A DNA stretch of 64,000 nt from a virus. Shown here one piece after another: positions 1 through 64,000 of the stretch (positions are counted from its first letter, which is position 1; each line of letters opens with the position of its first letter). The notes beneath the pieces are model-generated. The model was not told the DNA's origin. It saw only the letters and a list, made by a program, of their open reading frames with translations, and did no database searches. The position numbers were made by a program, and so were the translations under genes. The DNA is taken from the UHGV virus genome UHGV-0291501. One strand, given 5' to 3'.

Positions 1-153
1 AAATATTAGATAACCACACTCAAAGAGTCAAGAAAAATTTTAAAAATATTTTTGGCAAAACTGTAATGAAACGGGCGCACACGACTACCACAAAACAGAA
101 CACAAATCAAGAATTATTTTTCAATCCGCTACAAATTTTTCTCTTGACTTTTA

Positions 154-183
154 GGGAGAGGGGGAGTAAGAGGGGGAGAGGGG
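154..183 (+). other. G-run tract matching a canonical G-quadruplex motif (G3-N3-G5-N7-G5-N3-G4)
   Basis: Read directly: gggagagggggagtaagagggggagagggg in a non-coding stretch; folding not computed. Confidence 0.3.
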
Positions 184-206
184 TTGGTCTGGCTCTCTAT
201 AAAAAC

Positions 207-350
207 CTACCTGCACAATTCTAAAATGATTTTTCTTGCCCGACCTGAGCGGGGTCTGCACGTTTTGAAAATGATTTTTCTATCCGGCGATGAGATTTTT
301 TGGGATATCTGTACAGACCCCTACAGATACCTGCACAAATTGAAAATGAA
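207..350. repeat. Three spaced direct repeats, core CTGCAC-N8/9-AAAATGA (iteron-like)
   Basis: Copies at about 211-236, 257-282 and 331-350, plus 8-bp palindrome ctgtacag at about 308-315. ORF 184..369 here starts at TTG and its repetitive KMIFL peptide just reflects the DNA repeats. Confidence 0.45.
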
Positions 351-351
351 A

Positions 352-398
352 AAGGCCGCCTTACCTTAAATTTTTCAATGGGTTAGGCAGCCTTCTTA
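352..398 (-). terminator. Imperfect long hairpin followed by U-rich tract on minus strand (candidate terminator)
   Basis: Arms ggccgccttacc / gggttaggcagcc with about 14-nt loop; lies just downstream of minus-strand gene ending at 428. Confidence 0.3.
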
Positions 399-427
399 GA
401 TGATTTGTAGATACTATGAAGTGCTAA

Positions 428-1207
428 TCAGCTTATGAATTTGAACTTTTTAGAATACAGCAAGTAGTGAACTTCATCCTGATTTGTTGTGTAGATGTAT
501 GCTGCTGGGTAGTTATTAAAGAACACCCCTTCATATCTTCCAAACGGGTCAACTGGGAACATTTCACTGTTACACATACCCATCTCACTAACCAGAGGGT
601 AACTAACCTCAACCTTGCCATCAACAAGCTGATAGAGGGTAACTTGATTAGTCTTCCCGTCACTTAGCACGACACCATCATAGAATTGTGGTGCTGAGGT
701 AGCATACTTAGGGGTAACTACACTTGCCATTGCTTCATCATAGACGTAGAGGTACACATCAACGTTATACATAACACTATTAATGAGGCTTTTCACAGCT
801 TGTGCATCTAAACCGCCTATACCTGCCCCAATCATGGGTAAACCAATCTTACGAATGTTGTGCAGCCAGCAAAATTTACGGAGTTTTTCTAGTGACTCCA
901 CTAAGTATCGGTATGATGCACACTTCCCAACATCCAACTGTGTATATAGGTTAAAAATGTAACCATACTCCGTTCGAGCATGTGACACCTCACCAACCAT
1001 CTGGTATCCGATATCATGAGCACTGTAGCCAAACTTTTTATGGAATTTCCGGTCAGCTTCTTCAGCTTTTGGGAAAATCTTAGCAATTTTTTGAGCGATT
1101 CCAGCACCCATGAGGTTACGACAGTTGCAACCATGAGCAATTAACTCAATATCTGTGTTTTTGAAGGCAGCCAGTAAGTTACCTTTTACAACTTTTACAA
1201 TACCCAT
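428..1207 (-). CDS. Macro-domain protein (TARG1/OARD1/DarG-like N-terminal domain) with uncharacterised C-terminal extension
   Basis: N-terminal motif HGCNCRNLMGAGIAQKIAK resembles the TARG1-type macro signature; remaining ~110 aa unrecognised. Confidence 0.5.
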   Translation of the reverse strand: MGIVKVVKGNLLAAFKNTDIELIAHGCNCRNLMGAGIAQKIAKIFPKAEEADRKFHKKFGYSAHDIGYQMVGEVSHARTEYGYIFNLYTQLDVGKCASYRYLVESLEKLRKFCWLHNIRKIGLPMIGAGIGGLDAQAVKSLINSVMYNVDVYLYVYDEAMASVVTPKYATSAPQFYDGVVLSDGKTNQVTLYQLVDGKVEVSYPLVSEMGMCNSEMFPVDPFGRYEGVFFNNYPAAYIYTTNQDEVHYLLYSKKFKFIS

Positions 1208-1408
1208 TTAACATCTCTCCCAAGATTCTTTATCTTCTGAAGGTTTTACACGTTGTCCTTCGTGGTCTACCCAGATACACCCGCAACCTTCACAGATTAC
1301 TGGCATTGCATAGCCAGCTTTAAAGTCATCTTCAGTGATAAGACCTTTTAAGTCACCTGTATCACGTCCGAACATTTCGATAGAACAGTCTTTGCAGAAG
1401 TCAGCCAT
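1208..1408 (-). CDS. Small Cys-rich protein, probable zinc-binding, hypothetical
   Basis: 66 aa with CKDC ... CEGCGC pattern; tightly packed in the minus-strand operon. Confidence 0.45.
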   Translation of the reverse strand: MADFCKDCSIEMFGRDTGDLKGLITEDDFKAGYAMPVICEGCGCIWVDHEGQRVKPSEDKESWERC

Positions 1409-1420
1409 ATAATATACACC

Positions 1421-1648
1421 TTATAGTTCAGTTTCTCGTAATTCTTTGCCTTCATCATAGAAGCATTTATAAAATGTATCTATAGAAATTCTGGCAAAGG
1501 TGAGGTCTTCAAAGTATTCTTCTGGAGTTATCCCTGTGAAACTAAAGTTATCGAGATTGTAAAACGGTATCACTGTGTCGTCACTAACGAAAACACATGC
1601 TGATGTAACTTCTCCAGTGTCTTTATCAATTACCTCTAGAGCTTTCAT
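1421..1648 (-). CDS. Hypothetical protein
   Basis: 75-aa ORF in operon context; no recognisable motif. Confidence 0.4.
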   Translation of the reverse strand: MKALEVIDKDTGEVTSACVFVSDDTVIPFYNLDNFSFTGITPEEYFEDLTFARISIDTFYKCFYDEGKELRETEL

Positions 1649-1955
1649 AGTTTACCTTCTCAGTTAGCTCATATAAATCAACATGCTCAATACTGTCAAT
1701 GTTGATATCAATCTTTTTGAAACGTTCTATCACTTCGTTGTCAGTCATCCATATCAGACACCAATGATTCTGGATGGATTCTTCAAGAAGGTCAACACAA
1801 TCTTTAAAAGTTTTTGTATCACTTCTTGTTCCAACTACTGCGATTGTCCCATACAACCACTTACCATTGCCATAAGATACTTGTGCTACGCCAACTTCTT
1901 TATCTTTCTCGTAGTAAACGGCTACAAAGTCTCTTCCATTAATCTGCATAGTCAC
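1626..1955 (-). CDS. Hypothetical protein
   Basis: 109-aa ORF; start overlaps upstream stop; no motif. Confidence 0.45.
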   Translation of the reverse strand: MTMQINGRDFVAVYYEKDKEVGVAQVSYGNGKWLYGTIAVVGTRSDTKTFKDCVDLLEESIQNHWCLIWMTDNEVIERFKKIDINIDSIEHVDLYELTEKVNYESSRGN

Positions 1956-2221
1956 TTCCTCGTTTTAAGAACTGCTAAGATTTCTTTAGAATCTGGTAAG
2001 AACCATGTGTAGTGATTCTCTTTGATTTCTGGATGAGTGTCAACCTTTATTTTGCAATCTTTACCAACATGCTTAAGCTGTGCTGTGACACCTTGCATAA
2101 AGATATGACACATCACATTATCCATAATGGTTGGTAAGAAATCGATTCGCATATAAGTTTCTTTTGGTCGTGGCAACAGTAAGTAACCTTCTACATAGAA
2201 AGTGTCTTGATTCTCTGTCAT
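1952..2221 (-). CDS. Hypothetical protein
   Basis: 89-aa ORF; ATGA-type overlap with neighbour. Confidence 0.45.
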   Translation of the reverse strand: MTENQDTFYVEGYLLLPRPKETYMRIDFLPTIMDNVMCHIFMQGVTAQLKHVGKDCKIKVDTHPEIKENHYTWFLPDSKEILAVLKTRK

Positions 2222-2487
2222 TGCTGCTTATTCCCTAATAAAATCATGTCAATAAGGTTATTAGCTTTAATTGTACACTGGTAAAAGCCGTCACGGTAGA
2301 ACTCAAGTGCTGCTGCTACATCACTGCCTGTGTTGCCTTTGATGATATACCGTGATTCTTCTTGAGTGTACTTATCACTCTCACTTACTTGGGAGTTTTT
2401 GAATGTACTGTTCACTTTGTTCGTTGAACACCCTGACATAATTATCAGTAACACAAACATTATAAAACTCTGGCTTAGTTTTTTCAT
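2218..2487 (-). CDS. Putative lipoprotein, possible o-spanin (Rz1-like)
   Basis: Signal peptide with lipobox (LLIIMSGC); out-of-frame overlap with the 3-prime end of 2381..2728; RBS gaggt upstream. Not Pro-rich, so the spanin call is tentative. Confidence 0.35.
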   Translation of the reverse strand: MKKLSQSFIMFVLLIIMSGCSTNKVNSTFKNSQVSESDKYTQEESRYIIKGNTGSDVAAALEFYRDGFYQCTIKANNLIDMILLGNKQQ

Positions 2488-2728
2488 ATGTTAGTACCTC
2501 TTTTGTGTGCTTATTCTTAGCAAGCACATCTTTCAAATCATTTTTGTAATTGGTGCTCAGTGTAGCTAATCCTTCCTGATAAGCATCTTTAGCAACACTT
2601 ATCAGCTTCTCATTATTTAGCTCAGTTTCAGCAACTTGGTAGTCTCTGTAAGAGTATCCTCCCCAGACACCTGCCCCAACTAAGAAAACAATTATGAAAG
2701 TAGCTTGACAGAACTCTTTAAATGTCAT
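2381..2728 (-). CDS. Membrane-anchored coiled-coil protein, possible i-spanin (Rz-like)
   Basis: N-terminal TM helix (FIIVFLVGAGVWGG) then charged helical region; overlapped by the lipoprotein ORF in another frame. Confidence 0.35.
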   Translation of the reverse strand: MTFKEFCQATFIIVFLVGAGVWGGYSYRDYQVAETELNNEKLISVAKDAYQEGLATLSTNYKNDLKDVLAKNKHTKEVLTYEKTKPEFYNVCVTDNYVRVFNEQSEQYIQKLPSK

Positions 2729-2740
2729 TTAACAATCTCC

Positions 2741-2768
2741 TGAAATGAAAAAGGCTCCCGAAGGAGCC
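2741..2768 (-). terminator. Rho-independent terminator
   Basis: Hairpin ggctcc-cgaa-ggagcc followed on minus strand by UUUUUCAUUU; sits between genes ending 2781 and starting 2728. Confidence 0.6.
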
Positions 2769-2780
2769 TGTATCTTAACC

Positions 2781-3260
2781 TTAACCGAGGACTTTAGCAA
2801 GGATATTCGCAGCCATCGAAGAAGCTTTTGCAGCAGCAACTACGCCAGCTTTGACAGTGCTATCCTTAATAGCAGATACCGTTGCAGCATCAGTAAAGAG
2901 ATAAGTGATTGTTTTGGAACCACTTGTAAAGGAAAGCATAAGAGTAGTTTCCAGATTGAAAGAGCGATACGGAGCACCTTCTTTAACGATACCTTCAGCA
3001 CCTAACTCTGAAGCCTTACCCATATCATAGATAGTCATCAGGTTTTCTTTGTGTGCAGTCGTTGAACCAACACCTTTTACGTGCTTCTTAACGTTCAACA
3101 ATGCACGATATTCGCGAATGCTACCATCAGCTTTTACATTAACAGCACGGAAAATTTTACCTTCAAAGTTACCTTGAATCATTTTACGAACTACTTCAGA
3201 TTTGTTTGCCGTATCGTCCAGTGCTACCGTAATGATATTGTTCATAAGTTCTTCTCTCAA
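2781..3260 (-). CDS. Hypothetical protein
   Basis: 159-aa ORF; an alternative start at 3245 (MNNIIT) has a better purine-rich RBS. Confidence 0.45.
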   Translation of the reverse strand: MREELMNNIITVALDDTANKSEVVRKMIQGNFEGKIFRAVNVKADGSIREYRALLNVKKHVKGVGSTTAHKENLMTIYDMGKASELGAEGIVKEGAPYRSFNLETTLMLSFTSGSKTITYLFTDAATVSAIKDSTVKAGVVAAAKASSMAANILAKVLG

Positions 3261-3952
3261 TGTTTAACTAACATAGTTTTAATGTGTGGAAGGATTCTGT
3301 TTACCTTCTGAACATTCTTCTCTGTATCTTCTATAAAGCATACTATATTAAAGTAAGGAAGAATGCAAGACTGAATCATCCTCACTTTCAAACTTTCTGC
3401 ACTTATAGAGTTAGTTCCAAAACCACGCATAAAAAGCAAGTAATCATGCTCTATATTGTGCCTTAAAAAAATCTCAGTAGGTATTCTCTGAGATTCACCT
3501 CTTGCTGTCAAGAGTCCAACTGCTGCATGATTTGCAATTGCATCAATAATGTTGAAAACATATGTTGGCTTTGCTCTTACAGAATCAAGAAGATTAGTGT
3601 ACTGTGAGAATGACCCATCAGTCAATTCCGTTGAGCAATCTTCGTGATTAAAATTTGTAAGAACACCATCAATATCTGCTAAGATGAGGTTACCTTTTTC
3701 TACAAGGTCTTTATTGACTATCACTAAACTATCACGCCTTACACCTATAGTTTGTCCAGTCTCTTTGTCCACAACGTTCACAATGGGTTCTGATGTGTGG
3801 AACTCTTCAAGTGAACATACAACCTCTCTTGCAGTGTCTTCAAAATCTCTGCACTGTTCTGGAGTCCATACACAGGAATCAAGACCTAACTCATGAGGAT
3901 GCAAGTCATAAGCGTGGCACAGGACTTCATCAGACTTTCTTAATTTTTTCAT
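3257..3952 (-). CDS. HAD-superfamily phosphatase-like protein (possibly 5-prime(3-prime)-deoxyribonucleotidase-like)
   Basis: Motif ILADIDGVLTNF (HAD motif I DxDG) and LLTARGES (motif II-like); N-terminal ~80 aa unrecognised. Confidence 0.4.
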   Translation of the reverse strand: MKKLRKSDEVLCHAYDLHPHELGLDSCVWTPEQCRDFEDTAREVVCSLEEFHTSEPIVNVVDKETGQTIGVRRDSLVIVNKDLVEKGNLILADIDGVLTNFNHEDCSTELTDGSFSQYTNLLDSVRAKPTYVFNIIDAIANHAAVGLLTARGESQRIPTEIFLRHNIEHDYLLFMRGFGTNSISAESLKVRMIQSCILPYFNIVCFIEDTEKNVQKVNRILPHIKTMLVKH

Positions 3953-4478
3953 GATTTACCTTAGAAATGTTTGTTGCAAATTCACATTGAGCGATAACTT
4001 TCATATTGTTATAGACATCTTGAGAGTATTTCTTAGCTTTAGGGATTCTATACGAATACCCAGCATTATATGATGCTAAAACTTTTTGTAAAGTCTTCTT
4101 TGACTTTGGGTGACCATGTACCTTCGTCCAAAACTCAAGCTCTTTATGTGTTTCTTTTGCGGCATAGTCAAAATCTTTTAAGAGTTTCTTTTTAGCAACA
4201 TTAGGACTAATTTTGTTACGCTTTACAACAGTCTTCAAGTGATTCTGGAAGATACCATAGTCATGGGTCTTTTTATTTTCTACCTTCAGACCTAACTCTG
4301 ACTCTTGTAAGGCTATAGCTGCTAGAGTGATACCCCAACCTTTACCCATGTTATTCTCACCATACTGGTAAGCTTTTAACATGTTCACTTTTTGGCTAAT
4401 TGATAGCTCTGGGCAGTCAACTGCATAAGATAAGTGTGCTGTAAACATTAAGCACAAACCTAGAATCAATTTCTTCAT
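3930..4478 (-). CDS. Secreted lytic transglycosylase-like protein (SLT domain); candidate endolysin or cell-wall remodelling enzyme
   Basis: N-terminal signal peptide MKKLILGLCLMFTAHLSYA; catalytic-type motif ALQESELG ... DYGIFQNH. Confidence 0.5.
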   Translation of the reverse strand: MKKLILGLCLMFTAHLSYAVDCPELSISQKVNMLKAYQYGENNMGKGWGITLAAIALQESELGLKVENKKTHDYGIFQNHLKTVVKRNKISPNVAKKKLLKDFDYAAKETHKELEFWTKVHGHPKSKKTLQKVLASYNAGYSYRIPKAKKYSQDVYNNMKVIAQCEFATNISKVNHEKIKKV

Positions 4479-4532
4479 TGGTTCTCCTGTTTAGTTTATC
4501 GTGACAACAATTATACAGCACTCTGCACAAAA

Positions 4533-4563
4533 TACAAATAAAAAAGGCCGCCGAAGCAGCCTT
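4533..4563 (-). terminator. Rho-independent terminator
   Basis: Minus-strand RNA GGCUGC-UUCG-GCGGCC (one G-U pair) followed by UUUUUUAUUU; downstream of gene ending 4579. Confidence 0.55.
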
Positions 4564-4578
4564 TTAAGAAATTACTTA

Positions 4579-5688
4579 TTAGATTTCACGTTTACGTTGA
4601 GAGATGAGTTCACCAGCGGTGCCAACGATGACATGCAAAGCTTCAGTCTTACCGTCCCATGCTTCCAGCACTTTACGTTGATTATCAACGATTGCTGCAA
4701 CTTCATAACGAGAGGAACGCATCTTCATATCGTTGTAATCAGTTGGAACAGATACAACATCTCGTGGATGTACGCGAACCTTCAGGATTGTATCACCTGA
4801 GAAGCAACGAACATAATCCCAAGCACCAACATGAAGACCTTGAGAGCAAGTTACGTTACGGTTATTATCAACCATCCAACGTGGCATTTCTACAATGTTA
4901 CCCAAATCATTAGGCACTTTGTAGGTGTGAGAGTCAACCAGCTTGCCTTCACGAGTAGAGACTTTCTTCCAACCAATGATGTAGCCTTCTTCATCAATCT
5001 CAACATCAAGGTGAGATACAAATCCCCAAAGTTGTTCTACAGAATCTTTAGATGGGTTTTCCATCAGTTTTTCGAAGAACATTACAAGTCGTTCAAAACC
5101 TTTATCGCCAGTTTTCATCATGTGAAGAATACGGTCAACCAGAGTAGAACGCATCTCAACAGCACCGTAGAATAGCTTGTCACCTTTGATTGTGATAGCG
5201 CCCTGAGTGAAGTTTTCGATAGACTTACGAATGTTCATCAGTTCAAAGGCTTTCTTAAACTCACCTTTCACAACATGAACTACAATCTCTTGATAGTTCG
5301 GATGAGTAGATTCAACAATTTCAGACTCTGAACCGTAAGTCATAATTACAGAGTCACCAGTAATCATGTACTCAATCTTGTCATCTTTCTGCATAGCTTC
5401 ATGCAGTTTATTTACTGGAGCTTTCTGTACAGCCTCTTTAACAACCTTTTCAACTGGTTTGCCAGTTTTCTTTTTAACTGACTTAGCAACTTGCTTTAGG
5501 GTCTTCTTAGCTGGCTTAGAAGTTGCCTTTTTCTTACCTTTTAAGGTTGCTTCATGACGCTCTACAGCACGACCAACTGAACGGGTTGAAGTATTGAACT
5601 TCTGTGCGATAGCTGTTTTAGTCAGCTTACCTTCTTTAACCAGTTCGTAAATTTCTGCGTCAATCTGTGCTTTAGTTTTAGTAGTCAT
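4579..5688 (-). CDS. rIIB: rIIB-like protein
   Basis: Immediately downstream of the rIIA-like gene as in T4; central region (LFYGAVEMRSTLVDRIL ... ENPSKD ... EEGYIIGWKKV) resembles rIIB as I recall it; lysine-rich N-terminal linker. Confidence 0.45.
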   Translation of the reverse strand: MTTKTKAQIDAEIYELVKEGKLTKTAIAQKFNTSTRSVGRAVERHEATLKGKKKATSKPAKKTLKQVAKSVKKKTGKPVEKVVKEAVQKAPVNKLHEAMQKDDKIEYMITGDSVIMTYGSESEIVESTHPNYQEIVVHVVKGEFKKAFELMNIRKSIENFTQGAITIKGDKLFYGAVEMRSTLVDRILHMMKTGDKGFERLVMFFEKLMENPSKDSVEQLWGFVSHLDVEIDEEGYIIGWKKVSTREGKLVDSHTYKVPNDLGNIVEMPRWMVDNNRNVTCSQGLHVGAWDYVRCFSGDTILKVRVHPRDVVSVPTDYNDMKMRSSRYEVAAIVDNQRKVLEAWDGKTEALHVIVGTAGELISQRKREI

Positions 5689-5767
5689 CTTATTACTCTC
5701 TCTTGTTAGTTAATAAATCATTTTGTAATGCTATTCTAAGGGGCTTTAAAGCCCCTTGTCAAACACT

Positions 5768-8134
5768 TTAATCGTAAATTGTAGTCCCTTCTGGAACACA
5801 CTTCACATCAAAGCCTAAGAACTTACTCACTTCGATGGGTGACACTTTATTCCAATCTAAATGAGAAAGCAAGAAGTTTTCTTGTTTTCTTTTTGAAAGG
5901 TAGTTTGTCACCTTAATGACCATACGGTCACCAGCTTTCTTAATTTTCTTGTACAGCTTTGTATCATTGTCAAGGCAGTCTTTCAAAGTTTGCAACCTAC
6001 TAATAGTGTAAGTATATGCAAACGGTGCAGCAACGTATTGGATTTTACCAAACATTGCCTCTACAGCATCTTCATTGCCTTCTAAGAAGATAGTTTTGTT
6101 TGTATCCCGTGAATAACAATAGCCACGAGAAATCTTCCTGTTATTGAACGTAAAGTTTCTGGCAATAATCCAACTGCTTGTAAGGTCGAGGACACCATTC
6201 ATATAGATACGTGTCATATACCTGTTATGATTAATCCAATGAACATCAGTTAAGCTGTCGTTCAAGAGCTTCTCATCTACTTCAATCCAGTCTTCTGGTA
6301 TCTTTTTCCAATTTGCTTTTCGGAAAACATAGACTGTCTTACCTGTAACATTAGCAACTGACTTAGCTACATCTTCTGGAGATGAGCAAAAACATTCGCC
6401 ATCAACTGTGTCACCAACTGCCTTAATGTAAAGCTGAGGTTCTTCAATTGTATCAAAGTCCTCTGAAACCTCTTTATAGGAAGCTACACCTTCTGCTGGA
6501 ACAGCTTTCCAGAGTTTTACAACACCTCTTACAGCTTCTTTACGCTGATAATGGTGTTCCTTATCAGACATCTTCACAATCTTTAACAAGCTTTTATCAA
6601 GTTTGTGCAGATTGATTAGGTCGTCTAACTCTTTTTCAGTCGAGAATACAAAGACAATACCATTGTATCTGTGAAACAGACTAGACTCACTGGCATAGTC
6701 TCGACATGCACCACGCAAGATTTGATTGCGTCCTACAGTCTTCTCAGTACCGTTTTTATTGCGACGGTCATTTATAACAAACAAAAACTGTTCAATTTGG
6801 CTTTTACGCATTGCGCCAAAGATATTGAACATACTTGCCTCTTGAGTGTAGGAAAGCGATGTTGCACGAATCTTACTCTCTAAAGAGTTGAACTTGACAT
6901 AAGCAACTGGGTCATAAAGATAATCTACTTTAGGTATATTGTTCCCGTTCCTATCAACCTTAATATTACCTTTACCGTCACGTTCATAAATGACTGAGCC
7001 GTCTTCTGCGTAGATAATTCCACGACGAATGTTTAGTAATTCTTCTTCCAGAGAATCAAGCTTAACACCACCCCACTCTAGCTTTGGACACACAGCATTA
7101 AACATCTCTCGTGAGTTCAAACGTAACTCAGCATAAGCCTGTGCAGCATCCATGAGTGTGGGCTGATTGTTAATCTTTTTGATAACATCCTTTGTAATGG
7201 CTTCAGTTATCTTTTTGGTAGCCTCAATGATGACATTTTTTGTCGTATCATTCATCTGCAATGCTTCACGAGAAGCTGCAATAGCAACTGAACCAATAGG
7301 CATGTAGATGTTTACAAGGTCTACGCTCCTACGGAAAAATTCTGGCAATACTTTGAAGAAATCATCACCAAGTAATGCTTCCATGTTAACAGGGTAGGCA
7401 ATGTTACCCATCACCACATTAAACTCTGTCCTGTTATCACTAGAACGCCAGCTGTGCTTATGAATCATGGCATCATAAACACCTTCTTCACGGGCAATGA
7501 CGTTCATATCTGCTAATACATCGTCGTACTCAATATTACTTTCTGGTTTTACAGTGAAGTATGAGTACACATTCCCAGCTTCTTCAAAGAACTTTGAGAT
7601 ACGGTGGTCAGCAACCGCCACACGTACAGCTAAACCATTAGGTTCTTTTGTTGGGTTAGTTGTCAGCTTAGTTACTTGAGGGATACCATTCTCAAGATAA
7701 ACAGAGTACTTATTAACAACACCATCAACATAGCTAGATACTGTGAATGACTGAGCAATTGCAAATGGTGACTTTGAGCCGATACCCATTGCACCAATGT
7801 AGTCATTAGAGTCATTCTTCGTAGAAGCTCCATAGTTTAGGTACAAACTCATAACTTTATCATGAGTCAATCCAGTTCCAAAATCACGAACTTCGAAGTA
7901 AGGCTCAAAACGAGTAGGTAAATGCACATGGAACGGGATGTTCTCTTTTCCAGCCTCTTTCTGAGCATCTACTGCGTTACATGACAGTTCACGAATCACT
8001 GCCCTTTCTTTAAAGGTATATACACCAGAACTCAAAAGGCTGAACATTTCAGGTGTCATTGTAATCTGTGCTTGAGACGTCTCTAAAGAAGTTGAACTCT
8101 TAATCACTTCTGCGTGGTCGTTTACCATGCGCAT
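5768..8134 (-). CDS. rIIA: rIIA-like protein with N-terminal GHKL-type ATPase domain
   Basis: 788 aa; N-box-like CNAVDA, G-box-like RDFGTGL and AMGIGSKS; followed by rIIB-like gene. Confidence 0.55.
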   Translation of the reverse strand: MRMVNDHAEVIKSSTSLETSQAQITMTPEMFSLLSSGVYTFKERAVIRELSCNAVDAQKEAGKENIPFHVHLPTRFEPYFEVRDFGTGLTHDKVMSLYLNYGASTKNDSNDYIGAMGIGSKSPFAIAQSFTVSSYVDGVVNKYSVYLENGIPQVTKLTTNPTKEPNGLAVRVAVADHRISKFFEEAGNVYSYFTVKPESNIEYDDVLADMNVIAREEGVYDAMIHKHSWRSSDNRTEFNVVMGNIAYPVNMEALLGDDFFKVLPEFFRRSVDLVNIYMPIGSVAIAASREALQMNDTTKNVIIEATKKITEAITKDVIKKINNQPTLMDAAQAYAELRLNSREMFNAVCPKLEWGGVKLDSLEEELLNIRRGIIYAEDGSVIYERDGKGNIKVDRNGNNIPKVDYLYDPVAYVKFNSLESKIRATSLSYTQEASMFNIFGAMRKSQIEQFLFVINDRRNKNGTEKTVGRNQILRGACRDYASESSLFHRYNGIVFVFSTEKELDDLINLHKLDKSLLKIVKMSDKEHHYQRKEAVRGVVKLWKAVPAEGVASYKEVSEDFDTIEEPQLYIKAVGDTVDGECFCSSPEDVAKSVANVTGKTVYVFRKANWKKIPEDWIEVDEKLLNDSLTDVHWINHNRYMTRIYMNGVLDLTSSWIIARNFTFNNRKISRGYCYSRDTNKTIFLEGNEDAVEAMFGKIQYVAAPFAYTYTISRLQTLKDCLDNDTKLYKKIKKAGDRMVIKVTNYLSKRKQENFLLSHLDWNKVSPIEVSKFLGFDVKCVPEGTTIYD

Positions 8135-8162
8135 AATACTTTCCTCTTAGTTTACTGTTAAA

Positions 8163-8339
8163 TTACTTGTTAAACATTTTACCAGAACCACCACACATAG
8201 GGCAACAACCTGCTCTTGTATAACCTTCCCCATTACAGTAGTCACATTTTTTGTGCTCTGCATAGTACTTACAAAGAAGGTAAACAAACACTGCTACGCC
8301 ACCAAGTGACAGTAAAATTTCTATCCAATATGCTTGCAT
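8163..8339 (-). CDS. Unannotated small membrane protein with DnaJ-type CxxCxGxG zinc-finger repeats (58 aa)
   Basis: Below the track's 60-aa cutoff. ATG at 8339 with RBS gaggtgag; translation MQAYWIEILLSLGGVAVFVYLLCKYYAEHKKCDYCNGEGYTRAGCCPMCGGSGKMFNK; overlaps the upstream stop by 19 nt. Confidence 0.35.
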   Translation of the reverse strand: MQAYWIEILLSLGGVAVFVYLLCKYYAEHKKCDYCNGEGYTRAGCCPMCGGSGKMFNK

Positions 8340-8656
8340 GACTCACCTCTCATATTCTTGTAAAGGATAAAGCTTCTGTCATGGACGATACTTGTAGATA
8401 CTGCAAAGTTACTTTCAAGCATCTGTTTATTTGGATTGTAGAAGCTTTCTTTAAACTCGTCAAGTGCAAATTGGTGATTGTCTGGAAGACCTTTTACACA
8501 GACCTTTATTGTGATTGCTGCTGCAATCTTACCAGTCAGTTCTTCTTTAGCTGCTACTAAAATTTTGTTAAGGAACTTATGACCATTTTCAGGTTTCTTG
8601 ATGTTCTCCCAACGTTCCTCTAAGACGATGTTGATGTTCATCTCTTTGATTTTCAT
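8321..8656 (-). CDS. Hypothetical protein
   Basis: 111-aa ORF directly after a terminator; no motif. Confidence 0.45.
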   Translation of the reverse strand: MKIKEMNINIVLEERWENIKKPENGHKFLNKILVAAKEELTGKIAAAITIKVCVKGLPDNHQFALDEFKESFYNPNKQMLESNFAVSTSIVHDRSFILYKNMRGESCKHIG

Positions 8657-8667
8657 AATCTTCTCCA

Positions 8668-8694
8668 GAAATTAAAAAGGCTCCCGTAGGAGCC
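8668..8694 (-). terminator. Rho-independent terminator
   Basis: Hairpin ggctcc-cgta-ggagcc with minus-strand U5 tract; downstream of NAMPT-like gene. Confidence 0.6.
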
Positions 8695-8709
8695 TCTTAT
8701 CATATACTT

Positions 8710-10491
8710 TTAAAGCTGCTTGTCAATATTATTTCGAATATCACCAAGAGTTGTGTAGCCGAACTGCTCAGAGTCACTAAAGACTAGACGTAAAGCACAA
8801 GCTGGATGTTCAAGTGCATCTGCAAAGCTCTGGAACCCATAGCCATCTACAGCTTTCAGATTTTCACCATCCCACATAGGTGCTACACCACCAAAAGCAG
8901 ACTTCTTAACACCACTATCTGTTTTAGGGTCTTTTGCAAGCATAATCTCTTTACCACCAATGCTTGCAAGGGTTGCTTTGACAGCAAATGCAAAGGTGTC
9001 ACGAGTCATGTACTGGTAAGTGTAAGAACCTACACCAAACACTACGTTAGAGCTTGCAAAACCCATTTCATACAAACGCTTCAGTATTTCATTTGCACGT
9101 TCCAACGTGATAGAGTCGCCATAAATAAGTCCAATATGCTCATCCAGTACCTTAAAACCTTTAGAGTTAATAGTTCCCCCAAAGATGTTATACAGTGTCT
9201 TGATAGCTCCATCAATCTCAGCTACAGGACGTGTTACAACGTTTGCAGAACCAACCATATAAGCATTTTTCAACATCACTGTATCAGCAACTTCAAAGTC
9301 TTCTCTGTCAACAACCATCTCGTAGCCTTCTGACAGTAGCCATCCAGCAATACCATAGTTGATGTTCTCAAGCTTCATGTTCAGAACAGCATTCAACATT
9401 GTGTCACTGGCTTCCAGCTTGCTTAGGTGCTCGTAATAAGCCTTCTTAGCACATTCTAAGTGGATTGCTTTATAACCTGTGACAATATGTACAGGGTCTC
9501 CAGAGTCAGGGCGAATTACCAGTTTGCCATCACGTTCCATAATTTCTTTACGAAGTGCTGGTAAGATTTCTGACACAGTTCTCCAGAAGTTATAAGTATC
9601 TGAAACAATGCTTGCAATACCTGTTGGGTAAGTTTCTGTTAAGAAACGACGGAAGGTTTGTAACTCACCTTTAAAGCGTCTTTCTTCTTCAATCAACTCA
9701 TTACCACCTTCCCAAGCAATGTTTGCACACATTACAGAGTGCTCAGTGGCTGGTACAGAACTACCAATATCAGAGATTGGGTAGGACTGTCCATAGATTC
9801 GTTTAGCCGTGTATACAGCAGGGAAGCTATCAGTCCCTTTAAAGCTGGTTAAGTGACCTACAGCGTTAAATGCGTCATCAGTAAAGCCGGACATACCACG
9901 CATAGCAAAATCATGGCACTGATAAGGTAAATGTAAGTCATTGTCACAAGTAAGGTCAGCCCACTTCTTACAGATGCGTTTGTAATGCAATGCAATAGTT
10001 GCAATGGTGCAAGCCTTCCAAATTTCAGCAGAGAAAGCATCTTCCAGATAACCTGCTACCCAATGAAAACCTGAAACAGTGTTCTGAAAGACAATCATCG
10101 GGACACGCATTGGAACAACTGTGCCTTCTTCTACAGCGTATACTTCAACTGGTAGATAACCTAAGTCGTGAAGTGCTTCCCAATGCTCTCGACCGATAGC
10201 ATCTTTACCCAGAACACCATTCATGACTTCTAAGATTTCATCAATGGCTTCTTTTTTATCACGTTCAAAGAAAGTGGCATTCCAGTGGTCTATCAAGTAA
10301 TCTTTAACAAAACGTTGAATACCAAAAGCCACTACACCGTCAATTGCTAAGGGGCTGTTAAACCATTTGTCGCTACGTGGTGTCAGATTGAACATCAAGT
10401 ACTCTGTTGCACTAGGGTACTGGTAAACATGACCAGATTTGTAAGCATCTGCGTTTAAACCTGCTGGTACTGCATAAAGTGATTTAGTCAT
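8710..10491 (-). CDS. Nicotinamide phosphoribosyltransferase family protein (NadV-like; may be the NARP1 enzyme Namat)
   Basis: 593 aa; N-terminal DAYKSGHVYQYP matches the NAMPT signature; adjacent to a Prs-like gene. Confidence 0.8.
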   Translation of the reverse strand: MTKSLYAVPAGLNADAYKSGHVYQYPSATEYLMFNLTPRSDKWFNSPLAIDGVVAFGIQRFVKDYLIDHWNATFFERDKKEAIDEILEVMNGVLGKDAIGREHWEALHDLGYLPVEVYAVEEGTVVPMRVPMIVFQNTVSGFHWVAGYLEDAFSAEIWKACTIATIALHYKRICKKWADLTCDNDLHLPYQCHDFAMRGMSGFTDDAFNAVGHLTSFKGTDSFPAVYTAKRIYGQSYPISDIGSSVPATEHSVMCANIAWEGGNELIEEERRFKGELQTFRRFLTETYPTGIASIVSDTYNFWRTVSEILPALRKEIMERDGKLVIRPDSGDPVHIVTGYKAIHLECAKKAYYEHLSKLEASDTMLNAVLNMKLENINYGIAGWLLSEGYEMVVDREDFEVADTVMLKNAYMVGSANVVTRPVAEIDGAIKTLYNIFGGTINSKGFKVLDEHIGLIYGDSITLERANEILKRLYEMGFASSNVVFGVGSYTYQYMTRDTFAFAVKATLASIGGKEIMLAKDPKTDSGVKKSAFGGVAPMWDGENLKAVDGYGFQSFADALEHPACALRLVFSDSEQFGYTTLGDIRNNIDKQL

Positions 10492-10502
10492 CTTTTAATC
10501 TC

Positions 10503-10527
10503 TCTCAAAATGGGGCTTTCAAGCCCC
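10503..10527 (-). terminator. Rho-independent terminator (weak U tract)
   Basis: Hairpin ggggct-ttca-agcccc followed on minus strand by AUUUUGAGA. Confidence 0.45.
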
Positions 10528-10536
10528 TATAAACTT

Positions 10537-11433
10537 TCAATCAAGGTTTGCTACAGTAACTTGACCATAATGTGTTAAGCCACGGTCTTTAGCTTCGCCT
10601 AAAGAGTTTGTAGTGTAAATATGGTCGATACCGTTGTCAAGAAGGTTTTCAACACCTTTAGAGAAGATACCATGTGTTACATAAAGCTCTACACGTTTTG
10701 CACCTGCTTCACGTAGGTGTTTAGCTGCCTCTACGAAGGTTCGACCACCATCACAGATATCATCAAGAATCATGACGGTTTTATCGGTCAAATCAACATC
10801 GTCAAGGATTCGCATACCAGTGATTTCTCCAGTCTTAAGATTGCGCACCTTAGACATTGTGATATATGGTTTATCCACCTCTTTAGCAGTCTCTGCAATC
10901 TTCTTAGCAGCACCTGCATCTGGGGCTACTAAGTAATCAATCAGTGGGTCATTTGCGTAGTGAACTGCAATCTCCTTTTGAGGAATACTCTGGAAGCAGT
11001 TAAACAGGTTATCTGGAACGTAACTGTGAGGGTCAACTGCACAGACTGCACCAAATCCCATTGCATTTACCTGTTTAGCAAAAACCTTTAAAGCTGCTGC
11101 GTCGCCTTTAAACATGTGACGGTCATAACGTGCATTTGGTAAGTAGTAAAAGATGACAGTCTTTAAAGCATAATCATGAGGAATTAAATCATCAATTGCT
11201 TCTTTAGCAAGTGCCACAGCAAACAATGTATCCTTATCATAACCTTTTACAATCATAATCACATTGTTGATGGATGATGCTGCATAAGCAGTGAAATCAA
11301 CAAACTCTGGCGAAAAGTGTCCACCAATCTCACCAGAAGGAAATTGGATGATGTTAAACTCTTCTTCATGAGTTCCTTTAGTTGGTGAATGAACTGTAAC
11401 ACGGATAGATGTTTTCATAGTTTTCTCTCTCAA
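10537..11433 (-). CDS. Ribose-phosphate pyrophosphokinase family protein (Prs-like; may be the NARP1 enzyme Adps)
   Basis: 298 aa; PRPP-binding-type motif MILDDICDGGRT; directly upstream of the NAMPT-like gene in the same operon. Confidence 0.75.
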   Translation of the reverse strand: MREKTMKTSIRVTVHSPTKGTHEEEFNIIQFPSGEIGGHFSPEFVDFTAYAASSINNVIMIVKGYDKDTLFAVALAKEAIDDLIPHDYALKTVIFYYLPNARYDRHMFKGDAAALKVFAKQVNAMGFGAVCAVDPHSYVPDNLFNCFQSIPQKEIAVHYANDPLIDYLVAPDAGAAKKIAETAKEVDKPYITMSKVRNLKTGEITGMRILDDVDLTDKTVMILDDICDGGRTFVEAAKHLREAGAKRVELYVTHGIFSKGVENLLDNGIDHIYTTNSLGEAKDRGLTHYGQVTVANLD

Positions 11434-11708
11434 TCAAAAGTTACGTTTGTTACTGCCATTGCAGATTTGCATTTTGCAGGGTCTACAACGTGATAAAGTA
11501 CACTACAGTTACCTGTGCTGTCTGGTACAGGTTTAACCCATTGTTGCTTGACAGTTGGTTCGCCTAAGTCTTTGTAAGAACCATCTGTAAAGTTGTTTAC
11601 CATCTCAAGTGCAATTGGCTCTGGAACATGACCACGTATCATGTACATTTCACAACCATTACCTCCTTCACTGACTAATGGTAAAATCTCCCACTTTTCT
11701 TTAGCCAT
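11430..11708 (-). CDS. Hypothetical protein
   Basis: 92-aa ORF; ATGA overlap with Prs-like gene. Confidence 0.45.
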   Translation of the reverse strand: MAKEKWEILPLVSEGGNGCEMYMIRGHVPEPIALEMVNNFTDGSYKDLGEPTVKQQWVKPVPDSTGNCSVLYHVVDPAKCKSAMAVTNVTFD

Positions 11709-12216
11709 TATAAGTTGCCCTATAAACTGTCTCGAACTTCAACAGGAGAGATATTGCCAAATCTGTATAGTTGTTGTCAAGCACATCTGGCATATTATTT
11801 TTGATATATTTCTCTTGCTCTTCATAGGTCATCTTAGGGATACTTAGGAGGCTATCTCCTTGCTTCTGGTTATCAGTTTTAGTTTGGATAAACCAGTTCG
11901 CACAGTGATGTTCACCACCTTTTGTAACAGGTTTGTGGTGGCCTAGTGTAAATGTTTGCTTACCCGTATACCTGCAAAGATTGTTCAGTGTTGCAATGGT
12001 GTTCTTCACAACACACCATTCATACAGGTTATCTATTGTGTAGTGTGGGTAATAACGGACAAGTGCTCTTTCACGGAAGTTATCACGATTCCAAAGAACC
12101 ATGTGATTAGAATTTGAAGGGTCATATTTGTGGGAGTCTATAAACTCTTGACGCTCATCAAAGCTGAGTCTTAGAACTGACATTGCAACCGAACGTTTCA
12201 GGTTTGACAGATACAT
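11701..12216 (-). CDS. Hypothetical protein (weak HNH-like His cluster)
   Basis: 171 aa; LGHHKPVTKGGEHHCANW vaguely resembles an HNH core but lacks the Cys ligands. Confidence 0.4.
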   Translation of the reverse strand: MYLSNLKRSVAMSVLRLSFDERQEFIDSHKYDPSNSNHMVLWNRDNFRERALVRYYPHYTIDNLYEWCVVKNTIATLNNLCRYTGKQTFTLGHHKPVTKGGEHHCANWFIQTKTDNQKQGDSLLSIPKMTYEEQEKYIKNNMPDVLDNNYTDLAISLLLKFETVYRATYNG

Positions 12217-12267
12217 TTTACCTCCAAAATAAAAAGGGAACCTTTACAGTCCCCTTATAGTATCTGT

Positions 12268-12588
12268 TTACTGAGCTACTTTCAAGATGCTTGTGAATGA
12301 AATATCACTCTCATCCATAAACTCTTTTGCTTCTCCAGTAACTTTCACAAAGTTATCTAGGCAGATAATCTTCTTATCTTTCTTGCTGTAGGTTAGCTTA
12401 ACCTTTTCAATATCTTTCTTAGAGCTTTTCTCTTCATTAAAGAGTTTTACAGCTTCTTTGAATGGGAGGTATGAGCCATCATCATCGCTAATAAAACCTG
12501 TACCACAATAGTAGAAGTTGTATTCTTTAGCCATAAACTGGCACAGTACGAAAATCTGTAATTTACGAGTGTTATAAACTTTGCTCAT
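12268..12588 (-). CDS. Hypothetical protein
   Basis: 106-aa ORF; no motif. Confidence 0.45.
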   Translation of the reverse strand: MSKVYNTRKLQIFVLCQFMAKEYNFYYCGTGFISDDDGSYLPFKEAVKLFNEEKSSKKDIEKVKLTYSKKDKKIICLDNFVKVTGEAKEFMDESDISFTSILKVAQ

Positions 12589-12590
12589 GG

Positions 12591-12857
12591 TTATTTAACC
12601 TTCTTGTTACGTTTACGGTTACGAGCTTTCTTAGCTGCTCGTTTAATAGCTGCTGCACCAGATTGGCGGTGGGCTTGTTTCTTACCACCTTTACCACGTC
12701 CTACGTAGATGTAAGGATGCTGTTCAATTTGGCTTGCAAGAACCTGTGCAACCGCTGAAGCATCTACACCGACCTGCTTTCCAGTCATAGAAACAATTGC
12801 TGCTGCTTTTTCCAGTGCCTTCAAGAATCCAGCTTTCATATTACCTAAAATTCCCAT
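12591..12857 (-). CDS. Hypothetical protein with highly basic C-terminus
   Basis: 88 aa ending KRAAKKARNRKRNKKVK; possible nucleic-acid binding. Confidence 0.45.
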   Translation of the reverse strand: MGILGNMKAGFLKALEKAAAIVSMTGKQVGVDASAVAQVLASQIEQHPYIYVGRGKGGKKQAHRQSGAAAIKRAAKKARNRKRNKKVK

Positions 12858-12953
12858 TTTTAGTCTCTCTCATTAAAGTTTAATACAGAACTTATGAAGT
12901 TCTTCTTCAGTGATACCAATTGGAGTTATACCTTAGTCCATTTGCCAGAATAA

Positions 12954-13439
12954 TCACTCTGCTCTCCACTGACAATCACCTTGCCATCCGTACTCTTTTC
13001 TCCAGAGGTTTTGGTTATCTGAACCACGATACGGTTTAACTGTTGGTTTAGATGAATCATACTTACCATCAATCACCACGTCAACATATTTCATCACATC
13101 AAGGTGAATTTTTTCATGTAACTGAAAACCTGTCCAGAGCCAGATAGATTTTTCTGGGTAAACGGTTTTAATACGTTTGCATATGTTGGTAACCTCTTGA
13201 ATGTTTCTATCATCCAGAGGTTCTCCACCAAGTATTGACAGCCCACTGATGGCATTATCATCCATTAACTTAATGATGCCATAAAGGTTTGCATAAGTGA
13301 ACTCTTTACCAGCATTAAACTTCCAAGATTCCTTATTAAAGCAACCTTCACAGTGATGCTTACAACCAGCTACGAAGAGGCTTACACGAACCCCTTCACC
13401 ATTAGCTGTGTCAAATGGTCGAATCTCCATGTAATTCAT
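12954..13439 (-). CDS. nrdG: Anaerobic ribonucleotide reductase activating protein (radical SAM)
   Basis: CxxxCxxC radical-SAM motif (CKHHCEGC) near N-terminus; size ~160 aa; in operon with nrdD. Confidence 0.7.
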   Translation of the reverse strand: MNYMEIRPFDTANGEGVRVSLFVAGCKHHCEGCFNKESWKFNAGKEFTYANLYGIIKLMDDNAISGLSILGGEPLDDRNIQEVTNICKRIKTVYPEKSIWLWTGFQLHEKIHLDVMKYVDVVIDGKYDSSKPTVKPYRGSDNQNLWRKEYGWQGDCQWRAE

Positions 13440-13448
13440 CTAGTTACC

Positions 13449-13748
13449 TCACCAATACATATAAGTGTTCTTAGCGGCTTTCTTTGGAGACTTGCTATCA
13501 ATATCAAAATCTTCATCTAAGAAGGATGTCTTAGAAAGCTGCCTTATTTGTGTTCTTGTAAGACGTTTAGTGGCCTTCTTAATCTCTCTACAAGGCTGGC
13601 TTGTGAAGTCGTAAGAGCCACCTTTTCTGGACATCATATCAGAATGGAAGTAGACATCTGAAGCATTTTCTCTGTTACGTACCTCATTTCTCCACTCATA
13701 GAGTCCATGAACGTTCTTTAAACCTTTTCTTCGAATTGTTTTACTCAT
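13449..13748 (-). CDS. Hypothetical protein
   Basis: 99-aa ORF; no motif. Confidence 0.45.
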   Translation of the reverse strand: MSKTIRRKGLKNVHGLYEWRNEVRNRENASDVYFHSDMMSRKGGSYDFTSQPCREIKKATKRLTRTQIRQLSKTSFLDEDFDIDSKSPKKAAKNTYMYW

Positions 13749-14140
13749 TCAAACACCACCTGACAAGGAACCTGTTTAGTAATAAATCCTTCGCAGTGTT
13801 CTTTAATGAAGTTTTGTAATGGCACACAATCTTGTGCACAAGTCATTAGTATAATGTACTCTGGATTCATAATGTTTTCAAGAGTGTAGAAGACAACATC
13901 GTTAGATAATTCATGACCGTCTTCTTCAGACCAAGTTCCAGAGACTACAGCTAATTTGTCAAGCAATTCATTAGGTAACGCTACACCATCTTCTACGGAA
14001 TCACTTAGAACGTTGTCGCTGAGGTACAATGTGAAGGTCGTATGGAATGTTGAATATCTTACGTGATTCTTTTCGCAAGAGCCACACTCTGAGGCATAAT
14101 CTTTAATCCACTCTAACTGTTTTTTGTTCAACTTAATCAT
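13745..14140 (-). CDS. Hypothetical protein
   Basis: 131-aa ORF; ATGA overlaps on both sides. Confidence 0.45.
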   Translation of the reverse strand: MIKLNKKQLEWIKDYASECGSCEKNHVRYSTFHTTFTLYLSDNVLSDSVEDGVALPNELLDKLAVVSGTWSEEDGHELSNDVVFYTLENIMNPEYIILMTCAQDCVPLQNFIKEHCEGFITKQVPCQVVFE

Positions 14141-14337
14141 AATTTCACCTTAGTTGGCAATGCACTGAATGCTATGACTAACCCTAAAAATGGTTTGAAG
14201 CATGACCATAAATCCATCTGACCCTGATATGCGAAACTCCATTGTGGGTCTGAAAAACCCCATACCATAACACTAACCCCAAAGAAGAAGATTAGAATGT
14301 GGAGAATGTATATCAACGCTTTTGATATTTTAAACAT
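14137..14337 (-). CDS. Small membrane protein
   Basis: 66 aa with hydrophobic segments (ILHILIFFFGVSVMVWGF). Confidence 0.4.
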   Translation of the reverse strand: MFKISKALIYILHILIFFFGVSVMVWGFSDPQWSFAYQGQMDLWSCFKPFLGLVIAFSALPTKVKL

Positions 14338-14491
14338 TTTAACTTGCCTCTTAATTCACAATAAGAGAGTCCTAAAAAGAACCCTAGTAAGACAGAACCT
14401 ATGAACAACCCAATAATACTCTCTGCCATATCTAACATCCAATAAAAAAGGTGATGTAAGCCTATCAAGACTCACACCACCATGTCAAGTT

Positions 14492-16636
14492 TTACATAGA
14501 AACTCTGTCACGAATCTCAGCGATTTTTGCATCATTCATTCGTGATTCACCTTTAATCTTAGTCCATCCAAGATAACCACACACCCTGTTAATCACAGAG
14601 ATATCATGTGAGTGACAAACTTCACACTCTTCAACATCTGATTTTGGTCTGTTACCACAATGTTCACAGATTGCTAAGTCAAAGTTAAGTCCCTGATAGA
14701 AACCTTTCAACATCCCTCTGGTAATACAGCTTTTAAGTGCTGGTAAGTTTTCTGGGTTAGCTACCCTGACATACTGGATTCTGCCACCTCTACAGATATG
14801 GAAGAATGGCTCTTCTAAGTCCTGCTTCTCAAATGGTGAGATGTCTGCTGCAACATTCATATGGAAACTGTTTGTAAAGTATTCCTTGTCAGAAACACCT
14901 TTGATAACACCAAACATTTCTCTGAACTGTTTTAGCTGAGTTCCACAAAGTGATTCTGCTGGAGTACCATAGACAGCATATAAGAAGCCATCTTCATTTT
15001 TAAACTCTTCAGTTTTCATGTTAATGTATGCCAGAACATCGTATGCAAAACTATAGCTCCCAACTTCATGCAGCCGTTTACCTTCAGCAAGAACAGATAA
15101 CTCATCAAGCGCAGTAACCCCAAAAGAAGCTGTGAAAGACTTCACGATATCCCAACCAACCTTGTCAGTAGGTTTCTTGGTCCCTTTGTACAGACCACCT
15201 TGTGTGAATGCAAGAGGGTTAGAGCTTGCTGGCATATTAGCAATCATTTCGTAGCGTTTCTTGTGGAAGCTGCGAATCATCTCTAGGTACTTGTCAAGCT
15301 CTTTCCAGAAATCTAAACCATTCTCTTTAGAATACTGGTAAATCATTGGTAAGTTCAAAGACACAGCACCAATGTTAGCACGACCAACGTAGAACTCTTC
15401 TCCATTCTCGTTAAGATATGGGGATAAGAAAGCTCTGCAACCCATCGGTGAAATTACCTTGCCAGAACGCTCAAAAGCCTCTGCTACAGCACCATGACCA
15501 GATACGCTTAAGAAATCTGGATACATTGCTTTAGAGCAACACTCAATAGCTTTACTGTACAGTTGGCCTTGACAGATATTCTCATCGTGTCTCTTCTGGT
15601 CATGAATATAAACCAGTTTAGGGAATACAACAGGCTTCTTACTCTTACCTTGTCCATTCATGCGAACATCAAGAATGGTGTTTGCAATCATGTATTGTAG
15701 CCGGTTGTCTTCATTAGACATGTCTGAGTCAAGTAAACCAAATGTTAAAGTTGTGAATGCGAAATCACCACGGCTACAAGGTACAGTGTTCAGTTTCATT
15801 TCAAGTGACTGAAAACCTTGAGTTAATTCAATTTGTAACTGCTCCATTACATAATTGTGGTAATGCTCTTTAGGAATACCATAAGATGATGCTTTCTCAG
15901 CATGATAGCGTAGAGACTTCTTAGCATACGGTACAAGTACCTTATCAATCTCTGCTAAAGTAAAACCACCAAATTGCTGTGCAGTTGCTGAAAGTACTAC
16001 GTCACCAATAACCTGCAACGCTGACAGTACAGATTTAGGTTCACAGTACTCAATGCCGGACATTTCAAAGCCACCTTTTAGTACTTTACCAATGTCAAAC
16101 AGGCAACAGTTAATACCACCAAAAATCAGGTCTCTTAAATCATGGATATAGATAAAGCCTTTCTCAATGGCTTCAAGTTCCTCTGGTGTTAGATGATACT
16201 GTTTAAAGATTTCTTTAGTCAGGTAACCACGGATAATTGAACCTTTCGTAGAAATTAAACTGCTGTCAAAGTTAGCATTTTCACGGTCACCTAAGAAGAG
16301 TGTATCTTTAGTCTTCTGGTAGAGTTCATCCCAATTTTGAGCAACCTCTTTACGGTAATTTCTATATGTTGAGTAAGACTCATAAATCTCGTGATTGACT
16401 TCTGCCAAAGCACCCTCAACAATACTGTGAATATCATTTACCGAAATTAGCAAATTATTCTGCTTAGTGGACTTTACCAGAAGCCTCATAAATGCTGACT
16501 CAAGAGCTTGAGTAACATCTGGTGGAAGCTCTTTATAACCAACTCTGTTAGCTGACTTTGTGACTGCTGCTAAAACTTTTTTGATATCAGGTTCTTCAAG
16601 TGAGCCATTCTTTTTAATAATCTGTACTTTGTTCAT
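14492..16636 (-). CDS. nrdD: Anaerobic ribonucleoside-triphosphate reductase (class III)
   Basis: 714 aa; C-terminal zinc ribbon CEHCGN ... CEVCHSHD and glycyl-radical motif RVCGYLG. Confidence 0.85.
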   Translation of the reverse strand: MNKVQIIKKNGSLEEPDIKKVLAAVTKSANRVGYKELPPDVTQALESAFMRLLVKSTKQNNLLISVNDIHSIVEGALAEVNHEIYESYSTYRNYRKEVAQNWDELYQKTKDTLFLGDRENANFDSSLISTKGSIIRGYLTKEIFKQYHLTPEELEAIEKGFIYIHDLRDLIFGGINCCLFDIGKVLKGGFEMSGIEYCEPKSVLSALQVIGDVVLSATAQQFGGFTLAEIDKVLVPYAKKSLRYHAEKASSYGIPKEHYHNYVMEQLQIELTQGFQSLEMKLNTVPCSRGDFAFTTLTFGLLDSDMSNEDNRLQYMIANTILDVRMNGQGKSKKPVVFPKLVYIHDQKRHDENICQGQLYSKAIECCSKAMYPDFLSVSGHGAVAEAFERSGKVISPMGCRAFLSPYLNENGEEFYVGRANIGAVSLNLPMIYQYSKENGLDFWKELDKYLEMIRSFHKKRYEMIANMPASSNPLAFTQGGLYKGTKKPTDKVGWDIVKSFTASFGVTALDELSVLAEGKRLHEVGSYSFAYDVLAYINMKTEEFKNEDGFLYAVYGTPAESLCGTQLKQFREMFGVIKGVSDKEYFTNSFHMNVAADISPFEKQDLEEPFFHICRGGRIQYVRVANPENLPALKSCITRGMLKGFYQGLNFDLAICEHCGNRPKSDVEECEVCHSHDISVINRVCGYLGWTKIKGESRMNDAKIAEIRDRVSM

Positions 16637-16653
16637 TATTGCCCCTTTACATG

Positions 16654-16676
16654 CTAAAAAGGTCTCCGAAGAGACC
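16654..16676 (-). terminator. Rho-independent terminator
   Basis: Hairpin ggtctc-cgaa-gagacc with minus-strand U5 tract. Confidence 0.6.
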
Positions 16677-16684
16677 CTTTCATT

Positions 16685-16891
16685 TTAAATCTTTTTAGAA
16701 AACTTAGAAACGAGTTTTCTCAGTTTTTCAGTGATGCCTAGCTGTATCTCTAATATTTCAAAGATAACCCATAGTAACATGGCCCCAAACAATGAACCTT
16801 GTTCAAAATCAGTAAATAGGTTAACAATCAGCATACCAATCACAATAGCTGGTGCATCGACAACCAAACCTTCCCAAATGCGTTTAAGCAT
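16685..16891 (-). CDS. Small membrane protein
   Basis: 68 aa with two hydrophobic helices; holin-like topology but no lysis context. Confidence 0.4.
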   Translation of the reverse strand: MLKRIWEGLVVDAPAIVIGMLIVNLFTDFEQGSLFGAMLLWVIFEILEIQLGITEKLRKLVSKFSKKI

Positions 16892-17126
16892 TATTCACCT
16901 CTGCCATAAAATTCTGTAGCGTCCCAACAGGTTTTAGGTTTTGTCCATCAGTTTTCATGATGAATGGCATCTGACGAACTGGCATCTGTGCAATATCCAT
17001 CAGGTCTGACAGTTCATAGTCCTGCCCTAACATTCTCACAACATGGTCAATACCACGAGCTTTTGCAAAATTCTTTGCAGTCTCACACTGAGGGCATCCA
17101 GTTTTGGAGTAAATCACATAAGTCAT
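16884..17126 (-). CDS. nrdH: Glutaredoxin-like protein (NrdH/Grx type)
   Basis: 80 aa with CPQC active-site motif near N-terminus; between nrdB and nrdD. Confidence 0.65.
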   Translation of the reverse strand: MTYVIYSKTGCPQCETAKNFAKARGIDHVVRMLGQDYELSDLMDIAQMPVRQMPFIMKTDGQNLKPVGTLQNFMAEVNNA

Positions 17127-18199
17127 TAAGGAACCTCTAAAAATCCACTATTCAAATCATCTACAACAGTATTCAACAGGTACGCACCGTTCTGTTGCTC
17201 CTGATTAGCATTCTGCTCTTTATCAATTTCCATCTTCTTAATCATATACTTCAAAGGTGGTTCTTTAGGAGCTACAAAATCTCTGGGAATGCCAAACATA
17301 TCATACAGTGGGGCAGCATTATAGTAAACCCACTCATGAAGAAGTTTTGTATTTAAGCCAACTACAGCACGTCCTTCGGAGAAGATATAATACGACCATT
17401 TCTCTTCACTTTCAACTACTTCATCTAAGATTACTTTAATCTCTGGAAGAATTTGTTGAAAAGCTTTCTGCCACTCATCATCTCTTAAAGTTTCTTTTAA
17501 AACTTCAATATCAATCTTGGTGTGAAGGATTTCATCAAGCATAATTTTCTGGACAGCTTGAGCAATACCCTGAAATTTATCCTGAGCATCAAGTGCAAAG
17601 GTACATGCAAAGGATGCCATGAAGGAAATACCTTCAAGTGCAGTCACTGCAAATAGACCTTTTAGAATCACTTTATGGAAGTGTAATGGGTCTTTGTCCA
17701 GAAGTGAGTCACGCACATAACTGAGACGATAGTTTATGCCTTCATCCAGTAATTCTTCAAGAACACGATTCACAGTTTTTAATCGGTCTTGTACAGCAAT
17801 GTTCTGGTTAATCTCATCTAAGATTGTTTCAGGATTTTTAATACACTGTCTTACAATCTCCGAGTAAGTAAGAGCATGTAGGTTTTCAATCTCAGACTGC
17901 TTCATAATTGCAGTTGCATAAATGTCATCAGAGATGAATGGTGCAAAAGCAAACGCTAAACTCTTAGCAACTTGGGTATCTGCTTCCCACTGCCACTTAA
18001 GAATCTCAAGCATTACACCTGACATTGATGCTGGTACACTCTCAAAATCAAGACGTGATTGTTCAAAAGGGAACTCATCTTCTGACCAGTCTTGTGCTTT
18101 TTGTTGTTTATAGAGTTCAAAGATTTTTGGGTAGTGCTTGTTAAGTGAGTCAAATGTCTTTCTCTCACCACCTAAAAAGATTGGGTGTTGGTTAATCAT
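17126..18199 (-). CDS. nrdB: Ribonucleotide reductase small subunit (class I beta)
   Basis: Downstream of nrdA; ferritin-like size. Start placed at ATG 18199 (MINQHP) with aggag RBS rather than the track start at 18259. Confidence 0.7.
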   Translation of the reverse strand: MINQHPIFLGGERKTFDSLNKHYPKIFELYKQQKAQDWSEDEFPFEQSRLDFESVPASMSGVMLEILKWQWEADTQVAKSLAFAFAPFISDDIYATAIMKQSEIENLHALTYSEIVRQCIKNPETILDEINQNIAVQDRLKTVNRVLEELLDEGINYRLSYVRDSLLDKDPLHFHKVILKGLFAVTALEGISFMASFACTFALDAQDKFQGIAQAVQKIMLDEILHTKIDIEVLKETLRDDEWQKAFQQILPEIKVILDEVVESEEKWSYYIFSEGRAVVGLNTKLLHEWVYYNAAPLYDMFGIPRDFVAPKEPPLKYMIKKMEIDKEQNANQEQQNGAYLLNTVVDDLNSGFLEVP

Positions 18200-18453
18200 A
18201 GCGTGATTTCTCCTTTCTTTATCATCTCTAAGGCTTGTTTTCTGTCTAAAACTTCCCAATTTTCTTTGTTAAACATGTCATAAGGTCTTGCATAGATTTT
18301 ACCATCTGCTGTAGAGATGTAAGAGACACCATCGACCCATGAGTCATCATTTTGTTTTATCATCATGTCTGTGCTACTCACATAGTACATCGTTTTCCGA
18401 GGTTTGTGGAACAAGTATATGGGCCATTCGTGATTTGCTATTAAGTCTTTCAT
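18196..18453 (-). CDS. Hypothetical protein
   Basis: Start placed at ATG 18453 (MKDLIANHE) with ggagag RBS; the track start at 18537 would overlap nrdA. Confidence 0.4.
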   Translation of the reverse strand: MKDLIANHEWPIYLFHKPRKTMYYVSSTDMMIKQNDDSWVDGVSYISTADGKIYARPYDMFNKENWEVLDRKQALEMIKKGEITL

Positions 18454-18508
18454 AGTCTCTCCAAAGTTAATTTTAGAGGGTCTTTTACGACCCTCATAGT
18501 TATTAAAA

Positions 18509-20743
18509 CTAAACACCACAACCCTCGCAATAAGCATCTTGCAGTGCAGATTTACCTACACCAATGCGACTGTTAAGGTAGTACATAGTTTTCATACCTA
18601 CTGAGTTAGCATAAATCATGTACTTCAAAGCTTGAGCCAATGATACCTTCTTAGCTTTTGCGTAGTCAACATAGAAATCTGAAGAGATAGCTTGACCAGT
18701 GAACTTTTGAACAATTGCATAACAATCAATCAGGTCAAAGGTGTCAATATCCCAAGCAATTTCATAGACATACTTCAACTCTTCGTAATCTGGAACAATA
18801 AACAGTACGTTACCAGTTGCAGACTTTTTAGTTAAAATAAAGTCACGAATTGGGTACAAGCCGTTTGTCGTATTAGTTGCCAGTGAAGAACTCTCATTAG
18901 GCATGTAAGCCTCTAATACAGAGTTACGGATTCCACCATTTTCTTTAATACGTTGTGCTAAGTCATCCCAATCATAACGAAGTTTTGCATCATGCTTCTC
19001 ATCAATCTTCTTGTTAGCTGTCTTTGGAGGAACCCAGCCTTCAGGATACTTAGTGAACTGCATATACTCAGGTACACCACGTTCTTTAGCAAGTCTTAAA
19101 GAAGCTTCGTGTAAGTAGTAAGAGTGCATTTCAGCAAGCTCATGAAGCTTCGTCTTACCTGCTCTTGAAGAGTAGTTCACGTAGTTTTTTGCAAGGTAAT
19201 GAGCCACATTTGTAAGGCCAATACCAACAGAACGACGCTTCTGAACATGGTTACGCATCGACGGATACGGATAATCCATAAGGTCAATAACGGAGTCAAC
19301 CATTGCAAGAGCATAATAAGCAACGTCAGCGTATTCATCTTCTGAAATTCTCCCTGCAACCAAACTAGCTAGGAAGCAAAGAGCTACCTCACCATCCTCT
19401 TTCACAGCATCATCTCTGTAAAGGTCTGTCTCTTTCTCAAAGCCGTACACTGGCAACACAATTTCCATACAAAGATTTGACATCTTCAAAGGTTCTTTAA
19501 ATGGCGTATGTGTGTTTGCATTATTCGTGAAGAATGGGTACACACGGCCTGTTGCATAACGCTGCTGGATAAACAGTTTAGCAATTTCACGAGCCTTTAC
19601 TCGTCTGTGCTTAACACCTGAATGGACTGCGTGACCAACTGCCATAGCAAACTCATCAGCAGATGCTGTGTAGAACATGTCATAGAGTTTTGGTGCATCC
19701 TTGTAAGAGAATAGCAACCAGTCTGTATCATATTGAACACACTGCCAGAAATAATCATTTGTACCAAATGAGTAGTCCATCTCGTTAATACGTTTCGAAG
19801 GAACCGTTGTAGGGTGCTTCAAACGCAGTAAATCTTCAATCTGCGGGTCTAGAGCAGTATAGAAGTTGTTAGCTGAACCACCACGACTCTTCTGTTTGTT
19901 TGCCTCTACAGATGAACGTACAAGCTTGTAATAAGGTAGCTTACCCATGTGTTCAATAGTATTTTGACGGATACCATCACCAATAGTGCGAGTCTCCATC
20001 AGCATCCCGATACCAGCTTGCTTTGTAGTCATGTCATAAGCAACCTTTGCAGCAATACCTAGAGATTCAGCAGTATCGTTCGCCTTAATCAAACAACATG
20101 ACGCATAACCTGATTTAGTAGCTCTTAAACCATTCAGATAAGGCGTAGGGGCATTAATCTTCAGGTCAGATAGGTAAGTGTACAGCTTGATAACATCTTG
20201 CAGTCTACGGTGCTTTGGTTGCTTCTCAAAGGCTTTCATAGCCATACCCATAAACATAAATTGCGGTGACTCAAAAAGTCTTCCAGTTTTAATATCACGG
20301 ATACCATACTTGTCTCTGAACTGTTTCAAGACTGCATAACCGTAAGAGATATCTTTTGAGTGCACGATGTAACCTTGCAGGTATTCAAGCTCTTCCTGTG
20401 AATAATCCATCTTCTCCCAAAGTCCTGCTCTCTCCATATTTTTAACGAAGGTAATCAGCGTAGGAACCTTAGTAAAGCCTCCAAAGGCTTCTTTGTAGAT
20501 AATACCCAAAAGCAGTCGTCCAGCCATATCTGAGTACTCTTGAGTTTGTTTATCAACACAAACATCAATCATGGCTTGGTGCATCTCTTTTGTAGTGCAA
20601 CCCTCATAGACACGTTTCATAGCTTCCATAGTGACCTCTGACCAGATAATTCCACGTTTATCTGCCCATGATGCCCACTTATTCAGTCTTTCTGGGTCAA
20701 AGCTTACTACTGTACCGTTTGATTTTTTAATTGTCTTAATCAT
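18509..20743 (-). CDS. nrdA: Ribonucleotide reductase large subunit (class I alpha)
   Basis: 744 aa; N-terminal ATP-cone-like region; C-terminal CxxC tail (YCEGCGV). Confidence 0.85.
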   Translation of the reverse strand: MIKTIKKSNGTVVSFDPERLNKWASWADKRGIIWSEVTMEAMKRVYEGCTTKEMHQAMIDVCVDKQTQEYSDMAGRLLLGIIYKEAFGGFTKVPTLITFVKNMERAGLWEKMDYSQEELEYLQGYIVHSKDISYGYAVLKQFRDKYGIRDIKTGRLFESPQFMFMGMAMKAFEKQPKHRRLQDVIKLYTYLSDLKINAPTPYLNGLRATKSGYASCCLIKANDTAESLGIAAKVAYDMTTKQAGIGMLMETRTIGDGIRQNTIEHMGKLPYYKLVRSSVEANKQKSRGGSANNFYTALDPQIEDLLRLKHPTTVPSKRINEMDYSFGTNDYFWQCVQYDTDWLLFSYKDAPKLYDMFYTASADEFAMAVGHAVHSGVKHRRVKAREIAKLFIQQRYATGRVYPFFTNNANTHTPFKEPLKMSNLCMEIVLPVYGFEKETDLYRDDAVKEDGEVALCFLASLVAGRISEDEYADVAYYALAMVDSVIDLMDYPYPSMRNHVQKRRSVGIGLTNVAHYLAKNYVNYSSRAGKTKLHELAEMHSYYLHEASLRLAKERGVPEYMQFTKYPEGWVPPKTANKKIDEKHDAKLRYDWDDLAQRIKENGGIRNSVLEAYMPNESSSLATNTTNGLYPIRDFILTKKSATGNVLFIVPDYEELKYVYEIAWDIDTFDLIDCYAIVQKFTGQAISSDFYVDYAKAKKVSLAQALKYMIYANSVGMKTMYYLNSRIGVGKSALQDAYCEGCGV

Positions 20744-20757
20744 TTTTAAATCCTACA

Positions 20758-20783
20758 GATGAAAAGAGCCTCCGAAGAGGCTC
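20758..20783 (-). terminator. Rho-independent terminator
   Basis: Hairpin gagcctc-cgaa-gaggctc followed on minus strand by CUUUUC. Confidence 0.5.
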
Positions 20784-20789
20784 CCTAGT

Positions 20790-21125
20790 TTAAATCTTGA
20801 AAATTTGCTCATTCTGCCACATATCGTAAAACTTATCACTTACTTTTGTGACTGAAGAGGCGTGCATACAATTTAGGAACCATGACGGTGTACTAGCATC
20901 CATAATTGTTTCAAGTTTTTGTGTGACATTCACATCCATGTCTGCAACAACGTAATTGCCTCGCATCTTGCAAACAATTCTTCCAAACAAGATTGCACTT
21001 CTGCCTCTTCTGTCGTCACAGTACATAACTGTGTCTCCGTGCTTAACATCTTGTCCGATACTATCAACACCTAATTTAGCACCTGAGATAATGTCATCAT
21101 AAGATAGCTTTTTTGCTTTAGACAC
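20790..21125 (-). CDS. Hypothetical protein
   Basis: 111-aa ORF; no motif. Confidence 0.45.
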   Translation of the reverse strand: MSKAKKLSYDDIISGAKLGVDSIGQDVKHGDTVMYCDDRRGRSAILFGRIVCKMRGNYVVADMDVNVTQKLETIMDASTPSWFLNCMHASSVTKVSDKFYDMWQNEQIFKI

Positions 21126-21450
21126 GGTATTTCTCCAAGTTTCTTTTTAGATATAACCAACCATAGTCAGTTCTTTCTACACCCATGAAGAGTGGAGCCA
21201 TTACAACTTTACCAAAAGTATTCCTGTGTTGACAGATTTCAAAAGAATACTCTTTCTCAATATCAATCCCGTATTTGTACAGGACTGCTTTTAAAACTTG
21301 TTCATTATCCAGAAGTGTATCTGGAGTCTCACCATACTTCTCAAGTAACGGGTCATTCATAAACACCGTCATAGAGATATTGTAGTTTGAGAAGTGGCTC
21401 TTCTGAGCCACACCTTCTTTATTAATGTTCTGTGAATCCATTATAACCAA
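21118..21450 (-). CDS. Hypothetical protein
   Basis: 110-aa ORF; no motif. Confidence 0.45.
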   Translation of the reverse strand: MVIMDSQNINKEGVAQKSHFSNYNISMTVFMNDPLLEKYGETPDTLLDNEQVLKAVLYKYGIDIEKEYSFEICQHRNTFGKVVMAPLFMGVERTDYGWLYLKRNLEKYRV

Positions 21451-22177
21451 CCCCTTTTAACCAGCACTTCAGGTTATTAGCATCATAATTCAGTTTCGGG
21501 TATGAGGTTACATGGAACTGCTCACCATCATAGTAGACAATATCTGCAATCCATAGTCCATTCTCTTTACAGAAGTCTTTATCTGCTTTAGAGGTAATTG
21601 GATTAACTTCTACAAAACCATCTACACCCAAATCCTTTAAGCTACATACAATACCTTTGCAGATAACGCATGTGTCAGATACTACCACAAAAAGTTCTTG
21701 GCTTTCAAGTTCTACAATGTATTCACCAAGCTGAACTTTAGGGAGATTAGATTGCTTCATAACCTTCCCATCGGCTGCGCGAACAATTGCATACCACTCT
21801 TTACCATCAACTACTGACATTCTGATGATACACTCTTGACCAGTACGCTTCTCAATATCTGCAAGACGTTTTAAAGCTTCTTCATAGTCGTCTGTGTACT
21901 TCAGGTCATTATTATGGCAAACAGCTTTCATAGCACCGTTATGGTCATGTTGTGACAGGTAAATCAAACCGTCAAGAACATATTGCAAATCTGCCTGAGC
22001 ATCCAGTGTCTCAATGGGGTCTTTCTCTTCAATTGCTTTTACAAGCTCTTTTGCTTCTTCAAGCATACACAGAGATTGAGATTTCAAAGATTCCCAATAC
22101 TCATTACTGTAAGGTTGTTTTTGAGTGTTTCCACAACGAAGATTCCAGTTTTTTACTGATTCTCTTGAGTTAAACAT
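21422..22177 (-). CDS. Protein with N-terminal MazG-like nucleotide pyrophosphohydrolase domain
   Basis: LEEAKELVKAIEEKDPIETLDAQADLQYVLDGL resembles the MazG/HisE all-alpha signature; C-terminal half with CVIC unrecognised. Confidence 0.4.
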   Translation of the reverse strand: MFNSRESVKNWNLRCGNTQKQPYSNEYWESLKSQSLCMLEEAKELVKAIEEKDPIETLDAQADLQYVLDGLIYLSQHDHNGAMKAVCHNNDLKYTDDYEEALKRLADIEKRTGQECIIRMSVVDGKEWYAIVRAADGKVMKQSNLPKVQLGEYIVELESQELFVVVSDTCVICKGIVCSLKDLGVDGFVEVNPITSKADKDFCKENGLWIADIVYYDGEQFHVTSYPKLNYDANNLKCWLKGVGYNGFTEH

Positions 22178-22416
22178 TTTGGCTCCTTAAAATATCTGTT
22201 AACCTTTAGCTCTCGTGTTTCGATATATTCTAGATGCTCACGTAGCTCTTGACGTTTAAGCATTAGGTGTTGCATTTGAGATTCAACAGCTTCAACTTCT
22301 TTAATTATTGACTCTCTAGCATTTGCAAGAATGCGCTCAAGTTCTTCAATCTTGCTGTCAACTTTTGCTACATGACTCACAGCTTTGCTTTTGTTAAACA
22401 TTTTATTCTCTCTCAA
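22153..22416 (-). CDS. Hypothetical coiled-coil protein
   Basis: 87 aa, charged heptad-like sequence. Confidence 0.4.
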   Translation of the reverse strand: MRENKMFNKSKAVSHVAKVDSKIEELERILANARESIIKEVEAVESQMQHLMLKRQELREHLEYIETRELKVNRYFKEPKCLTQENQ

Positions 22417-22422
22417 TAGTTA

Positions 22423-22920
22423 TCAAGCATAATTTGCTTTCATTACCTTATGGATTCTTTTTTCAGCATCTTCATAAGTTTCTTTAGTAATAAACTTAAT
22501 TGCTGCAATATTGGCATTGTAGAAGAGCCTGAGCTTCGAGTCAATCCTTTTTGTCATTACATCGAATTTATGTTGAAGGTTTGCTTCACCATAGACTAGA
22601 CCACCTTTTGTGTAGTAGGTTTGAATAATGTAAAAATCAAAAGATTCTTTTCCAAAGCTTTCAATATCTTTTTTAATATACTCAGAAGAGGTTTCGTAAG
22701 TCATCCAATCACTCTCCTTAGTGACTACCTTCTTCCGAGTCTTCCCAGCAACTTTTCTTTTTGTCACACTGTTAAGCTGTTTCTTTCCGATATAATATTG
22801 TCCAGTCTTCTTACAGTGCACTAAATAGACAAAGCCAAAATGTTTAGTGGGGTCAACTTCCCCACATAAAGATACCCAATGACCGTAGGTAGGGCAATTG
22901 CCAAATCCTTTAATCTTCAT
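22423..22920 (-). CDS. GIY-YIG homing endonuclease (free-standing)
   Basis: Motif FVYLVHCKKTGQYYIGKK near N-terminus; adjacent to an HNH endonuclease gene. Confidence 0.6.
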   Translation of the reverse strand: MKIKGFGNCPTYGHWVSLCGEVDPTKHFGFVYLVHCKKTGQYYIGKKQLNSVTKRKVAGKTRKKVVTKESDWMTYETSSEYIKKDIESFGKESFDFYIIQTYYTKGGLVYGEANLQHKFDVMTKRIDSKLRLFYNANIAAIKFITKETYEDAEKRIHKVMKANYA

Positions 22921-23441
22921 TCATAAGCTTCTCCGTGATTTGAAAACTCTTTATGTAGTTCTTCTCTTTTCTTTTTGACAACTGATTCAGCCTCAGTGAT
23001 AGAGTCAAATAAACCTAGATGGTAGCATACTTTATTATGCTTGACTTGTGCAGCCCATCTACCTCTTTGCTTGTGGTAATATACACCCTTCACACCAGAC
23101 TTATTATCTTTTCTTTTGACTGTATTGCAGTTGTTGTCTGACCTGCTACACTCTCTCAAATTGTCGAACCAGTTGTCGTGCCTGATACCATTCTTGTGGT
23201 CAACAAATTTTGGGAGGTAGCCTTTCATATACAAGAATGCCAGTCTGTGTGCTGCATATCTTTTTCCGAAGAGTTTTATATAGATATAACCACTATGGTG
23301 TTTAAGACCTGCTACTGAGCCAGCTTTGGCCTTACCTCTTCTACCAACTAACCAAGTAAAGACCCCTGTTTCGGGGTCATAGTGCAGGTATTCTTTAAGA
23401 GTTTGTTGAGTTAACATTTGGTGTCCACCCATACTTATCAA
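22917..23441 (-). CDS. HNH homing endonuclease with AP2-type DNA-binding domain
   Basis: HNH core AHRLAFLYMKGYLPKFVDHKNGIRHDNWFDNLR; AP2-like SGVKGVYYHKQRGRWAAQV. Confidence 0.65.
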   Translation of the reverse strand: MISMGGHQMLTQQTLKEYLHYDPETGVFTWLVGRRGKAKAGSVAGLKHHSGYIYIKLFGKRYAAHRLAFLYMKGYLPKFVDHKNGIRHDNWFDNLRECSRSDNNCNTVKRKDNKSGVKGVYYHKQRGRWAAQVKHNKVCYHLGLFDSITEAESVVKKKREELHKEFSNHGEAYE

Positions 23442-24441
23442 AAGTGAAATCGTCTTTCTTGTTTCTTTCCTGATAAGCTAAGAAAAAGTGTTGCTGCATT
23501 AACTCTAAAGGTGTTCTGGTAATTGTTTGACCATCCCATGATACATAAGTGTATGACTCTTTCTTAGCATAAAGTTCATAGATAGCATCAAGACACTCTT
23601 TATAAGTATTTTTACCTTCAAGGGCTTTCATTACAGTAGCCTTACCAACACCCTTTAAACCAAAATAATTATCAGCATTGTCACCAGCCACAGCTTGATA
23701 ACAAAGGAATTTAAAACCTACACCAACTGTCTTCTTAGCTTTTGGTGTTGATTTTATTGGGCAATCCCAAATTTCACCTACGTTGTTGTCAGCAATGAAA
23801 ATCAAAGGCGACTTTTCATAGGTCATATCAATGCAGTAAGTCCCTTCAGCTTGGCGAAGGTCTTTATCAATACTCATCAAGGCAGCCTTTTTACCCATCT
23901 TTTCAGCTTTAGCAATAACGATAGAATCGGCTTCAAATCCATCAAGAATTAGTTTGAACTCTGGTCTTGACAGAAGATACTCACGACAAGCAACTAAGTG
24001 TGTTGGTGTGACAGCATCTTTACGGTTACCTTGATATTGGTGCTCAAGACCTTTAATGTCTTTATGTTTATGCACACCTTTCTCTGTTAAATAACCTACC
24101 CAAGTTCTCTCTTTACCAACAATCTTAAGCCATTCCTGAAGCACCTGTTGAGTAGCCATGATAGCTTCTTTTTCACTCTTAGCTTCTTTCCAAGTCTGTC
24201 TTTCCCATTCATCTTCATCAAATGTCAGCCCAAGCTCTTCCACAAGGATTCTCTGGTCTGCTAACCATCTTGCAGCATCTTTCGCATTATCAAATGGCTC
24301 AGATTCTTCTGCTGTGAGTTTATTGATGTATTTATATTTTGCTTTCTCAACTACACAAGCACCTTTATAGGCAATACTGTCAGAGTCAATAAAAACATGT
24401 GTAACTGAATCGGGAAGTTTTGTTAATGTGTACTCCTCCAT
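23395..24441 (-). CDS. 5-prime-3-prime exonuclease / flap endonuclease (RNase H-like)
   Basis: PIN-like N-terminus (FIDSDSIAYKG) and helix-hairpin-helix motif GDNADNYFGLKGVGKATVMKAL. Confidence 0.7.
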   Translation of the reverse strand: MEEYTLTKLPDSVTHVFIDSDSIAYKGACVVEKAKYKYINKLTAEESEPFDNAKDAARWLADQRILVEELGLTFDEDEWERQTWKEAKSEKEAIMATQQVLQEWLKIVGKERTWVGYLTEKGVHKHKDIKGLEHQYQGNRKDAVTPTHLVACREYLLSRPEFKLILDGFEADSIVIAKAEKMGKKAALMSIDKDLRQAEGTYCIDMTYEKSPLIFIADNNVGEIWDCPIKSTPKAKKTVGVGFKFLCYQAVAGDNADNYFGLKGVGKATVMKALEGKNTYKECLDAIYELYAKKESYTYVSWDGQTITRTPLELMQQHFFLAYQERNKKDDFTFDKYGWTPNVNSTNS

Positions 24442-24503
24442 TATGGCTCTCCATATGAAAAAGCCCCATACTAAGTACAGGGCTTTAAAGTAACTTTTAG
24501 AGA

Positions 24504-25361
24504 TTAGTCTTCTGTATCGAAGTCTTCATCTTCTTCGTCATCTGGGTCTGGCAAGTCTTCATCGTCACCATCATCAGAATCATTCGAAGATTTATGGTCT
24601 GTTGCGTCTTCTTCAGTGATTTCACCGTTATCTTCGACACCATCAAGACCAAGCATAGCCAGTTCATCTTCATCCAGTTCAGGTTCACCGTTAGCACCGT
24701 TACCACCAGTGTAAGGTACAAGAGTATCAATGATAAACTGTTCCTGAATAGGTTTAGTCAGAACATTGTTCTCAAAAGTGTAGAAGTGAGTAGAAAGAAT
24801 CACACTACCAAAAGAACCGTTACCAACTGCAATATCTGGATGAATTACATCATAGTTCTTGTCATCTTCGTGTTTATCAGATGCTTGAGCTTTAATTTTC
24901 TTCATCGGCTGTTTAACAGCTACACGCTTACCATTTACTTCTTCAATAAGCATAACAGGGAATGACTGTTTAGCTGTCCATACAGCACCATCTTTATAAG
25001 CTGCTGCACGACTTACTTTCAAGATGTAGTAAGTGTCTGCTTCAAAAGGTGGTTTACAACCAAACTTCTCTTCGAAGTCGTCTGCATCAACTGCTTCAGT
25101 AGTAACTTTATCCCATCCTTCTGGATTTTTCTTAGACTTAGTAAACTCTTTAAACAGTTTGTTACCGTCTTCTGCCAGAATTGATACGCTGTAGTTACAA
25201 TCTTTTCCTGGGAATTTCTTATCAATAGACTTACCTTTTCCCGGACGTGGTGAAGTATTCAGGTAATAAAACCAGACATCTTTCAGCAGGTAACGCAGAG
25301 TTTGACGTTCAGTACCGTTGTACTTCTCTACCGGAGCTTTCATTTTAACAACTTTAGACAT
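24504..25361 (-). CDS. Single-stranded DNA-binding protein-like (gp2.5-type) with acidic C-terminal tail
   Basis: 285 aa ending in a strongly acidic tail (DDGDDEDLPDPDDEEDEDFDTED); promoter and RBS upstream. Confidence 0.45.
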   Translation of the reverse strand: MSKVVKMKAPVEKYNGTERQTLRYLLKDVWFYYLNTSPRPGKGKSIDKKFPGKDCNYSVSILAEDGNKLFKEFTKSKKNPEGWDKVTTEAVDADDFEEKFGCKPPFEADTYYILKVSRAAAYKDGAVWTAKQSFPVMLIEEVNGKRVAVKQPMKKIKAQASDKHEDDKNYDVIHPDIAVGNGSFGSVILSTHFYTFENNVLTKPIQEQFIIDTLVPYTGGNGANGEPELDEDELAMLGLDGVEDNGEITEEDATDHKSSNDSDDGDDEDLPDPDDEEDEDFDTED

Positions 25362-25397
25362 TATTTAAACCTCTATCTCAATTTATGAAGAGTACCA

Positions 25398-25426
25398 ATT
25401 CTAATTTGTTGATACTCTATTGTCAA
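25398..25426 (-). promoter_or_regulatory. Sigma70-type promoter (TTGACA-N17-TAGAAT) on minus strand upstream of the SSB-like gene
   Basis: Read on minus strand: ttgaca atagagtatcaacaaat tagaat. Confidence 0.4.
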
Positions 25427-25433
25427 ACATTAA

Positions 25434-25583
25434 TTACTGGAAGTTGTGCTTATCTTTAGAAGCTGCTTTACGTGCAGTTTTTCCAGTTCTTACACGTTTT
25501 TCTTCATAGTATTTTGCTGGTTTTCCAGCAGTGGCTTTTAAAGAGTCCCCAAAAACTTTTTCAAATGCTTTAGAGTGTTTCAT
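25434..25583 (-). CDS. Unannotated small basic protein (49 aa)
   Basis: Below track cutoff; ATG overlaps stop of upstream ORF (ATGA); translation MKHSKAFEKVFGDSLKATAGKPAKYYEEKRVRTGKTARKAASKDKHNFQ. Confidence 0.3.
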   Translation of the reverse strand: MKHSKAFEKVFGDSLKATAGKPAKYYEEKRVRTGKTARKAASKDKHNFQ

Positions 25584-25873
25584 GATATTCTCCGATATAC
25601 TTGATATTCAAACACATTTTCTTTCATTATAAACAGCCAACCAATATTATGCTGAGGCAGTGTAATGATGACTGTAATCATACTTTGATGGAACTGTTGT
25701 TCTATTTCAACTTCTCCATCGCATTTCATGTGGAGCATTCTATAGAACCTATCAATCTTTGTCAAACACTCTTCATGAAATTTATTTAAACTTTTTTCTT
25801 CAAAGAAGGGTGTGAACCCCTCTCTTTTATAGCTATCACTCAGTTTCGAACGGGCAGTCATCTGCATCCTCAC
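25580..25873 (-). CDS. Hypothetical protein
   Basis: 97-aa ORF overlapping the helicase stop; no motif. Confidence 0.4.
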   Translation of the reverse strand: MRMQMTARSKLSDSYKREGFTPFFEEKSLNKFHEECLTKIDRFYRMLHMKCDGEVEIEQQFHQSMITVIITLPQHNIGWLFIMKENVFEYQVYRRIS

Positions 25874-27827
25874 TTAATACAGGTGGAATCGTTGAGCTTT
25901 GACGCTGCTCTTCAGTATAGACTTCACCAGTCTCACGGTCAAACACTTCATCCTCATAATGTGGCAAAGAGTCATCGTAATGGTCTTCAGCTTCACCAAT
26001 ACCAAACTGTTGGCGAATATTTTCTGCTGCACCATCAATGTCAACTCCACAACCAGAGGCTTTAATGAGACGTCCTGTATCTGGATTGTACCAAGTATGA
26101 CCAGCAATACCTGTTGACTTACCGTGACGACGGCATTTAGTTAACTTGATTTTTGTCAAGTTTTTCTTAACAGGGTCTGGGTCAACCTTGTTACGCATTA
26201 ACAGAATGTTGTTCATAGAAATCTGGAAATACGCACCAGAACCTTTGATATCCTCTTCAGAGATATCTCCACCTTCGGAGTTAGCCTTCTGACCACCTGC
26301 ACTCTTACGAACGTGACAGACGTTCACCTGTGCATACTGGTAGCGTTTGCAACGACGCAATAGCTCAGATAAAACTTCCTCTTCATCCGTATCTGAACGT
26401 GACAGAGCCAACGTAATAGGGTCAAGAATAATAATCTTACAGTCTAAGCTGTTAACAAGATAGTCAACAAACTCCAGCAAGTTATCTTGGTCAATTGCCC
26501 CTTGATGGTCAACGATATGGATACGACGGCCTTTAGATAGTTCTGCGTGTGCTCCTTTTAATTCATCCCAATCCCGTTCATCATAAGGAATCTCAGAAAT
26601 CTGCTTGCTCAGGTGGATTGCACAGAGCATCTCCATCAACTCTTCATAGGTATCTTCTACAGGAATTACACCGATATTATAATCAGTTTCTTTCCAAGCT
26701 GAGTAAATCATCTCACGAGTGTAAGCTGACTTACCTACTGAAGATGGTGCTGCAATAGTTGTAATCTCACCTAAACCGTAACCACCATAAGTCAGCCTGT
26801 TCAAATCTCCGAAAGATTCTGGGAAAGGAATCAATGGAATCTGACCACGATTCTTCATTGCCTCAAAACCATCTGCAAAGTTCTTGATACCAGCAGGACA
26901 GTAACGAGGTGCATTGTAGATACGCTGCTTAAATCCTTCCAGAACTGTATCTTTCTCTTTATAGAACTTTGTCCACCACTCGTTAAGGTCTTTTACGCCT
27001 TCTGGATACTGGAATAAACGAACCTTCTCAATAGGTAGGATACCAGCGGCCTCTTTGGTAGCTTTAGCACCTGCTTCATCGTTATCAAAGCACAAGTAAA
27101 TTTCATCAAATGATGTGATGTACTGATAGTTATCTTTGATAGACTTGATGTTTGCACCTGACGGAACAGATACATGACAGTAATTCTTACGACGAGACTT
27201 GTCTTTAATCGCAAGAGAGGTCATATAGATTGCTGTCGCACATTCCATCTCACCTTCCCAGATGAATAGACGGTTACCACCTTCTGGAGCAATCCATGAA
27301 CCGAACATTGCCAGTTCACCTTTAATGTCTCCAACACCACCTGAAAAGTCTTTTAGCTTACCACGTAGGTGCTCTTTTGGATGGTCTTCTGGGTAACGGT
27401 GACGAACACGGTAGCCAACATGTTCTAGCTTACCATCTTCATTACGTTTGTAAGTTGGATAGAAGTGCGCATCAATTTCACCGTCACTGTCAATGTCAAC
27501 CTTGATACCTAAGCGTTCAAGGACTTTTGCAGGAATCTTCCTATCTTTCAAGTCCATTGCTTCAAGGTTTTCTTTCACATCGTCTAAATCCATTCCACGG
27601 AAAGTACGGTTTTTATTGTCTGAACCAGTAGAATAAGTGCTCACGATTTGTCCTTTATCAAAATCCCACTCTGGGAAACCTTTGTTACAACTAAAGCAAG
27701 TCATTGAATAAGAACCATCGTCATGATGATAGATTGAACCAGCATCTGATGAACCACAACGTGGACATGCGCAATGACCAACAAACTGACCAGCCTCTTT
27801 CAATTTACGACCTTTAGACATTAGCAC
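25836..27827 (-). CDS. Bifunctional DNA primase-helicase (T7 gp4-like)
   Basis: N-terminal zinc finger CACPRCG ... CFSCNK; C-terminal DnaB-type Walker A (AAPSSVGKSAY). Confidence 0.85.
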   Translation of the reverse strand: MLMSKGRKLKEAGQFVGHCACPRCGSSDAGSIYHHDDGSYSMTCFSCNKGFPEWDFDKGQIVSTYSTGSDNKNRTFRGMDLDDVKENLEAMDLKDRKIPAKVLERLGIKVDIDSDGEIDAHFYPTYKRNEDGKLEHVGYRVRHRYPEDHPKEHLRGKLKDFSGGVGDIKGELAMFGSWIAPEGGNRLFIWEGEMECATAIYMTSLAIKDKSRRKNYCHVSVPSGANIKSIKDNYQYITSFDEIYLCFDNDEAGAKATKEAAGILPIEKVRLFQYPEGVKDLNEWWTKFYKEKDTVLEGFKQRIYNAPRYCPAGIKNFADGFEAMKNRGQIPLIPFPESFGDLNRLTYGGYGLGEITTIAAPSSVGKSAYTREMIYSAWKETDYNIGVIPVEDTYEELMEMLCAIHLSKQISEIPYDERDWDELKGAHAELSKGRRIHIVDHQGAIDQDNLLEFVDYLVNSLDCKIIILDPITLALSRSDTDEEEVLSELLRRCKRYQYAQVNVCHVRKSAGGQKANSEGGDISEEDIKGSGAYFQISMNNILLMRNKVDPDPVKKNLTKIKLTKCRRHGKSTGIAGHTWYNPDTGRLIKASGCGVDIDGAAENIRQQFGIGEAEDHYDDSLPHYEDEVFDRETGEVYTEEQRQSSTIPPVLSEDADDCPFETE

Positions 27828-28014
27828 CTCTTCGTTGTAGTTCTGCCTTCAATCCATTTTCAATCTTGTCCAGTTCATGAATTTCATCTGCAATCTCTTT
27901 CCTTCGTGATTCAACTCTCTTAAGACGTTCAATCATTACCTCATTGGAAAGAGATGAGAGTTCCACTAAACGGTGGTCAATAACTTTAAAATTGTCTTTT
28001 ACTCTCATCTTCAT
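27814..28014 (-). CDS. Hypothetical coiled-coil protein
   Basis: 66-aa charged helical ORF. Confidence 0.4.
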   Translation of the reverse strand: MKMRVKDNFKVIDHRLVELSSLSNEVMIERLKRVESRRKEIADEIHELDKIENGLKAELQRRGANV

Positions 28015-28022
28015 TCTCTCTT

Positions 28023-28766
28023 TTAAACTTTAATGATGGCTCTTAGCTTGTTCTCAAGGTCTGCAAGAGTACCATTATTATGAATAATGTCACGCTCATA
28101 TTTTGTAGAAATCCCATTTTCTGAAACATGTGATGAAACTTTGTCCACATTGTCTCTTTTTACTTCAATAGTTTGGTGTGCAAATCTACTCAGCCATTCA
28201 GCTTCAGAGTCGAATCTTAAATCATTGATTAAGACAAAACCATATTGGTTTCTAAGTGAGCACATTTCATGGAATCTAACCATTCTTTTTTCAAGGTCTT
28301 TAGACCAGAACTTGTCGCCCATTACTTTACGGACAACTTCAGTACCCCAAATCTGTTGAATTTGTCTTGATGAGAATTTATACTTTTTACTAAATCCCAG
28401 ACGTGTTAATAGGGTAGGTTTAGCAACCTTCTTAAGCTCCATGATTAATCGTCCGGTTAACTCTGACATAAGCTTGAAGTCCATATGGTAACGTTCATCT
28501 CTGAAGGTGAACTCCATAGCTTCCGTAACTTTAAACATCAGTTCAGGATATGATAAGTCAAATACTTGTGGAGTCTCTTTAGTTTCACCATACAGGTCAT
28601 TCCAAGTCAGGTCAAATATCTTTGATGCAGACAGTTTAAGGTTGTCTGCAAAGGCCATTACAGCAACATTGTAGCCGTACTCATCCTCTAAGATGTTCTT
28701 CACAATAGAACATGAGGTGTCTTTTCCAGAGCGTGCCTTTCCAGTAAATGCGATAATATTACTCAT
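28023..28766 (-). CDS. Deoxynucleoside monophosphate kinase-like (T4 gp1-type)
   Basis: N-terminal P-loop IIAFTGKARSGKDT resembles the T4 dNMP kinase N-terminus. Confidence 0.6.
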   Translation of the reverse strand: MSNIIAFTGKARSGKDTSCSIVKNILEDEYGYNVAVMAFADNLKLSASKIFDLTWNDLYGETKETPQVFDLSYPELMFKVTEAMEFTFRDERYHMDFKLMSELTGRLIMELKKVAKPTLLTRLGFSKKYKFSSRQIQQIWGTEVVRKVMGDKFWSKDLEKRMVRFHEMCSLRNQYGFVLINDLRFDSEAEWLSRFAHQTIEVKRDNVDKVSSHVSENGISTKYERDIIHNNGTLADLENKLRAIIKV

Positions 28767-28784
28767 TTTATCTCCCTTAATTAC

Positions 28785-28811
28785 TAAAAAGCCCCCAACT
28801 AAGGAGGCTTG
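28785..28811 (-). terminator. Rho-independent terminator (stem with one G-U pair)
   Basis: Minus-strand RNA GCCUCC-UUAGUU-GGGGGC then UUUUUAGUAAUU. Confidence 0.45.
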
Positions 28812-28827
28812 TAAGATTTATAAAGAC

Positions 28828-29628
28828 TTAGTGCAGTTGCTCAGCAGACTCTTTTTCAGCCATAGCTGAGATTTGCTTCACAAAATCATCACCGAAGTTA
28901 ATGCGTAGCTTCTCTTCAATGATTGAAGCACCAATACTCACCAAAACATCATTGATTGCTTGCATACTAACACCACCAGTCATTTCCTCAATGAACTCAA
29001 TACTCACACCCATCATCTGTGACAGTTGGATTAGTGCAACGATATTCATCATCGTAGAGATAGCTGGAATCATCAGTGCAACTTTCACCTGAAGTGGTTC
29101 AATGTCAGCTACAGAGTCATTTTCAACAGCTTCTTCCAAAGACTCTTTAGTTTGTTGGATAATCTCTTTGATTCGTGGGTTTAATTCTTCTACGCCCCAA
29201 TCAAGTTTTTCATATCGTGAAAGTTTCTCTTCCATACGCTTCTCAAGAACAGCCATAACAGCACTCGTTGATGAGATAAGCGTATCAATAATGAAATCAG
29301 TGTCCTTAGTCAGCAACAGTTCCTTATCTTCGTCTGACATCCTGATATAGTCATTCTTTTGCATTTCATAAAAAATGAACTCAGCAAGTGCATCAACACC
29401 AACCGCAATAGATGCCAGAGCAAGTGTAGTGTCTGTTAACATCATGTTGACCTGTTCTGCAAAAGCACCGTTATCAGACTTGTCTTCAGGCAAGTTATAG
29501 CTTGCAGGCATAAACTGTTCTGTGTAGTTGTTACCACGAAGAATCATAGCCATGCTTTCTACGGCATTGATTAAGAATGCTTCATCAACACCTTTCTCTT
29601 CAAGCATCTTTTCTACATCGATATTCAT
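28828..29628 (-). CDS. Hypothetical protein
   Basis: 266-aa acidic, helical ORF; no motif. Confidence 0.45.
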   Translation of the reverse strand: MNIDVEKMLEEKGVDEAFLINAVESMAMILRGNNYTEQFMPASYNLPEDKSDNGAFAEQVNMMLTDTTLALASIAVGVDALAEFIFYEMQKNDYIRMSDEDKELLLTKDTDFIIDTLISSTSAVMAVLEKRMEEKLSRYEKLDWGVEELNPRIKEIIQQTKESLEEAVENDSVADIEPLQVKVALMIPAISTMMNIVALIQLSQMMGVSIEFIEEMTGGVSMQAINDVLVSIGASIIEEKLRINFGDDFVKQISAMAEKESAEQLH

Positions 29629-29629
29629 A

Positions 29630-30052
29630 TTATTTCTCTCTCAGTTGGTTAAGTTTCTTTCTAGAACATTTTAAGTTTTCGGATGAAGAAAAGTCAAGTG
29701 TCTTTTCAGAACGTGGATAGTAGTGTCTATCCCAAGAAGTTTCGACATCGTTAATCAGTGATGCTAGATTACACAGGTCTGTACCACTTTGCAATCTCTT
29801 TTTAAGAGAATCTAGTAAAGCAACTGTGTCTTTGGCTTTACGTCTAGCTGTAGCAACATCTTTCATATGCTCAAATACAGAGCATTTTAAGTCATCTTCA
29901 TAGTTTTCAGACAACTCTATTTCATGTTGTATATCAACCATTCTCCTGTGATGGTGAGCATATTCCCGTTGAGCAGCAATGTCAAGTTCTTCCAACTTCT
30001 GCAAAGCTCTAACAAAGTCAGCTATGTCTGGGTGAACAAACATTTTCTGCAT
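29630..30052 (-). CDS. Hypothetical protein
   Basis: 140-aa ORF, first gene of the leftward block. Confidence 0.45.
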   Translation of the reverse strand: MQKMFVHPDIADFVRALQKLEELDIAAQREYAHHHRRMVDIQHEIELSENYEDDLKCSVFEHMKDVATARRKAKDTVALLDSLKKRLQSGTDLCNLASLINDVETSWDRHYYPRSEKTLDFSSSENLKCSRKKLNQLREK

Positions 30053-30309
30053 GTAAGCCTCTTTTAAGTAACTATTAAGTTTTAATCTTTTATCTTAACG
30101 TATTCTATACGTTATACTTTAAAGCTTTTTAAAAGCTATTAAATAATCTTTTAAGAGTTTTAAAGTATCTGTATAGTTAAACTGTTAAGTAACCTTTTAA
30201 GTAAAAACCCACTTCGCAAAGATTAACACCTTGTCAAGTACATTGTCAACTTGCTTTTTATAATTTTTTGCAGTAATGTATGAGGTTAATGATTTTAGAG
30301 GGAGTAAAA
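30053..30309. promoter_or_regulatory. Divergent AT-rich intergenic region between leftward and rightward gene blocks
   Basis: 257 bp non-coding; contains CTTTTAAG(AG) boxes and near-palindrome agctttttaaaagct; TATAAT at about 30259 but no well-spaced -35. Confidence 0.3.
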
Positions 30310-33009
30310 ATGGAAAACGTAGATTTTAAAAACTTACATTTAGTTGGTGATACAGAAACTGATGGTTTACTCCTTGAGTTCACTAAAGTTCACGTAATGG
30401 CTTTCGCAGACTACAAATCTGACGACGAAGAACCACCAGTATGGGTCTTTACTGATGAACCTATTCTCGGTCACAAGTACACTAAGTACATCAAGGGTGG
30501 ATTACGTGAAGGTATTGAGTTTGCGTTGAAGGCAAAACGACTTTGTATCCATAATGGTCTCGGTTATGACTGGTGGGTTTTCAATCACATTGCACCTGAT
30601 TTGTGGAACTTTGATAATCCAAAGTGTAAGCCGTGGAGTAATTTCTTTCAGGATTCTCTTATTCAGTCTCGTGTTCAATGGATGGATAGACCAACTCCAA
30701 AAGGCTATAAAGGTGCTCATGGCTTGGCAGCATGGGGTGCTCGTGTTGGTGTTCGTAAACCAGAGATTGAACATTGGGGTGTGTGGAATGCAGAAATCTT
30801 CACTCGTGTTGTAGAAGATATCCGTATTAACGCCAAAACTAAACGGGCACTTGATAACGAGTATCTCAAGCTTAAGAAGTGTGGCATAGACACTTATGAA
30901 ACCTACATGCGAGCTAAAGAGACATCTTTCTGGATGAGCCAGCAAGCTATCAATGGTTGGAAAGCTGATAAAGAGCTTATGGAGTTCCATGTAAAGGAAC
31001 TTGACAAGCTGACTAATGAGCTTGCTTCAGAGGTTGAACCACATCTACCTCCAACTATTAAGACCAAAGGTAAAGTAACTGGTGAAGAGTTTGCAAAGGC
31101 TTGGAATGAGTATGTTGAAACATTTGGTCATGCAGATGGGTTGAAGAGAATTACCAAGTACCCTAAGACAAAGTACCGTCAGCAGGTACGTAACGGTGAG
31201 ATGCAGACATATGAAATCAAGCCATTTGGTAAGCCAACTACAAAGATTTTTAACATTGAAAAGAGAAATTGCTATACACCAACCAACTCTGTAACTGGTG
31301 AAGAGTACAAGGAAGGCTTTGTAGCAATGAAGGATGCTCGTGCAATTTGCAATGAGTTGAATGCAAAGATTGGTAAGAAATGCAAAGACTGGAAGCCAGT
31401 AAAAACAGTCAAAACTGTGAAGTACTACAACAGTCATGTTGTTAACCACTTTGAACTTGAGTCAAGTCGCTATACAGGTTTGATTGATGCACCATATACA
31501 CCAATTGAGTTCGAAGTTTCTCGTATGACTCAGGTAGCAGTTGTTAAAGACTACTTGAAATCAGTTGGTTGGATTCCAGATGACTGGAACTACAAGAAAG
31601 ACTCAGATGGTCGCCCTGTCAAAGTTTGTCGTTTCAAAGACAACAAAAAGATGATTACAAAGCATCCTAAGTGGCAGGAGATGGTTGAACGGTGTGGCTT
31701 GAGTTATGTTGAACATGAAGGTGTCCAGTACATTGAGCATAACTGGTCTGTGAAGAAGTACACAGATTTGCTTGAGCCTTGCTTAATCCGTACTTCACCA
31801 AAACTTACTGAATCATCTTATGATACGATTGAAGGCGAGCTTGGACAGAAGATTGCTAAATACTATACTTTGATGCACCGACGTAGAACTATTGAGAACT
31901 CAAAGGATGATGAAAAAGGTTGGTTGAACCAGATTCGTCCTGATGGTCGCCTTAGTGCTGGTGCAATGGTGTTTGGTACTTCAACTGGACGTATGACACA
32001 ATATGGTATTGTAAACGTACCGTCTGGTGCTGCTGTCTATGGGGAACCAATGAGGGCAGTGTGGATTTGTGAAGAAGGTACTAACGTCGTCTCTGTAGAC
32101 ATGAACTCAGCCCAGCTAGTTCTTCTTTGTAACTTTATGGGTGACAAAGACTTCACCAAAGCGGTGACGCAAGGTAAAGAAGAGATTGAGTTTATTCGTC
32201 AAGAAGATGGACGCTATTACTGCAAACATTTTGATGAGTACCTCAATCCAGAGATTGATAAGTACCTTCGCTATGACTCTGAGAATGACCTTTACGTTGT
32301 CTATTCAGGGACTGATGCACACACACTGAACAGTATTTACTTTAGCTTGAATGATGAGCAGGATATCTTGACTTGTCGAGCTACTCAGGATGAGAATCTT
32401 CTTCATGAGATTAGTAAAGGTCGTAAGAAAGCTAAGAATGGTATCTATGCACTGCTGTTCGGTGCAGGGGATGAGAAGTTTGCTAAGACGATTAAAGCTG
32501 CAACTACTCAGGAAGGTGCACTGACTAAACAAACTTACTTTATTCGTTTGCCTAAAATTAAGAAGCTACTAGATGACTTGGAAGCTGACTACAAAGCAAC
32601 TAAAAAGGCACTTGAAGAGGTGTTTGGTAAGACTGCTGCAATCTCTAAAGGGGGTTTTGTAAAGGTTGCTGGAGCTTGGTTGTGGTGTAAATCTCCACAC
32701 AAACTGTTGAACTACCTTTTGATGGGTTCAGAGGCCCAGATTCAAAATGAGGCAATTAACCTTGCTTGTCGTCGCATGATTGACGAAGGGTTGATGAAGC
32801 TAAATGGGCGTAAACCAGCTATAGGTGCTCGCTTATTGTGCGCATATCACGATGAGACTAGCTGGGAATGTCCAGAGAGTATGACGGCAGAAGTAAAAGC
32901 AGTTACTGATTGGTATTACGGGCAAGCTTCTAAGAACTTAGGTCTTAAGAAAGAAACACTTGTAACTGGTACAGGTAAGGTTGGAAAGAGTTGGCTTGAG
33001 GTTCACTGA
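30310..33009 (+). CDS. DNA polymerase, family A, with 3-prime-5-prime exonuclease domain
   Basis: Exo I motif LVGDTETDGL; motif B RKKAKNGIYALLFGAG; motif C YHDE. Start placed at ATG 30310 (MENVDF) with gagggag RBS. Confidence 0.85.
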   Translation: MENVDFKNLHLVGDTETDGLLLEFTKVHVMAFADYKSDDEEPPVWVFTDEPILGHKYTKYIKGGLREGIEFALKAKRLCIHNGLGYDWWVFNHIAPDLWNFDNPKCKPWSNFFQDSLIQSRVQWMDRPTPKGYKGAHGLAAWGARVGVRKPEIEHWGVWNAEIFTRVVEDIRINAKTKRALDNEYLKLKKCGIDTYETYMRAKETSFWMSQQAINGWKADKELMEFHVKELDKLTNELASEVEPHLPPTIKTKGKVTGEEFAKAWNEYVETFGHADGLKRITKYPKTKYRQQVRNGEMQTYEIKPFGKPTTKIFNIEKRNCYTPTNSVTGEEYKEGFVAMKDARAICNELNAKIGKKCKDWKPVKTVKTVKYYNSHVVNHFELESSRYTGLIDAPYTPIEFEVSRMTQVAVVKDYLKSVGWIPDDWNYKKDSDGRPVKVCRFKDNKKMITKHPKWQEMVERCGLSYVEHEGVQYIEHNWSVKKYTDLLEPCLIRTSPKLTESSYDTIEGELGQKIAKYYTLMHRRRTIENSKDDEKGWLNQIRPDGRLSAGAMVFGTSTGRMTQYGIVNVPSGAAVYGEPMRAVWICEEGTNVVSVDMNSAQLVLLCNFMGDKDFTKAVTQGKEEIEFIRQEDGRYYCKHFDEYLNPEIDKYLRYDSENDLYVVYSGTDAHTLNSIYFSLNDEQDILTCRATQDENLLHEISKGRKKAKNGIYALLFGAGDEKFAKTIKAATTQEGALTKQTYFIRLPKIKKLLDDLEADYKATKKALEEVFGKTAAISKGGFVKVAGAWLWCKSPHKLLNYLLMGSEAQIQNEAINLACRRMIDEGLMKLNGRKPAIGARLLCAYHDETSWECPESMTAEVKAVTDWYYGQASKNLGLKKETLVTGTGKVGKSWLEVH

Positions 33010-33070
33010 TTAGTATTGACAAGGTTCTCATGGAAGAGTACCTTATACTGTATCTTATATAGGAGGGCTT

Positions 33071-33280
33071 ATGAGCCACCGTGGAAGAACTCATGCAGCA
33101 ATGATGAAAGGTGCTTCAAAGGAGACTATCAAGAATCGTAAGCAAAAGTTGTTTGAGAGAATGAATAGACTCATTGATAACACTTCCCTGTCTGGTGGTG
33201 AGAAAGTTTTCCTTAAAAGTAACCTTAAAAGCATTGCACAAGAACTTATAGACATTGAATATTGGAGATATCAAAAATGA
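33071..33280 (+). CDS. Hypothetical protein
   Basis: 69 aa; RBS ggaggg upstream. Confidence 0.45.
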   Translation: MSHRGRTHAAMMKGASKETIKNRKQKLFERMNRLIDNTSLSGGEKVFLKSNLKSIAQELIDIEYWRYQK

Positions 33281-33495
33281 CACTTGCAGACGTTATTCAG
33301 CAACTTCATGATAACTGCTATACTCCAGAGCTGATTCAGGAGATGTGCATTGTAGTCATGCCTAGTAGGTTCGTAAAAACCTTTAACAGCGACACTTTAA
33401 GGTCTGCACACATTCTTATTGTTGAAGGTAAGATTGCAAAAGACCGTACTGGAGTACTCAAAGGTGAACGTATTGATATTCTGGAGTTGCTATGA
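33277..33495 (+). CDS. Hypothetical protein
   Basis: Start at ATG 33277 (MTLADV) coupled to upstream stop (ATGA); track start at 33262 is TTG. Confidence 0.4.
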   Translation: MTLADVIQQLHDNCYTPELIQEMCIVVMPSRFVKTFNSDTLRSAHILIVEGKIAKDRTGVLKGERIDILELL

Positions 33496-33627
33496 AGAAA
33501 ATGTACAGTCTCTGGGGGAGGGTTGGTAAAGGTTTTGACTGGACACTTCTTCGTTCAAACGTTAAACGTAGTGACTTACCAGAACTCATCACTCACTATT
33601 TAAAAACATACAGAGAGGTAGACTATC

Positions 33628-33888
33628 GTGAACAATAAGGTTAAGAGTTGTGTGAAAGCAATGGTTGCACTTGGAGTAATTTTTCTGGCTGGCTGTAACC
33701 CATCTTATGAAAACAAAGATGCCTCTTACAGCCTCCCTCCAGAGATGCAAGACTGCAAAATCTACAAACTCAATGGGGATGCTATAAGCAGGGATATTGT
33801 TGTTGTCAGATGCCCAAACTCTCAAACAACAACATCTTATAGATATGGCAAAAATGGTCAATCACACACTACTGTTATTGATGGATGA
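33628..33888 (+). CDS. Putative lipoprotein
   Basis: GTG start; signal peptide with lipobox (VIFLAGC). Confidence 0.5.
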   Translation: MNNKVKSCVKAMVALGVIFLAGCNPSYENKDASYSLPPEMQDCKIYKLNGDAISRDIVVVRCPNSQTTTSYRYGKNGQSHTTVIDG

Positions 33889-33895
33889 GACTAAT

Positions 33896-34102
33896 ATGCA
33901 AGTTTTAGTACACTATATCTACTGCTACGATGTTGTTTATTCCACTGCAACCGTGGCCCAACGTAACCCAATCGTACCGCGAGAAGGTGAATTGGTTCGC
34001 ATTGAGGGTTGGACTTACACTGTGGAAAACATCATTCATAAGTTTGATGTTGCTGGTGATGTTCAAGTTATTGACGTAGAGATTGGTGGTAAGAGAAAAT
34101 GA
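33896..34102 (+). CDS. Hypothetical protein
   Basis: Internal ATG (MQVLVHY) with RBS ggatgag; the longer track ORF from 33797 overlaps the lipoprotein gene. Confidence 0.35.
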   Translation: MQVLVHYIYCYDVVYSTATVAQRNPIVPREGELVRIEGWTYTVENIIHKFDVAGDVQVIDVEIGGKRK

Positions 34103-34290
34103 ACAAAGAAGATAAGCATAAAAATGCTGTACGGACTCCTGATGGAAAGGTTCAATCCTTCATCCTGACAGTTGGTGGAAAGCCGTTTCGTTGCCACTGC
34201 GGAGCAAACTGTTTTCATAAACCAGATAAAAATAACTTAGAGCTTTACGCATGTAATGCTTGCAATACTTGGTATCACTCAGAGGATTGA
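34099..34290 (+). CDS. Small zinc-ribbon protein
   Basis: 63 aa with CHCGANC ... CNACN pattern. Confidence 0.45.
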   Translation: MNKEDKHKNAVRTPDGKVQSFILTVGGKPFRCHCGANCFHKPDKNNLELYACNACNTWYHSED

Positions 34291-34292
34291 TT

Positions 34293-34817
34293 ATGATTGA
34301 CAATAGGCGCAGAAATATAATCATCAAAAACTTCCGCGAAGTGTCGCAAAATTTAAGACTAGATGATGTCAGACTTAGGAAATCTTGGTATGACATGAAG
34401 GTATTAGAATATTCTAAAAATCAGCCAATTAAGTTATCTATCTTAGAACATTGGTATACAAACTTTGCAACACCTGAAAATCATAATAAATTATACAAAA
34501 ACTATGTAGATGTTTGTAAAAAGTTTGGTGTAGCAATAGTCGACGACAGTATTGGATTGCTTTATGACCTGTACACAAGGTTCTCTGAATATGCTTTTAA
34601 TGTTCAGTTCAAGAACTACTTAAAGTATGATGATGGTTCATTAAAGTTGTACAACTATGGTTATGGAAAACTAGCCTGCAAACAAGATGATGGTTCTTTT
34701 ATAGACTTCTACACAGGGGTTTTTGTGTACTTACCTGAACAGTGTATGTCACTATCTGATTTAGCAGTCTCACAATTTGGTATCTTTATTCCAGTAAAAT
34801 CACACATGCTAAGGTAA
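34293..34817 (+). CDS. Hypothetical protein
   Basis: Start at ATG 34293 (MIDNRRRN) with gagga RBS; track start at 34260 is TTG. Confidence 0.45.
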   Translation: MIDNRRRNIIIKNFREVSQNLRLDDVRLRKSWYDMKVLEYSKNQPIKLSILEHWYTNFATPENHNKLYKNYVDVCKKFGVAIVDDSIGLLYDLYTRFSEYAFNVQFKNYLKYDDGSLKLYNYGYGKLACKQDDGSFIDFYTGVFVYLPEQCMSLSDLAVSQFGIFIPVKSHMLR

Positions 34818-34822
34818 TTTGA

Positions 34823-35923
34823 ATGACAATTCTATACAAACAAAATAAAGATGGCTCTTTTAACGTCTGGTCATGTGTCGCTGTAGGTGACAAAGTTATT
34901 ACAACCTATGGTAAAGAAAATGGCAAGATGATGTTTGAAGAGTATACAGCAGAACCTAAAAACATCGGTAAAAAGAATGAGCGTAACGCTGAACAGCAAG
35001 CTCTCTTTGAAGTTGCTGCTAAGTATAAAAAGCAAGTTGACCGTAAAGGTTATGCTTACACAAAAGAGTCTGCACAGAATACTGAGAAGGTAGGTGTACA
35101 GCTTGCTCATGATGCTGCAAAGGTTAGTCATGCAAAGTATCTGAAGTTCCCTGCTGATGCTCAACCAAAACTTGATGGTGTTCGTTGTAGAATTTCAAGA
35201 GATGCTGATTCAGTTAGCTTCACGGCTTATTCTCGTGAGAATACTGTTTACAACGTCCCAGTAGAACTAATCCCAGATTTGCTTTTGTTGCTTAAATTGC
35301 ATCCACAAGTAGAAGACTTTGATGGTGAGATTTATGCTCATGGTTGGGACTTAGAAGATATTGTGTCTATGATTAAGAATGCTGACAATCCAGACCGACA
35401 TCTACTCCAGTTCTACTGGTACGATATCTGTGACAGCACTAAGACGTGGCCTGAGCGTAGAGATATTATTGAGACTTCACCTATTGTTGAGCTTGGGGAT
35501 ACCTGTAGAGTGGTTCCTGTACAGACTATCCGTGTAAATTCTTGGGAAGAGTTTGATGAAGCCCATGATAAGTGGGTTGAAGCTAAGTTTGAAGGTGCAA
35601 TGTACCGTTCAATCTCTGAAGACTCCTTCTATGAGTGTGGTCACCGTTCATACTTCTTGATTAAGCACAAGAAGATGCACACTGAAGAGTTTAAAGTAAC
35701 TGGTGTAAAGACTGATAAACGTGGTCATGGTAAGTTCGTCGTAGAGACTCTTCCTAACGTCTTTGTAGATGTCTCATGGAAGACTACTCATGAGAAGAAA
35801 CAGTATCTTGCTGAACATCCTGAAGAGTTTATCGGGAAACCTTTAACTGTTCAGTTCCAGAAGATGACTCGTAAGGGTTCTTTACAGTTCCCTGTTGGGT
35901 TAGTTATTCGAGATTACGAATAA
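34823..35923 (+). CDS. ATP-dependent DNA ligase
   Basis: Adenylation motif I KLDGVRC; size like T7-type ligases. Confidence 0.8.
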   Translation: MTILYKQNKDGSFNVWSCVAVGDKVITTYGKENGKMMFEEYTAEPKNIGKKNERNAEQQALFEVAAKYKKQVDRKGYAYTKESAQNTEKVGVQLAHDAAKVSHAKYLKFPADAQPKLDGVRCRISRDADSVSFTAYSRENTVYNVPVELIPDLLLLLKLHPQVEDFDGEIYAHGWDLEDIVSMIKNADNPDRHLLQFYWYDICDSTKTWPERRDIIETSPIVELGDTCRVVPVQTIRVNSWEEFDEAHDKWVEAKFEGAMYRSISEDSFYECGHRSYFLIKHKKMHTEEFKVTGVKTDKRGHGKFVVETLPNVFVDVSWKTTHEKKQYLAEHPEEFIGKPLTVQFQKMTRKGSLQFPVGLVIRDYE

Positions 35924-35930
35924 AAAGTTG

Positions 35931-35958
35931 TTGACATAGAAAATTTGGTGAGTATACT
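35931..35958 (+). promoter_or_regulatory. Near-consensus sigma70-type promoter TTGACA-N16-TATACT
   Basis: Read directly just after the ligase stop; would transcribe into the G/T-rich non-coding region. Confidence 0.45.
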
Positions 35959-36035
35959 GAGCAGCATAAACCAACGGGTACTCACCAGCATCACTTAAGA
36001 GTCTTCTAAGAGGGTTTTTAAGTAATGTGATGTTT

Positions 36036-36119
36036 GGTTTGGTGTGGTCAGGTAATGTGATGTCTGGTTTAGTGCGGTGATGTGCGGTCCGGTAAGGTCC
36101 GGTGCGGTAAAGTGCGGGT
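36036..36119 (+). repeat. Phased pentamer tract 1A: about 17 tandem (G/N)GTNN units
   Basis: ggttt ggtgt ggtca ggtaa tgtga tgtct ggttt agtgc ggtga tgtgc ggtcc ggtaa ggtcc ggtgc ggtaa agtgc gggta; strict 5-bp phase. Confidence 0.7.
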
Positions 36120-36177
36120 AGTTAGTCTCAGCTACATTAAAATGAGACTTACCTTTTTAAAAGGTCTTTAAGAGGGT
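36116..36177 (+). repeat. 62-bp hairpin module, copy 1 (identical to 37527-37588)
   Basis: gggtagttagtctcagctacattaaaatgagacttacctttttaaaaggtctttaagagggt; 7-bp stem agtctca/tgagact; 15-bp palindrome acctttttaaaaggt. Confidence 0.75.
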
Positions 36178-36186
36178 TTTTTAATG

Positions 36187-36270
36187 AGGTAGGGTAAAGT
36201 AATGTTTGGTCTGGTTTGGTAAGGCGCGGTCTGGTTTGGTAAGGTAAGGTTCGGTATGGTATGGGTGGAT
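36187..36270 (+). repeat. Phased pentamer tract 1B: about 17 GGTNN units
   Basis: ggtag ggtaa agtaa tgttt ggtct ggttt ggtaa ggcgc ggtct ggttt ggtaa ggtaa ggttc ggtat ggtat gggtg. Confidence 0.7.
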
Positions 36271-36297
36271 GGTAGTAGCCACGTTAAAAATCTACCA
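36270..36297 (+). other. Stem-loop (6-bp stem, 16-nt A-rich loop) conserved with a compensatory change in region 2
   Basis: tggtag-tagccacgttaaaaat-ctacca here versus tggcag-tagccttataaaaaat-ctgcca at 37671-37698. Confidence 0.5.
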
Positions 36298-36354
36298 AGT
36301 TTCTAAAGAGTCTTCTGTTGAGGGTTCTTTACAAACAACTTAACAATCAACTAA

Positions 36355-36960
<606 letters not shown>

Positions 36961-36962
36961 TT

Positions 36963-37403
36963 ATGAATACAAAAGCATTAGCAGCAAAGTTTAGTTACGG
37001 TGACACTGTATCACATTCTGAGATGGACACCTTCTTAGGTATTGTGAAGCCAACTTATCAAGGTGACATTGTTAAGTACGAAGATGAAATGAAGGCTTAT
37101 GCGCTTACACGTCTAAACCGACTTGAGAAGTTTATTGAGAAGCTTCTTAAAGAAGAGAAGATTTATCTGGTTGCTTCAATGGGTGTTGGTTATCGTGTGG
37201 TTGAACCTAAGCATCAAGCAACTATTGCAAAACGTAAAATGTCTGGTAAAATTGGTCGTGCTTTAAAGCAAGCTACTCAAGCAATTGAGAATGTGAACAC
37301 TATGGCACTTAGCCACCAAGAACGTTCACGACTAATTGAACAGCAAAACCATTTAGCTGCTATGAAAGCTAACATTAACAAGCAACGTAGAAAACCTTTC
37401 TAA
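36963..37403 (+). CDS. Hypothetical protein (cassette gene 2), helical, basic C-terminus
   Basis: 146 aa; tightly coupled to the upstream gene; followed by a terminator. Confidence 0.5.
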   Translation: MNTKALAAKFSYGDTVSHSEMDTFLGIVKPTYQGDIVKYEDEMKAYALTRLNRLEKFIEKLLKEEKIYLVASMGVGYRVVEPKHQATIAKRKMSGKIGRALKQATQAIENVNTMALSHQERSRLIEQQNHLAAMKANINKQRRKPF

Positions 37404-37414
37404 GTTGACTAGGT

Positions 37415-37437
37415 AGCCTCTTCGGAGGCTCCTTTTT
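37415..37437 (+). terminator. Rho-independent terminator
   Basis: Hairpin agcctc-ttcg-gaggct followed by CCUUUUU. Confidence 0.55.
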
Positions 37438-37462
37438 AAAAGGTCTTTAAGAGGGTCTTTTA

Positions 37463-37530
37463 ATGAGGTAGTATACGGTATGGTGGGGTAGGGTGAGGTC
37501 TGGTTTGGTAAGGTAGGGTCTGGTATGGGT
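37463..37530 (+). repeat. Phased pentamer tract 2A: about 13 GGTNN units
   Basis: ggtag tatac ggtat ggtgg ggtag ggtga ggtct ggttt ggtaa ggtag ggtct ggtat gggta. Confidence 0.7.
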
Positions 37531-37588
37531 AGTTAGTCTCAGCTACATTAAAATGAGACTTACCTTTTTAAAAGGTCTTTAAGAGGGT
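37527..37588 (+). repeat. 62-bp hairpin module, copy 2 (identical to 36116-36177)
   Basis: Same 62-bp string as copy 1, compared by eye base for base. Confidence 0.75.
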
Positions 37589-37596
37589 CTTTTAAC

Positions 37597-37665
37597 AAGG
37601 TTAGGTTAGGTCTGGTGTGGTAGGGTTAGGTGGGGTTAGGTTTGGTATAGTTTGGAAGGATGGCA
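37597..37665 (+). repeat. Phased pentamer tract 2B with telomere-like TTAGG/TTAGGG units
   Basis: ggtta ggtta ggtct ggtgt ggtag ggtta ggtgg ggtta ggttt ggtat. Confidence 0.7.
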
Positions 37666-37670
37666 GTAGC

Positions 37671-37698
37671 CTTATAAAAAATCTGCCAAATAAGCTAT
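37671..37698 (+). other. Stem-loop paralogous to 36270-36297
   Basis: tggcag-tagccttataaaaaat-ctgcca; T:A to C:G compensatory pair relative to region 1. Confidence 0.5.
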
Positions 37699-37706
37699 AA
37701 AATCTG

Positions 37707-37735
37707 TTGACAAGTCAGGTGTTATAGCTTATTTT
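37707..37735 (+). promoter_or_regulatory. Weak sigma70-like promoter candidate (TTGACA-N17-TATTTT)
   Basis: Perfect -35 but poor -10; a better -10 (tatact, about 37736) is 23 bp away, so function is uncertain. Confidence 0.25.
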
Positions 37736-37779
37736 TATACTCAATGTAATACAAAATTTAATATAACTTTGAGGTCATT

Positions 37780-38163
37780 ATGAAAAAGATTTTATTAGCT
37801 GCTGCAATGGTTATGGCAATGAATTTACCAGTCAATGCAACAGAACTTCCAAATGTGGACTTATCAGGTGTTCCAGAAGACACTTGCCAGATTGTTAAAG
37901 GTGTTGCCCTATCTAAAGGTGAACTACTTAAACCAATCTCTGAAGAGTCTTTAACAGAGATGACTGATAAGGTAACTGACTATCAGTATCGTGTTCTTGC
38001 AGAGTATTTCCTGCAATCTGCAAATATTAAAGAGAAGCACCCTGATGATATTGATGTACAGGCTATGCTCAATCATCGTATCCAGTTTAAAGAAGATTTG
38101 ATGCAAAAAGCTATGTATGGTGTTGAGTATTTCTTAGAAAACAGAAGCTGCACAGGTATTTGA
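37780..38163 (+). CDS. Secreted/periplasmic small protein, hypothetical
   Basis: N-terminal signal peptide MKKILLAAAMVMAMNLPVNA. Confidence 0.5.
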   Translation: MKKILLAAAMVMAMNLPVNATELPNVDLSGVPEDTCQIVKGVALSKGELLKPISEESLTEMTDKVTDYQYRVLAEYFLQSANIKEKHPDDIDVQAMLNHRIQFKEDLMQKAMYGVEYFLENRSCTGI

Positions 38164-38164
38164 T

Positions 38165-38377
38165 ATGGCTCTTAAAAAGTTACATCCCAGAAGCGGTTAT
38201 GGTAAGATAATTGACGATACAGACGGCTTTACAGTCTTTACAGTCATCTGTCAGGATGATTCACAGATTGAAAAGGCTCTTGACGATTATCTTAATGATG
38301 AACGTGAAAAGGTCAGAGCTACAAACATAGACTCATTAATTGATACTTCACGTAAACGGAAGAAGAAAGATGAATGA
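38165..38377 (+). CDS. Hypothetical protein
   Basis: 70-aa ORF; no motif. Confidence 0.45.
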   Translation: MALKKLHPRSGYGKIIDDTDGFTVFTVICQDDSQIEKALDDYLNDEREKVRATNIDSLIDTSRKRKKKDE

Positions 38378-38669
38378 GGTTTTTGACCCTTATGCTCCAC
38401 AAGATGATTGGGAGGCTGATAGAGAGGCTGAAATGGAGAGTTATATTTGTCCAATGGATGTAGACGAAATGAGAGACTTCGTTGCACATCGTTTTAAGAG
38501 AGAGATTAAATCCAGAGGTCTTTCTCAAGAGCAAGTTGCTAAAATTTGTGGTATCTCTCAGGCTCGTGTATCCAACATAATCCACCTCACTGGGAATGTT
38601 TCCCTTGAGTATATGTTGGAAGTGTGTGAAAAATTTGGTGTTAATTTTAATTTAAGGTTGGCAGACTAA
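38370..38669 (+). CDS. Small acidic protein with C-terminal XRE-type helix-turn-helix
   Basis: Start at ATG 38370 (MNEVF); HTH-like LSQEQVAKICGISQARVSNIIH; track start at 38340 is TTG. Confidence 0.5.
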   Translation: MNEVFDPYAPQDDWEADREAEMESYICPMDVDEMRDFVAHRFKREIKSRGLSQEQVAKICGISQARVSNIIHLTGNVSLEYMLEVCEKFGVNFNLRLAD

Positions 38670-38670
38670 T

Positions 38671-39030
38671 ATGAAACGTGAAAACATTATCCACTCTGAA
38701 AACTTCGCATTAGGCTTTTATGGTGTACCTACTCACCTTGAAAAGTACTATGGTGTGAAGATTCTTTCCAATCTCATTATGGCTTACAAAGATGGTAAGA
38801 TTAAGCACACTGAGAAGAAACGTGTCATGGGCTATATGGCTGTAGGCTCAGCAGTCTCAAACATTAAGCTGGAAACAACTAGCAGTCAGATTGTAAAAGA
38901 CCACTTCATCAAAGAGCTTTACCACAATCTTGATGGTGTAGATGTTCAGGCTGTTTGGCTGGATGTTGATGGTCACAACTACACAAGTTTTGTTTTCAAA
39001 AACGACGACATTAAGTGCTTGTTCCCATAA
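38671..39030 (+). CDS. Hypothetical protein
   Basis: 119-aa ORF; no motif. Confidence 0.45.
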   Translation: MKRENIIHSENFALGFYGVPTHLEKYYGVKILSNLIMAYKDGKIKHTEKKRVMGYMAVGSAVSNIKLETTSSQIVKDHFIKELYHNLDGVDVQAVWLDVDGHNYTSFVFKNDDIKCLFP

Positions 39031-39037
39031 TAGGTGA

Positions 39038-39559
39038 TTGATTATGATTGATATCTACTTACAAGATGCTCATGCAGATTTCCTTAAAGAGATGCTTAAA
39101 AAGTTTATGGCTTCACAGTATGAGAATGAAGCATCTTTTAAAATAGTTACATGTGGCGACGAAGCTGGTTTTGTTGAGATTGAACATGAAGGTACTGGAA
39201 AGACTGTTTGCAAGTTACCTGATAGTATGTTCTCTAGCACGTTCTTAACAAAGACTAGTATAAATATTAAGCTTGTTCCACAGATTGAAACATACTCTGG
39301 TACAGATTACCCTAAAGGCTTCAAGTCACTGATGAAACACTTCTTAGATGACTTTGTGAGTAATCTTCTAAGTGAGGTAACAGAAAGTCGTACAATATTG
39401 ACTGTAGAGAACATCGGAGGGACTATCAGGGTTACTTCTGACCGCTACTCAATGAGCCTCTTCGACTTCGTTCCTAAGAATTTTGATGGTATTCTGGATG
39501 AAGAAGATGACTGTGTAGACTTTATATTGGTTCTTGAGCCAGTTTTTGAGGTTAAATAA
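39038..39559 (+). CDS. Hypothetical protein
   Basis: 173-aa ORF; no motif. Confidence 0.45.
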   Translation: MIMIDIYLQDAHADFLKEMLKKFMASQYENEASFKIVTCGDEAGFVEIEHEGTGKTVCKLPDSMFSSTFLTKTSINIKLVPQIETYSGTDYPKGFKSLMKHFLDDFVSNLLSEVTESRTILTVENIGGTIRVTSDRYSMSLFDFVPKNFDGILDEEDDCVDFILVLEPVFEVK

Positions 39560-39820
39560 ATGAAAATTGAACACTGCTATGAGTCTGATGGAACACCTAT
39601 CCGATGTCCACATTGCGGGTGTACAGACTTACAAGGTGAGGTAAGTGAAATAGTCAACGGTCATATTGCTGAAGAAAGTACCCGATGCACAGGGTGTAAT
39701 GAAATTATCGCTTTCTGGGCTTATGGTTCATACCAACCCTCTCCACATTTTATCTACCATCGTAGTAAAGTTGTGAAGAGTGTCATCAACTGGTTCATTA
39801 AGAAAGGGTTTACAAAATGA
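39560..39820 (+). CDS. Small zinc-ribbon protein
   Basis: CPHCGC ... CTGCN pattern; stop overlaps DHFR start (ATGA). Confidence 0.45.
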   Translation: MKIEHCYESDGTPIRCPHCGCTDLQGEVSEIVNGHIAEESTRCTGCNEIIAFWAYGSYQPSPHFIYHRSKVVKSVINWFIKKGFTK

Positions 39821-40362
39821 TTAAGCTAATATTTGCAAGTGGTGAAAACGGTGAATTTGGTACTCCAACTGGTATGCCGTGGCCTCGACATAAACAGGAC
39901 ATGCAAGAGTTTAAGAGACTCACTAAAAATAACTTAGTAGTCATGGGTAATGAGACTTTTAAGACTCTGGGTAGTAAACCTCTACCAGAACGTGCAAACC
40001 TAATCTTAACAAATTCTGTACCATACTTAGGTATAGATTTTGGCAAAGATGGTGTAATGTATGCTAAGGCCAGCAAAGAATCCTTTGGAGCATTTTTGAA
40101 GTATCTTGATAGCTCTATTGATGAAGATGTCTTTGTAATTGGTGGTGCAGGTGTCCTTGTCAATGCTTTACCGTATGCTGGTGTGGTGTTCCATACAGTC
40201 TTCCATAAAGTTACTGAAGAGGCTACTGTGCATTTACCTTTTGAAAACTTCTTTGAGAAGCTGTATGATAACCGTGTATTTACAAAGGTACAGTCAAAAC
40301 CATCAGAGGATGGTAAAGCAACTTTTGAAATTTATGTTCCACAAGTAAAAGGACACTTTTGA
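39817..40362 (+). CDS. frd: Dihydrofolate reductase
   Basis: Motifs GMPWPRHKQDMQEFKRLT and VVMGNETFKTLG; directly upstream of thymidylate synthase. Confidence 0.8.
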   Translation: MIKLIFASGENGEFGTPTGMPWPRHKQDMQEFKRLTKNNLVVMGNETFKTLGSKPLPERANLILTNSVPYLGIDFGKDGVMYAKASKESFGAFLKYLDSSIDEDVFVIGGAGVLVNALPYAGVVFHTVFHKVTEEATVHLPFENFFEKLYDNRVFTKVQSKPSEDGKATFEIYVPQVKGHF

Positions 40363-40363
40363 T

Positions 40364-41263
40364 ATGTCACAAGCAGATTCAAGTTACAAAAATATCCTGA
40401 ACCATGTTTTATCCGTTGGTGAACTGCGTACTACACGAACTGGAGATGTTATCTCTGCATTTGCTCCACCTCAGTTTCGTTTTGATATGCGAACTGGTTT
40501 CCCGCTCTTAACATCTAAACAGGTGTTTACACGGCAAGTCATTGGGGAAGCTTTATGGTTCCTGAATGGTGAGAATAAACTTGGTGAACTCCGTTATCGC
40601 ACTTGGGGTGAAAATGATGGAGAACGTTGGACTATCTGGTCAGATGATTTTAAACGTTGGTTAAGCTCTAACTATTCTTCTGAGCAAGACTGGTTAGAAG
40701 ATGCAGGTGGGAGAATCTACGGGGTTCAGTGGAGAAACTTTGAAGGTCATAATGGTTGTGTTGTAGACCAGTTAGAAACCTTAGTAACGAAGATGAAAGG
40801 TGATATCACAGACCGTTACATGCTTGTTAATGCTTGGAATGCAGCAGATATTGCAGCAAACTCAATGGCTTTAGCACCTTGTCATGTTCTGTTTCAGATT
40901 TATATCACCAACGAAGGTGAAGTTGACTTGCAATGGTATCAGCGTTCTGTAGACACCTTTTTAGGGCTTCCATTTAATATTGCGTCTTATGGTTTTATTC
41001 TGGAAGTTCTTTGCAAGATGACTGGATACACTCCACGATACTTGATAGGTGTCTTTGGGGATACTCAGATTTACCAGAACCATATGAAGCAGGTTTATGA
41101 ACTGATGAACAATGAAGAGTTCCATGCACCTACTTTTGAGATTGGTGTACAACTTAACACCTTAAGTGACTTAAAACATCTTACTGCAAGTAACTTTATT
41201 GGTGGCATCAACAACTACAAACATGCAGGAAAGATTGAAGCACCTTTGTCAGTAGGTAAATAA
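40364..41263 (+). CDS. thyA: Thymidylate synthase
   Basis: Hallmarks RTGDVISAFAPPQFRFDM, active-site ALAPCHVLFQIY, YQRSVDTFLGLPFNIASY. Confidence 0.9.
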   Translation: MSQADSSYKNILNHVLSVGELRTTRTGDVISAFAPPQFRFDMRTGFPLLTSKQVFTRQVIGEALWFLNGENKLGELRYRTWGENDGERWTIWSDDFKRWLSSNYSSEQDWLEDAGGRIYGVQWRNFEGHNGCVVDQLETLVTKMKGDITDRYMLVNAWNAADIAANSMALAPCHVLFQIYITNEGEVDLQWYQRSVDTFLGLPFNIASYGFILEVLCKMTGYTPRYLIGVFGDTQIYQNHMKQVYELMNNEEFHAPTFEIGVQLNTLSDLKHLTASNFIGGINNYKHAGKIEAPLSVGK

Positions 41264-41308
41264 AACAAAAAAGGCTCCCGTCAAAAGGAGCCTTAAAATT
41301 TTATTTTT
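41258..41308. terminator. Bidirectional terminator between convergent genes
   Basis: 8-bp stem aaggctcc/ggagcctt with U-rich tracts on both strands; between thyA (plus) and 41301..41672 (minus). Confidence 0.5.
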
Positions 41309-41672
41309 CAGTATTCTTTGTGTTCTTCTCAGTAATAGCTTGGAGGGCTGATACTGATTGAGCCAGATTATTCACACTGTCAGAGAATTTATCAAGAGTT
41401 TTGGTAAGTTTTGCGTTTTCACCCTTAACATTCTCTAACTGAACTTTCTGGTTCTCCATCCCTAGCTGAATCAGTCTCATGTCAGACTGTAAATCACGAA
41501 TAGCTGAATAATTACTTTTGGAATAATTATCTAACTGTTGTAACTTTGTTGTGATAGACACTTCTTGCTTACCATCCGAGACTTGCATGGTGGTATACAT
41601 CCCAATAACACTAAAAATACCAACTACAATTGCACCAATATTATTTTTAAAAGCTTCCTCTAGCCACTTCAT
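41301..41672 (-). CDS. Membrane-anchored coiled-coil protein, hypothetical
   Basis: N-terminal TM helix (IGAIVVGIFSVIGMYTT) then long helical region; downstream of tail fibres. Confidence 0.4.
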   Translation of the reverse strand: MKWLEEAFKNNIGAIVVGIFSVIGMYTTMQVSDGKQEVSITTKLQQLDNYSKSNYSAIRDLQSDMRLIQLGMENQKVQLENVKGENAKLTKTLDKFSDSVNNLAQSVSALQAITEKNTKNTEK

Positions 41673-41866
41673 TTATTCTCCCCCTTAAAAGCTTTTTCTA
41701 AGTTATCTACGAACTCATCATCAATAGGTGTGTCTGTTTTACTCGCAAGGTATCTTGCAAGCCTAAAGAACACTTTCTCAATCATGTATTCACTTAGAAG
41801 GGATAAAATGAGTTTCCAGAAGAAGCTACCTAGATTTTTTAGAAGAATTGCTAGGATTGTAGGCAT
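41669..41866 (-). CDS. Small membrane protein, hypothetical
   Basis: 65 aa with one hydrophobic helix; holin-like size but no lysis enzyme adjacent. Confidence 0.35.
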   Translation of the reverse strand: MPTILAILLKNLGSFFWKLILSLLSEYMIEKVFFRLARYLASKTDTPIDDEFVDNLEKAFKGENK

Positions 41867-41945
41867 TTAATCACCTCATCAGCCAAGATGGTGAGAATAC
41901 CCATAAAGAATATTAACACCATCTTAACAATCAGTCAACAAGGGA

Positions 41946-44336
41946 TTAAGCAGTTCTCACCCAAGCCATTAACTTGTAGAACTGGTTAGTAACACTAAAT
42001 GCTGAACCAGAACCTGTACCACCAGTGTTACCACTAACTGTATGAGTGTGAGCACCGATACCTACAGAGTGGGTGTGAGCACCAGTGTTACTTGTAGTAC
42101 CAGACCATGTGTGTGTATGGTTACCAGTTGTGTTAGTGTTAGGGAATTTGTTATCTTTTCTATCAAGCCAGTCAAGAGTTCTTGTCTTGCTGTTGCTAAC
42201 AGTTGTGTAACCATACTGAGCATCACCACCATTAACCAATAGCAGACCTAAGTGGTGAGCGTGGTTACCAGCAGCACTTGTTGTACCACTTACAGAGTGA
42301 GTATGACCACCAGTGCTATTAGTGTTCTTCGTACCATAATCAAAAGATGAAGTGGTAGCAGAGAAACTATGGGTGTGTGATGGTAAGTTACCAACAGCTA
42401 ACGTCACAGAATCTGAACCGCCAGTTGTAGCAACATCTGAACCGTTTGCTGCTGCAACCCTGATAGTTCTACCAACACCATTGTTAAGGTACGTCCAAGT
42501 TAGACCAGGAAGTGCCGTATTAGGGTCAACATTACTGTTAAACCATGTTACAATACCTACTGGATAGATTTTGTTAAGGTCTGTAGAGTCACTTACTGCC
42601 TGTGCAATCTTCTGGTCAGTTTCAGCTTTAGTGTATGCACCAATATCTGAAGGGGTTGGTTTAAAGGCAGTTGTATAAATCTGTGCTTCCCCAGCATATC
42701 TGCCATCTTTGTCATAGGCATAGGTAAATGTTGCCAGTCCATTTGAGCCATACACAAAAGAGATTCCTCTTGCATGTGCAGCAGTCTTATTAGAGTGAGC
42801 AACATGAATTGCCAATTCTCTCAGTCCACTAGCAACCTGATTGTTTCTGACAAAACCTGAGTACCCAAGATTAAACCCTGAAGGGTTTTCAAGGTTATCT
42901 ACAGATACTGTCATTAAGGATTGGTTTAATAACTGAGTTTTAACAAAATATCTAGCATCTAAGTTAGAAAAGTTCGAAGGTTGAACTTGACCAGTAATGG
43001 CTAAATTCTTATTCGCAACAATTGCTGATGGTTCAAGGGCAATTTGAGTACCAGAGTAACTATTGTTTAAGGTTACCACATTAGAGTTTGGGCCACCTAC
43101 GCCTAACCACCACCTCGATACGTTCGCGGTATCCACACCACGGATATATAGTGGTTGCCCCTGTGTCAAGTTTCTTAATACTAAACCTTCGTTATTTGAT
43201 ACGATAGTCTGCACATTCACGAAAGTGTTTGCCACATTAAGTTTAGGGAGATTACTCAAAGTAGCTGCTGGAATATATCTAGAGTCAATATTAGCCCAAT
43301 CAGAAGGCTGAACTTGACCAGTGATTCTGAAGTCCTTGTTTACTGCGACATGCCCATTGTCAAGTCTAAGATAAGAACCATACACATAGTTGCTGATGAA
43401 TACAGCAGGTGTATTATCACCATTTCCTACATACCACTTGCCAGAACCATCATTAGCTTCGGCTTTAACGTATAGTGCAGCATTTGCTACAGTATTTTTC
43501 AACCTTAAAGCAGCACTGTCACTGATAATAAGTAGGTTCCTGCTAAACGTGTTAGTGCCAGTGAAATTGTTATTGGCAGCTAACTGTGCAAATCTCTGAT
43601 TAGCCACTGTCTGAGTGAAGTATCTAGCATCTAAGTTAGAGAAGTCAGAAGGCTGAACTTGACCAGTGATTGATAAAGACCTATTAAAAGAAGCAGTCGT
43701 GCCTAGAGTGAGGATGGAACCTTGTTTACTCTCGATTTGAACATCAAGACTGCCCCTAATCAGGTTCCCAATAGCCCAAGTTTTTTCATTACTTGCGTCC
43801 CTACCTACAATAGCAGAGTATGCGCTATCCCCACTCACAGGAGATTTTAGTGTTAACTGTTCCCCATTTGCGATGATAGTCTGTTTAGAATTGAATGAGT
43901 TTGTAACAGCAAGCCTTGCATATCTTGCATCATTCTCTTCATTAGTTCTCATCCCAAGTTCATTAGGGCTTGGCTTATTCAGAGTATGATAAACAGTTGC
44001 CGACCTTGAAGTGTCTGCAATAGTCAGTTTAAGGCCATTTGCGTTGATTTTAAAAGTCTTTAAAACATCCCCAATATTAATCTCAGAAGAGCCTGTTGGG
44101 TTAAATACTACCTTACCACCATAAAGTAACTTAACAATCCCTAAGTCACCTGTCATAGTGCTACCAGCAATCTGAACAAATCTCTCAAGTTTAAAAGATG
44201 CTAAGAAATCTTGATAGGTCATTCGACGGTCTTCATCGCCAAGCATTTCAGGTCTCTTTTTAACTCTGACATGAAGAAGGTCATCTGAACGGATTGTATC
44301 GATTGAGTTTAATTCACTCAACTTGTAATCTGCCAT
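41946..44336 (-). CDS. Tail fibre protein with His-rich (HxH repeat) C-terminal tip
   Basis: 796 aa; C-terminal GNHTHT / GAHTHS / GAHTHT repeats like the metal-binding HxH motifs of T4-type fibre tips; C-terminus paralogous to 44383..45570. Confidence 0.7.
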   Translation of the reverse strand: MADYKLSELNSIDTIRSDDLLHVRVKKRPEMLGDEDRRMTYQDFLASFKLERFVQIAGSTMTGDLGIVKLLYGGKVVFNPTGSSEINIGDVLKTFKINANGLKLTIADTSRSATVYHTLNKPSPNELGMRTNEENDARYARLAVTNSFNSKQTIIANGEQLTLKSPVSGDSAYSAIVGRDASNEKTWAIGNLIRGSLDVQIESKQGSILTLGTTASFNRSLSITGQVQPSDFSNLDARYFTQTVANQRFAQLAANNNFTGTNTFSRNLLIISDSAALRLKNTVANAALYVKAEANDGSGKWYVGNGDNTPAVFISNYVYGSYLRLDNGHVAVNKDFRITGQVQPSDWANIDSRYIPAATLSNLPKLNVANTFVNVQTIVSNNEGLVLRNLTQGQPLYIRGVDTANVSRWWLGVGGPNSNVVTLNNSYSGTQIALEPSAIVANKNLAITGQVQPSNFSNLDARYFVKTQLLNQSLMTVSVDNLENPSGFNLGYSGFVRNNQVASGLRELAIHVAHSNKTAAHARGISFVYGSNGLATFTYAYDKDGRYAGEAQIYTTAFKPTPSDIGAYTKAETDQKIAQAVSDSTDLNKIYPVGIVTWFNSNVDPNTALPGLTWTYLNNGVGRTIRVAAANGSDVATTGGSDSVTLAVGNLPSHTHSFSATTSSFDYGTKNTNSTGGHTHSVSGTTSAAGNHAHHLGLLLVNGGDAQYGYTTVSNSKTRTLDWLDRKDNKFPNTNTTGNHTHTWSGTTSNTGAHTHSVGIGAHTHTVSGNTGGTGSGSAFSVTNQFYKLMAWVRTA

Positions 44337-44349
44337 TATAAATTTTCCT

Positions 44350-44372
44350 CTTAAAAGGGGCTATCAAGCCCC
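44350..44372 (-). terminator. Rho-independent terminator (short U tract)
   Basis: Hairpin ggggct-atca-agcccc followed on minus strand by UUUUAA. Confidence 0.45.
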
Positions 44373-44382
44373 TGTAAAGAAA

Positions 44383-45570
44383 TTAAGCTGTTCTCTGCCA
44401 TACATACAGTACAAAGGATGGCTGCTCAATGTTGAAAGCTTGTCCACCACCAACACTATTAGTGTTCCCGCTATGCGTATGTTCAGAAGAAGAAACTGTT
44501 ACAGTACCATTGTGTGTATGTGAACCAATACCAACTGTGTGGCTGTGAGCACCAATACCAACCGTATGGTTGTGGTTACCAGTTGTGTTAGTGGTAACAC
44601 TGAAAGAGTGGCTGTGAGCACCAGCGACTTCACAGACAGCATCTGCTGAGTACCATGATTGGTCATTTCTTGAAGACCAAACCATTGCAGGTCTTTCAGA
44701 TAAACCACCACCTGATTCATAGGTCAATCTGTGGTTGTGAGCACCAGCAGCACTTGTTGACCCACTGCCAACATGGTTGTGGTTACCAGTCGTGTTAGTG
44801 GTCTTTGTTCCATAGTCAAAAGAGTTGGTAGTCTTAGTTCCATAATCAAAAGCTGAAATTGACACAGTTGCATTATGAGTGTGACCACCACCACTAAGAG
44901 ACACGGAGTGTGAATGTTGAGGCATGTTATTAACTGACAAAGTAACAGTTGAAGCACCAAATACAGAACCTGCTGGTCTTGTGTCAGAGTCATAACCAAC
45001 CAATGCTCTACCTTTTGAAACTAACTCCCAAGTTCCTCCACAAATTAAATACGTAGAAGGGTTTGCAGAGTTCATGGAAAGATGGATAGTACCTACTGGA
45101 TAAGAAGCCTGAACAGCCTTGTACAAGTTATTTACTGCTCTTGCTGTAGCGTACTTGTCTGCATCTTCGTTATAAAGGTTCGATGTTGTCCAGTTCTGGA
45201 CATTGCTCAACCCTACCTGTGCCTTAGTTGTATTGTGTGGGTTGCTCTTGTCTTGAATATGCTGTTGAACAAGATTATTAACCTCTTCTGAAGACATAAT
45301 CTGTAGATTTGCTCTTGCCTGAGCTACATTAGTAACGTCTGATAAGTTATTTGCAGCAACTAACTGAAGAGCATTGATAACGTTATCTAAACCAATTTGT
45401 GTTTTAGTAACACCATGAGGGTTATTTCTTAGGCTTGAGTGTGGAGCAAGTAATTGCTCAAGAGTGCATCTCTTATCCTCAATACCCTGCTTAAGATGGA
45501 AGATATCACTAAGGTCAATTGGTAAGGCTGCTTGAGGCAAGGCACTAATTTGAATTTCACCTACCGCCAT
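44383..45570 (-). CDS. Tail fibre protein (second, shorter) with HxH-repeat C-terminus
   Basis: 395 aa; GNHNH / GAHSHS / GSHTHN repeats; internal tandem duplication FDYGTKTTN x2; C-terminus ends QRTA like the longer fibre (VRTA). Confidence 0.7.
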   Translation of the reverse strand: MAVGEIQISALPQAALPIDLSDIFHLKQGIEDKRCTLEQLLAPHSSLRNNPHGVTKTQIGLDNVINALQLVAANNLSDVTNVAQARANLQIMSSEEVNNLVQQHIQDKSNPHNTTKAQVGLSNVQNWTTSNLYNEDADKYATARAVNNLYKAVQASYPVGTIHLSMNSANPSTYLICGGTWELVSKGRALVGYDSDTRPAGSVFGASTVTLSVNNMPQHSHSVSLSGGGHTHNATVSISAFDYGTKTTNSFDYGTKTTNTTGNHNHVGSGSTSAAGAHNHRLTYESGGGLSERPAMVWSSRNDQSWYSADAVCEVAGAHSHSFSVTTNTTGNHNHTVGIGAHSHTVGIGSHTHNGTVTVSSSEHTHSGNTNSVGGGQAFNIEQPSFVLYVWQRTA

Positions 45571-45572
45571 TA

Positions 45573-53591
<8,019 letters not shown>

Positions 53592-53592
<1 letters not shown>

Positions 53593-53831
53593 TACATTTT
53601 TCCTGCTCTTCTAAGTTCGTTGTAAGCAATTTCCTCTTTATACGACCTCTGAATCTCAAGAAATTGTCTCAATGATAATAAATCAGAGAATGTCATAGCA
53701 AAGAGTTGGTCAAGTGTTTCTTTACACCCTTCCATACCATAAATAGCAAGCACAAATTTCATCTCGTCTGCTTCTTCATAGGTTGCCTCTACAGCAGCAT
53801 CAGTTAGTGGTGTCTGTAGAGTGTTACCCAT
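53592..53831 (-). CDS. Tail assembly chaperone, -1 frame extension segment (gpT-like)
   Basis: ORF in -1 frame relative to 53834..54232 and open across the overlap; see slippery site. Confidence 0.55.
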
Positions 53832-53833
53832 GT

Positions 53834-54232
53834 TTACTGAGAAGTTAGGCTTTTGAAAATGCTTGCTTCGAAAAAACTTCCGAAGTTTGCCTCCAGCGCA
53901 AATGCTAAGTAATCAATAAACTCACCGTAGTTTGCTTGGAAGTACGTATCAATATTAAGTGGGAAGTCATCAACAGTTGCCCCTTGAAATAACAGGGTAG
54001 CCATTTCTTCAAGGTTAATTTCTTCAATTCTGTCAAAACAAGCTTCAACAAGTTCTTTAAATGGAACCATTGGAGCTTCTTTCTTACCCTTGTCAGTCAG
54101 ACTTGACAGCATCTGTGCAAAAGTTGGAACAACAATTTTACCCAACTTCATAGACATCTTAATACCATCTCTTGCCCCAAGCAGAACGATATTTACTTTC
54201 TTACCATTAATTACTCTAGATTCTGTTTTCAT
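53834..54232 (-). CDS. Tail assembly chaperone (gpG-like)
   Basis: 132-aa ORF between tail tube and tape measure genes; contains slippery heptamer near its 3-prime end. Confidence 0.55.
   Translation of the reverse strand: MKTESRVINGKKVNIVLLGARDGIKMSMKLGKIVVPTFAQMLSSLTDKGKKEAPMVPFKELVEACFDRIEEINLEEMATLLFQGATVDDFPLNIDTYFQANYGEFIDYLAFALEANFGSFFEASIFKSLTSQ
53870..53876 (-). promoter_or_regulatory. Programmed -1 ribosomal frameshift slippery heptamer U_UUU_UUC
   Basis: Minus-strand ttttttc in the 0 frame as agt ttt ttc (S F F); the -1 frame stays open from here through the 53592..53831 ORF. Confidence 0.5.
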
Positions 54233-54261
54233 TGTGATTCCTTAATACTTTTAAAAGAAAC

Positions 54262-54297
54262 AAAAAAGGGGAAGACCTTTTAAAGTCTCCCCCTTAT
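54262..54297 (-). terminator. Rho-independent terminator (bulged stem, U6 tract)
   Basis: Minus-strand RNA GGGGAGAC-UUUAAAAG-GUCUUCCCC then UUUUUUGUUUC; downstream of tail tube gene. Confidence 0.45.
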
Positions 54298-54305
54298 AGG
54301 ATTTA

Positions 54306-54752
54306 TTAAACACTTGACGCTGGAATTGTAGAAGTGTAGTCTAGCTTCTCACAACCAAAAATCCAAGTTTTAGAGTTCTGGTCACGACCAAGTTCAATCT
54401 GCGGTAATTCCTGCAACCAAGCATTAATACCAGTTGCCAGAACAGAGCCTGATGGGTCGTAGATTACGAAGTTAGAAGAGATATCTTCTTCAAGTTCCAT
54501 ATTGTCTTGTTTAGCTTGAATTGCAGAAAGCATCTGGTTAGAGAGAGAAGTCTGCATTAACTCAATCTCAATAGTACCTGTCTTGTCTGCATTTCTTGTC
54601 AGAGCAACTTGACCACCTGCACCAACAACTGGTGTCACAAGTGGTGATGTTCTCTGTAGACGCAAGAATGAATCTGGGGCAAAGCCTTCAATGGCAATAC
54701 CATTCCAGCTACATACAACGTCTTTAGGGGAATATTGCTGATACATAGCCAT
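54306..54752 (-). CDS. Tail tube protein (by position)
   Basis: 148 aa, between sheath-like gene and chaperones; followed by a terminator, consistent with high expression. Confidence 0.5.
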   Translation of the reverse strand: MAMYQQYSPKDVVCSWNGIAIEGFAPDSFLRLQRTSPLVTPVVGAGGQVALTRNADKTGTIEIELMQTSLSNQMLSAIQAKQDNMELEEDISSNFVIYDPSGSVLATGINAWLQELPQIELGRDQNSKTWIFGCEKLDYTSTIPASSV

Positions 54753-54767
54753 TCCAATTTACCTCTA

Positions 54768-56120
54768 TTATTCGTAAGCCACTGTACCTTTCAAGTCAAC
54801 ATCCAAGATAGCCCCTGCTAAGATACCTGCGAAGGTAACGTCTTTCAGGATACGTGCTTTCTTGTCTGCTAAAGCAACTTGAGAGGCTTTAGGAACATTA
54901 ACTGTGTAAGATGACAGGAAGTTTCTGTTGACTGCTCTTTGCAGAGAGGTTTCAATGACTTGACGAATACGAGTAATACCAGTATCATCATAAGTAATCT
55001 TACCACCCTTCTGGTTAATTAGCAAGTCTCTCAGAGAAGTTTTCAGGTCTGATTCTAACCAGTCAACACCACGGATGATATCAATCCATTCCCCACCAGA
55101 AGTAATCCCTCTACGAACCACTGGAACACCACCATCAAGGTCAATAAAGTTACAGTGACGTGCATCTAAAGCAGACTTCTGAATACTTGTCAGAGGTCTC
55201 TGATTAGATGGTTGTAGAGAAGCTGCTACACCAGTTAGCTGAGCATTACCCCAAGCAATCGAACCTGCGTCATATGGAGCACCATAAGCAATGTATGCCA
55301 TCTCTGGATAATCTTCTGCTGCTGTGTGATGCCACAAGCAAACTGTACGAGTGTACATATTCTTAGCAAGCTGTGCTGGAACATCATTTGCACTGGCTAA
55401 TTCTGTGCCTTGCAGTGCTGCTACATCTGAGTTAGCCGTAAAGAAGATTTTCTTGCGAGCCTGAATCTCAGAAGCCATTGCTAAGACAAACTGTTGAGTT
55501 CTGTCTTCTGCTGCAATGAAATACCAGTCAGTAGAATAAGCTTCGATAGCTGCCAGAGCAGTTGATGCTGTATCGGCAGTTGTACTTGCAATGTATACAG
55601 TCTGTGCTGTGGTTGTTACTTTCACAAAGTCATTATCACCAGCTTTGGTAATAATCATTGTGGCAGAGCCATTGCTACCAGTTACATTCACAGAAACCTT
55701 ATCTTTGATTGTTGGGTCAGCTTCAATCTGTGTTTTAAACTGTTGCAACACTACCTCAGCAGTGTCTGAGTCTTGTGCTGTGTACTGGTATGGTTGAGAA
55801 ATTCCACCGCCAGCAGCTACAGTAATTGAGTAGTCTGTACTTTCGGTAACGGCATCAGGAATTGATACAGTGTACTGCATAGCACGTCTACCAATATAAA
55901 GCTGAGTTACTTTAGGAGTCTGACTCCAAAGTTGTTTAGCAGCCTTATATGCAGCAGAGTTTTCATCGAAATCTTCAGCAACTTCAGTTAAGGAAGTGTA
56001 ACCACGGACTCTTTCTTCAAAGTTATCTGTTGAAGCTAAGAATAGTGGCAAACCAAAACCTTCTCTTGTAGTTCCTGCGGTGTTCAATGTAATATCTACA
56101 TTAACAATTGGATTCCACAT
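54768..56120 (-). CDS. Tail sheath protein (by position and size)
   Basis: 450 aa immediately upstream of tube gene; standard sheath-tube-chaperone-tape measure order. Confidence 0.5.
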   Translation of the reverse strand: MWNPIVNVDITLNTAGTTREGFGLPLFLASTDNFEERVRGYTSLTEVAEDFDENSAAYKAAKQLWSQTPKVTQLYIGRRAMQYTVSIPDAVTESTDYSITVAAGGGISQPYQYTAQDSDTAEVVLQQFKTQIEADPTIKDKVSVNVTGSNGSATMIITKAGDNDFVKVTTTAQTVYIASTTADTASTALAAIEAYSTDWYFIAAEDRTQQFVLAMASEIQARKKIFFTANSDVAALQGTELASANDVPAQLAKNMYTRTVCLWHHTAAEDYPEMAYIAYGAPYDAGSIAWGNAQLTGVAASLQPSNQRPLTSIQKSALDARHCNFIDLDGGVPVVRRGITSGGEWIDIIRGVDWLESDLKTSLRDLLINQKGGKITYDDTGITRIRQVIETSLQRAVNRNFLSSYTVNVPKASQVALADKKARILKDVTFAGILAGAILDVDLKGTVAYE

Positions 56121-56720
56121 TTATTTTACCCCTTTGGAGTCTACATCTAGATGGATAGTATATTCTGGTGGCTCTTGTCCTTCTTCATAAACTAACTCAC
56201 CATCAACAATGACACGCTCAATAATACTTCCACGTTCATCTTTCAGGACTGAGTTTTTTACAAGAGTTACAACAAGAGGTGCAGAATTTTCGAAATCTGT
56301 ATTGAGATAAGTATAGTCATTCGGGATAGCTCCAGTGTCCAGTACTGTAGCTCCTGTTTCTTCAAGGATTAAATCTCTGACTGAACTCATCTCTAATCGT
56401 TGTTTAAGCTCAAGCATAATACTGTGAGCACCTTTACCATTCACCGTAATTAATACAGGAATCTGAAAAGCAATTCTGTAGCAAACTACATCATCCTCAA
56501 CAAACTTATCAAGAACCCAACCATAAGGTGTTGCAGCATCTTGACAGTATACGGTAATAAATGGCTGGTCAGGTTTTAAACCTTTGTCATTTGAGTTATC
56601 AGAAGGGTAAGCTCTAATTACATTTGGTCTATTATTCTTATCACGAGCTAATCTGTGACCAATAACATCCACTAAGGTTCTAACTAGACCTTTTTCAAGT
56701 TCTGCTGTTTCTAACTGCAT
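56121..56720 (-). CDS. Tail completion/terminator-like protein (by position)
   Basis: 199-aa ORF directly upstream of sheath. Confidence 0.35.
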   Translation of the reverse strand: MQLETAELEKGLVRTLVDVIGHRLARDKNNRPNVIRAYPSDNSNDKGLKPDQPFITVYCQDAATPYGWVLDKFVEDDVVCYRIAFQIPVLITVNGKGAHSIMLELKQRLEMSSVRDLILEETGATVLDTGAIPNDYTYLNTDFENSAPLVVTLVKNSVLKDERGSIIERVIVDGELVYEEGQEPPEYTIHLDVDSKGVK

Positions 56721-57096
56721 TCATTTTATCCCTTCTAATAATGATATATTCATAATGGGATGTATGGGCTAATTGCTGTGACCAATCCATAGTCATAAAT
56801 ACTTCATACTCATGACCATCAATCATAACAATGTCAGACTCATTCCACTCTACATCATCTGAAGTTCTAAGTTTATATGTGGTATACAGGATTCTTGTAT
56901 CGGTAAGCCTAATACCTTCCGGTAAAGCAATCTGTGTACCATTCTTTACAGAACCTTTGATATATGGCTGGATATTACCTTTACAGTTAACCTCTACAAC
57001 ATCTTGTGAAGCTACCCAATCACCATCATCATTATAATAACCGTCTTCAGAGACTTTACGCTTTACTACAAAGCTGTGTCTGTTTAAGAGTCTCAT
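56695..57096 (-). CDS. Neck/tail-completion protein (by position)
   Basis: 133-aa ORF in head-tail joining region. Confidence 0.35.
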   Translation of the reverse strand: MRLLNRHSFVVKRKVSEDGYYNDDGDWVASQDVVEVNCKGNIQPYIKGSVKNGTQIALPEGIRLTDTRILYTTYKLRTSDDVEWNESDIVMIDGHEYEVFMTMDWSQQLAHTSHYEYIIIRRDKMNAVRNSRT

Positions 57097-57575
57097 TTCT
57101 TAATACCCTTCTTAGTAGAAATTTTATAAGCAAGGTTATCTCTTAAGTCACCTGTCTCAACAAGAGGTGCATTAAAGCCTTTTTTCTTGACTGTGGAAGG
57201 TGCGTTAGGAGGGAGGATAGCAGAATTACCAAAACCCCTTTTAATTGCCTTTTGAGTATTCTTTGCAAATGCTTCTAAGGTATTTGAAGGGTCTGTGTTG
57301 AGACTGCTAAGTTGCTTATATAGATTCTTCTTAGTCTGCTCTAACAAGGTCTGTTTGTTTAGCATCATAGTGATTTCAAACAACCTACGATATACTTTAC
57401 CAGAAGCTGAAGGAACCCCAATAACTTCTTGTAAATACATTAAAGCAGGATAAGAAAAACCAGAGCTATGTTGACCTTGTTCTTGAAAATACCCAACTTG
57501 AGCATTAGCCGTTTGCAAGTTCTTCATAGCCCCGACTAATTTTGCTCTCGCGGGGTGAATAACCCTTTTAACCAT
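57093..57575 (-). CDS. Head-tail joining protein (by position)
   Basis: 160-aa ORF; ATGA coupling. Confidence 0.35.
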   Translation of the reverse strand: MVKRVIHPARAKLVGAMKNLQTANAQVGYFQEQGQHSSGFSYPALMYLQEVIGVPSASGKVYRRLFEITMMLNKQTLLEQTKKNLYKQLSSLNTDPSNTLEAFAKNTQKAIKRGFGNSAILPPNAPSTVKKKGFNAPLVETGDLRDNLAYKISTKKGIKK

Positions 57576-58024
57576 TATTCATCTCGCTCGATAATAAATA
57601 CGCCATTAACACGGTTGCAGTAATCTCTGCCTTCGTATCTGGCAGCATCACCATATTCTGTGTATTTCTTGACAGAGCAAGGATTCTGACGACGCATGTC
57701 AATATCACACTGATTAATACCACCTGCATAGGGGAGTCCTGAAACAGAGCTTTTAACAAGGTCATCATAAACAGCTTTCAGAGACTTGAATCTGGAAGAG
57801 TTACGTAAATAAACACCACCAACCTTCTCATCTCCCATCTTGGCTACTTGAAAGAGTAAATATTTAAGAGCTTTGATGGCTGCTTTCTTTTCATCCTTTC
57901 CAGATTCTAGGTAGAACCACTCTAGCACAGACTGTTCAATAAGAATTTCGTCATTATTGGTGTCTGTGCAGAGGATTCTTACTCTATCAAGAGGGTTATT
58001 GGCTGGGTCGCCTGTATAACACAT
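57575..58024 (-). CDS. Head completion/connector protein (by position)
   Basis: 149-aa ORF just downstream of major capsid gene; preferred over the nested 66-aa ORF 57568..57768. Confidence 0.35.
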   Translation of the reverse strand: MCYTGDPANNPLDRVRILCTDTNNDEILIEQSVLEWFYLESGKDEKKAAIKALKYLLFQVAKMGDEKVGGVYLRNSSRFKSLKAVYDDLVKSSVSGLPYAGGINQCDIDMRRQNPCSVKKYTEYGDAARYEGRDYCNRVNGVFIIERDE

Positions 58025-58045
58025 TCATAACCCTCCTTAAGAATA

Positions 58046-59155
58046 TTAGTCTTTAGCGTCAGAACGAACATCTACCAGCAACTGAGGACGAGTACAGTAT
58101 GGCAGCATGTAAGAGTGAGCTTCAAAGTCGATACCTTCGTCACGGTCTTTTTCGTATTCGAATACGTATAGTTCCTGACCAAGTGTATTCGCATAACCCA
58201 TCTTAGGACATGGGCCATATGCCACTTCGAAGATGTTGTTTGCTTCACCCAGCATAGAAACGTTAGGGAAAGCATGTCCTACACCTACAGTTCCATCCTG
58301 AGTAACACCATCAATGCTAACCAGAGTGTGAACTTTACCACGCTTGTCTTTGAACTTACCGTTGTACTGGACAAACTTAACACCACCGTAGTAGAAGGTG
58401 TTCATATGAGCCTGAACGCCGTCAGTACCACCAGTTCTCAGAGAACCAGTAATCTGTTGCCAAGCCAGTGGAGTCTGCTGTGCAAGATAAGCGTCACGAA
58501 TCTTAGGATGCTTAACCAGTTTGCTGAAGAATACACGGTCAACAACTACGTGAATTTCTTCACCGTTGATTACAGTGCCAGTCTTAGCTTCGTCTTCCAT
58601 GTGCATACGCAGTTCTTCAATAGAAGCGTCAATGTCAGCATTAGGGTTGTCAAGGTCGAAGTAAACAGTCTTCTTCTCAACGTCGAACTGCTTGTACAGG
58701 TCAGCATACAGAGTACCACGAGCATCAACAACTTTACCCTTCAGAGCTTGCATAAACAAGAACTCACGAGTAATATCGAACTTGGTACGAATCTTCATCA
58801 GCTTCTTAGCACGTACTACAGCTTCAGTAGTCAGTTCGTTTGCAGTGCCTGGCTGACGTACACCCTGAATCTCATCAGGAGTAATGCTTTCAACTTCTTT
58901 GAAGTACATCATTGGGAAGCTGATTTGACGAACACGCTCAGGTGCGCTAGTCTCTGCTTTACGGCTATCACGGTCTACCGCATCAAGCAAGCTAACATCC
59001 CAATCAGTCAAGTCCATAAGGAAAGTAGTTTGGGTGATTGGTGCTGAACGGAACAGACCTAAGTTGGAAATATACCCATAAGTATTTGGGATAGACTGGA
59101 CTTCACCAGTCAGGTCAGCAAGGAAAAATCTGCTTTTTTCAGAATTAGTCAACAT
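58046..59155 (-). CDS. Major capsid protein
   Basis: 369 aa, positioned after protease-scaffold and decoration genes; call is positional. Confidence 0.6.
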   Translation of the reverse strand: MLTNSEKSRFFLADLTGEVQSIPNTYGYISNLGLFRSAPITQTTFLMDLTDWDVSLLDAVDRDSRKAETSAPERVRQISFPMMYFKEVESITPDEIQGVRQPGTANELTTEAVVRAKKLMKIRTKFDITREFLFMQALKGKVVDARGTLYADLYKQFDVEKKTVYFDLDNPNADIDASIEELRMHMEDEAKTGTVINGEEIHVVVDRVFFSKLVKHPKIRDAYLAQQTPLAWQQITGSLRTGGTDGVQAHMNTFYYGGVKFVQYNGKFKDKRGKVHTLVSIDGVTQDGTVGVGHAFPNVSMLGEANNIFEVAYGPCPKMGYANTLGQELYVFEYEKDRDEGIDFEAHSYMLPYCTRPQLLVDVRSDAKD

Positions 59156-59188
59156 TGTAAAATTCTCCAGAATGTCTTATTATTGTTA

Positions 59189-59566
59189 TTACAGGCCAGT
59201 TGGTACGAAATCAATACCTTTAGCAGCCAGAGCTTTCTTGACTTCAGTAGCATCAACGCTTGATTCAAGAGTTAGCAGGTCTTTCAGTTCTGCATCACGG
59301 TGGATACCTACTACTTTCAACTGACCATGATAAGACAGTTGCAGGTCTGCGTAGAAATTAACGATACATACAGAGTCTGCTTGGGCTTCTTCTCCAGCTT
59401 GTACCTTAGTACCATCTGCTTTCAGAACTTCACCTACACGATACTCTGTAGATGCCTGTGGGGTGTACTCTTTACGAGAGTGGCCTGTTGGGGTAATCTG
59501 TTCCCAAAGAATGATATCATTCAGAGGTTCTCTGTTACCTAACTTAGTAAAACCTTGATATGCCAT
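59189..59566 (-). CDS. Head decoration protein-like
   Basis: 125-aa ORF between protease-scaffold and capsid genes, the usual position of lambda gpD-type decoration proteins. Confidence 0.4.
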   Translation of the reverse strand: MAYQGFTKLGNREPLNDIILWEQITPTGHSRKEYTPQASTEYRVGEVLKADGTKVQAGEEAQADSVCIVNFYADLQLSYHGQLKVVGIHRDAELKDLLTLESSVDATEVKKALAAKGIDFVPTGL

Positions 59567-59577
59567 TATTGTGTTCC

Positions 59578-60924
59578 TTATTTGATAAGAGATTTTAGAG
59601 CATTCTGGAGAGCCAGTTTGCGTTGTTCAGCGGTGTCTTCGGAAGCATTCTTAGCTGGTTCTTTTTCTTCTTCAACCAAATCAGCTTCGCCGTCATTACC
59701 CATTTCTTCCATAGCATTAGAATGTTCAAGAACAGCACCAGCAGTTTCTTTCAGCTTGGTAATTTCTGATTCTTTTTCTTCCATTGCAGAAGCATGGGAC
59801 GCGATAGTTTCATTAAGTTTCTGGTTAGCACCTTCCATAGCATTCATAAACAGAACGCTCAGAGGGTTATCAAGACCAGCACCTAAAATAGTCGTTGCAG
59901 CTTCTTTTGCATCAAACCCAAAAGCTTCAGCAGAAGCAGAAATCTTATTAGTCAAATCTGACAAAGCAGCTTCCTGTTCTTTAGCTTTCATTTGAGCAAC
60001 CTGAAGACGCAAAGCTTCTAGTTCTTGCTTTTCTTGTTCAGTCATTTCTTCACCTGAATTGTTAACGTTTAAACTTACAGGAGCCTCTTCAGAACCTTGT
60101 AAGTAATTTAAGAAATCATCTTGAGACATGATTGAGTTAATTAAACCAAGTTCAAGAGCTTCCTGAGCAGAATAAACATTCGCCTCAGTATTCTTTACAG
60201 CTTCTTCAGAGAGATTACGAGATTCGGCTACAAAACCTGTAAAGGTTGCGTAGGTATCATTAATCCTCTTTTGAAGTCTTTCTTTGCTTTCTTCTGAGAG
60301 TGCTTGGAATGGTGAACCCATACCTTTAAACTCACCAGCTTTGATGACGTTAATTGTTACGCCATTCTTTTCAAATGCCTTAGTTAATTCCTGATGAACC
60401 ATAATTACACCAATAGAACCAACATCTGCATCTGGTGATGCAATAATTTCTTCAGCAGAAGATGCAAGAGCGTATGCAGCGGAACAAGCGAACTCATCTA
60501 CATAAGCAATAATTTTCTTTTGGCCTCTTGAAGCCATAATGTGACGTGCTAATTCAAAGCAACCTGAAGCTTCACCACCACCAGAATCGATGTGCAGAAC
60601 AATAGTCTTGATTGACTCATCTGCTAAAGCTTCGTCAAAGCCTCTACGCAAACCTTCATAAGAGCTTAATCCACCTGTACACATTGCATCAATGAATGTC
60701 ATACGATGGGTTAAACCACCCATAATAGGGATAATAGCAATGTCATCTTTTACTTTTAAAAGACTTCTTGCTTCACCTTTGGGTTTATCAAAGTTTACTG
60801 CTGCTTGGACATCACCCAGCAATCTGTTATTCACATAAGTTGCTGCTGAGTGAGCTAATGATTCAGTGGCTAGTAAAGGTTGGTTGAATAATCTATCAGC
60901 AAGTCTGAAGATATTCGAACTCAT
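59578..60924 (-). CDS. Prohead protease (S49/ClpP-like) fused to scaffold-like C-terminal domain
   Basis: Motif VLHIDSGGGEASG resembles the SppA/ClpP signature; C-terminal ~200 aa Ala/Glu-rich coiled coil typical of scaffolds. Confidence 0.65.
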   Translation of the reverse strand: MSSNIFRLADRLFNQPLLATESLAHSAATYVNNRLLGDVQAAVNFDKPKGEARSLLKVKDDIAIIPIMGGLTHRMTFIDAMCTGGLSSYEGLRRGFDEALADESIKTIVLHIDSGGGEASGCFELARHIMASRGQKKIIAYVDEFACSAAYALASSAEEIIASPDADVGSIGVIMVHQELTKAFEKNGVTINVIKAGEFKGMGSPFQALSEESKERLQKRINDTYATFTGFVAESRNLSEEAVKNTEANVYSAQEALELGLINSIMSQDDFLNYLQGSEEAPVSLNVNNSGEEMTEQEKQELEALRLQVAQMKAKEQEAALSDLTNKISASAEAFGFDAKEAATTILGAGLDNPLSVLFMNAMEGANQKLNETIASHASAMEEKESEITKLKETAGAVLEHSNAMEEMGNDGEADLVEEEKEPAKNASEDTAEQRKLALQNALKSLIK

Positions 60925-60935
60925 TTTTACTCACC

Positions 60936-61268
60936 CTATTTGTTTAAATCTACAGAGACTGAAGAGATAACATAGATACCTTCTTCAGCAAAGAATTGAG
61001 GTTTGCTAAGAGCACCAGTTGCCACGCATTTATCGTTAGCATCCCACAAGCTATAGTGTGAGACCGTTGCAGAAGCTGGAACAGTAATATTAACTGTATC
61101 TTCTGAGGCAATTAAGCCATTATCCGGTTCAGAAAAATAAATAGCCACTGGCTGAGTAACCTTATTTGCTGTAGGGTCTGCCGTTGGGTCTACATTGTGT
61201 AAAATAATAGTCGTTGGGGTTAGCGTGGCGAGGATTTTATTCTTACCATCAATAGTTAATGTTCCCAT
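60936..61268 (-). CDS. Hypothetical head-module protein
   Basis: 110-aa ORF between portal and protease genes. Confidence 0.4.
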   Translation of the reverse strand: MGTLTIDGKNKILATLTPTTIILHNVDPTADPTANKVTQPVAIYFSEPDNGLIASEDTVNITVPASATVSHYSLWDANDKCVATGALSKPQFFAEEGIYVISSVSVDLNK

Positions 61269-61768
61269 TAATTAAACCTTACTTTTTGTTTAAGGACTGT
61301 TGAATGGTTACCAGATTCATCTACCACATTTACAATCATATCATATACTTTACCTTTGACAAGTACTTTGTAATCATTTTGTGAAAAAATGTATTCAAGT
61401 CTGTTTGTTTCTTTATTAACTGTCATTGGAGATTGAAATGCAGTATCGAGGGTAATGAAAGCGGCTTCAATGCTATTAACATTGATACGTTTATTCTCGC
61501 AGTTATATAACTTTACACCCAAAAGGCATGAGCTGTCAAATGGAATTTTAACAATTTCACTACAATTTCCTGAAATAAACGGTTTTCCACTCATTGGTGC
61601 ATCAAGTAACCTGCAAATAGTGAAAACGTCAGAGACTCCACCATCACTAACATAACCTGAAAGGCTGACCCTTGAGCCAGCCTCTACAGATAACTTGTCA
61701 GTAATGATAAGGACACCCCTATACGAATGCACTCGTGTAGCATTTGAAATAGAGATAACTTCAGCCAT
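61268..61768 (-). CDS. Hypothetical head-module protein
   Basis: 166-aa ORF immediately downstream of portal. Confidence 0.4.
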   Translation of the reverse strand: MAEVISISNATRVHSYRGVLIITDKLSVEAGSRVSLSGYVSDGGVSDVFTICRLLDAPMSGKPFISGNCSEIVKIPFDSSCLLGVKLYNCENKRINVNSIEAAFITLDTAFQSPMTVNKETNRLEYIFSQNDYKVLVKGKVYDMIVNVVDESGNHSTVLKQKVRFN

Positions 61769-63243
61769 TATTTATTTGCCTTATTTGCTGTGCTTGGGTC
61801 TTTCGCTGAAGGTGTCTTTGCAGTACCTTCTCCAGCGGTCTTATAACCATCTCCTGAGCGGCTTTGGCTATTTGGAGAAAGCTTTTCAGATACTGGCTGA
61901 GACTCATCAGCAGGAGGGAGACCAATATGCTCTCTAAGTTTGTTAGATAGCTCTTTGTCAACTTCCAAAGCACCTACTGCAACAGTCTTCTGAATATAAG
62001 AACCAATTGCTTCAAGGTCTGGAGTTTCGATATCATCATATGTGATTTGTACATGTTCTTCATCATCCCACATATTAAGAGCATAAGTCTGTGCAACTAA
62101 ATCACGGTTAATTACGTTCTTAATTTGCTTCAGCAGAATATCTACTGACATTGCTAGTAAGCTTGTCTTAGAATCTGCAAGAGAGAATGAACCATATTTT
62201 GACTGACCCATAGCAAGAACATCTGACATAAATGCCATCATAATCTGCTTGGAATATCTGTCAATAATAGAACCTGTATCGTATGCTTTAGCACCCTGTC
62301 TAGAAACTAATGAGAACTCGAAAATATCCTCTTTAGTATCTGGGTCGATATATCTAGGCCAGATTAAACCTGCTCTATCATTAGCAATCATATCGTTAAC
62401 AACAGTTTTGCAGTATTGTACGAAAGCTTTCTTTTCAGGTTCTGCATTTTCATCCAGATAATCTGGTGGTAAACCAATCTTTGGCATACCTACCAAGTCT
62501 CTTGAAACACCAACAGCTTCGTACTCTTCAATCTGAACTTTATACTTCCACGGTACATAGGCATTAAGTAATGGTGAACGACCTTCTGGGTTTCCATATT
62601 CATCATCATACTTAAACAGCATGAATTTAGCTCGTGGAAGTTTTCTTGTTAGCGGTCTTTCTCCAAGATTAATTGCTCCAGCAATATGTGAAACATTTCT
62701 CAGATTCTGTCTGACACCAGTAACTTTTCTAAAGTCTTCGTCAAAATACCACTTATCAAGTGTTGATTGGTTTCTGATTGGTAATTTAGCCCATCCAATT
62801 AGACCATCATCAAATTTTGACTGGTACTTTCCTTTTTTACCCTGTCGCTTCTTATAAACTTTCTCGTTAACACAGAACCCATAAGTGCAGAATGACATTA
62901 CAGAATTAATAAAATCTGCCCAATCATGCTCCATGTCATCCATTAAAGAATTAAAGAAGTCTGCTCTTTCAAGCATTTTAGGGTCTTGCTCTTTTCCCTT
63001 TGGAGGTACGAATCTCCAGTTGACTTTTCTGACAAACATCTTAATAATATTTACAGATGCTGCTACAGCAGGGTCACGCATCATTAATTGGAAAGTTTTA
63101 ATACTTTCAGGGAACCTTAGTGCCTGACGAGGTTCTTCATAGATTCTTCCATTCTTAACCTTCAGACCCAAAGAACCTACTTCACCCATTCTAAATGGTG
63201 GTAAGCTTTCTTGTGTTTCTGTAATATCTGCCATTCTTCTCAC
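61768..63243 (-). CDS. Portal protein
   Basis: 491 aa directly downstream of terminase large subunit; charged, low-complexity C-terminal tail; positional call. Confidence 0.6.
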   Translation of the reverse strand: MRRMADITETQESLPPFRMGEVGSLGLKVKNGRIYEEPRQALRFPESIKTFQLMMRDPAVAASVNIIKMFVRKVNWRFVPPKGKEQDPKMLERADFFNSLMDDMEHDWADFINSVMSFCTYGFCVNEKVYKKRQGKKGKYQSKFDDGLIGWAKLPIRNQSTLDKWYFDEDFRKVTGVRQNLRNVSHIAGAINLGERPLTRKLPRAKFMLFKYDDEYGNPEGRSPLLNAYVPWKYKVQIEEYEAVGVSRDLVGMPKIGLPPDYLDENAEPEKKAFVQYCKTVVNDMIANDRAGLIWPRYIDPDTKEDIFEFSLVSRQGAKAYDTGSIIDRYSKQIMMAFMSDVLAMGQSKYGSFSLADSKTSLLAMSVDILLKQIKNVINRDLVAQTYALNMWDDEEHVQITYDDIETPDLEAIGSYIQKTVAVGALEVDKELSNKLREHIGLPPADESQPVSEKLSPNSQSRSGDGYKTAGEGTAKTPSAKDPSTANKANK

Positions 63244-63250
63244 CTAGCTA

Positions 63251-64000
63251 TCAACGTCTAAGCCCCTCATATGGGTTTCCTCTCACTAAGTCTGTGTGAG
63301 CACCCATTGATGGTGGCTTGAATAATTTAACTTCGTTAAGACTGTTGAAAGCATCACTGGTAGCATCCACTTGGTCATCTTTAGTTTTACCATCACCACA
63401 AAAGCCTTCAAGCTCTTGGAAGTAAGCTTCATTCCAACTACCTCTCAAGACTTTTACAAGTCCAGCTTCAGAAGCAGCAGAAAATCCCGCAAAGCGGGTA
63501 ACTTTATCTTTATTTGTTGGTTTAGCTCTTGCTCGATAACCTTTCTCGGCAAGTTTCCTGATGAGGGATGTTGCGTAGGATTTACCAGCAGCGCCTGGGT
63601 CTTGAGGGATAAAAATACCAGTTCGCTTACCGTCACTTTCAGCAGTCAAATTAATTTGTGTTTCGACTCCAGAGGGTCTATCTCTAAATCTTACTACATC
63701 AATGATATAATAGCAACCGTCTTTTTTAGATTTACCCATCTTAACACCTGCTGTCCAGTCTGGATTAGGGTTAATCTCAGATGGTAAAGTTGCTGCTAAG
63801 TCCCATGCTCTAACATCGAATACATCTTCTGGGAGTGAATCAACAATTTCACACCATTGTCTTTGCCAATAGTTTGAACCTTCTGCACGAGCCTTCCAGT
63901 TACCGAAACGAAGTCTTGCAACGTTTACAGGGGTGTTGTTTTCCAACTTACCACGGTACTTAGGCTCTAAGAAGTCAAGGATGGGGTTATCATCAATCGT
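63251..64000 (-). CDS. Terminase large subunit, C-terminal nuclease part (partial; 5-prime end beyond window)
   Basis: RNase H-like nuclease-domain pattern (RAWDLAAT ... YYIIDVVRFR ... DDQVDATSDA). The reading frame stays open to the window edge; the track start at 63946 is probably an internal Met. Confidence 0.65.
   Translation of the reverse strand, partial: TIDDNPILDFLEPKYRGKLENNTPVNVARLRFGNWKARAEGSNYWQRQWCEIVDSLPEDVFDVRAWDLAATLPSEINPNPDWTAGVKMGKSKKDGCYYIIDVVRFRDRPSGVETQINLTAESDGKRTGIFIPQDPGAAGKSYATSLIRKLAEKGYRARAKPTNKDKVTRFAGFSAASEAGLVKVLRGSWNEAYFQELEGFCGDGKTKDDQVDATSDAFNSLNEVKLFKPPSMGAHTDLVRGNPYEGLRR

Follow-up and report, generated by a model that had tools for sequence, protein, structure and literature searches.

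A conserved non-coding repeat cassette between two transcription units of Felix O1-like phages

Introduction

Felix O1-like phages are classic tools of diagnostics and biocontrol, and the Felix O1 genome paper states explicitly that the mechanism of transcription regulation is not known. The window analyzed here, a 64,000-nucleotide stretch of a Felixounavirus nearly identical to phage ECML-1, begins with DNA in which a four-run G tract, spaced direct repeats, and an 8-bp palindrome had been noticed from the sequence, and all of these features were recovered at the predicted positions. What is the role of such a locus: a genome end, a gene, a protein-binding DNA array, or a template for RNA? 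Region 121-350 is the core of a non-coding cassette at the boundary between two transcription units; few non-coding elements of the subfamily are as well conserved. The cassette probably either gives rise to a small RNA that contains the repeats or is bound by a protein. Either a repeat-containing RNA or an array bound by a regulator would provide a concrete starting point for studying gene control or host interaction in this group and would correct GenBank annotations.

Genomic Context

The non-coding stretch spans about 490 nt; it starts some 60 nt outside the window, to the left of position 1, extends to position 427, and is flanked by two minus-strand genes. The original prediction, which gave about 300 bp without coding capacity, was right about the non-coding nature (no conserved frame, periodicity, or synonymous signal) and too short in extent. 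Its description as a left-end region did not hold: the left edge is that of the window and not of the genome, the mapped ends of which lie about 7 kb further left. The gap contains the terminator of a macro-domain gene, the repeats, the G tract, and a back-to-back pair of putative sigma-70-type promoters. Downstream gaps of the same phage hold repeated stem-loop cassettes.

The macro-domain ('phosphatase') gene (428..1207, minus strand) is always convergent with the array at its 3' end. Its allele in the window is rare, with 13 records being at least 95% identical and the others about 41%. The operon running from rIIA to this gene stops at a strong intrinsic terminator (343..397, minus strand), composed of a hairpin and then UUUUUCAUUUU, which is homologous to t13 in the Felix O1 terminator list. 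The minus-strand fold reached -23.3 kcal/mol (z = -5.1), while the hairpin read on the plus strand was weaker (-19.6 kcal/mol, z = -2.4) and had a poor U tract. At the other side of the gap, a sigma-70-type promoter, TTGACT-17-TAATAT (3..31, minus strand; scan score 9/12), restarts transcription into a cluster of small genes running leftwards out of the window toward the genome end; the next gene begins about 61 nt left of position 1. The counterparts of this promoter are TTGACA-17-TACTAT in Felix O1, read from the sequence, and TTGACT-17-TATATT in an Erwinia phage (10/12).

Structure and Conservation of the Repeat Array

Three exact copies of CTGCAC-N6-AAAATGA start at positions 211, 256, and 331, at intervals of 45 and 75 nt. 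The three direct repeats reported earlier are therefore real, with a spacer of 6 nt in place of the 8 or 9 nt first given. The observed number of matches to the motif was reached in 0 of 100 shuffles. Repeat unit 1 (207..249, plus strand) has the core CTGCACAATTCTAAAATGA at 211-229, followed by TTTTTCTTGCCCGACCTGA; repeat unit 2 (252..294, plus strand) has the core CTGCACGTTTTGAAAATGA at 256-274, followed by TTTTTCTAT; and repeat unit 3 (327..352, plus strand) has the core CTGCACAAATTGAAAATGA at 331-349. The A-rich 3' half of unit 3 is the complement of the terminator T tract, and the array extends up to the hairpin that it shares with the terminator. The module of about 26 nt comprises GCAC, a 6-nt spacer (consensus RWWTYN), AAAATGA, five A/T bases, and then C or G. 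No further copy of the motif was found elsewhere in the 64-kb window or in the remaining 24.9 kb of ECML-1; since it is confined to the array locus, a general promoter or terminator motif of the phage was ruled out. The 8-bp palindrome CTGTACAG (309..316) is present as predicted and carries no weight, because about 0.9 such palindromes are expected per 230 nt. It is not conserved, and the relatives have TCTCTACAGA repeats at its position instead.

The array was found in every Ounavirinae lineage examined, including phages of E. coli, Salmonella, Citrobacter, Hafnia, and Erwinia, in three to four copies of a single orientation. Five lineages were compared, namely Felixounavirus, the Moogle/Susp-type phages, a Hafnia phage, two Erwinia contigs, and contig L113. 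In all of them the order is the macro gene, the terminator, the convergent array of three to four modules, a promoter-like site oriented with the array (except in L113, where none was recognized), and the divergent promoter for the next gene. Between genera, the modules are 89-100% identical, whereas the adjacent macro protein shares 36% identity and the rest of the gap about 38% at the nucleotide level. Unit 1 of the window matches unit 2 of the Erwinia phage at 32 of 36 nt, unit 2 of the window matches unit 1 of the Hafnia phage at 24 of 26 nt, and unit 3 of the window matches the last unit of the Erwinia phage at 22 of 22 nt, this Erwinia unit not being fused to the terminator. The spaced, non-coding repeats are thus under strong purifying selection subfamily-wide, as would be the case for a functional iteron-like or regulatory element. 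Unrelated sequence in related phages, which the original prediction had named as a sign against function, was not found for the repeats, and was found in part for the G tract.

The intervals between modules are irregular, being 45/75 nt in the window and 45/39/73, 45/41/75, or 39/37/37 nt in other lineages. No helical phasing was detected among the spacings of the lineages compared (37, 39, 41, 45, 73, and 75 nt), which are not conserved modulo a helical turn. Extra repeated boxes lie beside the array in the Hafnia phage (TGTAAAG) and in contig L113 (TGTTAA), the latter resembling repeats of the terminal-repeat region. BLAST searches for a bacterial or plasmid counterpart of the array returned none. 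A pattern scan of 185,579 genomes yielded, apart from Ounavirinae contigs, nothing but chance tandem repeats, which were either protein-coding or simple arrays of 21 nt, and among the matches listed for a metagenome pattern scan there were likewise only chance tandem repeats or Ounavirinae contigs.

Promoter-like Site on the Array Strand

Window positions 100-274 could be aligned in 256 phage records. They include a highly conserved A/T-rich block (100..153, plus strand), near-invariant in a 30-sequence alignment, which ends in TTGACTTTT and provides, on the antisense strand, an upstream element and a -35 box. This box belongs to a promoter-like site, P+ (145..173, plus strand), with TTGACT at 145-150, a 17-nt spacer, and TAAGAG at 168-173, which aims into the repeats and is antisense to the flanking genes. 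In the window, the -35 box matches the consensus at 5/6 and the weak -10 box at 3/6 positions; the promoter scan made no call because the -10 box lacks its final T. The equivalent sites, which agree in position and orientation, are TTGACT-17-(TGn)TAGCCT in the 'version B' Felixounaviruses and TTGACA-17-(TGn)TATGGG in the Hafnia phage, both with an extended -10, and TTGACG-18-TATACT in the Erwinia phage (10/12 by scan, about 135 nt upstream of the array). In total, in four of five lineages a TTGAC(N) box precedes a 'TA' by 17-18 nt on the array strand.

A Candidate Repeat-Containing RNA

The best reading of these data, held tentatively and at somewhat below even confidence, is that the cassette may specify an accessory non-coding RNA built of repeated protein-binding modules. 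The plus strand would be transcribed from P+ into an AU-rich, largely unstructured non-coding RNA of about 170-220 nt. RNA rather than DNA would be the active form, and the modules would serve as binding sites for a protein, so that the transcript could act as a sponge or a regulator. The cassette would be accessory and not essential. Consistent with this reading, synteny and orientation hold in the five lineages examined, a promoter-like site lies on the array strand in four of them, and the modules are far better conserved than their surroundings. Reading frames differ between lineages and there is no coding signal, which also suits a non-coding transcript. Moreover, a transcript tolerates variable, unphased module spacing more easily than a cooperative DNA-protein array does. 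The -10 box of the window, with only 3/6 matches, argues against it, and the conservation of the promoter cannot separate an RNA-level from a DNA-level function, as a promoter directed into DNA iterons is also typical of replication origins.

Also against this reading, the predicted array RNA folded no better than shuffled sequences in the window (z = -0.98) or in the Erwinia phage (z = +0.46), and a stable RNA structure was rejected apart from the terminator hairpin. Most relatives have no convincing plus-strand terminator that would define the 3' end of the transcript. Known RNA families and tRNAs were rejected: Rfam gave no match to the array at E ≤ 10, the best Rfam match (ctRNA_p42d) covered the terminator hairpin only, with 21 bits against a gathering score of 50, and a tRNA model search of the region detected no tRNA. 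A literature search for a transcriptome or start-site map of any Ounavirinae phage found none.

Insertion data are available for Bas63, in which 'gene 96' spans the array. In PhageMaP, where barcodes are inserted and a higher score means non-essential, the published scores for insertions in this 'gene' range from +0.24 to +0.98, within the non-essential range under all four conditions read. An essential origin or packaging role is consequently unlikely. One barcode insertion may not abolish a four-module array, so 'non-essential' is a weak statement here.

A more specific version of the RNA reading is rather improbable as it stands. The transcript would be a phage 'repeat RNA' with three to four conserved AU-rich modules, each having an invariant GCAC...AAAAUGA, which would act on a host RNA-binding protein or nuclease by titrating or mimicking its ligand; the candidate targets would be a type III-like toxin, Hfq, RNase E, or a translational repressor. 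If true, this would represent an RNA-based counter-defence or host-takeover device common to all Felix O1-like phages and dispensable on laboratory hosts.

The antitoxin RNAs of type III toxin-antitoxin systems offer a comparison: ToxI is made of 36-nt repeats, and phage PhiTE carries a pseudo-ToxI. The ToxI sequence used was verified against pECA1039, and toxI arrays were confirmed in bacteria that these phages infect, on small E. coli, Salmonella, and Hafnia plasmids. The cassette resembles ToxI in its order of promoter-like site, direct repeats, and hairpin, and has in every unit an invariant A-rich AAAU core like a ToxN cleavage site. The likeness is closest in the Erwinia relatives, where repeats of 37-39 nt (period 37, 3.8 copies) lie between a promoter scoring 10/12 and a hairpin; the window has irregular 45/75-nt intervals and a weak promoter. 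Unlike ToxI, the array has no adjacent toxin gene, the sequence downstream on its strand being antisense of the macro gene; its units vary within one array, and the searches of bacteria and plasmids found no counterpart of its motif. A ToxI mimic was rejected, since alignment was no better than for shuffled units on both strands (p > 0.05) and there was no Rfam match.

Promoter/stem-loop cassettes also punctuate the early regions of large virulent phages, as exemplified by the 'PeSL' elements of T4. The locus resembles them in having a terminator and then a strong host-type promoter between blocks of small early genes. PeSL elements are dispersed and repeated through the early region, whereas the array is single-copy, antisense, and conserved at one syntenic position.

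Possible DNA-Level Function or Relic

It is possible, though somewhat unlikely, that the modules act as DNA, as iterons or operators recognized by a DNA-binding protein of the phage or the host. This protein would then insulate one transcription unit from the other, control the pair of divergent promoters, or mark a secondary, transcription-activated replication origin. Iteron arrays are known from phage and plasmid origins and regulatory regions, such as lambda ori, P1 oriR, and the T4 oriE repeats. Like these, the locus holds at least three direct copies of a 17-22-bp motif at one unique non-coding site, with A/T-rich DNA alongside and a promoter-like site directed into the array; exact 19-nt cores number three in the window, and most relatives have four. 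In addition, the 17-19-bp core is bipartite, some copies show partial dyad symmetry (GAAAATGATTTTC), the adjoining promoters are divergent, and the TGTAAAG and TGTTAA boxes adjoin the array in some lineages. All copies have one orientation relative to the promoter, which also fits a transcript. The array differs from known iterons in its irregular, unphased, and lineage-variable spacing (37-75 nt) and in having no recognizable initiator gene nearby: Pfam and PHROG searches with ten neighbouring proteins gave no informative match, and neither an initiator nor a DNA-binding domain was detected in them. The sites lie at +30 to +170 relative to P+ and at -180 to -320 relative to the promoter on the minus strand, an unusual placement for operators. 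A requirement in cis for phage growth, as would be typical of iterons, was not seen given the positive Bas63 scores; the insertions are tolerated, and the array is therefore not a sole origin, although the scores would be compatible with redundant origins. A GC-skew signature of an origin was ruled out as well, because the skew shows no inflection at the array and follows the direction of transcription. By-eye comparison with consensus sequences, a weak test, found no fitting site for sigma-54, CRP, LexA, IHF, Fis, DnaA, or boxA.

Whether the repeats are parts of small protein genes was considered in view of the existing annotations, among them BPS17L1 gp012, Michonne gp098, wV8 gene 13, and Bas63 gp96/gp97. 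It is very unlikely that these ORFs are real. Many relatives do have open frames of 36-78 aa on both strands, and a 61-aa plus-strand ORF of the window, which weakly matches phrog_15689 (E = 0.002), takes all three repeats in one frame. It does so because the 45- and 75-nt spacings are multiples of three; in most relatives, however, the last copy is out of frame (73 nt), the 41-nt spacing of the Moogle type shifts the frame, and the Hafnia phage frame has stops within the motif. Furthermore, there is no 3-nt periodicity (variable sites by phase 11/14/14) and no synonymous excess in any frame, and the ATG inside the modules is not preceded by a Shine-Dalgarno sequence. A repeated coding sequence (the 'YLHxxKM' peptide) was ruled out on the basis of the lineage-dependent frames, the Hafnia stops, and the lack of periodicity and synonymous excess. 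Strands and frames also differ among annotators, and GenBank draws the region as at least four mutually incompatible 'hypothetical proteins'.

Very little credence is given to a non-functional relic, in which the units would be decayed tandem duplications of terminator-flanking sequence and the G tract a chance low-complexity insertion. The A-type units (AAAATGAAAAAG) do mirror TTTTTCATTT, the T tract found at the end of two or more Felix O1 terminators (among them t5 and t13), copy number and spacing differ between lineages, and insertions are tolerated. Decay is contradicted by the contrast in identity between the modules and both the flanking protein and the surrounding non-coding DNA, by the retention of the array in every lineage examined, and by the last Erwinia phage unit, which is separate from the terminator.

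The G Tract

The G tract GGGAGAGGGGGAGTAAGAGGGGGAGAGGGG (154..183, plus strand) overlaps the spacer, the -10 box, and the predicted start of P+. As predicted, it fits the consensus of a canonical G4 (four runs of at least 3 G with loops of 1-7 nt), its own four runs being separated by loops of 3, 7, and 3 nt. No other canonical G4 motif occurs on the plus or minus strand of the 64-kb window; in random windows from a Markov-1 model the mean was 0.033 motifs, and 10 of 300 such windows had at least one. The G4Hunter score was 2.3-2.36, compared with 1.6 for the next-best region of the window. The tract is also a perfect purine mirror repeat, with 13/13-nt arms GGGAGAGGGGGAG around TAA and one T breaking the purine run; it thus has the homopurine-homopyrimidine mirror symmetry that characterizes H-DNA. 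In these sequence-predicted properties and in its overlap with a promoter core, it is similar to promoter-proximal G-quadruplex/H-DNA elements; it differs from them in that it is not conserved across the family.

The tract was found in 15 of 34 related sequences, which does not bear out a conserved requirement for a G4. It is kept in the Felix 'version A', Moogle, and Susp lineages. It is missing from the version B Felixounaviruses and from the Erwinia and Hafnia relatives. In about half of the Felixounaviruses, including the well-growing Bas63, it is swapped for an unrelated, non-G-rich sequence of equal length, and the Erwinia and Hafnia counterparts are G-rich yet outside the G4 consensus. 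Judged from this distribution, the G tract is a lineage-specific variant of a promoter-proximal segment and not the conserved functional core; it could influence how the promoter opens, or adopt a G4 or triplex DNA form. That it is the functional centre of the locus, regulating transcription or replication through a G-quadruplex or an intramolecular triplex (H-DNA), is highly improbable in spite of its unique G4 motif, top score, and perfect 13-nt symmetry, its overlap with the P+ core, and its retention in three lineages. A direct repeat of AGAGGGGGAG, a unit that is symmetric in itself, can account for the mirror symmetry. Several public assemblies (EC106, Andreotti, KhF1, L016, and L023) break at or beside the tract, which suggests that it is hard to amplify or sequence; as a sign of quadruplex folding, such breaks are no more than an indirect hint.

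Genome Ends

The G tract would explain why assemblies tend to break at the locus, and such breaks could pass for a genome end. Three GenBank records and several metagenomic contigs do start or end within about 100 nt of the tract; the idea that the region is a genome terminus or pac site nevertheless has a practically negligible probability and was ruled out for the major termini, because the published and annotated direct terminal repeats map to another non-coding region, outside the window and about 7 kb away, where ends were placed both experimentally and with PhageTerm. The record ends near the tract disagree by several nucleotides and carry assembly artefacts, namely inverted duplications (Andreotti), runs of N (KhF1), and a Nextera adapter (L023).

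The terminal repeat of UAB_Phi87, mapped with Bal31, measures 608 bp (PMC4837284), that of Ro111lw 613 bp (PMC6454146), and the annotated one of Pr103Blw 581 bp. The Pr103Blw repeat and the start of the Ro111lw record are homologous to ECML-1 positions 71410-72634, and the array corresponds to ECML-1 positions of about 64218-64356. The direct terminal repeats of Felixounaviruses are non-coding, repeat-rich, and conserved, like the array, and differ from it in their locus, their CTTGTTA-type motif, and their mapping as physical ends.

Identity and Genomic Context

The window phage is a Felixounavirus: positions 1-3000 share 98.5% identity with Escherichia phage ECML-1, and positions 100-420 are 100% identical to Salmonella phage BPS17L1. 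Region 121-350 lies within a gap of ~490 nt with a minus-strand gene on each side, namely a macro-domain ('phosphatase') gene (428..1207) on the right and the first gene of a small-gene cluster, which starts ~61 nt left of window position 1. The originally predicted 'left end' is therefore a boundary of the window and not a genome end. The macro-domain allele (window 275-1207) is rare: 13 records reach at least 95% identity, against ~41% at the protein level for the remaining Felixounaviruses. Just left of the window, in BPS17L1 (678-4555), gaps of 66-102 nt between the small downstream genes hold two alternating, recurring stem-loop cassettes, GGGGCTTAAAAG...TTAAGCCCC and GGGGAGGGAATGACCTTCCCC, each followed by a Shine-Dalgarno sequence; some are listed as 57-bp direct repeats in the Felix O1 paper.

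Organization and Conservation of the Repeat Array

The gap contains three exact copies of CTGCAC-N6-AAAATGA (211, 256, and 331; plus strand, one common orientation), which is far beyond chance, and the motif is absent from the rest of the phage genome. The repeats of the original prediction are thus real, with a spacer of 6 nt rather than 8/9; its 8-bp palindrome, CTGTACAG (309-316), is also present but explained by chance expectation. Upstream, a plus-strand block (100-153) nearly invariant in 256 phage records has TTGACT as its 3' end, and TAAGAG, 17 nt past this hexamer and embedded in a G tract, forms the -10 box of the promoter-like site P+ (145-173, plus strand). On the plus strand, the last repeat overlaps the complement of the T tract of the macro gene terminator, a strong intrinsic one (343-397, minus strand; -23.3 kcal/mol, z = -5.1) followed by UUUUUCAUUUU and homologous to terminator t13 of Felix O1. 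At least two intrinsic terminators of this phage, t5 and t13, share the tail TTTTTCATTT (PMC3185647, Table 2), which is complementary to the A-type half of the repeat module, AAATGAAAAA. The small-gene cluster is transcribed anew from a sigma-70-type promoter, TTGACT-17-TAATAT (31..3, minus strand).

In an alignment of 34 related sequences, the repeats were universal among the relatives compared, unlike the 57-nt segment before them, where part of the relatives have the G tract swapped for unrelated sequence. Most Felixounaviruses have four repeats spaced 45/39/73 nt (45/41/75 in the Moogle type). The nucleotide match of most relatives ends at window position ~274, which places a recombination breakpoint within the array, after unit 2 and before unit 3. 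Architecture, syntenic position, and orientation are all kept in distant relatives. In Hafnia phage SarahDanielle, whose macro protein is 34% identical to that of the window, TTGACA-17-(TGn)TATGGG precedes a G-rich stretch and four TATAAGCAC-N6-AAAATGA units. In the Erwinia phage contigs, four units form a compact array of period 37-39 (TRF: period 37, 3.8 copies). A promoter scoring 10/12 (TTGACG-18-TATACT) lies on the array strand ~135 nt upstream, the next gene has a divergent promoter that also scores 10/12, and the macro gene terminator sits just past the array. The units are present in a more divergent contig (L113), too. Between genera, module identity amounts to 32/36, 24/26, and 22/22 nt, versus 36% for the macro proteins and ~38% for the remaining gap, giving an invariant core of GCAC, a 6-nt spacer (consensus RWWTYN), AAAATGA, five A/T, and C or G.

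Possible Function

The element is a conserved direct-repeat non-coding cassette, familiar in kind; it appears to be undescribed so far and to represent a new sequence family. Its most economical reading, which we put forward tentatively from sequence features, is an antisense non-coding transcription unit, in which the promoter-like site P+ would read across three to four modules toward the shared hairpin, yielding an unstructured AU-rich RNA with the modules as putative protein-binding sites. The orientation of promoter and array conserved in all lineages, the lack of constraint on repeat spacing or phasing, and the uniqueness of the locus in the genome favor such an RNA, while the weak -10 box in the window's lineage and the undefined RNA 3' end disfavor it. 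The main rival, a DNA-level array of binding sites (regulator site, insulator, or secondary origin), is somewhat less likely; origins typically have promoters that read into their iterons, so the promoter features are compatible with it as well. A PhageMaP insertion screen of Bas63, a Felixounavirus with the unrelated segment in place of the G tract, gives scores for 'gene 96' (units 1 to 4 of the array) and none for 'gene 97' (conserved block and P+). The 'gene 96' fitness of +0.24 to +0.98 in four conditions is comparable to other dispensable genes in these data, where essential genes score ~-1 to -2.7. These scores suggest that the array is accessory in laboratory conditions, which makes it unlikely to be the only origin or packaging signal. 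Judged by the between-genera comparison, purifying selection clearly acts on the modules, and a decayed relic is very improbable. The originally proposed iteron-like functional repeats were partly right.

With regard to the proposed antisense RNA, no known RNA family or tRNA matched the cassette, and no stable plus-strand fold was found (z = -0.98 in the window and +0.46 in the Erwinia equivalent). The promoter-repeats-hairpin layout and invariant AAAU core resemble type III antitoxins; however, the phage units are only as similar to ToxI as shuffled units and the cassette has no toxin gene, which argues against a pseudo-ToxI. On ~6-kb mobilizable plasmids (collection H196-H220), toxI arrays that match the one in Pectobacterium pECA1039 exactly are widespread in E. 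coli (49 records), Salmonella (12), Klebsiella, Yersinia, and Hafnia; ToxIN is thus common in hosts of these phages. BLAST of plasmids and E. coli genomes gave no bacterial counterpart, and the matches listed from pattern scans of GTDB genomes, IMG/VR, and metagenomes were all either Ounavirinae contigs or tandem repeats that are unrelated. The latter include 21-nt tandem arrays of CT(C/T)TGCAC-N6-(A/G)AAATGA, which has the bipartite motif of the phage core, in unrelated bacteria (L055 82-230, Prevotellaceae MAG; L108 3411-3763, Caldilineaceae MAG; and L080); their context is uninformative, and with 596 Gb scanned they are probably coincidental.

ORFs have been drawn across the cassette on both strands (BPS17L1 gp012, Michonne gp098, wV8 gene 13, and Bas63 gp96/97). 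These four differing 'hypothetical protein' annotations in GenBank/RefSeq, unlike in strand and frame (window -3..224 (+), 184-369 (+), and 151-261 (-)), are probably all spurious. Neither 3-nt periodicity nor synonymous excess was found in the region among relatives, and real small ORFs are highly unlikely. Coding repeats were rejected as well: the motif frame differs by lineage, most phages have the last copy out of frame, and in the Hafnia phage the frame is not open.

G Tract

The predicted G4-consensus tract, GGGAGAGGGGGAGTAAGAGGGGGAGAGGGG (154-183, plus strand), is indeed present; neither strand of the 64-kb window has another canonical G4 motif (~0.03 expected per random window), and the tract has by far the top G4Hunter score (2.3; next region, 1.6). 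It is a perfect purine mirror repeat, a symmetry that can arise trivially when the self-symmetric unit AGAGGGGGAG is directly repeated. The 57-nt segment from TTGACTTTT to the first repeat exists in three versions: the G tract (Felix O1, the window, and SUSP2), a G-rich variant still matching the G4 motif (Moogle type), and an unrelated sequence of equal length, not G-rich, giving the better promoter TTGACT-17-(TGn)TAGCCT. Conservation thus does not support G4 as a key feature; a G4-centered function has little probability, and the tract is best regarded as a dispensable form of the promoter-proximal segment that is specific to certain lineages.

Long GGTNN pentamer arrays, all on the plus strand, occupy window positions 36031-36265 and 37477-37651 (34 overlapping matches versus 0.05 expected); those at 37.4-37.7 kb are non-coding, and AAGGTCTTTAAGAGGGTCTTTTAA lies ahead of each array. 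Since GGTCTGG, found in these arrays, also adjoins the G tract (186-192) and occurs in the G-rich stretch of the Hafnia phage, the tract and the arrays may share ancestry or function.

Genome Ends

Felixounaviruses carry short direct terminal repeats, as known for UAB_Phi87 (608 bp, Bal31 and run-off sequencing; PMC4837284), Ro111lw (613 bp; PMC6454146), and Pr103Blw (581 bp, annotated 1..581 of its record; PMC8303462). The terminal-repeat region is a ~1.2-kb non-coding stretch dense in CTTGTTA(A/G) and CTGTTAAG boxes (Ro111lw 1-1250 and Pr103Blw) with no match to the window. In ECML-1, it corresponds to 71410-72634 and the array to ~64218-64356, ~7 kb apart, so the genome end or pac reading was wrong and a terminus at 121-350 is exceedingly improbable. 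Several public records and contigs do begin or break off at the G tract (EC106, Andreotti, KhF1, L016, and L023). These breaks are taken to reflect a tract difficult to amplify or sequence rather than a physical end, because they disagree by a few nucleotides and come with artefacts: inverted duplications at both start and end of Andreotti (MN850610), an N-rich, low-quality start in KhF1 (KT184313), and a Nextera mosaic-end adapter at the start of IMG/VR contig L023. EC106 (ON210138) is missing ~230 nt to the left of this tract. Another database sequence, L027, is presumably a chimera of the start of E. coli mukB and phage sequence. Contig L113 has TGTTAA boxes, like those of the terminal-repeat region, ahead of its repeat array, and the Hafnia phage has TGTAAAG boxes in their place.

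What the first reader, a model, noticed from the sequence alone, without database searches (positions are those of the whole stretch)
428..1207. TARG1/DarG-type macro-domain protein with an unrecognised C-terminal half
The HGCNC ... MGAGIA pattern is typical of the ADP-ribose-removing macro subfamily (TARG1, DarG antitoxin). A phage-encoded version could reverse host ADP-ribosylation of phage DNA, RNA or protein (DarT-type or ribosyltransferase defences) or release ADP-ribose to feed the NARP-type pathway 8 kb away. The extra ~110 aa is unassigned.
Basis: partly seen in the sequence, partly recalled or inferred. Interest (0 to 1): 0.6.

Follow-up and report, generated by a model that had tools for sequence, protein, structure and literature searches.

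The report
Phage ADP-ribose-removing enzyme with extra domain
A Felix-O1-like phage gene encodes an ADP-ribose-processing "macro" enzyme of the family that phage T4 uses to escape a bacterial DNA-tagging defence, fused to a faster-evolving extra domain with no recognisable relatives; the enzyme half is a known kind, and the extra half is unexplained.

Summary
ORF 428..1207 (minus strand, 259 aa) has a macro domain at residues 1-155: Pfam Macro scores above its cut-off, and a confident AlphaFold2 model is closest to Mtb DarG, BT1257, Poa1p and TARG1. An unassigned, well-folded domain of about 100 aa follows.

The window is a Felixounavirus. The macro half belongs to phrog_335, as do T4 Tk.4/AdfM (anti-DarTG2, genetic evidence) and the Adpp type. 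Adpp is an ADPR-1''-phosphate phosphatase that feeds NARP1. The window's NARP1 operon, 7.5 kb away, has a Namat 99% identical to the Bas63 enzyme.

The protein is not strictly TARG1/DarG-type. The catalytic Lys is an invariant Gln (Q90) and the TARG1 Asp is Gly, as in SCO6735, which still cleaves thymidine-linked ADP-ribose on DNA.

The C-terminal domain has no Pfam, PDB or viral-model match. It occurs only in this fusion family among 1.84 billion representatives. It is under purifying selection but diverges 2-3 times faster than the macro half.

The whole gene is a swapped cassette between otherwise ~95% identical genomes.

Most likely it is a counter-defence hydrolase acting at ribose C1'', with DarT2-modified DNA as first candidate substrate and ADPR-1''-P as second. 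The accessory domain's role is unknown. It is a new variant of a known kind, of moderate interest.

The parts
428..1207 (-). Complete ORF, 259 aa: macro domain plus orphan C-terminal domain. The stop codon is at 428-430.
   Evidence: ORF list and sequence. phrog_335 matches over residues 1-258. The AF2 model has pLDDT 93.2.
743..1207 (-). Macro domain, residues 1-155, of the ALC1-like/TARG1-DarG-Poa1p class (Gln variant).
1121..1135 (-). H25-G-C-N28-C motif. H25 and N28 are invariant in 30 homologues, in T4 AdfM and in the Adpp type.
   Evidence: Alignments. N28 aligns with a Ser of TARG1 (my numbering S35). PMC9411070 states that SCO6735 Asn27 corresponds to a TARG1 Ser, so the N28 = Asn27 equivalence is inferred. 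H25 aligns with the Poa1p His that is mutated in PDB 6lfs.
1094..1111 (-). M33-G-A-G-I-A38, the first glycine-rich ADP-ribose-binding loop.
   Evidence: Conserved in alignments. It aligns with RMGAGIA of TARG1.
938..952 (-). N86-L-Y-T-Q90, invariant. Q90 occupies the position of the catalytic Lys of TARG1 (K84) and DarG (K80).
   Evidence: phmmer and profile alignments to TARG1. The motif is invariant. SCO6735 Gln85 is equivalent to K84/K80 according to PMC9411070.
812..838 (-). P124-M-I-G-A-G-I-G-G132, the second glycine-rich (diphosphate) loop. G131 aligns with TARG1 D125. It is followed by L-D-A instead of the x-x-Trp found in single-domain relatives.
431..742 (-). Residues 156-259: a linker helix plus a beta-rich orphan domain (six strands, then a C-terminal helix).
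674..691 (-). P173-Q-F-Y-D-G178, the only conserved anchor shared by all C-terminal classes. P173 and G178 are invariant.
   Evidence: Alignment A2.
344..397 (-). Hairpin followed by a U-run just after the stop codon. This is probably an intrinsic terminator ending the transcription unit.
   Evidence: RNA fold of -24.8 kcal/mol, z -3.56, with 0 of 200 shuffles folding as well.
257..1207 (.). Allelic cassette: the whole gene plus about 170 bp downstream. It is 40-70% identical to the common Felixounavirus allele, while both flanks are mostly 87-100% identical.
   Evidence: Sliding-window identity against typing phage 11. The protein is >=95% identical in 13 phage records and below 60% in all others.
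8710..11433 (-). Context, not part of the gene: the NARP1 operon (Namat 8710-10491, Adps 10537-11433) on the same strand. It is a possible metabolic partner if the macro domain acts on ADPR-1''-phosphate.
   Evidence: PHROG and Pfam hits. The proteins are 99% and 80% identical to Bas63 genes 80 and 79. Bas63 NARP1 was characterised in 10.1101/2024.02.11.579819.

Best explanation
The gene encodes a two-domain protein in a same-strand gene block that also carries nrdDG, NARP1 and rIIA/B. I take this block to be early genes by analogy with T4; I did not test that.

Macro half. Residues 1-155 form a macro domain of the TARG1/DarG/Poa1p class. It belongs to the phage family (phrog_335) that contains T4 Tk.4/AdfM. 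It should bind ADP-ribose in its two glycine-rich loops and hydrolyse whatever is attached to C1'' of the distal ribose. Its active site resembles that of SCO6735: N28 is expected to hold the invariant Q90 (in place of the TARG1/DarG lysine) against the ribose ring oxygen, with water as the nucleophile.

Most likely substrate. This is thymidine-linked ADP-ribose placed on single-stranded phage DNA by DarT2-type toxins. The protein would then be an orphan-antitoxin-like counter-defence enzyme of the AdfM type.

C-terminal half. Residues ~170-259 form a constrained, beta-rich domain of unrecognised fold, found only in this fusion. It probably packs beside the second glycine loop; this is inferred from the high pTM and from loss of the neighbouring Trp. 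I think it most likely acts as a specificity or partner-binding module. It could, for instance, hold the toxin or the modified substrate, much as DarG's unrelated C-terminal domain holds DarT.

Shown versus inferred. Shown: fold, family membership, active-site residues, purifying selection and the cassette-like allele exchange. Inferred: the substrate, the anti-defence role and every function proposed for the C-terminal domain.
For: Fold and class:
- Macro fold and class membership.
- The PADLOC DarG model matches at 57.8 bits, more than for T4 AdfM (36.0) or the Adpp type (46.1).

Family:
- Same PHROG as T4 Tk.4.
- 35% identity, 78 bits to T4 Tk.4, which shares HGCNC, NLYTQ and IGAGIG.
- tk.4 is the single Tn-seq hit on a DarTG2 host, and its knockout sensitises T4 (10.1101/2025.11.20.689424).
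- PhiKZ gp104, a phage macro protein, removes DarT2 ADP-ribose from DNA in vitro (PMC13309987).

Active site:
- A Gln-type active site is competent on dT-ADPr DNA. Q85A and N27S inactivate SCO6735 (PMC9411070).
- Q90 and N28 are invariant in all 30 homologues.

Relative similarity:
- T4-like macros score 77-97 bits against this protein, while the NARP1-embedded Adpp type scores 53-57 bits.
- With an Adpp-type query, Ounavirinae proteins score lower (60-69 bits) than the listed Vequintavirinae-like, Pakpunavirus and most T4-like hits.

C-terminal domain:
- It is confidently folded.
- It is under purifying selection, pN/pS 0.12.
- It is restricted to this fusion.
- It evolves 2-3 times faster than the macro half.
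- It has no consistent charge, with pI from 4.9 to 9.8.

Locus:
- The gene behaves as an exchangeable cassette in ~95% identical genomes, as counter-defence genes often do.
Against: - No experiment exists on any Felixounavirus macro protein. PhageMaP on Bas63 does not mention it.
- T4 AdfM's enzymology is itself inferred, not shown.
- AdfM and the Adpp type are as similar to each other (74 bits) as either is to this protein, so sequence does not separate the two activities.
- The N-terminal 55 residues are most similar to the phosphatase Poa1p.
- The phage carries NARP1, which would make an ADPR-1''-P phosphatase useful.
- The C-terminal domain shows no sequence or fold similarity to the DarG toxin-binding domain, so its proposed role rests on analogy and evolutionary rate only.
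Confidence: 0.5

Rival explanations
1. It is an Adpp-type ADP-ribose-1''-phosphate phosphatase. It would convert the ADPR-1''-P made by RES-domain (aRES) NAD+ phosphorolysis into ADPR. The phage's own NARP1 (Adps + Namat, 7.5 kb upstream on the same strand) would then rebuild NAD+. This does not exclude the DNA-hydrolase role, because both substrates carry a leaving group on C1''.
For: - Adpp from Vibrio phage Gary is a Poa1p-like macro domain that does this in vitro and in vivo (10.64898/2026.01.28.702374).
- The Adpp-type protein of Direpillow8 is in the same PHROG and shares H25, N28 and Q90.
- The window carries a NARP1 operon whose Namat is 99% identical to the characterised Bas63 enzyme.
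- The macro-NARP1 co-occurrence and synteny are conserved in all other two-domain classes examined.
- The N-terminal 55 residues are closest to Poa1p.
- Public records annotate the gene as 'phosphatase'.
Against: - The gene is never adjacent to NARP1. In Bas63, 14 annotated genes, including rIIA/B, lie between them, whereas Adpp was defined by lying within two genes.
- It is less similar to the Adpp type (57 bits) than to T4-like AdfM (78-97 bits).
- It lacks the Adpp-type Arg in loop 1 (MGRGIA) and the His-rich insertion after the Gln.
- T4 has the homologue but, to my knowledge, no NARP1. I did not check this here.
Confidence: 0.25
2. It removes ADP-ribose from another target, or degrades an ADP-ribose-derived molecule. 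Candidates are mRNA or protein modified by host ADP-ribosyltransferase defences, or ADPR-based immune signals. The C-terminal domain would select the target.
For: - Macro domains of this class act on varied substrates. TARG1 acts on Glu/Asp-linked protein ADP-ribose, and SCO6735 acts on both DNA and protein.
- The variable C-terminal classes would fit varied targets.
- Macro domains also bind His-ADPR in type II Thoeris ThsA.
Against: - No homologue of this phage family has been shown to do this.
- The TARG1 Lys/Asp dyad used for protein de-modification is absent.
Confidence: 0.15
3. It is a non-catalytic ADP-ribose binder or sponge, or a direct inhibitor of a toxin. The Lys-to-Gln change would have abolished hydrolysis, and the C-terminal domain would do the binding.
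For: - The catalytic Lys and Asp of TARG1 are missing.
- Catalytically dead SCO6735, DarG and TARG1 still inhibit DarT by interaction.
- One public record calls it a 'high-affinity ADP-ribose binding module'.
Against: - Gln at this position is catalytically required and sufficient in SCO6735.
- Strict invariance of H25, N28 and Q90 and both glycine loops across classes only 41-53% identical points to an enzyme.
Confidence: 0.07

Closest known systems
T4 Tk.4 = AdfM (anti-DarT factor Macrodomain), bioRxiv 10.1101/2025.11.20.689424
   Same: Same PHROG (335). It is 35% identical over 150 aa, with the same HGCNC, NLYTQ and IGAGIG motifs, including Gln at the DarG-Lys position. It is also a phage orphan with no adjacent toxin.
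   Different: Tk.4 is a single domain of 155 aa and keeps the Trp after glycine loop 2. The window protein has lost that Trp and carries a C-terminal domain of about 100 aa. Only Tk.4 has genetic evidence.
Adpp (NARP1-associated ADPR-1''-P phosphatase; Vibrio phage Gary; type represented here by Direpillow8 gp175)
   Same: Same PHROG. It shares H, N and Q and both glycine loops. The host phage carries NARP1.
   Different: Identity is only 29% (57 bits). Adpp lies between Adps and Namat, is a single domain, and has Arg in loop 1 and a His-rich insertion after the Gln. Here the gene is 7.5 kb from NARP1.
DarG2 antitoxin (Mtb and T. aquaticus DarG; PDB 5m3i, 5m31/5m3e)
   Different: The catalytic Lys80 is replaced by Gln. 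The C-terminal halves are unrelated in sequence: DarG models match only positions 2-150, and the score is 56.7 bits against an equivalog cut-off of 250. There is no DarT neighbour.
SCO6735 (S. coelicolor; PDB 5e3b) and BT1257 (PDB 2afc/2fg1)
   Different: These are bacterial single-domain proteins. Sequence similarity is weak (E 8e-4 with the single sequence, 8e-11 with the profile). The SCO6735-specific Val25 position was not assessed.
PhiKZ gp104 'AdfM' (chimallivirus DarG2-like macro; PMC13309987)
   Same: A phage-encoded orphan macro domain that counters DarTG2 by removing ADP-ribose from DNA.
   Different: It retains the DarG-type Lys (K78), is imported into the phage nucleus and is a single domain. 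I did not compare it directly.
Human TARG1/OARD1 and yeast Poa1p
   Same: These are the best PDB sequence hits: TARG1 at E 1e-16 with the profile, and Poa1p over the N-terminal 55 aa. They belong to the same structural class.
   Different: The TARG1 K84/D125 dyad is absent. Poa1p has no Gln at the NLYTQ position (from my recollection of the Poa1p sequence, not from a tool result). Both are single-domain eukaryotic proteins.

Membership tests
Macro domain superfamily (Pfam PF01661) | Profile match above the curated gathering score | tested here: met
   28.9 bits against a cut-off of 22, E 1.2e-6, residues 25-140.
Macro domain superfamily (Pfam PF01661) | Macro fold | tested here: met
ALC1-like class (TARG1 / DarG / Poa1p / SCO6735) | Nearest structural and sequence neighbours belong to this class rather than to the MacroD, PARG or viral X-domain classes | tested here: met
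TARG1-type hydrolase | Catalytic Lys84/Asp125 dyad | tested here: not met
   K84 aligns with Q90 and D125 aligns with G131, in both the single-sequence and profile alignments.
DarG antitoxin (NCBIfam NF048014 equivalog; PADLOC PDLC02990) | Full-length model match above the equivalog cut-off | tested here: not met
   56.7 bits against a cut-off of 250. Only model positions 2-153 of 338 are matched. PADLOC matches positions 2-150 of 329.
DarG antitoxin | Catalytic Lys80 in the macro domain | tested here: not met
   Gln at the equivalent position (with the equivalence taken from PMC9411070).
DarG antitoxin | C-terminal DarT-binding domain | tested here: not met
DarG antitoxin | Adjacent darT toxin gene | tested here: not met
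   The neighbours are small phage ORFs, a PNKP-like gene and rIIA/B. No ART-like Pfam or PHROG hit was found among the flanking ORFs scanned.
SCO6735-type (Gln) dT-ADPr-DNA hydrolase | Gln at the Lys84/Lys80 position plus an Asn that positions it, and a conserved Gly in loop 2 | tested here: met
   Q90, N28 and G127-G132 are invariant or nearly so. Their roles are taken from PMC9411070.
SCO6735-type (Gln) dT-ADPr-DNA hydrolase | Hydrolysis of thymidine-linked ADP-ribose on ssDNA | not testable with these tools
   This needs a gel-shift or LC-MS assay on a DarT2-modified oligonucleotide.
Phage AdfM (T4 Tk.4 family) | Homology to T4 Tk.4 with a shared active-site signature | tested here: met
   35% identity, E 6e-24. 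Same phrog_335. Shared motifs.
Phage AdfM (T4 Tk.4 family) | Confers resistance to DarTG2 | not testable with these tools
   This needs a phage knockout or complementation on DarTG2-expressing hosts.
Adpp / NARP1-AP | Macro gene inside or within two genes of the Adps-Namat operon | tested here: not met
   The gene lies 7.5 kb from Namat. The syntenic Bas63 record has 14 annotated genes between them. The same spacing is seen in three other classes.
Adpp / NARP1-AP | Homology to Adpp-type macro proteins | tested here: met
   29% identity, E 1e-15 to Direpillow8 gp175. Same PHROG. This is weaker than the match to T4-like proteins.
Adpp / NARP1-AP | ADPR-1''-phosphate phosphatase activity | not testable with these tools
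   This needs LC-MS with purified ADPR-1''-P.

The most novel reading that the evidence does not exclude
The C-terminal domain is a new fold that acts as an interchangeable specificity module. Each discrete allele class would recognise a different host ADP-ribosyltransferase (a DarT2 variant or other toxin) or a different modified target. Cassette exchange of the whole gene among Ounavirinae would then retune the phage's counter-defence range. On this reading the protein is a convergent re-invention of the two-part DarG logic (eraser plus toxin clamp), built from an unrelated second domain.
Probability: 0.2. Interest if true: 0.6.

Novelty: new variant of a known kind. Interest (0 to 1): 0.4.

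Why it matters
Phage macrodomains have only just been recognised as counter-defence enzymes: AdfM against DarTG2, and Adpp against aRES through NARP1. The Felixounavirus version is carried by hundreds of sequenced coliphages and Salmonella phages, including therapy candidates and the model phage Bas63. It has not been tested.

It sits in a phage that also carries the founding NARP1 operon. That makes it a natural test of whether one macro active site serves both DNA de-ADP-ribosylation and ADPR-1''-P salvage.

Its orphan, faster-evolving C-terminal domain and its cassette-like allele classes offer a handle on how specificity evolves in ADP-ribose-centred conflicts. If the domain only stabilises the enzyme, the finding is an ordinary family member.

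Tried and rejected
1. Homology of the C-terminal half.
- The word-indexed search with the C-terminal half alone returned one near-identical fragment.
- Pfam on 17 members gave only noise.
- The exhaustive profile search of 1.84e9 representatives found only the fusion family. It also returned LapA adhesins and PQQ beta-propellers matched in many short stretches, which I reject as beta-repeat artefacts.

2. Fold of the C-terminal half.
- BFVD returned only the same family.
- AFDB50 was not available.

3. A DarG-like toxin-binding domain. The DarG HMMs do not reach the C-terminal half.

4. A generic DNA-binding role for the C-terminal domain. The pI ranges from 4.9 to 9.8 across classes, so this is not supported.

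5. Ongoing positive selection in the C-terminal domain. pN/pS is about 0.12 within the allele class. The divergence between classes is old and is moved around by recombination.

6. A conserved partner gene. The abutting Cys-rich 66-aa ORF (1208-1408) is 98% identical in Bas63 but is not conserved in other classes.

7. Separating AdfM from Adpp by sequence. The three references are roughly equidistant, so there is only a weak lean towards AdfM.

8. Literature. PhageMaP on Bas63 does not mention the gene. The Poa1p structure paper is not in the library.

Full report
**Observation.** The window has an ORF from ATG at 1207 to a stop at 428-430 on the minus strand, encoding 259 aa. Two further motifs are NLYTQ (86-90) and PMIGAGIGG (124-132).

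The macro assignment is not a chance match:
- Pfam Macro scores 28.9 bits against a gathering score of 22.
- PHROG 335 ('phosphatase') matches residues 1-258 at 288 bits.
- The best solved relatives by sequence are TARG1/OARD1 (5e-8), T. aquaticus DarG macro (6e-7), Poa1p, Mtb DarG and SCO6735.
- A profile of 30 homologues raises these to 1e-16 (TARG1) and 5e-12 (DarG).

**Source and public annotation.** The window is a Felixounavirus (Felix-O1-like, Ounavirinae). It is 98% identical over 6 kb to Escherichia phage ECML-1 and 94-96% identical to many Salmonella and E. coli phages. Public records already call this gene 'macro domain protein', 'phosphatase' or 'Poa1p-like high-affinity ADP-ribose binding module'. 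The macro assignment is therefore not new.

**Active site.** Single-sequence and profile alignments to TARG1 both place the invariant Q90 (NLYTQ) at the catalytic K84. They place G131 at D125 and N28 at a TARG1 serine. DarG K80 is the equivalent of TARG1 K84 (PMC9411070). The protein therefore lacks the residues that define TARG1- and DarG-type catalysis.

The same paper shows that SCO6735 has Gln85 at this position, held by Asn27. It still cleaves thymidine-linked ADP-ribose from ssDNA, and Q85A and N27S inactivate it. The Gln type distinguishes SCO6735/ALC1 homologues from TARG1/DarG homologues.

H25, N28, Q90 and both glycine loops are invariant or nearly so in 30 homologues. They are also present in T4 Tk.4 and in an Adpp-type protein. 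The strict conservation across proteins only 41-53% identical argues for an enzyme rather than a mere binder.

**What is known about the family.** Three recent studies bear on it.
- A Tn-seq study of T4 found tk.4 to be the only gene conditionally required on a DarTG2 host. A clean knockout sensitised T4, and the gene was renamed adfM. Removal of ADP-ribose from DNA was inferred, not shown (10.1101/2025.11.20.689424).
- PhiKZ gp104, also named AdfM, removes DarT2-placed ADP-ribose from DNA in vitro. It retains the DarG-type Asn and Lys (PMC13309987).
- A Poa1p-like macro protein, Adpp, lies between Adps and Namat in about 15% of NARP1 operons. It converts ADPR-1''-phosphate, the product of the RES-domain defence aRES, into ADPR so that NARP1 can rebuild NAD+ (10.64898/2026.01.28.702374).

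Vibrio phage Direpillow8 gp175 lies in exactly that three-gene arrangement, and I used it as the Adpp-type reference. T4 Tk.4, gp175 and the window protein all fall in phrog_335.

Pairwise BLASTP gives:

| Pair | Bits | Identity |
|---|---|---|
| window vs T4 Tk.4 | 78 | 35% |
| window vs Adpp type | 57 | 29% |
| T4 Tk.4 vs Adpp type | 74 | 34% |

. The two characterised activities are thus not cleanly separated by sequence. This makes chemical sense, since both substrates carry a leaving group on ribose C1''; that point is my inference.

The lean is towards AdfM, for these reasons:
- T4-like macros score 77-97 bits against the window protein, whereas Thalassavirus Adpp-type proteins score 53-56 bits.
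- With an Adpp-type query, Ounavirinae proteins score 60-69 bits, below the listed Vequintavirinae-like, Pakpunavirus and most T4-like hits.
- The window protein lacks the Adpp-type Arg in loop 1 and the His-rich insertion after the Gln.
- The DarG HMM scores it higher (57.8 bits) than either reference.

Against that lean, the first 55 residues are most like Poa1p, and the phage has NARP1.

**Neighbourhood.** The gene is the last in a same-strand block: nrdD, nrdG, Adps-like (10537-11433), Namat-like (8710-10491), rIIA, rIIB, an SLT-like protein, a HAD/PNKP-like protein and several small ORFs. A strong hairpin followed by a U-run comes straight after the stop (z -3.56).

NARP1 was discovered in Bas63, a Felixounavirus. 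The window's Namat is 99% and its Adps 80% identical to Bas63 genes 80 and 79. Bas63 has a 261-aa 'putative phosphatase' (bas63_0095) at the syntenic position.

However, the macro gene is not part of that operon. The same separation (Namat, rIIA, rIIB..., PNKP-like..., macro) is seen in three other two-domain classes from metagenomes.

**C-terminal domain.** Residues ~156-259 fold confidently both in the full model and on their own, with a core pLDDT around 90. The layout is six strands followed by a helix.

Searches for relatives found nothing outside the family:
- no Pfam family;
- in BFVD, only the same protein from phage SUSP2;
- no match to the second half of the DarG models;
- in a profile search of 1.84 billion representatives, only this macro fusion plus spurious hits to LapA and PQQ repeat proteins.

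At least five classes of the domain exist. They share only a P-x-x-(F/Y)-D-G anchor.

| Comparison | Macro half identity | C-terminal half identity |
|---|---|---|
| Between classes | 41-53% | 9-28% |
| Within a class (example 1) | 92% | 65% |
| Within a class (example 2) | 77% | 40% |

. Charge is not conserved, with pI from 4.9 to 9.8.

Within the window's own class both halves are under purifying selection: pN/pS is about 0.07 for the macro half and 0.12 for the C-terminal half. So the domain is functional, less constrained than the enzyme, and not currently under positive selection.

All 21 proteins with a C-terminal extension have replaced a Trp that follows glycine loop 2. That Trp is present in TARG1, T4 AdfM, the Adpp type and 9 of 10 single-domain homologues. 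This may mark where the extra domain packs, or it may simply mark the clade. I could not inspect coordinates.

**Allelic cassette.** Against typing phage 11, identity is mostly 87-98% upstream. It falls at the start codon (1207) to 40-70% across the gene and about 170 bp beyond the stop, then returns to 90-100% from about position 256.

Only 13 of roughly 257 phage records with a full-length homologue carry the window's allele (>=95% identity). All others are below 60%. The C-terminal half alone detects only 16 records. This is gene-sized replacement between otherwise near-identical genomes, a pattern common for accessory and counter-defence genes.

**Verdict.**
The structural class, the unassigned half and the kinds of function proposed are right. 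The TARG1/DarG catalytic residues are absent: this is a Gln-type site like SCO6735 and T4 AdfM. The protein also fails the DarG membership tests.
- Main rival (about 0.25, and not exclusive): an Adpp-like ADPR-1''-P phosphatase serving the phage's NARP1.
- The finding is a new variant of a known kind. The macro half is an ordinary member of a family that has just been characterised. The orphan C-terminal domain and its allele classes are the only new elements, and their function remains inferred.

Noticed in passing
window 8710-11433 (minus strand): This is a NARP1 operon. Namat is 99% identical to the characterised Bas63 enzyme. Adps is mosaic: its first ~185 residues are only about 70% identical to Bas63 Adps, while the last ~110 are nearly identical. 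That suggests recombination inside the gene.
   Followed up: partly
window 211-369: There are three direct copies of a ~39-nt element (CTGCAC...AAAATGA...), spaced 45 and 75 nt apart, in the intergenic region downstream of the macro gene. The distal edge of the swapped cassette (~256) coincides with the start of the second copy. They may be regulatory repeats or recombination sites.
   Followed up: partly
window 1208-1408 (minus strand): A 66-aa Cys-rich ORF (CxxC ... CxxCxC; phrog_2210, unknown function) has a stop codon that abuts the macro start codon (TAA-ATG). This suggests translational coupling. It is 98% identical in Bas63 but is not conserved next to the macro gene in other Ounavirinae-like classes.
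   Followed up: yes
window 3257-3952 (minus strand): This protein is annotated 'polynucleotide kinase' (phrog_3970) but has no Pfam hit here, and only weak HAD_PNKP hits in homologous contigs. It is consistently syntenic with the macro gene across classes. It may be a phosphatase-only PNKP relative.
   Followed up: no
P0033 (338 aa, metagenomic): This macro protein belongs to the same subfamily: it has the G-L-D signature and has lost the Trp. It carries a different, 161-aa C-terminal extension. The macro core may therefore have accepted more than one kind of accessory domain.
   Followed up: no
OL631478.1 (phage ECML-1), the closest genome to the window: No feature is annotated over the C-terminal half of this ORF in that record ('none' under the match). 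The ORF is intact in the window and is annotated in sister phages.
   Followed up: no
P0018: A two-domain homologue is labelled 'Listeria phage LPML1' (87-kb contig). Its relative P0020 lies in Felix-O1-like synteny (Namat-rIIA-rIIB-...-macro). The host label looks doubtful for an Ounavirinae-like genome.
   Followed up: no
L011 14715-15056 and L012 6544-6885 (contigs carrying P0020): An Ocr-like gene (PF08684, anti-restriction DNA mimic) lies about 4 kb downstream of the macro gene in this class. This fits the region being rich in counter-defence genes.
   Followed up: no

What the first reader, a model, noticed from the sequence alone, without database searches (positions are those of the whole stretch)
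2218..4478. Possible lysis-related genes: overlapped spanin-like pair and a secreted transglycosylase
A TM plus coiled-coil ORF (2381..2728) is overlapped out of frame at its 3-prime end by a lipoprotein ORF (2218..2487), the Rz/Rz1 signature. About 1.2 kb away a signal-peptide-bearing SLT-domain protein (3930..4478) could be a secreted endolysin. No holin is adjacent and the putative o-spanin is not proline-rich, so this is tentative.
Basis: inference. Interest (0 to 1): 0.4.

Follow-up and report, generated by a model that had tools for sequence, protein, structure and literature searches.

The report
Known Felix O1-type spanin pair
The overlapping membrane-protein and lipoprotein genes are the already catalogued outer-membrane-disrupting "spanin" pair of Felix O1-like phages, and the nearby secreted cell-wall enzyme is a relative of the uncharacterised T4 gene vs.1, not the phage's main lysis enzyme, so the finding is correct in part but ordinary.

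Summary
The window is a Felixounavirus genome (Felix O1/wV8-like, 97-99% identical to many GenBank phages). All three ORFs exist exactly where stated.

**Spanin pair.** ORFs 2381-2728(-) and 2218-2487(-) overlap by 107 nt in different frames. They are 98% identical to Felix O1 p014/p015, which the curated spanin database of Kongari et al. 2018 lists as an overlapped i-spanin/o-spanin pair (family JH2). Many GenBank records annotate them the same way. My checks agree:
- Both frames show purifying selection.
- The lipobox, the conserved cysteines and the overlap persist in ten phages from four taxa.
- In three of those phages the pair sits directly after the endolysin, and in one of them annotated holin/antiholin genes flank it.

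**SLT-like protein.** ORF 3930-4478(-) is a real Sec-exported GH23-fold enzyme (invariant catalytic Glu, AF2 pLDDT 84). It is a homologue of T4 Vs.1, an unexplained ORF conserved in thousands of large lytic phages. It is probably not the endolysin. The canonical T4/P22-type lysozyme of this phage group, shown to be active in a close relative, lies outside the window. No holin was identified in the window, and published annotations describe the lysis genes of this group as scattered, as in T4.

**Verdict.** Spanin reading supported and already known. Secreted-endolysin reading not supported. Low interest.

The parts
2381..2728 (-). i-spanin gene (115 aa). It has an N-terminal transmembrane segment at about residues 6-24, a periplasmic domain of about 88-91 aa, and one periplasmic Cys (C92) inside the conserved motif EKTKPxFxNxCxxDxYxRxFNE.
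   Evidence: phrog_1152 'Rz-like spanin', E 8e-42. It is 98% identical to Felix01 p014 in the curated spanin database, family JH2. The transmembrane segment and Cys were checked, and conservation across 10 phages.
2218..2487 (-). o-spanin gene (89 aa precursor). Its 19-aa SPase II signal ends in the lipobox IMSG|C20. The +2 residue is Ser, which implies outer-membrane sorting. The mature protein is 70 aa with no proline. C71 lies in the conserved C-terminal motif EFYRDxFYxCxIxxNxLID.
   Evidence: Lipobox rule met. It is 98% identical to Felix01 p015, family JH2. phrog_4180 scores 3e-51 and phrog_456 'Rz-like spanin' 2e-4. The third-position substitution pattern in its own frame is shown.
2381..2487 (-). 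The 107-nt dual-coding overlap. The last 35 sense codons of the i-spanin plus its stop codon, which hold its most conserved motif and Cys, are read in another frame as the o-spanin signal peptide and the first residues of the mature o-spanin.
   Evidence: Divergence here is 9.3%, against 18-31% in the flanking single-coding parts. The same 107-nt overlap is listed for Felix01, wV8, Moogle and Mushroom.
2752..2769 (-). Intrinsic terminator-like hairpin (AGGCTCCTTCGGGAGCCT followed by a T-run), immediately upstream of the i-spanin Shine-Dalgarno sequence (AGGAG, 2737-2741). It equals Felix O1 terminator t5.
   Evidence: Felix O1 Table 2, t5. wV8 annotation.
3930..4478 (-). Vs.1-like secreted GH23 (SLT / goose-lysozyme fold) enzyme of 182 aa. 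It has a Sec signal peptide at residues 1-19 and a catalytic Glu at position 59. C22 and C165 co-occur in homologues, which suggests a periplasmic disulfide (inferred).
   Evidence: Pfam SLT E 9e-4, 19.2 bits, below the 21.3 cutoff. E59, Q78, Y137, N138 and G140 are invariant in 13 homologues. AF2 pLDDT is 84. Foldseek top hits are g-type lysozyme, GH23 chitinase, Slt and MltE/D. The profile search against PDB gives EtgA as best hit, 2e-4. T4 Vs.1 aligns at 32% identity, E 2e-16.
4510..4515 (-). Perfect TATAAT hexamer between the rIIB terminator and the SLT gene's ribosome-binding site (AGGAG, 4484-4488). It is a possible sigma-70 -10 element. The tool's two-hexamer scan did not call it.
   Evidence: Read directly from the sequence. 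Not listed. The promoter reading is inference only.
4542..4565 (-). Intrinsic terminator-like hairpin after rIIB (Felix O1 t2). It separates rIIB from the SLT gene.
3257..3952 (-). Intervening gene annotated 'polynucleotide kinase' (231 aa). It has a HAD-type DxDG phosphatase motif (DIDGV) and no Walker-A kinase motif. It is not a lysis gene.
   Evidence: phrog_3970 1.5e-134. Only a weak alignment to the phosphatase half of T4 PseT. Sequence read.
2781..3245 (-). Intervening gene of unknown function (154 aa from the ATG; gp5 of Felix O1 and wV8). It is found almost only in Ounavirinae records. In Pectobacterium phage Wc4 the gene directly upstream of the spanin pair is instead an endolysin gene.
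   Evidence: phrog_2267, unknown function. No PDB or Pfam match. Distribution. Wc4 context.

Best explanation
The window is a Felix O1-like myophage genome. Genes 2381-2728(-) and 2218-2487(-) encode its two-component spanin.

**How the spanin most likely works.**
- The i-spanin is anchored in the inner membrane by an N-terminal transmembrane helix, with an 88-aa, mostly helical periplasmic domain.
- The o-spanin is an outer-membrane lipoprotein, lipidated at C20 and sorted by Lol because the +2 residue is Ser.
- By analogy with lambda Rz/Rz1 and T4 PseT.3/PseT.2, their C-terminal regions bind each other across the periplasm. The complex is probably stabilised by homotypic disulfides through the single conserved periplasmic Cys in each subunit (C92, C71).
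- Once the endolysin has removed the peptidoglycan mesh, the complexes fuse or disrupt the outer membrane, which is the last step of lysis.

**Shown versus inferred.** Shown here: gene structure, topology signals, purifying selection in both frames, family membership, and linkage to the endolysin (and, in one phage, to annotated holin/antiholin genes) in other phages. Inferred by analogy: complex formation, disulfides and membrane fusion.

**The SLT-like gene, 3930-4478(-).** It encodes a Sec-exported GH23-fold glycan-cleaving enzyme that is the Felix O1-group homologue of T4 Vs.1.
- It is most likely an accessory periplasmic peptidoglycan-remodelling enzyme.
- In Felix O1 its transcript peaks in mid-infection.
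- It is not the phage's endolysin. That role belongs to a cytoplasmic T4/P22-type lysozyme encoded outside this window.
For: **Identity of the window.** 97-99% nucleotide identity to wV8, the O157 typing phages and many other Felixounavirus records.

**Spanin pair: databases.**
- PHROG 'Rz-like spanin' match, 8e-42.
- Curated spanin database entries for Felix01, wV8, Moogle and Mushroom with the same lengths, the same 107-nt overlap and family JH2.
- GenBank i-spanin/o-spanin annotations.

**Spanin pair: my own tests.**
- Both genes have a Shine-Dalgarno sequence.
- The lipobox rule is met, +2 is Ser or Thr, and a C-terminal Cys is conserved in 10 of 10 o-spanin homologues. One periplasmic Cys is conserved in 10 of 10 i-spanins.
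- The overlapped architecture (107-164 nt, same relative frame) is kept in Ounavirinae, Kuravirus, Carvajevirus and Gorganvirus phages.
- Codon-position substitution patterns prove both frames are coding.
- In Klebsiella phage Carvaje and Proteus phage 2207-N35 the homologous pair ends a cluster containing the endolysin. In Carvaje the flanking genes are annotated holin/antiholin. In Pectobacterium phage Wc4 the pair directly follows the endolysin.
- The Felix O1 ORF 6 transcript peaks at 25 min, together with the lysin ORF 35.

**SLT-like protein.**
- Invariant catalytic Glu and LT motifs.
- Confident GH23-like model.
- EtgA and goose lysozyme are the best PDB sequence matches.
- 32% identity to T4 Vs.1, E 2e-16.
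- Present in 2128 phage records, including T4-like phages that have their own endolysin e.
- The canonical endolysin wV8 gp040 (phrog_7, 2.4e-57) maps to a part of the genome not contained in the window.
- That enzyme was shown to be active in a 99%-identical relative.
- gp3 is absent from the Felix O1 virion proteome list.
Against: - I found no experimental test of any JH2-family spanin: no complementation, no knockout phenotype.
- Transcription of the o-spanin ORF 7 was 'not tested' in the Felix O1 RT-PCR study.
- No coiled coil is predicted for the Felix O1 or wV8 i-spanin. The o-spanin has no prolines. It therefore lacks the two features tied to fusion in lambda Rz/Rz1.
- There is no sequence similarity to T4 PseT.3/PseT.2.
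- A terminator sits directly in front of the pair and no promoter is recognisable, so expression depends on read-through.
- For the SLT protein, the Pfam score is below the gathering cutoff. The fold matches have modest TM-scores of 0.45-0.56. No function is known for T4 Vs.1, so 'accessory remodelling enzyme' is an inference. A contribution to lysis is not excluded.
Confidence: 0.85

Rival explanations
1. The SLT-domain protein is a secreted (signal-peptide) endolysin. It would act as the phage's main, or a redundant, lysis enzyme together with the nearby spanins.
For: - It has a real muralytic-type fold with an invariant catalytic Glu.
- It has an N-terminal export signal.
- Several GenBank records call it 'putative lysin'.
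- It lies 1.2 kb upstream of the spanins, on the same strand.
- In Felix O1 its transcript peaks at 25 min, like the lysin.
Against: - A canonical cytoplasmic lysozyme-type endolysin exists in this phage group and is active in vitro.
- The protein is a homologue of T4 Vs.1. T4-like phages that carry it also carry endolysin e. In T4, e mutants are lysis-defective despite vs.1 (established T4 genetics, from my own knowledge).
- An exported, constitutively active endolysin made from mid-infection would defeat holin-timed lysis, unless it were regulated in some unknown way.
- No SAR-like, weakly hydrophobic Gly/Ala-rich anchor is present. The N-terminus looks like a cleavable signal.
Confidence: 0.1
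2. The TM-protein/lipoprotein pair is not a spanin. It would instead be an envelope-modifying or superinfection-exclusion module, in the manner of the T5 Llp or T4 Imm/Sp type proteins, that happens to have spanin-like topology.
For: - The pair lies among early and middle accessory genes (rIIA/B, Vs.1-like, phosphatase, macro-domain protein). It is far from the endolysin and sits behind a terminator.
- No member of the family has been tested experimentally.
- No coiled coil or proline-rich region is present.
Against: - In unrelated siphophages and in an Ounavirinae relative, homologues of the pair sit directly after the endolysin, and in Carvaje after annotated holin/antiholin genes.
- No other spanin candidate has been reported for these phages, which infect Gram-negative hosts.
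- T4's proven spanins are also remote from t and e, lie next to pseT, and lack a proline-rich region.
- The conserved paired cysteines fit the disulfide rule found for 96% of two-component spanins.
Confidence: 0.05

Closest known systems
Felix O1 p014/p015 (gp6/gp7) and the 'JH2' i-spanin and o-spanin families of the curated spanin database (Kongari et al. 2018, PMC6139136)
   Same: - Essentially the same proteins: 98% identity.
- Same lengths (115 and 89 aa) and same 107-nt overlapped architecture.
- Same ribosome-binding sites and the same lipobox position.
- One periplasmic Cys in each subunit.
   Different: Only a few substitutions, for example lipobox IMSG here against TMSG in Felix O1. 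Nothing functional differs.
Phage T4 PseT.3/PseT.2 spanins
   Same: - A two-component spanin with no proline-rich region in the o-spanin.
- Genes remote from the holin and endolysin.
- Genes close to a pseT-type phosphatase gene.
- T4 function is proven by complementation of lambda Rz/Rz1.
   Different: - No detectable sequence similarity.
- The T4 genes are 'separated', not overlapped.
- T4 has 0 Cys in the i-spanin and 2 in the o-spanin. Here there is 1 in each.
Lambda Rz/Rz1
   Same: - A type II inner-membrane protein plus an outer-membrane lipoprotein encoded in a different frame of the same DNA.
- Periplasmic cysteines available for intermolecular disulfides.
- The presumed role is outer-membrane disruption as the last lysis step.
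   Different: - Lambda Rz1 is fully embedded in Rz. Here the o-spanin gene overlaps the 3' end and extends beyond it.
- There is no penta-proline stretch (0 Pro).
- No coiled coil is predicted for the Felix O1/wV8 i-spanin, whereas lambda Rz has two coiled-coil domains (CC1, CC2).
- The pair is not in a lysis cassette.
T4 Vs.1 (conserved ORF of T4-like phages with marginal SLT similarity; Nolan et al. 2006, PMC1524935)
   Same: - 32% identity over 174 aa (E 2e-16).
- Same length (181 against 182 aa).
- An N-terminal signal-like sequence.
- The QES, YG-x-FQN and SYN-x-G motifs.
- It co-exists with a separate canonical endolysin.
   Different: - Different genomic neighbours: vs/regB in T4, rIIB and a phosphatase here.
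- The Ounavirinae proteins have a co-occurring Cys pair (C22/C165) that T4 Vs.1 lacks.
Specialised small secreted lytic transglycosylases of secretion systems (EtgA of the EPEC T3SS, PDB 8urn) and goose-type lysozymes (GH23)
   Same: - They are the best PDB sequence-profile and fold matches.
- Similar size (about 150-190 aa), signal peptide, a single GH23 domain and a catalytic Glu followed by Ser.
   Different: - The matches are weak (E 2e-4; TM 0.45-0.56).
- The gene is phage-encoded and has no associated secretion apparatus.
- Whether it acts as a lytic transglycosylase or as a hydrolase is not known.

Membership tests
Two-component spanin (i-spanin + o-spanin) | The i-spanin is a small protein with one N-terminal transmembrane domain and a periplasmic C-terminal domain. 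| tested here: met
   Hydrophobic segment at residues 6-24 (KD 1.75), followed by about 90 hydrophilic residues. The same holds in 10 of 10 homologues. The curated database gives 27 aa for the N-terminus plus TMD and 88 aa periplasmic.
Two-component spanin (i-spanin + o-spanin) | The o-spanin is a small lipoprotein with an SPase II signal, a lipobox Cys and no Asp at +2 (outer-membrane sorting). | tested here: met
   A PS51257-style rule is met: K2, K3 and IIMSG|C20 with +2 = Ser. Nine of 10 homologues pass the strict rule and the tenth passes a relaxed one. All have Ser or Thr at +2. No dedicated predictor such as LipoP or SignalP was available.
Two-component spanin (i-spanin + o-spanin) | The o-spanin gene is embedded in, overlapping, or immediately downstream of the i-spanin gene, on the same strand. 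| tested here: met
   A 107-nt overlap in a different frame. Both frames are under purifying selection.
Two-component spanin (i-spanin + o-spanin) | At least one periplasmic cysteine is available for an intermolecular disulfide. This holds for 96% of curated systems. | tested here: met
   C92 in the i-spanin and C71 in the o-spanin, both at conserved alignment positions in all 10 pairs. Disulfide formation itself was not tested.
Two-component spanin (i-spanin + o-spanin) | Genetic linkage to the holin and endolysin (a lysis cassette). | tested here: not met
   In this genome the endolysin is about 15 kb away in wV8 coordinates and outside the window. No holin was found nearby. This feature is not obligatory: T4 also lacks it. 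Homologues in Carvaje, Proteus 2207-N35 and Wc4 do sit directly after the endolysin, and in Carvaje annotated holin/antiholin genes flank it.
Two-component spanin (i-spanin + o-spanin) | Function: the two proteins form a periplasm-spanning complex that is required for outer-membrane disruption. The tests are complementation of lambda Rz/Rz1 amber mutants and a spherical-cell arrest phenotype. | not testable with these tools
   I found no experimental report for the JH2 family.
Spanin database family 'JH2' (sequence family) | Sequence similarity to family members (Felix01, wV8, JH2, Moogle and others). | tested here: met
   - The i-spanin is 98% identical to Felix O1 and 100% identical to several phages.
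- The o-spanin is 98.9% identical to Felix O1, 94% to JH2 and 82% to Moogle.
Lambda Rz/Rz1 sequence family | Two coiled-coil domains in Rz and a proline-rich region with a penta-proline stretch in Rz1. | tested here: not met
   The mature o-spanin has 0 Pro. No coiled coil is predicted for the Felix01 or wV8 i-spanins in the curated analysis. The pair is therefore not a member of the lambda family, although it is the same functional class.
Phage endolysin (the principal lysis muralytic enzyme) | A muralytic catalytic domain. | tested here: met
   GH23-like fold with an invariant Glu59.
Phage endolysin (the principal lysis muralytic enzyme) | It is the enzyme required for lysis, either the only one or a holin-controlled one, and is typically next to the holin or spanin genes. 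| tested here: inconclusive
   - A different, canonical endolysin exists and is active in vitro.
- The T4 homologue Vs.1 co-exists with endolysin e.
- A genetic requirement cannot be tested with these tools.
T4 Vs.1 family | Significant full-length sequence similarity to T4 Vs.1. | tested here: met
   BLASTP gives 32% identity over 174 of 182 aa, E 2e-16. tblastn hits RB43 'vs.1' and hundreds of Tevenvirinae records.
Pfam SLT (PF01464) / family 1 lytic transglycosylases | A Pfam score above the gathering threshold, plus the conserved motifs E-S, G-x-x-Q and A/S-Y-N-x-G. | tested here: inconclusive
   - The score is 19.2 bits, below the 21.3 cutoff.
- All three motifs are present and invariant or nearly so.
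- Distant homologues P0015-P0020 carry precomputed PF01464 hits.
- Whether the chemistry is that of a lytic transglycosylase or a lysozyme was not tested.

The most novel reading that the evidence does not exclude
The Vs.1-type secreted GH23 enzyme is found in Felix O1-like, T4-like, Ackermannviridae and other large lytic phages (2128 records), always alongside a separate endolysin. It could have a specific, still undescribed role in the lysis pathway or in envelope takeover. One example would be pre-thinning or locally opening the peptidoglycan from mid-infection, so that spanin complexes can assemble or so that lysis is abrupt. In Felix O1-like phages it would then form a functional unit with the downstream spanin pair, which is reached by terminator read-through. 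Nothing here excludes this, and nothing here shows it.
Probability: 0.12. Interest if true: 0.45.

Novelty: already known. Interest (0 to 1): 0.08.

Why it matters
It matters little for discovery. The spanin pair of Felix O1-like phages has been in the curated spanin database since 2018 and is annotated in many GenBank records. Its practical value is for annotation quality:
- Many Felixounavirus records, including wV8, HY02 and the O157 typing phages closest to this window, still label the o-spanin, or both genes, 'hypothetical protein'.
- Some records use a downstream start codon that relatives do not conserve.
- Some call the Vs.1-like protein 'lysin'.

The only open biological question touched here is the function of the widespread Vs.1 family of secreted GH23 proteins. 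It has been unknown since the T4 genome was annotated.

Tried and rejected
- **Kinship with the T4 spanins.** BLASTP of the pair against PseT.3 and PseT.2 found nothing beyond the signal peptide.
- **Holin search.**
  - A hydrophobicity scan of all window ORFs and of wV8 genes 13-47 gave several small membrane proteins.
  - PHROG searches of eight of these proteins, including the wV8 endolysin as a positive control, returned only 'membrane protein' or unknown-function families, and no holin.
  - The literature disagrees. It reports a class III holin in Mushroom, none found in Meda, and five candidates in Felix O1.
- **Endolysin in the window.** tblastn with wV8 gp040 found nothing, because the window lacks wV8 positions 6869-32852.
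- **AF2 on the i-spanin.** A single-sequence run gave pLDDT 48.7, an uninformative all-helix guess. I did not use it.
- **Database searches on the SLT protein.** The single-sequence PDB search and NCBIfam gave nothing useful. Only the profile and fold searches were informative.
- **A recurrent Vs.1-spanin linkage.** In Aeromonas phage ZPAH1 the two ORFs between alc and the Vs.1 homologue have no TM segment or lipobox, so I dropped the idea.
- **gp5 (2781-3245) as a hidden lysis protein.** It has no family, PDB or transmembrane evidence, so I left it as unknown.
- **Large searches not run.** I did not run further large protein-database searches on the spanins, because the verdict did not depend on them.

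Full report
**What the window is.** Megablast of 1900-4600 finds 258 phage records. Of these, 251 cover at least 80% of the query, and the best matches are 97-99% identical (E. coli O157 typing phages 8/11/12, wV8, HY02 and others). All are Felixounavirus or other Ounavirinae. Aligning the wV8 RefSeq genome shows that the window equals wV8 6868->1 followed by 88487->32853, in reverse complement. On the minus strand the gene order is:
- rIIA, 5768-8134
- rIIB, 4579-5688
- SLT-like, 3930-4478
- 'polynucleotide kinase', 3257-3952
- gp5, 2781-3245
- i-spanin, 2381-2728
- o-spanin, 2218-2487
- small unknown ORFs
- macro-domain protein, 428-1207

**Observation check.**
- The 115-aa ORF has AGGAG 8 nt before its ATG and a hydrophobic segment at residues 6-24.
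- The 89-aa ORF has GAGGT before its ATG, two lysines, a hydrophobic core and IIMSG|C20 followed by Ser. It passes a PROSITE-style lipobox rule.
- The two ORFs share 107 nt in different frames.
- The downstream ATG (M10), used as the start in some GenBank records, is not conserved in Moogle or SUSP2. The first ATG, at 2487, is therefore the likely start.
- 163 of the o-spanin's 270 nt lie downstream of the i-spanin stop, and almost none of that stretch is overlapped by another gene (only its last 4 nt overlap the next ORF's start).

The overlap is not a chance ORF.
- Against Moogle and SUSP2, substitutions fall mainly on third codon positions of the i-frame before the overlap (35/58 and 30/44).
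- After the overlap they fall mainly on third positions of the o-frame (35/50 and 24/33).
- Divergence drops to 9.3% inside the overlap, from 18-31% outside it.

**The pair is already known.**
- The supplementary tables of Kongari et al. 2018 (PMC6139136) list Felix01 (p014/p015), wV8, Moogle, Mushroom and FSL SP-010 as 'ovl' two-component spanins. The i-spanin gene is 348 nt and the overlap 107 nt. The ribosome-binding sites are the same. The N-terminal/TMD part is 27 aa and the periplasmic part 88 aa. The signal is 19 aa and the mature o-spanin 70 aa. Each subunit has one periplasmic Cys. Both subunits are placed in family 'JH2'.
- The window's proteins differ from those entries by one or two residues.
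- PHROGs gives 'Rz-like spanin' at 8e-42 for the i-spanin.
- Genome announcements from the Center for Phage Technology state that Felix O1-like phages encode an inner-membrane and an outer-membrane spanin. They also state that the lysis genes are scattered rather than forming a cassette.

**Independent support from relatives.** tblastn finds the o-spanin in 320 phage records and the i-spanin in 403. I extracted ten loci: the window itself, three Felix O1-like relatives (wV8, Moogle, SUSP2), three more distant Ounavirinae (Hafnia Zyzzx, Erwinia Pistou, Pectobacterium Wc4), a podophage (Kuravirus NJ01) and two siphophages (Klebsiella Carvaje, Proteus 2207-N35). In all ten:
- the o-spanin gene starts inside the 3' end of the i-spanin gene, in the same relative frame, with an overlap of 107-164 nt;
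- the lipobox Cys is present and +2 is Ser or Thr;
- proline content is 0-6%;
- a C-terminal motif (E/D)(F/W)(Y/W)xDx(F/Y)xxC(A/T)xxxNxL(I/V)(D/E) is conserved, with its Cys;
- the i-spanin has a conserved EKxxxPxFxNxCxxxxYxxxFNE motif with a single periplasmic Cys.

In Carvaje the pair follows genes annotated holin/antiholin, lysozyme and holin/antiholin. In Proteus 2207-N35 it follows the endolysin, which has two unannotated small ORFs upstream. In Wc4 it directly follows a P22-type endolysin. This association links the family to lysis, even though in Felix O1-like genomes the pair is isolated.

**How it most likely works.** This is inferred from the lambda and T4 paradigms as summarised.
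- The i-spanin is anchored in the inner membrane and the o-spanin in the inner leaflet of the outer membrane.
- Their C-termini associate through the peptidoglycan mesh.
- Homotypic disulfides (C92-C92 and/or C71-C71) stabilise the complex.
- When the endolysin destroys the mesh, the complexes are free to act and fuse or rupture the outer membrane.

Like T4 PseT.2, and unlike lambda Rz1, this o-spanin has no proline-rich region. The curated analysis predicts about 66% helix but no coiled coil for the Felix O1/wV8 i-spanin. There is no sequence similarity to T4 PseT.3/PseT.2.

A terminator-like hairpin (2752-2769, Felix O1 t5) sits directly before the i-spanin ribosome-binding site, with no room for a promoter. 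In Felix O1, RT-PCR found that the ORF 6 (i-spanin) transcript peaks at 25 min, as does the lysin ORF 35. ORF 7 was not tested.

**The SLT-like protein.**
- Pfam SLT scores just below threshold (19.2 against 21.3 bits).
- Thirteen homologues share an invariant Glu59 (followed by Ser), Q78, and Y137-N138-x-G140. These are the three signature motifs of family 1 lytic transglycosylases.
- An AF2 model built on that alignment is confident (pLDDT 84, pTM 0.79). Its Foldseek matches are all GH23-type: cod g-type lysozyme, Ralstonia GH23 chitinase, Slt/Cj0843, MltE, MltD, MltF and phiKZ gp144. TM-scores are modest at 0.45-0.56.
- The best PDB sequence-profile match is EtgA, the lytic transglycosylase of the EPEC type III secretion system, followed by goose lysozymes.
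- The N-terminus is a standard cleavable signal (MKK / hydrophobic core / SYA|VD) and not a lipobox.
- Cys22 and Cys165 co-occur in homologues. This suggests a periplasmic disulfide, which is an inference.

The key result is that the protein is a homologue of T4 Vs.1, with 32% identity over 174 residues and E 2e-16. tblastn finds the family in 2128 phage records, including Tevenvirinae, Ackermannviridae, and Vibrio, Aeromonas and Acinetobacter T4-like phages. Nolan et al. 2006 already noted the marginal SLT similarity of vs.1 and its conservation, without a function.

**Why it is probably not the endolysin.**
- Felix O1-like phages have a canonical lysozyme-type endolysin (Felix O1 gp35, wV8 gp040; phrog_7 2.4e-57).
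- That enzyme, from the Felixounavirus phages CL1 and C600M2 (99% identical to the Felix O1 lysin), was expressed, purified and validated experimentally.
- The gene lies at wV8 20729-21193, in the part of the genome not included in the window. tblastn finds no copy in the window.
- T4-like phages that carry vs.1 also carry e. From established T4 genetics (my own knowledge, not a tool result), e mutants do not lyse, so Vs.1 does not substitute for the endolysin there.
- The Vs.1-like protein is not in the Felix O1 virion proteome list, so it is not an entry enzyme either.

My best reading is an accessory periplasmic peptidoglycan-cleaving enzyme of unknown purpose. A supporting role in lysis cannot be excluded.

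**Holin.** I found no holin in the window. A hydrophobicity scan yields several small membrane proteins, but their PHROG families are 'membrane protein' or unknown. The literature is inconsistent on the holin of this group.

**Verdict.** The spanin interpretation is right and has been in the curated literature since at least 2015-2018. The secreted-endolysin interpretation is not supported, because that gene is a Vs.1-family member. The pair belongs to a known family and a known architecture class, and nothing in it departs from either. Interest is low.

Noticed in passing
window 2381-2487 (-): The most conserved i-spanin motif (EKTKPEFYNVC...) and the o-spanin signal peptide (MKKLSQSFIMFVLL...) are encoded by the same nucleotides. 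The unusual conservation of the o-spanin signal sequence across distant phages (KKLxQxFIM) is therefore probably imposed by the i-spanin frame.
   Followed up: partly
window 3257-3952 (-): The gene annotated 'polynucleotide kinase' in relatives has a HAD-type DxDG motif (DIDGV). It has no Walker-A kinase motif and aligns only weakly with the phosphatase half of T4 PseT. The kinase label looks over-annotated.
   Followed up: partly
window 428-1207 (-): The macro-domain protein (Pfam Macro, 1.2e-6) is a homologue of T4 Tk.4 (33% identity, E 1e-22) with about 100 extra C-terminal residues. Together with rIIA/B, the Vs.1-like gene and the PseT-like gene, it makes this block a collection of T4-type accessory genes.
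   Followed up: partly
window 33628-33888 (+): A second predicted lipoprotein ORF (86 aa, MNNKVKSCVKAMVALGVIFLAG|CN...) lies in the block between the DNA ligase and DNA polymerase genes. Its family is phrog_902, unknown function. It could be an envelope or superinfection-exclusion protein.
   Followed up: no
window 2752-2769 (-) and Felix O1 RT-PCR data: A strong terminator-like hairpin sits immediately before the i-spanin ribosome-binding site, with no promoter-like site after it. In Felix O1 the upstream ORF 5 peaks at 10 min and the i-spanin ORF 6 at 25 min, so how the pair is timed is unexplained.
   Followed up: partly
L011 (Pectobacterium phage Wc4) 2294-3276: In this Ounavirinae relative a P22-type endolysin gene lies directly upstream of the spanin pair. 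That is the position occupied in Felix O1-like phages by the unknown gene gp5. It suggests the scattered arrangement arose by rearrangement of a former cassette.
   Followed up: no
window 8163-8339 (-): A 58-aa ORF with an N-terminal hydrophobic segment and a Cys-rich CxxCxGxG...CxxCxGxG tail (DnaJ-type zinc-finger-like). Its family is phrog_3931, unknown function.
   Followed up: no
window 14137-14468 (-) and 16685-16891 (-): Three small membrane-protein ORFs (66, 51 and 68 aa; one or two TM segments). They are the only holin-sized membrane proteins I saw in the window. Their PHROG families say only 'membrane protein' or unknown.
   Followed up: partly
GenBank records of relatives (e.g. wV8 NC_012749 gp007, HY02, O157 typing phages; fjerdesal_52): Annotation is inconsistent. 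The o-spanin is 'hypothetical protein' in many records and is annotated from a downstream, non-conserved start in others. The Vs.1-like gene is called 'putative lysin' in some records and is given a different 3' end in wV8 (197 aa against 182 aa).
   Followed up: partly

What the first reader, a model, noticed from the sequence alone, without database searches (positions are those of the whole stretch)
8710..11433. Adjacent NAMPT-like and PRPP-synthetase-like genes: candidate NARP1 NAD+ reconstitution counter-defence pair
A NAMPT-family gene (DAYKSGHVYQYP signature) sits directly beside a Prs-family gene (DDICDGGRT). In the published NARP1 pathway as I recall it, a Prs homologue (Adps) pyrophosphorylates ADP-ribose and a NAMPT homologue (Namat) joins it to nicotinamide to rebuild NAD+, countering NAD-depleting defences such as Thoeris, DSR, SIR2-HerA and TIR-based systems. 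Alternatively the pair could be a classical PRPP/NMN salvage route. No NMNAT homologue is recognisable in this window.
Basis: partly seen in the sequence, partly recalled or inferred. Interest (0 to 1): 0.75.

Follow-up and report, generated by a model that had tools for sequence, protein, structure and literature searches.

The report
Known phage NAD+ rebuilding operon (NARP1)

Summary
Two adjacent, co-oriented minus-strand genes encode a Prs-family protein (10537..11418, 293 aa; the mechanical ORF runs to a TTG at 11433) and a NAMPT-family protein (8710..10491, 593 aa).

The window is a Felixounavirus genome, 99% identical here to phage KhF2. The NAMPT-like protein is 99% identical (585/593) to Bas63 gp80. 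The Prs-like protein is 80% identical to Bas63 gp79. Those are the two genes whose deletion defined NARP1.

Sequence features that mark the published enzymes are all present:
- the catalytic Lys of Adps (K190)
- the catalytic Arg and His of Namat (R327, H251)
- the Namat-specific adenine clamp motif, GSYTYQYMTRD
- the Bas63-type clamp loop

No NMNAT is encoded among 59 scanned non-structural ORFs, so NARP2 and classical salvage are disfavoured. KhF2's identical Adps allele is already listed as NARP1 in the original paper's supplement. Verdict: already known, low interest.

Four side observations may deserve follow-up:
- a mosaic N-terminal half of Adps
- an Ounavirinae-specific folded 80-aa insertion domain in Namat with no structural match
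- a hypervariable Macro-domain gene 7.5 kb away, homologous to the Adpp phosphatase of extended NARP1 operons
- a surrounding anti-defence gene cluster

The parts
10537..11418 (-). adps: ADP-ribose pyrophosphokinase (ADPR-PP synthetase), a Prs-family enzyme of 293 aa. The mechanical ORF extends to a TTG at 11433.
   Evidence: Family hits: PF00156/PF14572 and phrog_619. It is 80% identical to Bas63 gp79. K190 and R192 align with the catalytic Lys of SpbetaL1 Adps (K162) and with human PRS1 K194/R196; H131 aligns with PRS1 H130. It passes only the Prs subfamily model TIGR01251 (120 vs cutoff 113 bits) and fails every Prs equivalog cutoff. The same allele in KhF2 is listed as Namat-associated in the Osterman supplement.
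10890..11420 (-). Mosaic segment: the 5' ~530 nt of adps (N-terminal ~177 aa), sharply diverged from the Bas63 allele.
   Evidence: Sliding nucleotide identity to Bas63 falls to 62-79% here, against 90-99% on both sides. Amino-acid identity is 120/177 in the N-terminal part against 113/116 in the C-terminal part. Identity is bimodal across phage records: 155 at >=90% and 93 at 60-80%.
8710..10491 (-). namat: nicotinamide ADP-ribose transferase, a NAMPT-family enzyme of 593 aa.
   Evidence: Family hits: PF04095, PF18127 and phrog_448. It is 99% identical to Bas63 gp80. The best PDB sequence and fold match is SpbetaL1 Namat 9w5w/9w5x (E 5e-128; TM-score on the target 0.95). The AF2 model has pLDDT 92.8.
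8998..9030 (-). Selectivity-clamp helix motif of Namat (SCH), GSYTYQYMTRD, residues 488-498.
   Evidence: It matches the published Namat consensus GS-X-phi-X-phi-X-phi-TRD, with aromatic residues at the adenine-stacking positions 3 and 7.
10339..10383 (-). Selectivity-clamp loop of Namat (SCL), TPR-S-D-K42-W43..., residues 37-51.
   Evidence: The third loop residue is Lys and is followed by an aromatic residue, which is the Bas63-type arrangement described in PMC12774641.
9211..9459 (-). Lineage-specific insertion domain in Namat (residues ~345-427), absent from SpbetaL1 Namat and from NAMPT.
10512..10527 (-). Intercistronic RNA hairpin GGGGCU-UGAA-AGCCCC, followed by AUUUUG, between adps and namat.
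   Evidence: Read from the sequence. The fold gives -13.9 kcal/mol, z -2.9. It is identical in Bas63. Its function was not tested.
8675..8698 (-). Terminator-like hairpin plus T-run immediately after namat; the likely 3' end of the transcription unit.
   Evidence: Consensus scan.
11430..11708 (-). Small upstream ORF of 92 aa (homologue of Bas63 gp78). Its stop codon lies 11 nt before the adps ATG. Function unknown; membership of the pathway is not shown.
   Evidence: phrog_4726, no Pfam or NCBIfam hit. Homologues are found only in Ounavirinae (231 records).
428..1207 (-). Unlinked Macro-domain protein of 259 aa, listed as a possible accessory (Adpp-like ADPR-1''-phosphate phosphatase). This is not established.
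   Evidence: Family hits: PF01661 (28.9 bits vs cutoff 22) and phrog_335 'phosphatase'. It is 28-30% identical over the whole macro domain to the phosphatase sitting between adps and namat in Vibrio phage Pontus. It also matches Poa1p, TARG1 and DarG macro domains.

Best explanation
This is the NARP1 (NAD+ reconstitution pathway 1) operon of a Felixounavirus.

Proposed mechanism. When an NAD-depleting defence (SIR2, TIR or SEFIR type) cleaves NAD+ into ADP-ribose and nicotinamide, Adps uses ATP to pyrophosphorylate the free ribose of ADPR, giving ADPR-pyrophosphate. Namat then displaces the pyrophosphate with nicotinamide and regenerates NAD+ directly. No NMN intermediate and no host salvage enzymes are needed.

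Shown here: the gene pair, its orthology to the characterised genes, conservation of the catalytic and substrate-selectivity residues, and the absence of an NMNAT.

Inferred from published work on orthologues (Bas63 in vivo; SpbetaL1 and DyoEdafos in vitro): the chemistry and the anti-defence phenotype.
For: Genome identity: the window is a Felixounavirus, 99.1% identical to KhF2 over 8000-12500.

Orthology: Namat is 585/593 identical to Bas63 gp80, and Adps is 233/293 identical to Bas63 gp79.

Published phenotype and chemistry of the orthologues:
- Bas63 delta79-80 loses the ability to overcome SIR2-HerA.
- The ADPR-PP ion (m/z 720.010) appears only with the wild-type phage plus the defence system.
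- An independent knockout screen gives a 1e4-1e6 drop in plating efficiency for delta-g79 or delta-g80 on Sir2-HerA.

Adps residues: K190 corresponds to the mutated essential K162 of SpbetaL1 Adps.

Namat residues: D15, Y17, F195, R198, D221, A248, H251, R327 and D329 correspond to the nicotinamide/ribose-binding and catalytic residues of SpbetaL1 Namat, including R306.

Selectivity signature: the Namat-specific motif GSYTYQYMTRD and the Lys-aromatic clamp loop are present.

Structure: the best fold match is the Namat crystal structure.

Prs models: Adps fails all Prs equivalog cutoffs.

NMNAT: no NMNAT or Nudix family was found in 59 scanned ORFs.

Prior listing: KhF2's identical Adps allele and its Namat are catalogued as a NARP1 pair in the original supplement.
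Against: - No assay has been done on this exact phage.
- The window's Adps allele differs from the tested Bas63 allele in 32% of its N-terminal 177 residues. No Adps structure or published specificity determinants exist against which to check ADPR versus ribose-5-phosphate preference.
- The Bas63 enzymes themselves were not purified; the in vitro chemistry comes from SpbetaL1 homologues that are 31-43% identical.
- Namat can also make NMN from PRPP in vitro, so a secondary salvage role is not excluded.
Confidence: 0.94

Rival explanations
1. Classical salvage. The Prs-like enzyme makes PRPP from ribose-5-phosphate, the NAMPT-like enzyme makes NMN, and host NadR/PncC finish NAD+ synthesis. The role would be general metabolic support rather than counter-defence.
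For: Pfam, PHROG and NCBIfam all name the proteins Prs and nicotinamide/nicotinate phosphoribosyltransferase. Namat passes the NF006629 equivalog cutoff (469 vs 405 bits). Purified Namat can form NMN from PRPP in vitro.
Against: - In Bas63 the effect is independent of pncC and nadR, and ADPR-PP accumulates.
- SpbetaL1 Adps gave no product in the Prs-type control reaction but converted ADPR.
- Namat makes only NAD+ when both donors are offered.
- The window protein carries the adenine clamp motif that NAMPTs lack.
- Adps reaches no Prs equivalog cutoff.
Confidence: 0.03
2. NARP2-type pathway: NAMPT plus an NMNAT encoded elsewhere in the genome.
For: NARP2 phages also carry a NAMPT homologue. 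Only 64 kb of an approximately 88-kb genome is in the window.
Against: - No NMNAT or Nudix family was found in the scanned ORFs, nor in the annotation of Bas63 and KhF2 over the regions read.
- The NAMPT homologue is Adps-associated and belongs to the Namat clade.
- The original study found no phage with both pathways.
Confidence: 0.01
3. The pair is NARP1, but the diverged N-terminal half of this Adps allele changes regulation, partner or substrate range relative to the tested Bas63 allele. One possibility is escape from a host factor that senses or inhibits Adps.
For: There is a sharp recombination-like block of 62-79% nucleotide identity inside an otherwise 90-99% identical region. Felixounaviruses carry two allele classes. 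Felix O1 carries a further mosaic of the two.
Against: All motifs invariant among validated Adps proteins are kept in both alleles: FPxGE, PxxRxDR, PHS, K190/R192 and the DD...G.T loop. Mosaicism of this kind is commonplace in phage genomes.
Confidence: 0.1

Closest known systems
NARP1 of Escherichia phage JohannRWettstein (Bas63), genes 79-80 (Osterman et al. 2024, bioRxiv 10.1101/2024.02.11.579819)
   Same: Same genus, same gene order and neighbours (gp77-like, gp78-like, adps, namat..., rIIA, rIIB). Namat is 99% identical and has the same 593-aa length with the same insertion. The C-terminal domain of Adps is 97% identical. The intercistronic hairpin is the same.
   Different: The N-terminal 177 aa of Adps are only 68% identical, so this is a different allele class. 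The window lacks the small gene bas63_0081 that follows namat in Bas63.
NARP1 of Bacillus phage SPbetaL1 (biochemically characterised Adps and Namat; Namat crystal structures 9W5W and 9W5X)
   Same: Two-gene adps-namat operon. The catalytic Lys of Adps is conserved, as are the catalytic core of Namat and the SCH clamp motif. TM-score on the target is 0.95.
   Different: Adps is about 31-35% identical and Namat about 42-43% identical. The clamp loop uses Lys-Trp instead of Arg40. The window Namat has an ~11-aa insertion and an ~80-aa insertion that SPbetaL1 Namat lacks.
NARP1-AP (Adps-Adpp-Namat) of Thalassavirus vibriophages such as Gary and Pontus (Osterman et al. 2026, bioRxiv 10.64898/2026.01.28.702374)
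   Same: Adps and Namat homologues are present. The window also encodes a Macro-domain protein homologous to the operon-embedded phosphatase.
   Different: In the window the Macro gene is not in the operon. It lies about 7.5 kb and about 11 genes downstream and carries a ~100-aa C-terminal extension. Its activity is unknown.
NARP2 of Vibrio phage KVP40 (NadV/Nampt plus NatV/Nmnat) and cellular NAMPT/NadV plus Prs
   Same: Same protein superfamilies (type II phosphoribosyltransferase barrel; Prs fold), and the same nicotinamide-binding and catalytic residues.
   Different: There is no Nmnat. Namat carries the adenine-recognition clamp. Adps scores far below the Prs equivalog thresholds. The substrates are ADPR and ADPR-PP rather than ribose-5-phosphate and PRPP; this last point is shown for orthologues, not tested here.

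Membership tests
NARP1 (Adps + Namat) | A Prs-family gene of the Adps clade (not a housekeeping Prs) | tested here: met
   It is 80% identical to Bas63 Adps, and 29-38% identical to the in-vitro-validated SPbetaL1 and DyoEdafos Adps and to the Pontus (NARP1-AP-type) Adps. It passes only the subfamily model TIGR01251 and fails all Prs equivalogs, for example 102.9 vs 296 bits. The same allele in KhF2 sits in the published Adps table. No tree was built here.
NARP1 (Adps + Namat) | The catalytic lysine of Adps (SPbetaL1 K162, whose mutation abolishes the pathway) | tested here: met
   K190 of the 293-aa protein aligns with K162. The column is invariant in the four Adps sequences aligned.
NARP1 (Adps + Namat) | A NAMPT-family gene with an intact catalytic core (SPbetaL1 R306, D215, F189 and the catalytic His) | tested here: met
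   R327, D221, F195 and H251 align with these residues. They are invariant in a 32-sequence alignment.
NARP1 (Adps + Namat) | The Namat selectivity-clamp helix motif GS-X-phi-X-phi-X-phi-TRD with aromatic X residues | tested here: met
   GSYTYQYMTRD at residues 488-498.
NARP1 (Adps + Namat) | A Namat selectivity-clamp loop that provides a stacking residue (Arg at position 3, or Lys/Tyr followed by the stacking residue) | tested here: met
   TPR-S-D-K42-W43, identical to Bas63 Namat, which is cited as the Lys-type example. Stacking itself was not modelled here.
NARP1 (Adps + Namat) | The two genes are adjacent and co-oriented (97% of Adps genes have Namat in the vicinity) | tested here: met
   Same strand, adps first, 45-nt spacer, with terminator-like hairpins only outside the unit.
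NARP1 (Adps + Namat) | Enzymology: ADPR + ATP gives ADPR-PP; ADPR-PP + nicotinamide gives NAD+ | not testable with these tools
   Shown for SPbetaL1 and DyoEdafos proteins in vitro and by metabolomics in Bas63 infection. Not shown for this phage.
NARP1 (Adps + Namat) | Counter-defence phenotype against NAD+-depleting systems | not testable with these tools
   Shown for the Bas63 orthologues in two independent studies.
NARP2 (Nampt + Nmnat) | An Nmnat (NMN adenylyltransferase, often fused to Nudix) encoded in the same genome | tested here: not met
   No PF01467 or Nudix hit among 59 non-structural ORFs of the window, and none annotated in the Bas63 and KhF2 stretches read. The part of the genome outside the window was not scanned directly.
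NARP1-AP (NARP1 with associated phosphatase Adpp) | A Macro-domain ADPR-1''-phosphate phosphatase within two genes of the NARP1 operon | tested here: not met
   The genes flanking the operon (92, 171, 111 and 58 aa) have no Macro hit. A Macro-domain homologue exists, but it lies at 428-1207, about 11 genes away.
Canonical ribose-phosphate pyrophosphokinase (Prs) | Scores at equivalog level against Prs models, with a standard ribose-5-phosphate loop DxxDTxGT | tested here: not met
   All NCBIfam Prs equivalog cutoffs are missed by a wide margin. The loop reads DDICDGGRT where human PRS1 has DDMADTCGT. What this difference means functionally is inference.

The most novel reading that the evidence does not exclude
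Felixounaviruses may run the extended pathway NARP1-AP 'in trans'. The unlinked, hypervariable Macro-domain protein (window 428-1207; homologous to the Adpp phosphatase embedded in vibriophage NARP1 operons) would convert ADPR-1''-phosphate, the product of aRES-type RES NADases, into ADPR for Adps. The published survey searched only within two genes of NARP1, so on this reading it would have undercounted phosphatase-equipped NARP1 phages. A second open point is the orphan, confidently folded ~80-aa insertion domain of Ounavirinae Namat, whose role is unknown.
Probability: 0.2. Interest if true: 0.4.

Novelty: already known. Interest (0 to 1): 0.15.

Why it matters
As an annotation result it matters modestly. 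Public records, and the Pfam, PHROG and NCBIfam names, still call these genes 'ribose-phosphate pyrophosphokinase' and 'nicotinamide phosphoribosyltransferase'. That suggests PRPP/NMN salvage, whereas the evidence supports a counter-defence pathway that rebuilds NAD+ from ADPR.

For phage therapy or host-range prediction, the operon predicts resistance of this phage to SIR2-, TIR- and SEFIR-based NAD+ depletion. It does not by itself predict resistance to aRES or to Metis-type cleavage.

It does not open a new question. The side observations (the Adps allele mosaic, the Namat insertion domain and the unlinked Macro gene) are the only parts that could lead to new work.

Tried and rejected
- **Classical salvage and NARP2.** I looked for NMNAT, Nudix and RyR domains by Pfam-scanning 59 non-structural ORFs. 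None was found apart from one Macro domain.
- **Immediate neighbours as known NARP1 accessories (Macro Adpp, RyDEP).** The 92-, 171-, 111- and 58-aa genes gave no Pfam, NCBIfam or PADLOC hits. The 92-aa protein occurs only in Ounavirinae, so co-occurrence outside the lineage could not be used.
- **Adps substrate-specificity residues.** No Adps structure is in the PDB; the best hits are archaeal and human Prs. The ADPR versus ribose-5-phosphate preference of this allele therefore cannot be read from the sequence.
- **The intercistronic hairpin as a terminator.** It has only four U residues after the stem and was not picked up by the terminator scan. I left it as unexplained.
- **Finding Bas63.** Two accession guesses missed before the right record turned up. 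This has no bearing on the result.
Full report
**Observation**

The minus strand of the window carries two consecutive ORFs at the reported place.
- 10537..11433 encodes 298 aa from a TTG, and it contains DDICDGGRT.

The first protein matches NAPRTase/NAMPT families (PF04095, E 6.8e-35; PF18127) and PHROG 448 (E 3.6e-202). The second matches Pribosyltran and Pribosyl_synth (PF00156, PF14572) and PHROG 619 (E 2.5e-97).

The TTG at 11433 overlaps the stop of the upstream gene. An ATG at 11418 with a GAGAGAG ribosome-binding site gives the 293-aa product annotated in related phages, so I take 10537..11418 as the gene.

**What the window is**

Megablast of 8000-12500 finds 261 phage records, almost all Felix-O1-like myoviruses (Ounavirinae, Felixounavirus). 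The best is Enterobacteria phage KhF2, at 99.1% over the whole query. The surrounding genes fit that genus: rIIA, rIIB, polynucleotide kinase, NrdG, NrdD, NrdAB and others.

**Link to the experimental system**

NARP1 was discovered in BASEL phage Bas63 (JohannRWettstein), also a Felixounavirus. The published findings are:
- Deleting its genes 79-80 made it sensitive to SIR2-HerA.
- NAD+ fell further in cells infected with the mutant.
- The effect did not need host pncC or nadR.
- ADPR-pyrophosphate (m/z 720.010) appeared only with wild-type phage plus the defence system.
- Purified homologues from SPbetaL1 converted ADPR plus ATP to ADPR-PP, and ADPR-PP plus nicotinamide to NAD+.

I located Bas63 (MZ501086) and compared the genes.
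- Window Namat is 585/593 identical to gp80.
- Window Adps is 233/293 identical to gp79.
- Gene order and neighbours are collinear, with 91-94% nucleotide identity over 9.5 kb.

An independent knockout screen of Bas63 reports a 1e4-1e6 drop in plating on Sir2-HerA for either single deletion. It reports weaker effects against retron Ec86 and hhe.

The supplementary tables of the original paper list KhF2 itself. Its Adps sequence begins MKTSIRVTVHSPTKG..., the same allele as in the window, and is marked as Namat-associated. Its Namat is marked as Adps-associated. The system in this window is therefore already catalogued.

**Residue-level checks**

*Adps.* The Lys whose mutation kills SPbetaL1 Adps (K162) aligns with K190. 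K190 and R192 also align with the catalytic K194 and R196 of human PRS1, and H131 aligns with H130.

*Namat.* I used the 9W5X numbering of the 2026 structural paper.
- The nicotinamide and ribose-phosphate ligands D13, Y15, F189, R192, D215, A242, R306 and D308 correspond to D15, Y17, F195, R198, D221, A248, R327 and D329.
- The catalytic His corresponds to H251.

That paper defines what separates Namat from NAMPT as an adenine 'selectivity clamp'. It consists of a helix motif, GS-X-phi-X-phi-X-phi-TRD, with aromatic X residues, and a variable loop that supplies a further stacking residue.
- The window has GSYTYQYMTRD at residues 488-498.
- Its loop reads TPR-S-D-K42-W43, the Lys-type arrangement for which Bas63 is the cited example.

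An AlphaFold2 model (pLDDT 92.8) matches the Namat crystal structure best (TM-score on the target 0.95), ahead of Haemophilus ducreyi NadV and mammalian NAMPT.

Adps reaches only the broad Prs subfamily model of NCBIfam (120 vs 113 bits) and misses every Prs equivalog threshold.

**Rivals**

*Classical PRPP/NMN salvage* is what the database names imply. It is contradicted by the Bas63 genetics and metabolomics, by the in vitro preference of Namat for ADPR-PP, and by the clamp motif.

*NARP2* needs an NMN adenylyltransferase. Pfam scans of 59 non-structural ORFs of the window found none. The original study found no phage with both pathways.

I put NARP1 at about 0.94. The remaining doubt is that nobody has assayed this exact Adps allele.

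**How this copy differs from the tested one**

*(a) The Adps gene is a mosaic.* The first ~530 nt (window ~11420-10890) are only 62-79% identical to Bas63, while the flanks are 90-99% identical. At the protein level the figures are 120/177 against 113/116. Across phage records the identities are bimodal, with 155 at >=90% and 93 at 60-80%. Felix O1 shows yet another combination. All motifs invariant among validated Adps proteins are retained. I read this as allele exchange, not loss of function.

*(b) The small gene bas63_0081 is absent from the window*.

**Features not discussed in the papers I read**

The Felixounavirus Namat is about 100 aa longer than SPbetaL1 Namat, because of an ~11-aa insertion and an ~80-aa insertion (residues ~345-427).
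- The large insertion is detectable only in Ounavirinae-type phages, 254 records.
- It sits at a site where Namat homologues carry inserts of 0 to ~90 aa.
- It is predicted with high confidence as a compact alpha/beta domain, both in context and alone.
- Bas63 Namat has it and works in vivo, so it is compatible with function. Its role is unknown.

A 6-bp hairpin with a UGAA loop lies between the two genes and is conserved in Bas63.

**Surroundings**

Terminator-like hairpins at 12256-12234 and 8698-8675 bracket four genes: a 171-aa protein, a 92-aa protein, adps and namat.
- The 171-aa protein is the homologue of Bas63 gp77, reported to counter retron Ec67.
- rIIA and rIIB, just downstream, are reported to counter QatABCD.

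The operon therefore sits in an anti-defence neighbourhood.

Two accessory genes are known from other NARP1 operons: the Macro-domain phosphatase Adpp, which lets NARP1 cope with the RES-type NADase aRES, and the RyR-domain glycosidase RyDEP. Neither is adjacent here.

**The unlinked Macro-domain protein**

The window does encode a Macro-domain protein at 428-1207 (PF01661 above threshold; PHROG 335 'phosphatase').
- Its macro domain aligns end to end, at 28-30% identity, with the phosphatase that sits between adps and namat in Vibrio phage Pontus. Pontus is in the same genus as Gary, the phage used to define Adpp.
- It also matches yeast Poa1p, TARG1 and DarG macro domains.
- The position aligned with the catalytic Lys of TARG1 and DarG is Gln in both the window protein and the Pontus protein. 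The identity of that Lys (K84 in TARG1) is from my memory, not checked here.
- The gene is only 41% identical to its Bas63 counterpart, on an otherwise >90% identical backbone.
- The published survey searched only within two genes of NARP1, so this gene would not have been counted.
- Homologues are also common in phages without NARP1, such as T4. A dedicated link to NARP1 is therefore far from shown. I give the 'Adpp in trans' reading about 0.2.

**Verdict**

The system is a textbook member of a pathway published in 2024, in the very phage genus where it was found, and a 99%-identical genome is already listed as a carrier.
- Novelty: already known.
- Interest: low (0.15). The remaining value lies in the side observations listed above.

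Noticed in passing
window 428-1207 (-): A 259-aa Macro-domain protein (PF01661, phrog_335 'phosphatase') with a ~100-aa C-terminal extension. It is homologous to the Adpp phosphatase embedded in vibriophage NARP1-AP operons, and also to Poa1p, TARG1 and DarG macro domains. It is only 41% identical to bas63_0095 although the genome backbone is >90% identical, and this allele is seen at >=95% identity in only 13 phage records. It could feed ADPR to NARP1, or it could reverse DarT-type DNA ADP-ribosylation.
   Followed up: partly
[not shown]
   Followed up: partly
window ~10890-11420 (-), 5' part of adps: A sharp mosaic block: 62-79% nucleotide identity to Bas63, against 90-99% in the flanks. Felixounaviruses carry two Adps allele classes, and Felix O1 shows a third combination.
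   Followed up: partly
window 10512-10527 (-): A conserved intercistronic hairpin, GGGGCU-UGAA-AGCCCC followed by AUUUUG, between adps and namat, identical in Bas63. It could be a weak terminator or attenuator, or an mRNA-stability element.
   Followed up: partly
window 4579-12216 (-): An anti-defence neighbourhood. The 171-aa gene (11701-12216) is the homologue of Bas63 gp77, reported to counter retron Ec67. rIIA (5768-8134) and the next gene downstream, 4579-5688 (placed as rIIB by collinearity with Bas63/KhF2), are homologues of Bas63 g84/g85, reported to counter QatABCD. The 171-aa, 92-aa, adps and namat genes lie between two terminator-like hairpins, at 12256-12234 and 8698-8675.
   Followed up: partly
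window 11430-11708 (-): A 92-aa ORF (phrog_4726, homologue of Bas63 gp78) that ends 11 nt before the adps start codon. It has no family hit and is found only in Ounavirinae, always at this position in the records looked at. Function unknown.
   Followed up: partly
window 8654-8657 junction, versus L005 6012-6357: The 346-bp segment carrying bas63_0081 (a 114-aa hypothetical protein directly after namat in Bas63) is absent from the window.
   Followed up: no
proteins P0065-P0120: Chromosomal ~496-aa homologues in Klebsiella, Cronobacter, Kosakonia, Phytobacter and others (46-48% identical to the window Namat) carry the Namat-type clamp motif GS[YF]TYQYNTRD. This is consistent with the bacterial NARP1 homologues reported in PMC12774641. 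Their gene neighbourhoods were not examined.
   Followed up: no
one ORF in the window 428-25867 set (not located): One ORF among the 33 scanned hits PRA-PH / MazG-like pyrophosphohydrolase (PF01503, E 1.1e-05). The summary output did not say which ORF it was.
   Followed up: no
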